A DNA stretch of 17,180 nucleotides, from positions 1-17,180 of the forward strand of contig JBEKDF010000051.1 in the NCBI GenBank assembly GCA_050014495.1, written 5' to 3'. Origin of the DNA: Candidatus Bathyarchaeia archaeon. GTDB lineage: Archaea; Thermoproteota; Bathyarchaeia; TCS64. Made by a program: the position numbers and the translations under genes. Below the pieces are notes generated by a model that was not told the origin of the DNA, searched no databases, and was given only the letters and a program-made list of their open reading frames with translations. Positions 1 to 17,180 of this stretch are shown here, one piece after another; the first letter of the stretch is position 1; each line of letters starts with the position of its first letter.

Positions 1-481
1 TGTTGGGCTGGCTGTGGGCTTGGTTTGGCTCTCTGAGTGTTTCCTGTTTTCGTCTGGGGGTGGTGTCTCTGTTTGTTTCAATGATTCTGGGTGTGTACCT
101 ATTTTAGGGACGAGCCAGCGCGGGGCAGATAATCTACCTCGCTAAGCTCTATAGGGGTAAAGACTGGGAGTACCTCACGATCCCAAAAGGGGGGAGTGAG
201 GAGTATAATAGGCAAAAGCGTCGAGAGCTGGTCTTATCAGGTAAGGGAGCGCCACAACCCAGAGCTCAAAATTTGAATCCTCTCATTGATCTTATCTTGA
301 TTTCCATATGACACTCAACCGAGTATTCGCACGTGCTGATACATTATTTATAATGGTAATTTCTTTGAGATTCAATCGTGAACTTGAATCGCTGACCGTG
401 TTGTAAGTTCGATGCTCTTGCTGATTTGAAAGGATATGAGTTTTTCAATCAAATATGCGCACAGCGAGTAGAACGCACAAG

Positions 482-1420
482 CTATTTCACGTAGCGCACC
501 GGCACCTTGGTGCGTTCGTCCACAGTCAGTTGAAAAACGTCGGGGCGTGCATAGTGCCCGACAGCATCGAAGTCGAGCTTCGCCCTGGCCACTTCCCCGA
601 GATCGAGGTCAGCGTAGAGAATCCCCTCCCTGTCCCAGAGCGGACCAGCGAGCACCTCCCCCAGTGGCGAGACTATGACACTCCCGCCGCGGCACATTAC
701 ATCCGGTTGACTCCCCAGTTCCTCAGCTCCCGGCAGATCCTTCGGGTACATGCTCTTCTCGACATACTGATTGCACCCTAATACGAAGCAGCGTCCCTCA
801 AGGGCGATGTGGCGCATCGTCGCTTGCCAGCTCTCCCTTGAGTCGGCAGTCGGAGCGAGATATATCGAGACGCCCTTGCCGTACATCGCCACGCGGGCGA
901 GGGGCATATAGTTCTCCCAACAGATCAGCCCCCCGACCTTACCGTACTCGGTGTCGACAACCGTAAGCGTGCTACCGTCTCCCTCGCCCCAGACGAGGCG
1001 CTCAGCCGCTGTTGGTTTCAGCTTACGATGCTTTCCTAGAAGCCGCCCGTCCGGCCCGAAGTAGAGCAGCGTGCAATAGATGGTTCCGCCGCCGAAGTCG
1101 CTGTCCCTCTCCATAACACCGACGGCGACATAGGCACCTGCATCACATGTCGCCTCACCAAGTGCGTCGCAGACCGGACCCGGCACCTCAACTGAGTTCT
1201 CCCAATACTTTCCCCACATTCGCCTGCCTTCAGATGTTCTACTCCCTACAACCATACCGAAGGACAAACCTCTGGGATAGACAGGGATGAACGCCTCGGG
1301 GAAGAGGATGAGCTTCGCACCCTGAGCCGAGGCCTCCCTGATCAACCCACAAGCCTTGGCGACGCACGCCTCCTTATCAAACAGTACCGACGCAGCCTGA
1401 ACGACGGCGACTTTGACCAT
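482..1420 (-). CDS. Nitrilase / carbon-nitrogen hydrolase family protein (~312 aa)
   Basis: Catalytic triad motifs FPEAF (E), HRKLKPT (K) and ICWEN (C); N-terminus VKVAVVQA; C-terminal DFDAVGHYARPD. Start moved to ATG 1420, which has GGAG upstream. Confidence 0.93.
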   Translation of the reverse strand: MVKVAVVQAASVLFDKEACVAKACGLIREASAQGAKLILFPEAFIPVYPRGLSFGMVVGSRTSEGRRMWGKYWENSVEVPGPVCDALGEATCDAGAYVAVGVMERDSDFGGGTIYCTLLYFGPDGRLLGKHRKLKPTAAERLVWGEGDGSTLTVVDTEYGKVGGLICWENYMPLARVAMYGKGVSIYLAPTADSRESWQATMRHIALEGRCFVLGCNQYVEKSMYPKDLPGAEELGSQPDVMCRGGSVIVSPLGEVLAGPLWDREGILYADLDLGEVARAKLDFDAVGHYARPDVFQLTVDERTKVPVRYVK

Positions 1421-1727
1421 CCAAAACACTCCAACGTCAAGTAAAGACGATATACACCGATAAAAGCGCGCACGCCTCATAACGTTGCAGCTAAGGATAA
1501 AGTGGTGCTTATCGAAGCCGCCCACAGTGTCTTTCAGGAAATTCGTGTACCTGAAACACTAGCGCGCCTCTGCGCCAATAGAAACCCATCAGATTGTTTA
1601 CCGGTATTCACTAGTAAAATTGTGAAGCATCCAAGTTTATAGCAGAACCATATAAAGTTCCTACTAGACGTAAGCTTAATAGTGCTTGTTTTTATGCATC
1701 GTACACAATCAATAGTCTAGAGGCTAC

Positions 1728-2144
1728 TTGAGTCATCTTCAACCAAACAGGGTAAGAGAATATTGGGACCAACTACAAGCTGAGCTTAAGAAGGGTAATC
1801 TGGATCTCGAGACGTGGGCGCTAGAACCAACCGGAGGACACTTCTACGCGCGAGCCGTCTCAGATCGTGTTTTCATAGAGGGGAAGGGAATCAAAGGTAT
1901 CCGTACTGTTGGGTTCCCAGAGTTCGAGAAGGCTGCTAAGTACTACAACGGCTTCATTAATGGGGAGGCTGGTATCAAACAGAAGCTGAGGGACGAAGTC
2001 GGTTACAATACTTCATACATAATTACGCTTCTCCACCATGCGCTCGAGGTCGAGGCTATCACCCCCATAGAATCTGAACCTGAGCCACCGAAGAAACCTG
2101 AACCAATCCGTGTTAGGCATTATAGAAGTAGGCGTGGTGGTTAA
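1728..2144 (+). CDS. Hypothetical protein (138 aa)
   Basis: TTG start after GAGG, protein-like composition, TTTATG/AT-rich box upstream, T-run at 2162-2169 downstream. Confidence 0.7.
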   Translation: MSHLQPNRVREYWDQLQAELKKGNLDLETWALEPTGGHFYARAVSDRVFIEGKGIKGIRTVGFPEFEKAAKYYNGFINGEAGIKQKLRDEVGYNTSYIITLLHHALEVEAITPIESEPEPPKKPEPIRVRHYRSRRGG

Positions 2145-2413
2145 AGTATAGGAAAGCCCAATTTTTTTTAAATGGACTGAGCAATAATATAGAAACGTGT
2201 CTCTTCTAAGTCAATCATCATCAGAATTTTGCCATGATTCTTAGCTTTCGCTCTTCTATCGGATAAGCGCTAGTCGGTATATTCATGCCAGATTTGAGGC
2301 TCACGATGAAATCTCCCCCATTTATTTTATTTGGGTTCTTCTCCTGCATTCTCTCTATTCTTTCGTAAACACTCAACGCCATGCCACCCGCCGTTTTATC
2401 AATCACCCGCGGC

Positions 2414-2659
2414 TCAAACCTTGACTTGGTTAAACGCCCCGCATTTTGGGCACTTGTAGACGGCGTTTGTGACTTGCATCCGGAGAAGAGACTTCAATAA
2501 TACATGATCACACTGACCACACACGTAGTTCAGGGCGCCTCTACCTGAGACGAATGGCTCCATCTTTTTCTCTTTCGGAGAATTATCTTTGGTAAGGAAC
2601 GTGCCTGCTGTCGGTAATATCGTAAGAACCACCATTTTGAAAGTAAATATGTGATCCAT
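2414..2659 (-). CDS. Small zinc-ribbon protein (paralog A)
   Basis: CGQC...CPKC; GGAG upstream; clear similarity to ORF 3283-3519. Confidence 0.82.
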   Translation of the reverse strand: MDHIFTFKMVVLTILPTAGTFLTKDNSPKEKKMEPFVSGRGALNYVCGQCDHVLLKSLLRMQVTNAVYKCPKCGAFNQVKV

Positions 2660-3282
2660 GTAATCTCCAACTTATAGTATGGCTTCGCTTTATATAAACG
2701 ACGGTGTAAAAAGCTGATAGTTTAAATCCATTTTTTTAATTAATTTATGAAATATAAATGCACTTTTTACCTAGATCTATGACTTATAGCAAGTGCTGTA
2801 CAGACAAAGTCTATGCTCGTGCCATATTAAAAATCAGAACTCATGTTTCAACAAAGGAGCAAAACAAAAACACACTGAAGTCTATATCTTCGCGTGCTTT
2901 CTCTTCTTTTTATCCTTTTTCGGTAGCACTATTTTCCTCAAAACGATGACCTCCCTAATTGCTGTTTAAGGGGCAGACCCAGAGACCACGGGATATCACG
3001 AACGAAGAACTTCATAAAATCTCGGCTAATACTCACCGGCCCTCTCATTTAAAGATGCGTTAATGACCTTTCTATAGAATTGTGTTACTATTATCCTATT
3101 ATTTTTCTGCCTATCTGATTGATATACGGCGAGAAGCTCGAGTATTGGGATCTACATGGTATTGTTGCTAATTGTTTTAAATTTCAATGTGTAAGAAGTA
3201 TCTTTTTTGATATGGTTAATATAATCCCCACGCGACTATATATGACGAGGGATATAACTTAAACAATCAAAACACATTTAAG

Positions 3283-3519
3283 ATGAGGATTTTACCATCG
3301 AAACCAATTGATGGCACGATATTCAGTAAAGATAATTTCAATCAGGAGAAGAAGATGGAGCCTTTCGTGATCGGTGAAGGAGTCATCGATTATCAATGTG
3401 GAAGCTGTGGTCACTATATGCTCAGATCTCTACGCTGGGGGCAGGTTACCCAAGCAGTCTACAAGTGTCCGAAGTGCGGGAATTATAACCAGATAGAACC
3501 AATCGTGAGAAAACACTAA
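3283..3519 (+). CDS. Small zinc-ribbon protein (paralog B)
   Basis: CGSC...CPKC; shares KDN, EKKMEPFV and QVTxAVYKCPKCG with ORF 2414-2659. Confidence 0.82.
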   Translation: MRILPSKPIDGTIFSKDNFNQEKKMEPFVIGEGVIDYQCGSCGHYMLRSLRWGQVTQAVYKCPKCGNYNQIEPIVRKH

Positions 3520-3685
3520 ACACTGATTCCCTTGGATTAGGTTCCAAACAAGCTCATTTTAAAGACAGTATTCCTGCAAGTAAGAAGTCTAATATTAAAT
3601 AGGCAGCTGCGTGAAAAAGGGGTTAATTACGAACGGTAAGCTCACTGCATCCTTGGCGAGAGTTTTTAATTTGCCTGATAATAAC

Positions 3686-3786
3686 TTTATTAGCGCGGCC
3701 GTTTCAAATTAGGCGGTTGAGGGACGTTACGCGGGCCCCAGTTGGATAGCTTCTGACCTAACGCCCAAGAGATCGAGCCCTCGCCA
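3686..3786 (+). promoter_or_regulatory. TATA box plus structured 5' leader of the L35Ae-like gene
   Basis: TTTATTA at 3686-3692; stems GAGGG(3719-23)/CCCTC(3778-82), GGC/GCC and CGTTA(3725-29)/TAACG(3759-63), closing 2 nt before ATG 3788. Confidence 0.4.
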
Positions 3787-3787
3787 A

Positions 3788-4075
3788 ATGGATGCGAGAA
3801 AAATGGAGTATAAGGGCATAGTCATGAGCTACGGTGTGGGCGCAAAGATGCAGTATCCACACAGGATGATAATCATGGTCCCTGGGGCAATACCAAGCGA
3901 AGCCAGGGGACTAGTAGGATCGACGGTTGCCTGGCCATACGACGACCCGAAGATCTACGGCAGGATTACGCGGTTCCATGGCGTCCGAAAAGGCTACTTA
4001 TTAGCGACATTCAAGAAGGGTCTCCCGGGAGACTCCATCGGAAAAGCCGTAAAGATAACGAAAAAGGAAGTTTAG
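3788..4075 (+). CDS. rpl35ae: 50S ribosomal protein L35Ae-like protein (copy 1)
   Basis: KGIVMSY..G..MQYP, LVG..VAW, GRITRFHG...G...A.FKKGLPG..IG..V match the L35Ae pattern. Confidence 0.8.
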   Translation: MDARKMEYKGIVMSYGVGAKMQYPHRMIIMVPGAIPSEARGLVGSTVAWPYDDPKIYGRITRFHGVRKGYLLATFKKGLPGDSIGKAVKITKKEV

Positions 4076-4076
4076 A

Positions 4077-4099
4077 ACGCTCCCCGAATCGGTGAGCGT
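4077..4099 (+). terminator. Hairpin directly after the rpl35ae-like stop codon
   Basis: ACGCTC/GAGCGT outer stem with CCG/CGG inner pairs; no U-tract, so function is uncertain. Confidence 0.3.
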
Positions 4100-4403
4100 A
4101 TGTAAGTTTCGCTGCGCGGGATGAGATAATCACGGAAGTGCAATATTCTAAATAGTAGTTTTATTGAAAGCAATTACTATGAAACTCGGATTAAGTATTT
4201 TCCAGTTAAACAGCCTTGTTTCATGACTATTATCTGGTGATTACCCCCCGGGCCGTGGATATCACTATATAGAGTGTATGGGAAGGTTATAATGCCCTTT
4301 AAATTGGTTATACCTCAGAAAGGTGAGGAAAAGATTCAGGGATTCATTATCGAATAATTGGGGGTAAAGGCATTAATGTATCCATGGTGAGTTCGATCCT
4401 TGT

Positions 4404-4424
4404 GTCGTGGGTTTGAATCCCACC
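4404..4424 (+). other. tRNA T-arm-like fragment (not a full tRNA)
   Basis: GTCGTGGGTTTGAATCCCACC: 5-bp stem GTGGG/CCCAC and loop TTTGAAT, one change from canonical TTCGAAT; no acceptor stem or D-arm found. Confidence 0.4.
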
Positions 4425-4440
4425 GAGAAAATAATGGATC

Positions 4441-4470
4441 AGAAGATTTACCAAACTTGGTAAAACTTCT
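4441..4470. repeat. 30-bp near-perfect palindrome
   Basis: AGAAGATTTACCAA-AC-TTGGTAAAACTTCT; arms match at 13 of 14 positions. Confidence 0.75.
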
Positions 4471-4622
4471 AAAGTCTCTCCTCGATCTCTAAGGCGCGCG
4501 CGTCCTGGCTCGGCGCTCCCTCCCCTGGCTCACCCTCTACATGGCGTGGGCCTACAAGCTCCTAATCCTGGGAGCAATCTACCTCTGCTCCTCATATCCT
4601 ATGGATCGGCGCATGCACGCCC

Positions 4623-5027
4623 TTATTCTCCCGGCGCCTTCATCATTTTGGAAACTGACGCGTGTGAGTCCCCCTTCTCGGAGCGCAGCGCCTCCTCTAC
4701 CCCGACCCATCTCCCGTTTAAATGGCGTGCAATTACACGCCGACACCTCGGGCAGAAGAGCTCTCTGACGCCACCGACTCCGCTCAGCGTGGTCTCCTCC
4801 GTGCAGTGGATCTCCGTGCCGCATGCGGGGCAGACCGCCGCCAACACACGCTTATCGAGCCGCATGGAGTCCGTTACCTCGCCAAAGTCGTAGCCGCACA
4901 CGCGGCACCGATTCTTATCCTCGTCTCCCGCATTGGTCGCCGCAACGGGTTCACGCCACTCCCCGCAACTGGGGCAGAAGAGGAAGCCGACGTATGTTCT
5001 CTTTAGCCTCAACCCACCGTGCGACAC
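4623..5027 (-). CDS. Multi zinc-ribbon protein (four CxxC motifs)
   Basis: CPSC, CRVC, CPAC, CPRC; the only overlapping frame here with coherent motifs; start codon uncertain (GTG 5027 or TTG 5012). Confidence 0.8.
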   Translation of the reverse strand: MSHGGLRLKRTYVGFLFCPSCGEWREPVAATNAGDEDKNRCRVCGYDFGEVTDSMRLDKRVLAAVCPACGTEIHCTEETTLSGVGGVRELFCPRCRRVIARHLNGRWVGVEEALRSEKGDSHASVSKMMKAPGE

Positions 5028-5230
5028 TTTCCCTCAATATGGATGTTTAATGAACTATTATTATCTTTTAATGTGTGCAAAGAAACCAAAATCAAACCAT
5101 GAAAAGCAGACTCTTAGATGAGTAGGTTGGGCCGAACCCATCAACCGATGAGTCCATATTTTATGGGTTTGTTGGCTTGGAGGCAGTCTTGAGAGCCATT
5201 CGTCCGCGCGCGCTATCCAAGAACCCCTCA

Positions 5231-5389
5231 ACTTTCCCAAATTCGTGTATGGGATGGACCGTGCCCCTCAGGACGAGAGCAACATGCACGAAATCACACA
5301 AAGGTTCAAAGGCTTTGGGAAGTCACAGCAATGACGTAATCGTGAAATCAAGCTAGCACGGGTCTATCCATCCCTCGCATAGTGGGCAC
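5231..5389. ncRNA. Candidate structured non-coding element
   Basis: Several long complementary segments with pseudoknotted or alternative pairing (see findings); no ORF of 60 aa or more. Confidence 0.4.
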
Positions 5390-5512
5390 ATAGGGAAAAT
5401 ACTAAACAATGGGCATAAATAAGTTTTATTTCGTATAATATACAATATATTTTGGAATAATTTTATATTATAGGCAGAAAGTTAGTAAATCCTATACCTG
5501 GTGGATATGTGA

Positions 5513-6496
5513 TTGCATAGAGAGCGGCTGCAGGAAGAGCTAAGCCTGAGATACAGGGATCTCAAGAAGCCCGAGTTCAAGGCAGTAATGAGGATTCAGG
5601 ACGAGCTACTGTCAGCCATGAGAGACCACCTGCGTAATGAGGGGTTCATGGAGATCCTCGCCCCCATAATCGGGCCGGTGACCGACCCCGGAATAAGGGG
5701 GGCACAACAGGTCAGCTTCGACTACTACGGCACCAAGTTCAAGGTGATGAGCAGCATGATCCTCTACAAGCAGATGGCCGTCAACAGCCTCGATCGAGTC
5801 TTCGCCCTGAGCCCAAACATCAGACTCGAGCCCATAGAGACACTGGAGACGGGGCGCCACCTCACCGAGTTCAGGCAACTCGACCTCGAGGTGGCGAACG
5901 CCGGCTACCACGATGTCATGGCCATAGGAGACAGCTTAGTGACCTACGCCATAAAGAGGATCAAATCAAGGTGCGCCGACGAGCTTAAGACCCTCCGGAG
6001 GAGGCTCAGGACGCCCAGGCCCTCATTCTTGAAGATCACCTACAACGAAGCCGTGGAGTTACTCCTAGAGAAGGGTTACAGTGGAAAGCAGGGAGAGGAG
6101 ATCCCCTGGGAGGTGGAGGCCGAGCTGTCGAGGAGCTTCGGGGATTTCTTCTGGCTTATCGACTACCCGAAGACGGCGCGTGGGTTCTATGACCGTGAGG
6201 ACGAGGATCGCCCGGGGGTTCTGAGGGACTTCGATCTCTTCTACCCCGAGGGATACGGCGAGGCAGTCAGCGGCGGGGAGAGGGAGTACAAGTACGAGAG
6301 GGTGGTCGCGAGGATGTCATCCACTGGCGAGGCGCCGGAGGCGTACGGGTGGTACCTGGAGATGCTGAGGGATGGGTTGAGGCCTTCAGCCGGCTTCGGC
6401 ATAGGAGTGGAACGCCTAACGAGGTACGTCTGCGGGCGGGAGTACGTTTGGGATGCCGTACCCTTCCCTAAGGTCCCGGGGATCCCCTCACCCTAA
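5513..6496 (+). CDS. asnA: Archaeal-type asparagine synthetase (AspRS/AsnRS catalytic-core paralog without anticodon domain)
   Basis: TDPGIRG, SSMILYKQ, SPNIRLE...TGRHLTEFRQLDLE (motif 2), GEAVSGGERE, PSAGFGIGVERL (motif 3); only 327 aa. TATA-like TTTATA at about 5462. Confidence 0.88.
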   Translation: MHRERLQEELSLRYRDLKKPEFKAVMRIQDELLSAMRDHLRNEGFMEILAPIIGPVTDPGIRGAQQVSFDYYGTKFKVMSSMILYKQMAVNSLDRVFALSPNIRLEPIETLETGRHLTEFRQLDLEVANAGYHDVMAIGDSLVTYAIKRIKSRCADELKTLRRRLRTPRPSFLKITYNEAVELLLEKGYSGKQGEEIPWEVEAELSRSFGDFFWLIDYPKTARGFYDREDEDRPGVLRDFDLFYPEGYGEAVSGGEREYKYERVVARMSSTGEAPEAYGWYLEMLRDGLRPSAGFGIGVERLTRYVCGREYVWDAVPFPKVPGIPSP

Positions 6497-6682
6497 TTAT
6501 AAGCGCGCGCGTTGACTATAGTCGCGCGCTGTGGGAGATACCGAATAGATGCAGTTTCAACCCCTATGCGTGCGAGATGAGGAGGAACGGAGCTTGACTA
6601 GACTGGGGCCAGACCAGCGCGCGCGCTAAAAAATAGGGTCTAGTTATCCTACCGCGCGCGCGATAAAGCTGTATCCAAATTC

Positions 6683-7042
6683 TCATTCCGTTAAGAAGTC
6701 GAGCTCTTTTTCAGGTATTCCCTGTGCTCCCCCGTGTTCTATGGCGTCCTTCCACGTTCCCCTGTCGTCCCTCTTGAGATCAAATTGTTTATCGCAGTAA
6801 ACAACTAGGATCTTGTTCCTCTTCCAGAAATGGGAGTACCAGCCCCTCAAGACAAGAGGCTGTAGGGCGTCTATCTCTTGCCTCGAGCATTTCACGTTAT
6901 AGATGTGCCACCTGCCGATGTTACCCTCGTAGTCTATCGCCATGTCATCCCTTGTTATGACTGCTTTGAAGACCGAAAACCCTTTGATTACGGTCAGATC
7001 ACTTAGTCCCTCGGCGATTATGATTTCCTTCCAGTCCTTCAC
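6683..7042 (-). CDS. Hypothetical protein (119 aa)
   Basis: GTG start after GGTGAG; Trp/His-rich motifs WHIY, GWYSHFW, GIPEKELDF. Confidence 0.78.
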   Translation of the reverse strand: MKDWKEIIIAEGLSDLTVIKGFSVFKAVITRDDMAIDYEGNIGRWHIYNVKCSRQEIDALQPLVLRGWYSHFWKRNKILVVYCDKQFDLKRDDRGTWKDAIEHGGAQGIPEKELDFLTE

Positions 7043-7193
7043 GTTCTCACCGAACCCTCCATGAACGCGATGCGCGCACGCTTTCCAACTTCCGTGGCAA
7101 CGATTATGATATACAAAGTTAACCCTTTAATTTTCATTTACCAAAGACAAAAATAAATAGTATATTATGAAAATTATAAATAGGCGATGGTAG

Positions 7194-7398
7194 TTGGCGA
7201 AACTCGGGGAGAAATGGCTCCCTAGAGGAGATACAGAACCAGTAGTTGAAATGCCATCTGAAAGAATTTGTTTTGCATGCCTTAAAAACAATTATCAACT
7301 TCTGTGATTCAAAATGTTGTACAAAGAGGTTAGAGAGTAATTATTGTGCTTTATGTGAGGATTGTTGGAACGATAGAAAAAACTGCCAGCGATATTAA
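7194..7398 (+). pseudogene. Small Cys-rich protein with apparent +1 frameshift
   Basis: TTG-AKLGEKW...ICFACLK, then removing one A from the A5 run at 7284-7288 gives TIINFCDSKCC...CALCEDCW...CQRY*; 9 Cys in 67 aa; TTATAAA upstream. Confidence 0.5.
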
Positions 7399-7655
7399 AT
7401 TGAACTGTATGCTACCTTGAAGACTGTCGACCCATTTTTACAGTCTACGGATCAACCGAATACTTAACAGAACCTTAAAAGGAAGGAAAATTATGGTTCG
7501 CGCGCGTGAGAGATACGTAAATAAAGGCAGGATCTAATTATTTTGCGCGCGCGGTCAACTTGTCGCTGTAGCCATTTTAAGCGGGTTTATACCGTAGACC
7601 GTAAGAACAATAAGTGCCATTCTAAGCTTTCATCTTAAAAGATACTAGAGCCAGA

Positions 7656-7872
7656 ATGAAGAAAGGGAGCTCGATAAGAAAATAAGAAAAATGTTTAAAC
7701 AGAATATCCGGAAAAAGAAGCATAGCAAAACCAGGGTTAAGGCGATCGTTGCAGCAAGGGTAACCGCAGCCAAAACCCTGAAAAAAAATGATGCGCTCAG
7801 CCTCAGACAATAACGAAGAAGCGTTACGTGGAGCTGCGAGAGCGTCTCAAGGGAGCCTTAGAGGAGGGTTGA
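7656..7872 (+). pseudogene. Possible small basic protein upstream of tbp, broken by two apparent -1 indels
   Basis: MKKGSSIRK / MFKQNIRKKK...DALSLRQ / ITKKRYVELRERLKGALEEG* join if one A is added at about 7680 and at about 7810; the stop lies 3 nt before the tbp ATG. Confidence 0.3.
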
Positions 7873-7875
7873 GGA

Positions 7876-8448
7876 ATGAGCGAAACAAGCCCTTACGATG
7901 TTAAGATACAGAACGTCGTCGCCTCGGCGTCCCTCGACCAGAAGATAAACCTCCTCGACATCATGAAGGTCTTTAGGACCGTGGAGTACCGTCCCAAGCA
8001 ATTCCCTGGCCTGGTCTTCCGCCTGAAGAAGCCGAAGACGGCAACCCTCATCTTCGGCAGCGGTAAGATGGTCTGCACGGGGGCGAAGTCGGAGAAGCAG
8101 GCTAGGAGCGCGGTGAATAAGGTCGTCCGTGAACTCAAAACGAACGGGATCATCATCCTCGGGAAGCCGAAGATAGTAATCCAGAACATGGTTGCCTCCG
8201 CTAACCTACACGGCAAGATCGACCTAGAGACCGCCGCGGACATCATGGACAACGTCATGTACGAGCCCGAGCAGTTCCCGGGCCTCATCTACAGGATGAC
8301 GGAGCCTAAGGTGGTTCTGCTGCTATTCGCTTCGGGGAAGCTCGTGATCACCGGGGCCAAGAGGGAGGAGCAGGTCCATGAGGCCGCGGAGAAGGTCAGG
8401 GCCACCCTCATCGATTATGATCTACTTTTTCAAGGAGAGGATCTCTAG
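7876..8448 (+). CDS. tbp: TATA-box-binding protein
   Basis: Two repeats IQNVVASA...YRPKQFPGLVFR...LIFGSGKMVCTGAKS and IQNMVASA...YEPEQFPGLIYR...LFASGKLVITGAK. Confidence 0.98.
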   Translation: MSETSPYDVKIQNVVASASLDQKINLLDIMKVFRTVEYRPKQFPGLVFRLKKPKTATLIFGSGKMVCTGAKSEKQARSAVNKVVRELKTNGIIILGKPKIVIQNMVASANLHGKIDLETAADIMDNVMYEPEQFPGLIYRMTEPKVVLLLFASGKLVITGAKREEQVHEAAEKVRATLIDYDLLFQGEDL

Positions 8449-8834
8449 CTCGAGCGCGCGCGTATAGTTGCCTTGGAGTAATTCGAAGTATCCATGCTCT
8501 ATACCCGCTAGTCCCACGAGAACGCCTAACGTTGATGCGACTACTTTCGTCGCTTTACTTGGCGAACGTGCAGCCATTCACGTTTCACGGTTGAGTATCG
8601 GGTGGAACTCAGGATAAGACTATAGCCCCAAACGCGCGCGCTAGACTTACTACCCACGCCTGGGCCCAGGGTGAAAGTAAAGAGACTTCTCGATTCGCGC
8701 GCGCGAACAAATCAAAGGTGATACTAATTTAACTAATCACACTAAGCGGTAAATTGTTACTACACTCAACTCCTTTGATTCTGTGTGTATTCATAAATAC
8801 TATGATATTGGTTTCATTATAATTGAATATACAT

Positions 8835-9263
8835 TTAGCACTTTAGTTGTTTTTCTCTGGGTTGCTCTTCTTTAAGCACAAAACGCTTACAGGAATCATA
8901 ATAGGTAGCTATCCTCTTTGTGGCAGTTATAACTTTTACTTCACTATCTCTAGCACAAAGATGGATTAACTCGTGTACATTGACACAAGTAAGCTCATTG
9001 ATAATAGCAACCATTAGATTGTCATAATTTATTGAATATATGATTTCACCTGACTCTGTTTCAGTTGCCCTTTTACAGTTAAAACAACACTGACAAAAAT
9101 TGAATAATGGCATATGGTCTTCACTAATTATATTTTCAGGGAAAACAAAGACTTCTCCAGTTTCACGAAAGGCAACACCGTTGGCACGACATGGATCAAA
9201 TTCGTATTTGTGTGGGAAGTCTTTCACCAATATGAATTCCGTGTGAATTGATCTGGTGGTCAT
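8835..9263 (-). CDS. Hypothetical protein with Cys cluster and HExxH motif (~142 aa)
   Basis: Probable start MTTRSIH at 9263; CQCCFNC and VHELIH; AT-rich. Confidence 0.65.
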   Translation of the reverse strand: MTTRSIHTEFILVKDFPHKYEFDPCRANGVAFRETGEVFVFPENIISEDHMPLFNFCQCCFNCKRATETESGEIIYSINYDNLMVAIINELTCVNVHELIHLCARDSEVKVITATKRIATYYDSCKRFVLKEEQPREKQLKC

Positions 9264-9330
9264 CTTGAAGCCTTTAACATTTAAAGTCAGAGGTGTTATT
9301 AAACTTGATAAAAAAGGTGGAAGGTTAAAC

Positions 9331-9447
9331 ATGGGAAAGAAAAAGGGAAAAAAAGACAAGCGTTCAAAAAATCTAAAAAATAAGTTGTCTCTCTTATCTG
9401 ATTGGAAGAGGAAACAGCGTTCGAATGTCAAAAAGTTTGTACAATAG
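9331..9447 (+). CDS. Small Lys/Arg-rich protein (38 aa)
   Basis: ATG 9331 after AGGTGGAAGG; MGKKKGKKDKRSKNLK...; divergent from the 9263 ORF across an AT-rich spacer. Confidence 0.4.
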   Translation: MGKKKGKKDKRSKNLKNKLSLLSDWKRKQRSNVKKFVQ

Positions 9448-9486
9448 GATGGAGGTGGTGGAAGAACGTGCGCGCGCTCCCAATCC

Positions 9487-9615
9487 TTACCTAAGAGTTA
9501 ATGTCTTCAGTTTCCTTTTGTCATATTTTTCCCAGAATCCATCTTCAATACAGATTACAGGTTTATCCACTATTGAGTCCAGTATCCGGCATGGGTAGTT
9601 TGGACATTTATTCAT
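9487..9615 (-). CDS. Small Cys-containing ORF (42 aa)
   Basis: MNKCPNYPCRILDSIVDKPVICIEDGFWEKYDKRKLKTLTLR*; same frame as 9637-9807. Confidence 0.45.
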   Translation of the reverse strand: MNKCPNYPCRILDSIVDKPVICIEDGFWEKYDKRKLKTLTLR

Positions 9616-9636
9616 TAGACAGATGGGGGTGCTCTT

Positions 9637-9807
9637 TCATTTCTTAGGTATCACCGTTTCTCCTAATCTCCAACTGCTATAATCCACATACCATCCGTTC
9701 TTCTCTGCTTTTTCAGCGTGATCTTTGCAGACGTAGAAATGTGCCACTAATCCGGGAACTACTCCCACTGCGGGTTTACCGCAATCGCTGCAAACTGGTT
9801 TAGTCAT
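9637..9807 (-). CDS. Small zinc-finger protein (56 aa, CxxC...CxxH)
   Basis: MTKPVCSDCGKPAVG...FYVCKDHAE...; GGAG upstream; ATGA overlap with the upstream ORF; below the ORF-track cutoff. Confidence 0.7.
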   Translation of the reverse strand: MTKPVCSDCGKPAVGVVPGLVAHFYVCKDHAEKAEKNGWYVDYSSWRLGETVIPKK

Positions 9808-9875
9808 TTATCTGACTCCATTAGCGTTTTTTGTAATGGGTTTTCTTTAGTGTTTTCTACTTCGGGCTTCTTCAT
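9804..9875 (-). CDS. Mini-ORF (23 aa)
   Basis: MKKPEVENTKENPLQKTLMESDK*; purine-rich SD-like tract upstream; ATGA coupling to the next gene. Confidence 0.35.
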   Translation of the reverse strand: MKKPEVENTKENPLQKTLMESDK

Positions 9876-9970
9876 TTCGTTCCTTCCCTTCTCCTCACGC
9901 GCGCGCTGTGGCAAGATAGCCTTCTTAGCCTTCCCGGTTAAACCCAGCCGCTTCCATATCTCTGTCTGGA

Positions 9971-10234
9971 TTAGTTAGTGGTCTCTTTGTATACTTCGTC
10001 TCCTCTTCGGACTCTGTCTTGTACCTTTAGCCCGACGAAGTCTCCGGGGACCGCCTCTTCCACGGGTTTATGCTCTATCTGCATGGACTTGACCAGCTGG
10101 GTGAAGTTGCTGGTGGCGCCTTTCACTGTTATCTGGTCCCCGACTTTCAAGGTGGCTGTTAACTCTACGACGGCTACGCCTATATTGGAGTAGTAGTGGC
10201 TTACATCTCCAGCTTTCAATGAATCTTTAGGCAT
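9971..10234 (-). CDS. Translation elongation factor-like beta-barrel protein (EF-Tu domain 2 / U32 C-terminal-like)
   Basis: G.VSHYYSNIGVAVVEL...LKVGD.I.VKG.T.NF.Q.VKSMQIEH..VEEA..GD.VGLKV..RVR.GD.VY. Confidence 0.85.
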   Translation of the reverse strand: MPKDSLKAGDVSHYYSNIGVAVVELTATLKVGDQITVKGATSNFTQLVKSMQIEHKPVEEAVPGDFVGLKVQDRVRRGDEVYKETTN

Positions 10235-10658
10235 GGATAAAAATTGATGCCTTGGTATTAAATGGTTTCTTGGATGCAGTCAGGGTTATCGGAGAGACCA
10301 CGTGGATTATTATACGATATCCCGGTGTTTGTTCGAGTTTAGGGTGGACAGTTGGTAAGAAGAGGTGCTTAGGTGGCGTTCGACGTTTCGTCGTTCCAAG
10401 CCCCTGTCGTATGTTTAGGCTGGGTGCACGTTTGGTGAAGGTATTGGTTACTTAATATTTGATGATGCTGCGTTATGTGTCCATCTGAAGGCCTACCCTG
10501 TGGAGCTCCTCGAGGTGCTGCTGGTTCATCTCGTCGTTGCTGGTGACGAGCGCGCGCAGCATATCTCGACTGCGTCGGGGTGTACGATGACTATGAAAAG
10601 ATAAGGCGGCAGACTAGGCTGAAAGGATATGTCCGCTGACCGCAGATACTAAAGTCCT

Positions 10659-11159
10659 TCAGACTATCCCGCTTCTCTCCTTCGGGTTGGCCCGGTAACG
10701 TCTCTTTTCTCGGTGGGCTTGCGCTGACTGCTCCGCCTTCTTCGCCTGGTCTGCTCGAGTCTTCATCTCGTCGGTCATTCCCGCTCTTTCCTTCCCCTGC
10801 TTTTCCAGCTTTCCGTATTGTGTGTCCATCGTCACACCCACGTAGTCGCCGACTGTTTCCCCGGACTTTTTCGACATCAGCATGCGACTCACGTACTCCC
10901 TCGTGAGCGGCGGGTAGCCCATGTTCACCACGGCTGCACTGTAACTCTCGTTCAGCTGCTTGAGAAGGCGTTCGTATAATGCCGACGTTATCTCATCCCT
11001 TTTCACCTTTTGGCCGTAAAGGTCTTTGAAATCTTTGCTAAGAAAATAACTCGTCACGGATTTTACTGTGTAGTCCGTTTTGTTCCCGTCTAGTATGTCC
11101 TCTGGCTTTTTCTTATTCTCCTTCTCCTTCGCAGAGTAAGCGAGCGCATGCGCGGACAT
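10659..11159 (-). CDS. Hypothetical protein (166 aa)
   Basis: Long ORF with charged, helical composition; TTTAAA box about 25 nt upstream. Confidence 0.7.
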   Translation of the reverse strand: MSAHALAYSAKEKENKKKPEDILDGNKTDYTVKSVTSYFLSKDFKDLYGQKVKRDEITSALYERLLKQLNESYSAAVVNMGYPPLTREYVSRMLMSKKSGETVGDYVGVTMDTQYGKLEKQGKERAGMTDEMKTRADQAKKAEQSAQAHREKRRYRANPKERSGIV

Positions 11160-11349
11160 ACATGAATAGCTATGAGATGAACTTTAAATCTCTGACATCG
11201 TTCGCGCGCATTCGCATCTGAGAACGATGAGCCTTTTTAGGCCGACTTCTTTTCTGCGTGTACGCGGCTAGCTGTCAGGTAGTTCTTAGAGATTCTGAGG
11301 AGGCGAATATGACAGGTCAGGGCTCTGCTCGCCCAGCTCCTTTGGAAGC

Positions 11350-11880
11350 CTAAGAAGTAACCCCTTTCTTCCTTCTAAACAATTCCCATGAATTTGTTTT
11401 CAAATTAAAAACCCATGGTCTCATTTCAAGACTATCAACCGTGTAAAACTCACGCTGTTTTTCAGCTAAATACAATATTGCTTGACGGTTTTCTTCTGGT
11501 ATGTTTAGAGCAAACCTATTCCCGAATTGATTTTTCAGTTTAAGATATTCTGGACATTCAGGGGCAAACGTGAAGCCCTCTTCTTTATCTATTAATTGAA
11601 GAGGAAAAGCCCGGCAGACTAAGGGTCTTTTATTATAAATCATGCATTTGTTGTCTTTTAAATGAATACATACATTCTCCGTATATTGTAATGTAAGTAA
11701 GTAGAATTTTTTCTTATCATTAGGATGAGTTCCTTTAGCTTGGCATGGTTTTATTAAATGATCAGGGAATAGAGGTATTTCCTCGGGGAGAAGAAGTAAT
11801 CCCGCAGTCACACCCGTGCCAAGTAATTCCCTGCAACATTTACCACAACCACTACAATTAAATCTAGGTTGTTTTTCCAA
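11350..11880 (-). CDS. YkgJ family CxxCxxCC zinc/iron-chelating protein
   Basis: FNCSGCGKCC, CIHL..NKCMIYNKRPLVCRAFP, CP; TTG start after GAGGAG; AT-rich. Confidence 0.88.
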   Translation of the reverse strand: MEKQPRFNCSGCGKCCRELLGTGVTAGLLLLPEEIPLFPDHLIKPCQAKGTHPNDKKKFYLLTLQYTENVCIHLKDNKCMIYNKRPLVCRAFPLQLIDKEEGFTFAPECPEYLKLKNQFGNRFALNIPEENRQAILYLAEKQREFYTVDSLEMRPWVFNLKTNSWELFRRKKGVTS

Positions 11881-11964
11881 ATACTTCTCTCCTCTAAATC
11901 AAATATTATTTTATACTGATCTAATCTATCTACCTTGGCTTTTTTCAGCAGACTTCCCTATGGT

Positions 11965-12180
11965 TTAGCCTGGAGTAAATGGTTCGAAGCCGCTATCCCG
12001 CTTCTTGGCTGGCTGACACGTCGTAACCTTCACGAGACCGGTCCTCCAAGAGTCAACCTTCTCTTCCTCGATACTGGAGTTCGCTAATCTATCCTTCAGC
12101 AGACCGTACTTCTCCTTCCCTAAAGCGTCCTCGAATCGCGCGCGACTATATCTTAATATGCATTCGGACAATTGAATCAA
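11965..12180 (-). pseudogene. Probable gene fragment / short hypothetical ORF
   Basis: Protein-like stretch RARFEDALGKEKYGLLKDRL... begins at the CG run 12137-12144; both ends look non-coding. Confidence 0.3.
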
Positions 12181-12187
12181 CCGTTAT

Positions 12188-12406
12188 ATGTCCTATTCTA
12201 AGGAAGGAAAATGGATTGTAAGGGGCTGGGTCACCGCCTCAGAGTGTTTTGGTTGTAGGAATAAACTTGGCCACAGGGTAGAGGAGGGGAAGATCTTCAT
12301 CCGTTGTAGGGACAATTGCAACTATCATCCACTGGACAAGGATAAGGTAAAAGGAACTGAGGATAATATTAAAGATAATAATAAAGGAGCTTTAAGTCAT
12401 TTTTAA
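12188..12406 (+). CDS. Small Cys-containing hypothetical protein (72 aa)
   Basis: CFGC...CRDNC; AT-rich TATA-like sequence upstream. Confidence 0.65.
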   Translation: MSYSKEGKWIVRGWVTASECFGCRNKLGHRVEEGKIFIRCRDNCNYHPLDKDKVKGTEDNIKDNNKGALSHF

Positions 12407-12538
12407 TAGAGGTTAAGCACGCACTTATTTTCGTTAAATAGTACTATTTTGTAGCTCCGTTTGGTTTCTACCTCAGTATTTGGTCTCCGATGGGTTTGGC
12501 TTCTACTACTTTATTGAGCGTGCACCCACGAATAAGAC

Positions 12539-12814
12539 TCACTGCTTTTTCAAGACGATTGTTATAGTGCTTACGTTCCTCATCCGCCCATCTGTAGATT
12601 CAAGCTCTTCGGTCCCAATCTCTATGTCCTCGACAGTGAGATCTTTAAGAAGCCTGCTCCTCGTCACCTCAACCACATCAACAGCGGTGCTTATGGCTCG
12701 GCCTCTCGCCTTGACCGCTACGCTGCCTCCCTTCTCCTGTAGCGATGTAATGACAGCTATGCAGTAGTTCATGATGGGCTTGCTTCCGATATAGACGACG
12801 TTTTCGACGGACAT
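12539..12814 (-). CDS. albA: DNA/RNA-binding chromatin protein Alba
   Basis: VYIGSKPIMNY, KARGRAISTAVDVVE, IEIGTEEL, NVSTI.I.L. Confidence 0.96.
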   Translation of the reverse strand: MSVENVVYIGSKPIMNYCIAVITSLQEKGGSVAVKARGRAISTAVDVVEVTRSRLLKDLTVEDIEIGTEELESTDGRMRNVSTITIVLKKQ

Positions 12815-12901
12815 TTGAAGCGTCGATTCGACTAGACGCGGCGATTAATTAAATCTTAGGTTAGAGTAAGTATAAGCATGTGTGTGTTTTTGGTACCTGA
12901 A

Positions 12902-13208
12902 TTAAATTCGAATATCTTTTTTCATCTTTATAATGGCTACTTTTCCCCCGAATGCTTGTCCCGGTAACCTCTTCTGAAAGCGAAACATCAGGTTTCCCCT
13001 TCTGCCGTGAAGACCCATTATTCTCCCAAATAATTTAGGATTTTTCTCAGGCCAGCCAATCCACCATCCAATGACCTTACTTGATTCATTGGACTCGAGA
13101 TTCATAACCTTAATAATGCCATTTCTAGGGTACTGCATTTTCATCCCAAAGACGATAATTCATAAAAACTCCGCGCGCGCGGCCTCCCGGTAAAGACGAG
13201 ATACTCAT
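12902..13208 (-). pseudogene. rpl35ae: L35Ae-like protein (copy 2) with apparent +1 frameshift
   Basis: ATG 13208 MSISSLPGGRARGVFMNYRL, one extra T at 13148-13150, then GMKMQYP...GRIMGLHGRRG..FRF.KRLPGQAFG; aligns with copy 1 KGIVMSYGVGAKMQYP. Confidence 0.72.
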
Positions 13209-13269
13209 CGGCCATAGCACTGATCAGCTGAAGAAGCTTCCCGCCCTTTTAAACGGTGTAGAAAAAGGG

Positions 13270-14169
13270 TTAGATATTTACGGTGAAGCTGAGCCTCCTG
13301 GCGAGCTCCTTGTAACGGTTCCTGATGGTGACCTCGGTCACCTGAGCCTCCTTCGCTATCTCGCCCTGGGTCCGGTGCTCGTTCGTTATCTGGCTCGAGA
13401 TGTAGATGCAAGCGGCCGCTATTCCTGGTGGCCCCCTACCGCTGGTAAGCCCTAGTTTAGAAGCCGTGCTAAGGATCGAGATAGCCAGCATCTCCGTCTC
13501 GCCCGTGAGGCTGAGCTTGTTCACTATCTTGCTTATGTAGCCCTGGGGGTTGACCTGCGGCACCTCCGAGTTGAGCTCACGGAGCAGGAACCTGTAGTTG
13601 CGGGCCGCCTCCTTCTTAGTGATGGTGGCGGCGAGGGCGACGTCCTCGAGGGTGCGTATGACGCTGCACTGCCTGCAGGCCATGTAGATGCTGGCGACAG
13701 CGACGCTCTGTATGGTCCTTCCCCTTATCAGCTGCTTCTGGAGGGCGCGCCGGTAGATCATGCTAGCGGTCTCTGTGACGTTCCTGGGCAGGTTTAGCTT
13801 GTAGGCGATCTTGCTCATCTCGCTCAGTGCGTGGACCAGGTTTCGCTGGGTTGAGTCACTGACATTGCTCCTCCTATTCCACTTCCTGAGCCTGTAGAAT
13901 TTCGCCCGCTCCTCTGGGCTGAGCCTGCGCCCCGACGCGCCTCTGTCCTGCCAGTCGATGGTTGTGCTGAGCCCCTTGTCGTGGATCGTCCAAGTCACCG
14001 GGGCTCCTACACGGGGAAGCTTATCCATCTGCTCCTGGTCGAACGCCCTCCACTCCGGGCCCTGGTCGATGAGCGTGGAGCTGATGACGTAGCCACAGCT
14101 CTGACAGACTAATTCGCCTGTGTCGCAGTCCCGTAGCAGATTTGAGCTTCCGCACTCGCTGCAAACCAT
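13270..14169 (-). CDS. tfb: Transcription initiation factor IIB (TFB)
   Basis: Zn ribbon CSEC...CQSC, B-reader GPEWRAF, HDKGLST, two cyclin repeats, C-terminal VTEVTIRNRYKEL. Start at ATG 14169 (or TTG 14193); TATA TTATAAG at 14244-14238. Confidence 0.97.
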   Translation of the reverse strand: MVCSECGSSNLLRDCDTGELVCQSCGYVISSTLIDQGPEWRAFDQEQMDKLPRVGAPVTWTIHDKGLSTTIDWQDRGASGRRLSPEERAKFYRLRKWNRRSNVSDSTQRNLVHALSEMSKIAYKLNLPRNVTETASMIYRRALQKQLIRGRTIQSVAVASIYMACRQCSVIRTLEDVALAATITKKEAARNYRFLLRELNSEVPQVNPQGYISKIVNKLSLTGETEMLAISILSTASKLGLTSGRGPPGIAAACIYISSQITNEHRTQGEIAKEAQVTEVTIRNRYKELARRLSFTVNI

Positions 14170-14262
14170 CTTAATACGTAGACTGGCTACCAAAGAACCA
14201 CTGCCGAGAAAGGCTATGATAAGAAAAAAAGCATAGCTTATAACTCTTATTGAGTCCGGTAG

Positions 14263-14439
14263 ATGGAGAGCCCCCAGGTCGACGTCGTCGAGGTCACCCC
14301 AGGCGGGGAGATCATCGAGTACGAGATCAAGCTTCCCCACCTCGGCAGGGAGGAGAGCGCCCGGGCGCTGCAGGGCACCTACATCGTCCGAGCGCGCGGA
14401 TTTATGGGACTCTTGGCGCTCAAGTTTTCACTTAGTTGA
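14263..14439 (+). pseudogene. Short ORF / 3'-truncated gene fragment (58 aa)
   Basis: MESPQVDVVEVTPGGEIIEYEIKLPHLGREESARALQGTYIVRAR with strong G/C third positions up to the CG run at 14392; divergent from tfb. Confidence 0.45.
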
Positions 14440-15087
14440 GTACTGAGTCGGATCGCTCACGCCGGCTTCTCTGAACGCTCTCACCCGGTTTAGGCAGGAC
14501 TCGCATTGCCCGCAGTGCAATGGGCCCGAGAGGTAACATGACCACGTTTGTTCGAGGGGGACCTTAAGCTCAATAGCCTTCTTGATGACCTCTGACTTGG
14601 GTATGTCGCTGAACGGAGCATCGATAGTGATCTCATGATCGGTGCCGAGCCTCGCCGCTTCCTCGAATGCCTTGTAGAACTCCCTGCGGCAGTCTAGGTA
14701 GAAGGGCTCGTCGCTCGCATGGGCTCCGTAGAATATGTGGCTGGCGCCAATCGACTCTGCGTAAGCTACGGCCACCGAGAGGAAAACGCCGTTCCTGAAC
14801 GGCACGATAATAGGCTTGGTGAACTCCGACGTAACCTCAATATCTTCATCCACTAGACTCGTCACACCTTGATACACGGCCCTTAGAGGTGAGAGGTCGA
14901 CAACGAGGTGCCCCACCCCAAGTCTAGCTGCTAAGAGCCTCGCCCTCTTAATCTCCACCTGCGCCTTTTGGGCGTAGCCGAAGGTAATCGCATGGACATC
15001 GTATCCCTGCGCCTTCGCCCAGTAAGCTGTGGTAACCGAATCGGGGCCCCCGCTCAGGACAACGACGCATTTACTCACTCCCACCAC
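14428..15087 (-). CDS. queC: 7-cyano-7-deazaguanine (preQ0) synthase
   Basis: PP-loop LSGGPDS, VPFRNGVFLS, Y(L)DCR, TWSCY...HCGQCESC..R Zn motif. Confidence 0.95.
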   Translation of the reverse strand: MVGVSKCVVVLSGGPDSVTTAYWAKAQGYDVHAITFGYAQKAQVEIKRARLLAARLGVGHLVVDLSPLRAVYQGVTSLVDEDIEVTSEFTKPIIVPFRNGVFLSVAVAYAESIGASHIFYGAHASDEPFYLDCRREFYKAFEEAARLGTDHEITIDAPFSDIPKSEVIKKAIELKVPLEQTWSCYLSGPLHCGQCESCLNRVRAFREAGVSDPTQYSTK

Positions 15088-15094
15088 CTCAGCT

Positions 15095-15558
15095 TCACCT
15101 CAGCTTCCCCTCAACAAGCTTGAATAACATCGCTCCGAGGGCGTTAATTATCTGCTCGCTCACCAAGAGAGCGGGCAGAGTCACGAGCATAGGTAGGCCG
15201 AAGAGCTGCTCCAGCATCCAGGAAACACTCAGCGGTATGATGACTGCGATGACGACTCCACACGTGAAGTAACCTCTGCTGAGGCGCTTTGCCGCTTCGT
15301 AGCCCACTATTCCAGCAACCACACTCATGAACGGCATGAATAGTAGCTCGTAGGCACCCGCAAACGGGCTGAAGAGGTTCCCGACGACGACACCTAGGCC
15401 ATAGCCTAATGCTAAGAGCCTCATCCTCGTGATACCGGGCCTGAGGACGCCTGCGACCCTGAACTGCAGTGCGTAGAACGACAACGGAGCGAAAACGACG
15501 ACCATCGCGGCGTATAAAGCCGCGTATAACGCAACAGTGATATTTCTCTAGTCTCCAT
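15095..15558 (-). CDS. queT: QueT family 7-deazaguanine transporter, apparent -1 frameshift near the 5' end
   Basis: METREISL then VALYAALYAAMVVVFAPLSFYALQFRVA...GVVVGNLFSPF once one base is added at about 15535; AALY/P.SF..QFR/N.FSPF fit QueT; adjacent to queC. Confidence 0.85.
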
Positions 15559-15563
15559 ATCTT

Positions 15564-15627
15564 TGCCTCCCTCCACCGGGGTTTCTAAGGCGGAGTCGGG
15601 TGGGAGGCCCCACTCACCCGCCGAGGC
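15564..15627 (-). ncRNA. Candidate riboswitch-like leader of queT-queC
   Basis: Two hairpins plus two anti-SD segments complementary to the GGAGGC located just upstream of the queT ATG. Confidence 0.55.
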
Positions 15628-15863
15628 GATCATGGTAAGCCGGCTAAAGATAACCCTTGTTCAACCCAAACTAGTTGATAGTTGAAGAATCGCGAAGTAA
15701 CCGAGATCCGAGTCTAATAACGATCAATAATGCCTACGCAGATACGCGCTCGGACTGAGACGCAGATTTGATACTTTAGCGAACCCCGAATCTCGTACTT
15801 AGCTTAGCATCCGCTGGCCGGCGCGCACGCGCGATCGGGAAGAACATAAGCGCGCGCCGTTCT

Positions 15864-16733
15864 ATGGAGCTTTCGGCTTGGCCCGACTCAAGCCTAAACG
15901 CCGACAAGGTGACTGATTGGAGAATTAAGGAAGTTAAAAAGGACCTTAAGGAACACGATATAGAGGTCTCTGCCCTCGGCTACTACCCCAACTTCCTCGA
16001 GCCCAATAGTGCAAATGCTAAGGAGGCGACCAGGTACTTCTACAAGATTCTGGAGCTCGCCAATAGGATGGATGTAGACGTGGTCTGCACGTTCGCTGGG
16101 CGCCACCCCGATAAATCGATCAAGGAGAATATTCCCCTATTTGAAAAGGCCTTCATACCCTTCTGCGCTGAGGCCGAGAAACGTGGGATACGAATCGCTA
16201 TCGAGAACTGCCCAATGATGGACAGGTTTTACCTACGCGGAGAGAACATCGCTATAAGTCCCGAGGTATGGGATGAGATGTATAAGGTCGTCAAGTCCAA
16301 GACACTAGGCATTGAGCTCGATCCATCTCACATGGTCTGGCAGGGCATCGATTACGTACAGGCAATCTATGACTATGGTGACCGTATCTTCCACATCCAC
16401 GCCAAAGATATGGAGATTAACCATAGAGTCCTAAAGCGCGTCGGCATCTTAGGGCAGGCCTTCGGGGAGACCGTGGGCCTCGGCTACGGTTGGTGGCGTG
16501 CGCGCCTCCCAGGTTGGGGAGAGATGGATTGGCCAAAGTTCCTCACTGCCCTCGTAGAGACCAACTACAAGGGCAATATCGACATAGAGCATGAGGATGA
16601 TGTCTTTGCTGCCGCTTATGCGAAGGAGCACATAGAGTCCGAATCAGGCATCGTAGAGACTTATGGGCGCGAGGAGAAAGGACTCATTTTGGGATACAAT
16701 ACTCTATCAAAACTAATGCCAGTTGAGGACTAG
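15864..16733 (+). CDS. Sugar phosphate isomerase/epimerase (xylose isomerase-like TIM barrel), probably missing its N-terminus
   Basis: SALGYYPN, IAIENCPM, LDPSH, HIHAKD, RLPGWGE.DW, IEHED; begins at ELSAWP, which normally follows the first strand and helix. Confidence 0.88.
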   Translation: MELSAWPDSSLNADKVTDWRIKEVKKDLKEHDIEVSALGYYPNFLEPNSANAKEATRYFYKILELANRMDVDVVCTFAGRHPDKSIKENIPLFEKAFIPFCAEAEKRGIRIAIENCPMMDRFYLRGENIAISPEVWDEMYKVVKSKTLGIELDPSHMVWQGIDYVQAIYDYGDRIFHIHAKDMEINHRVLKRVGILGQAFGETVGLGYGWWRARLPGWGEMDWPKFLTALVETNYKGNIDIEHEDDVFAAAYAKEHIESESGIVETYGREEKGLILGYNTLSKLMPVED

Positions 16734-16886
16734 TTCCTAAGCTTTTACGCCTCGCTTCTACTTCATTGTGATATGTTAATGTTCAACCCATTGTTTTAGG
16801 TGCAAGTGCGATCCATATGATTATTGCCAAAAGGTATTGTGTAATTTTTTAAAAAAATGAGTGAAAAAAAACGTTATTGGCTTTTA

Positions 16887-17180
16887 TCACTTGGGAAATA
16901 GCACCGTGTTAATTACATGAATAACGCCGTTGTCAGCCATCACGTTCGCTTTTAAAACGTATGAACTGTCATTAAGGAGCAGGTATCTGTGCCAGTGAAC
17001 AGGGTCGCTGGCGAATGCTGGATCGTTTCTACCTAGTTCGTCCTTATCACTGGCGTCGATCGTTATATCCTGTCCCTGAACTGTCTTCGCTGAAGTAAGT
17101 TTTACAGCGTCATCAGCCATGACTCTTCCCGGGACTACGTGGTAAAGTAAAATGTTCTTCAGTTTGGGGATATCTTTTAG
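16887..17180 (-). CDS. Fasciclin (FAS1) domain protein, 3' part; runs off the window end
   Basis: LKNILLYHVVPGRV, KTVQG..ITI, ADNGVIHVINTVLFP; frame open to position 17180. Confidence 0.92.
   Translation of the reverse strand, partial: LKDIPKLKNILLYHVVPGRVMADDAVKLTSAKTVQGQDITIDASDKDELGRNDPAFASDPVHWHRYLLLNDSSYVLKANVMADNGVIHVINTVLFPK

Follow-up and report, generated by a model that had tools for sequence, protein, structure and literature searches.

Here we describe short runs of alternating C and G in the genome of a peat Bathyarchaeia archaeon (G000) which, judged from sequence comparison, look like new letters at places where DNA was cut, lost or pasted in, the products of joining rather than its cause. 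These junction letters were likely written by a small archaeo-eukaryotic primase (AEP), whose predicted activity is to use a pseudoknotted RNA of its own as template and to copy a short word of it onto broken ends. If so, RNA-templated rejoining of broken DNA would be an undescribed route; a literature search, with most subscription papers and all preprint supplements outside its scope, returned no description of such an AEP-RNA system. The window referred to below is the whole 17,180-nt stretch of DNA that was analysed. Genomes with many such runs are called scar-rich and those with few scar-poor, and 28 of each (56 genomes) were compared.

Between positions 4494 and 15857 of the window, maximal runs of alternating C/G that are 8-10 bases long number exactly 16; 300 dinucleotide shuffles average 0.37 and never give more than 3, in keeping with the preliminary description, which had put the random expectation below one. 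That description had also placed the runs outside intact genes and 5-6 nt after the stop codons of asnA and tbp, and the coordinates agree: none of the 16 falls inside the 17 ORFs taken as the genes of the window, asnA ends at 6496 with a run starting at 6503, and tbp ends at 8448 with a run starting at 8454. Genome-wide the runs are likewise mostly non-coding, with 31 of 459 in ORFs that have a homolog in the complete genome G021, though such ORFs make up 58% of the bases. The 459 runs of G000 are nearly all 8-10 bases long (192 of 8, 144 of 9, 111 of 10, 5 of 11 and 7 longer), a plateau followed by a steep fall. That the runs would be enriched throughout the genome after Markov correction also proved correct, as a third-order model expects 60.5 occurrences of GCGCGCGC and the genome has 1024, an over-representation of more than tenfold. 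GC content is 0.39-0.43 within 30 bp of the runs and 0.49 at 400-800 bp, and run density on the window's contig, 0.93 per kb, is among the highest of the G000 contigs.

The window begins at the contig edge with the end of a DDE-type insertion sequence (1..122, plus strand), with a terminal repeat that extends to 118 and then CGCG. The first run (9 nt, 4494..4502) is non-coding, the second (9 nt, 5205..5213) lies upstream of asnA and the third (9 nt, 6503..6511) lies 6 nt past the asnA stop; two runs of 10 nt (6617..6626 and 6653..6662) and one of 8 nt (7499..7506) follow. A captured segment on the plus strand (7553..8460) carries an intact 190-aa tbp, is 87% identical to C10:46736-47643 and has a run at both ends: on C10, the parent copy is without a run at the left edge (7545..7553) and reads just CGCG at the right edge (8454..8462, 5 nt past the tbp stop), and the strain X16 has a loose end at 8449, by the right-edge run. 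Similarity to contigs C78 and C15 stops at 8633, where another run begins (9 nt, 8633..8641), and at the run of 9470..9477 (8 nt) the DNA of the related strain X16 from 9473 joins a different neighbour (place 7870, opposite strand). At 10612..11121, on the minus strand, lies a run-free relative of a broken copy on C14; the C14 copy lacks 321 bp (10674-10994 in the window) and carries a CG run at the deletion and at its own left end. The other runs are those of 8696..8705 (10 nt), 9898..9906 (9 nt), 10550..10557 (8 nt), 12137..12144 (8 nt), 13172..13181 (10 nt, between tfb and a second L35Ae-like gene) and 15850..15857 (8 nt, directly before an isomerase-like gene, with shorter runs at 15821 and 15828). 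A candidate template RNA at 10478, by the run of 10550..10557, was a loose pattern match to which the covariance model gave no confirmation.

Parent sequences were mapped for the (CG)n runs of G000 and G021. In G000, where 887 flanks were tested after IS-adjacent flanks had been taken out, the run was absent from the parent at the breakpoint in 88 of the 93 mappable junction flanks; in G021 (475 tested) the parent was run-free in 17 of 26 mapped flanks. Runs fill deletions of 169, 321 and 457 bp, and likewise deletions within insertion-sequence (IS) copies. Because 88 of 93 parents lack the run and runs fill deletions, they do not behave as pre-existing signals, contrary to the preliminary reading of them as recombination, methyltransferase or protein-binding sites akin to cyanobacterial HIP1. 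The claim that they coincide with breakpoints stands: of 1455 duplication ends, 98 have a run no more than 5 bp away, and six shifted controls gave 3-13. As for the idea that runs drive the mosaic structure of the genome, they look like products of joining and not its cause; what survives of it is that insertion sequences, namely a DDE element and two IS110 families, are lodged in runs. If an end primes in register, the last parent base is expected to continue the repeat already, and at flush junctions it does so, sharing at least one base with the run, in 21 of 34 cases (p 6e-6, assuming 25%). Synthesis by palindromic fold-back is not supported, since left and right run flanks show no complementarity beyond base frequencies at positions 1-3 (position 4, p 0.015, uncorrected).

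On a contig other than that of the window, G000 encodes a 268-aa AEP (C53:7058-7864), whose match to PF01896 exceeds the cut-off and which carries the AEP motifs DxD, SGxxGxH and D, with D99, D101, S148-G149-G152-H154 and D205 invariant across 39 sequences. The best Foldseek match of its predicted structure (pLDDT 88.8) is the archaeal PriS 1g71 (E 5e-12, TM 0.60). A near-full-length gene was found in 3 of the 56 genomes, all three scar-rich, and is absent from 25 of the 28 scar-rich genomes. Weak AEP frames of about 230-305 aa occur in scar-rich and scar-poor genomes alike.

In most relatives, the 3′ end of this gene carries a conserved RNA with a variable single-stranded word. Its pseudoknot is paired in 95% in two alignments, with changes on both sides in 10/18 and 15/18 pairs, and the covariation exceeds all 500 shuffles and all slid controls; a search of Rfam with the RNA of five loci gave no match. 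Shown by the sequences are the existence of the gene family and of the RNA, their usual linkage and the covariation of the RNA fold. Several copies of the RNA can be present in one genome, and it also occurs at the ends of other genes. G000 has eight copies, seven with the word GGCGCAT, and ATGCGC is its commonest scar edge; the AEP gene of G000 has no copy at its own 3′ end, the two closest copies being 2.4 and 2.7 kb further downstream, each at the end of a small ORF of no assigned function, and at four loci of close AEP homologs (L250, L251, L253, L255) no RNA was found at the gene end. Of the scar-rich genomes 10 of 28 have an RNA match with E below 1e-4, and of the scar-poor ones 2 of 28, leaving 18 scar-rich genomes without a strong match; the seeds of the models were RNAs from G000 and others with the same sequence as RNAs of G103 and G109, and minus these three genomes the scar-rich count is 7 of 25, among kin that are not independent. 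In both scar-poor genomes with a match the word contains no GCGC. The complete genome G021 has 182 run-pattern matches, yet neither the AEP gene nor the RNA was found in it by search.

Exceptions aside, the RNA word matches both the repeat type and the edge letters of the DNA of its host. The word predicts which repeat is found close by: (GGCC)n for GGCCG, (AGCT)n for AGCTAGCT and (TGCA)n for TGCATGCA. Counting tracts of at least 7 nt near each locus, the three GGCCG loci (7.1 kb) hold four (GGCC)n and no (GC)n tracts, the three AGCTAGCT loci (5.9 kb) three (AGCT)n and one (GC)n, and the single TGCATGCA locus (2.1 kb) (TGCA)n tracts of 15 and 12 nt, while at 35 GCGC-word loci (89 kb) there are 48 (GC)n tracts, with 4, 5 and 6 of the other repeat types; loci with ACGC or GTGC words are mixed, with 8 (GC)n and 9 (TGCA)n tracts in 31 kb. 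Scar edges, given as ATG/TAC/TAG/TTC, number 159/41/37/50 in G000 (word GGCGCAT), 69/13/23/63 in G016 (GGCGCAT and ACGCAT), 73/23/26/93 in G011 (TGCGAA), 10/2/199/3 in G099 (GCGCGCTA), and 10/75/152/19 in G109 and 10/21/203/7 in G103, each of which has one CGCGTA and one CGCGCTA copy. The word reads as the complement of the scar edge, as for a template. Words and edges fit in all six genomes, in G103 and G109 only post hoc: the first edge prediction failed for G103 and held in part for G109, where TAC was not the top edge, and only then did the second copies that match come to light. G016 and G011 each also show a second, strong class of edges that is unmatched by the RNA copies read (2/4 and 2/10).

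In the mechanism that we propose, the 3′ end of a broken DNA would pair with one or two template bases and be extended (GGCGCAU giving ATGCGC in G000), and slippage by two bases would add more GC. Any two ends could in this way gain self-pairing GC tails, which would anneal and be filled and ligated by host enzymes; the full Ku, LigD Pol, PE and ligase set that G000 encodes may do the final fill-in and ligation. Tail length would set the cap near 10. The AEP gene and its RNA would be mobile and often lost while scars stay behind, and insertion sequences would later take these scars as landing sites. A four-base GCGC template alone does not account for a cap at 10. To our knowledge, RNA-templated DNA synthesis by an AEP is not established. 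Taken as a whole, and with less assurance than the writing step itself, we consider it probable that Bathyarchaeia harbour a mobile, programmable end-joining ribonucleoprotein, in which an enzyme of primase fold takes a kink-turned pseudoknot RNA as template and reverse-transcribes its palindromic word, leaving each broken end with a universal sticky tip; it would be an independently evolved analogue of telomerase that drives gene capture and shuffling and whose scars form a niche for RNA-guided and DDE transposons.

The closest known systems share parts of this design. Telomerase (TERT and telomerase RNA) also has a short single-stranded template in a structured RNA, bounded by a stem or pseudoknot, and copies it repeatedly onto a pairing DNA 3′ end, a step here predicted (available text of bioRxiv 10.1101/2025.10.16.682844). 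However, the fold here is that of AEP/PriS and not of a reverse transcriptase (G000 has no RVT_1 match, which removes a reverse transcriptase as a candidate writer), and what results is not a long terminal array but a short, self-complementary filler at an internal joint. DRT10, as described in the same preprint, pairs a prokaryotic polymerase with an adjacent non-coding RNA whose variable template dictates a tandem repeat; it is a protein-primed reverse transcriptase, where we propose an AEP, and the repeat DNA that it makes stays free and serves phage defence, whereas here the repeat stands in the chromosome at junctions. What the present unit appears to have in common with both is a covarying structured RNA with a single-stranded word that matches repeats and edges, with exceptions.

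We regard as unlikely, but take most seriously among the alternatives, that no RNA template is involved and that the runs are put in at breaks by PriSL, the housekeeping primase, or by some other end-joining polymerase, which would add tails to the ends and let them anneal over a few GC pairs. In the scar-rich complete genome G021 no AEP other than PriS was found, and this reading accounts equally well for run-free parents. In Saccharolobus, PriSL acts at double-strand breaks, extending 3′ ends and annealing strands via 2-4 GC pairs, with GC-forming insertions favoured (available text of PMC12019639); the one or more bases shared with the run at 21 of 34 flush junctions agree with the 1-4 bp of GC microhomology expected of this route. 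PriS-like matches are, however, present in scar-poor genomes as well, and the Saccharolobus enzyme is a replicative primase for which the available text mentions no RNA partner and reports indels mostly of 1-2 bp (PMC12019639), as against a defined filler of 8-10 bases with lineage-specific edges. Nor would untemplated tailing predict the lineage edges ATG, TAG, TAC and TTC, or the switch to GGCC, AGCT and TGCA beside matching words.

Other candidate writers were rejected as well. Archaeo-prokaryotic non-homologous end joining (Ku with LigD Pol, PE and ligase) also employs an AEP polymerase at DNA ends, and we know of no sequence-defined filler for it; Ku and LigD-Pol, found in 16 of 41 genomes each, do not track scars, and were rejected on the grounds that G021 is scar-rich without either, while G001 and G010 have both genes and 0-1 matches. 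A 222-kb sample of the scar-free G001 is 33% GC, which weakens its value against dependence on Ku and LigD, and shows no clear alternative filler. PolX (33 of 56 genomes) and a second AEP of 439 aa (strong in 5 of 41) do not track scars either, Prim-Pol PF09250 was found in none of five genomes, and a search for a protein or non-coding element common to G000 and G021 returned no writer.

It is rather improbable that another enzyme writes the scars and that the AEP-RNA unit is a mobile element whose word evolved as a guide recognising them, as the non-coding ends of IS110 elements appear to. Two IS110 families that sit in runs do carry GCGCGCG-like words in such ends (a conserved non-coding element at C63:7955-8062 of G000 that resembled a template RNA proved to be an IS110-family 3′ end), the RNA exists in several copies and moves to other gene ends, and many scar-rich genomes lack the unit. 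This would, however, call for as many writers as there are repeat types, the partner protein is predicted to be a polymerase with intact catalytic residues and not a recombinase, and the word reads, template-like, as the complement of the scar edge.

We see little prospect for runs as IS footprints, in which a GCGCGC target with a 4-bp duplication leaves a 10-mer after excision and IS-driven rearrangements place runs at junctions. The arithmetic gives exactly 10 bases, and all four copies of a DDE element for which both ends were read are flanked by GCGCG and CGCGC, one flank having a substitution, but only 31 of 459 runs were flagged as IS-adjacent, the run-free parents lack the target (88/93), deletions inside IS copies are also run-filled, and edge letters and non-GC repeats are unaccounted for. 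Very improbable is a selected pre-existing signal like HIP1 or a Z-DNA-prone breaking site. The palindrome is strongly over-represented and coincides with breakpoints, and HIP1, too, is a GC-rich palindrome over-represented more than tenfold; but PMC5861425 describes HIP1 as an octamer of fixed sequence that is conserved within coding DNA and has links to methyltransferases, whereas runs vary in length and phase, are depleted in conserved genes and are missing from parents, and at the tbp segment and the deletions a run was gained together with a rearrangement. A search for C5 methyltransferases (PF00145) gave no match in G000, G016, G021 and G079, four of the five scar-rich genomes searched. 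An assembly or library artefact, finally, is close to excluded: many contigs end at IS ends adjoining runs, and chimeric joining had been raised as a concern, but the window is not chimeric because five contigs of the independent assembly X3 (records 19, 20, 21, 23 and 24, the first bridging 4494..4502) bridge all 16 runs with zero letter differences, the pattern recurs in a single-contig genome and across several families, and run flanks are 0-20% diverged from their parents.

If the AEP does copy its RNA in this way, this would be a new way of repairing double-strand breaks and the first case of a primase-family enzyme that has a template RNA of its own, and telomerase-like repeat addition would have originated twice. 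It would bring non-homologous break repair in archaea, an open question, within reach of direct tests using a 268-aa protein and an RNA of roughly 95 nt, whose natural template variants GCGC, GGCC, AGCT and TGCA suggest programmable tailing or joining of DNA ends. It would also explain the mosaic gene islands of the uncultured Bathyarchaeia, which are Ku-less in most lineages searched, and their scars would date and map the rearrangement events.

Exactly 16 runs of 8-10 alternating C and G lie in the window, whereas dinucleotide shuffles of it predict 0.37, and none falls inside any of the 17 open reading frames (ORFs) taken as genes; the preliminary description had put the runs far above chance, and this is confirmed. 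The enrichment holds after Markov correction, with GCGCGCGC 17-fold over its third-order expectation, and the possibility of a chimeric assembly was checked against contigs from an independent sequencing run, which bridge all 16 runs without any difference. The source genome, G000 (3.1 Mb in 92 contigs, the window being contig C51), holds 459 runs of at least 8 bases: 192 of 8, 144 of 9, 111 of 10, but only 5 of 11 and 7 above that length. A run's terminal C is followed by A in 345 of 551 cases and by AT in 155. The genes of the window are archaeal, and one G000 protein has relatives that, among the titled ones, are mostly Bathyarchaeia. There are also two genes for L35Ae-like ribosomal proteins, both under the family cut-off (3788-4075, plus strand; 12902-13144, minus strand), and a pair of small zinc-ribbon ORFs that resemble each other, face opposite ways and have only weak family matches (2414-2659, minus; 3283-3519, plus). 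The tbp, tfb and Alba genes are additional copies, whose paralogs lie on contigs C10, C40 and C7. The GC content of a 222-kb sample of another genome, G001 (loci L196-L215), is 33% versus 49% in G000, though the two are filed in the same genus.

Comparison of similar copies within the genome indicates that the runs are new letters marking junctions. Of 1455 ends of duplications within the genome, 98 lie at a run, compared with 3-13 at shifted controls, which upholds the suggested coincidence of breakpoints and runs. The captured tbp segment (window 7553-8460), an 87% copy of the C10 tbp locus, has a run at both ends, and its parent on C10 has none at the left edge and CGCG only at the right; the Alba gene (12539-12867) is an 89% copy of C7:70555-70883, and the similarity stops two bases before a CG run. 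After flanks adjoining insertion sequence (IS) ends had been removed, 887 G000 flanks were tested, and 93 of them matched an abutting parent at another place in the genome. That parent lacks the run in 88 of the 93, which speaks against the HIP1-like signal proposed in the preliminary description, while its placing of the runs at junctions stands; the runs are not HIP1 (PMC5861425). In the complete genome G021, the parent is without the run in 17 of 26 cases. Runs also take the place of the lost DNA at deletions of 169, 321 and 457 bp (of which one is within an IS copy and one is relative to window 10674-10994), one run replaces 7 bases with 7 others in an AAA-ATPase paralog, one run lies in frame inside a conserved gene, and in the related strain X16 a different neighbour is joined to the DNA from window position 9473 onward. 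In 21 of the 34 flush junctions the repeat is already continued by the final base of the parent (p 6e-6, with 25% assumed as chance); among the 88 steps from parent base to new letter, G>C (15), C>G (13) and T>G (13) are the most frequent. Filler and microhomology are established by this sequence analysis.

Insertion sequences, too, are found at runs: a DDE transposase element is flanked by GCGCG and CGCGC, and two IS110 families, positioned at runs, carry GCGCGCG-like words in their non-coding ends, which may be bridge RNAs. Only 31 of the 459 runs were flagged as IS-adjacent, and the DDE element and IS110 families are secondary users of the runs. In two IS110 copies, L175:777-2090 (G000 C48:5777-7089) and C17:57461-58773, the non-coding end that precedes the transposase contains GCGCGCG, and each copy lies directly against the DDE element's terminal repeat. 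The second IS110 family (L170:1900-2120, L177-L190) has a conserved 3' non-coding end with GTGCGCGCGAT on the gene strand, ending at GCGCGC; G000 retains only this end, without the transposase.

GCGCGCGCG is present in 22 of 24 family members, and among 301 genomes of the class those with high run counts are spread across six or more families. Ku and LigD-Pol, each in 16 of 41 genomes, were rejected as writers, both being missing from G021, which is scar-rich (that is, has many run matches); PolX was rejected as well: all 23 family members tested have it, even those free of scars, and it was not found in G079, a single-contig genome rich in scars. Searches of G000 found neither a reverse transcriptase nor a C5 methyltransferase. 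A complete NHEJ set (LigD-Pol, Ku and a ligase with a phosphoesterase-like tail) lies at L017:6207-9464 (G000 C3), and among the 41 genomes such sets were found mostly in the genus of G000. A second PriS-like archaeo-eukaryotic primase (AEP), of 439 aa and with a 114-aa neighbour, is encoded at L018:4048-5367 (G000 C20); only 5 of the 41 genomes have a strong match to it.

The candidate writer of the runs is a 268-aa AEP encoded at G000 C53:7058-7864. It has 91 database matches, itself included, its family keeps D99, D101, H154 and D205 invariant, and its confident structure model matches PriS. When 28 scar-rich genomes (at least 56 matches) and 28 scar-poor ones (at most 9) were chosen, near-full-length genes were found in G000, G103 and G109, and fragments in six further scar-rich genomes and one scar-poor genome. 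Gene fragments on C13, C22 and C24 end at runs, and at L217, L220, L224 and L226 the AEP gene begins directly in or after another coding stretch, presumably RadA-like.

A survey of 33 genome and 80 metagenome AEP loci revealed a conserved element of about 90-150 nt at the 3' end of most near-full-length AEP genes. The predicted RNA fold comprises a long-range stem P1, a hairpin P2, a single-stranded word (the putative template) followed by A's, and P3, which crosses P1; CUGA and GAUGA boxes, which resemble kink-turns, flank the stems. Alignments of 16 and 34 sequences show 95% pairing of the pseudoknot, a percentage favoured by the derivation of the structure from the same sequences; pairs changing on both sides number 10 of 18 and 15 of 18, respectively, and every shuffle and slid control is beaten. 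Rfam returned no match to the RNA in the five loci searched. The linkage of gene and RNA and the predicted fold are established at the level of sequence analysis. G000 has eight RNA matches, seven with the word GGCGCAT and one with GGTGCAT, and none at the end of its own AEP gene, a point against the proposed pairing; the nearest copies, which share the gene's strand and lie 2.4 and 2.7 kb downstream, end 93-aa and 98-aa ORFs without a Pfam match, and the RNA would therefore have to act in trans. RNA copies overlap the 3' ends of these small ORF families, each present twice in the genome, at L019:5949-6622 (G000 C53), C56:4811 and C40:2506, and a truncated copy at C24:44881 is cut by a CG run after the first hairpin arm. 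Several copies share contigs with a repeat of about 40-46 bp that occurs well over 100 times in G000, often about 600 bp apart, on C53, C74, C15, C24, C50, C75, C84 and others.

With two covariance models at E < 1e-4, the RNA was found in 10 of 28 scar-rich and 2 of 28 scar-poor genomes, the fair count for the former being 7 of 25, since three of them are among the model seeds, and kin not being independent; at E up to 0.01 the counts are 15 and 2. Both RNA-positive scar-poor genomes have a word without GCGC. Neither AEP gene nor RNA was found in G021 by any search, which counts against the proposal and may be due to later loss of the system from a scarred genome or to a divergent version of it.

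The word can be compared with the repeats around it. Grouping 58 loci by word and counting flanking tracts of at least 7 nt, we found four (GGCC)n of up to 12 nt and no (GC)n beside GGCCG (3 loci, 7.1 kb), three (AGCT)n of up to 13 nt and one (GC)n beside AGCTAGCT (3 loci, 5.9 kb), (TGCA)n of 15 and 12 nt beside TGCATGCA (1 locus, 2.1 kb), and ten (GC)n, mostly T-ending, beside CGCGT (3 loci, 7.3 kb). The word GCGC (35 loci, 89 kb) goes with 48 (GC)n, 4 (GGCC)n, 5 (AGCT)n and 6 (TGCA)n, and ACGC or GTGC (13 loci, 31 kb) with a mixture of 8 (GC)n and 9 (TGCA)n. This match of word and repeat, established by sequence analysis, represents about three independent switches, same-word loci probably being kin, and parent mapping covers the GC runs rather than the non-GC tracts. 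The scar edge (the letters at its border) agrees: the top edge in G000 is ATGCGC, the complement of the word, at 159 versus TAC 41, TAG 37 and TTC 50, and the AT edge is 3.0-fold over background. Edges predicted for five further genomes from the RNA copies read were borne out in G099 (TAG 199 of 214), G011 (TTC 93 of 215) and G016 (ATG 69 of 168, TTC 63), in part in G109 (TAC 75, TAG 152), and failed in G103 (TAC 21, TAG 203). A post hoc look found a second RNA copy, CGCGCTA, in both G103 and G109, fitting TAG; two of the CGCGT loci have the same RNAs as these genomes, and the edge results of G103 and G109 are not independent.

The most likely route is RNA-templated tailing, each catalytic step of which we infer. 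The enzyme would hold the RNA, one or two template bases would pair with the 3' end at a break, and this end would be lengthened to ATGCGC. It would then slip back two bases and gain more GC, and two such tails would anneal, with host enzymes doing the filling and ligation. The filler would be expected to follow the RNA word if GGCGCAU were changed to CGGCCGUA or UAGCUAGCU. The cap at 10 bases is not derived from the template alone. The likeness to telomerase lies in the predicted RNA-templated repeat addition, but the telomerase protein is a reverse transcriptase and here it is an AEP. DRT10 (bioRxiv 10.1101/2025.10.16.682844) is comparable to the predicted mechanism, but its defining reverse-transcriptase protein is absent here; PriSL end joining (PMC12019639) is similar, but the present system differs in its defined filler and its RNA. 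The literature searched, largely main texts of open-access papers, contained no description of such a system. We consider RNA-templated end joining a probable explanation of the runs.
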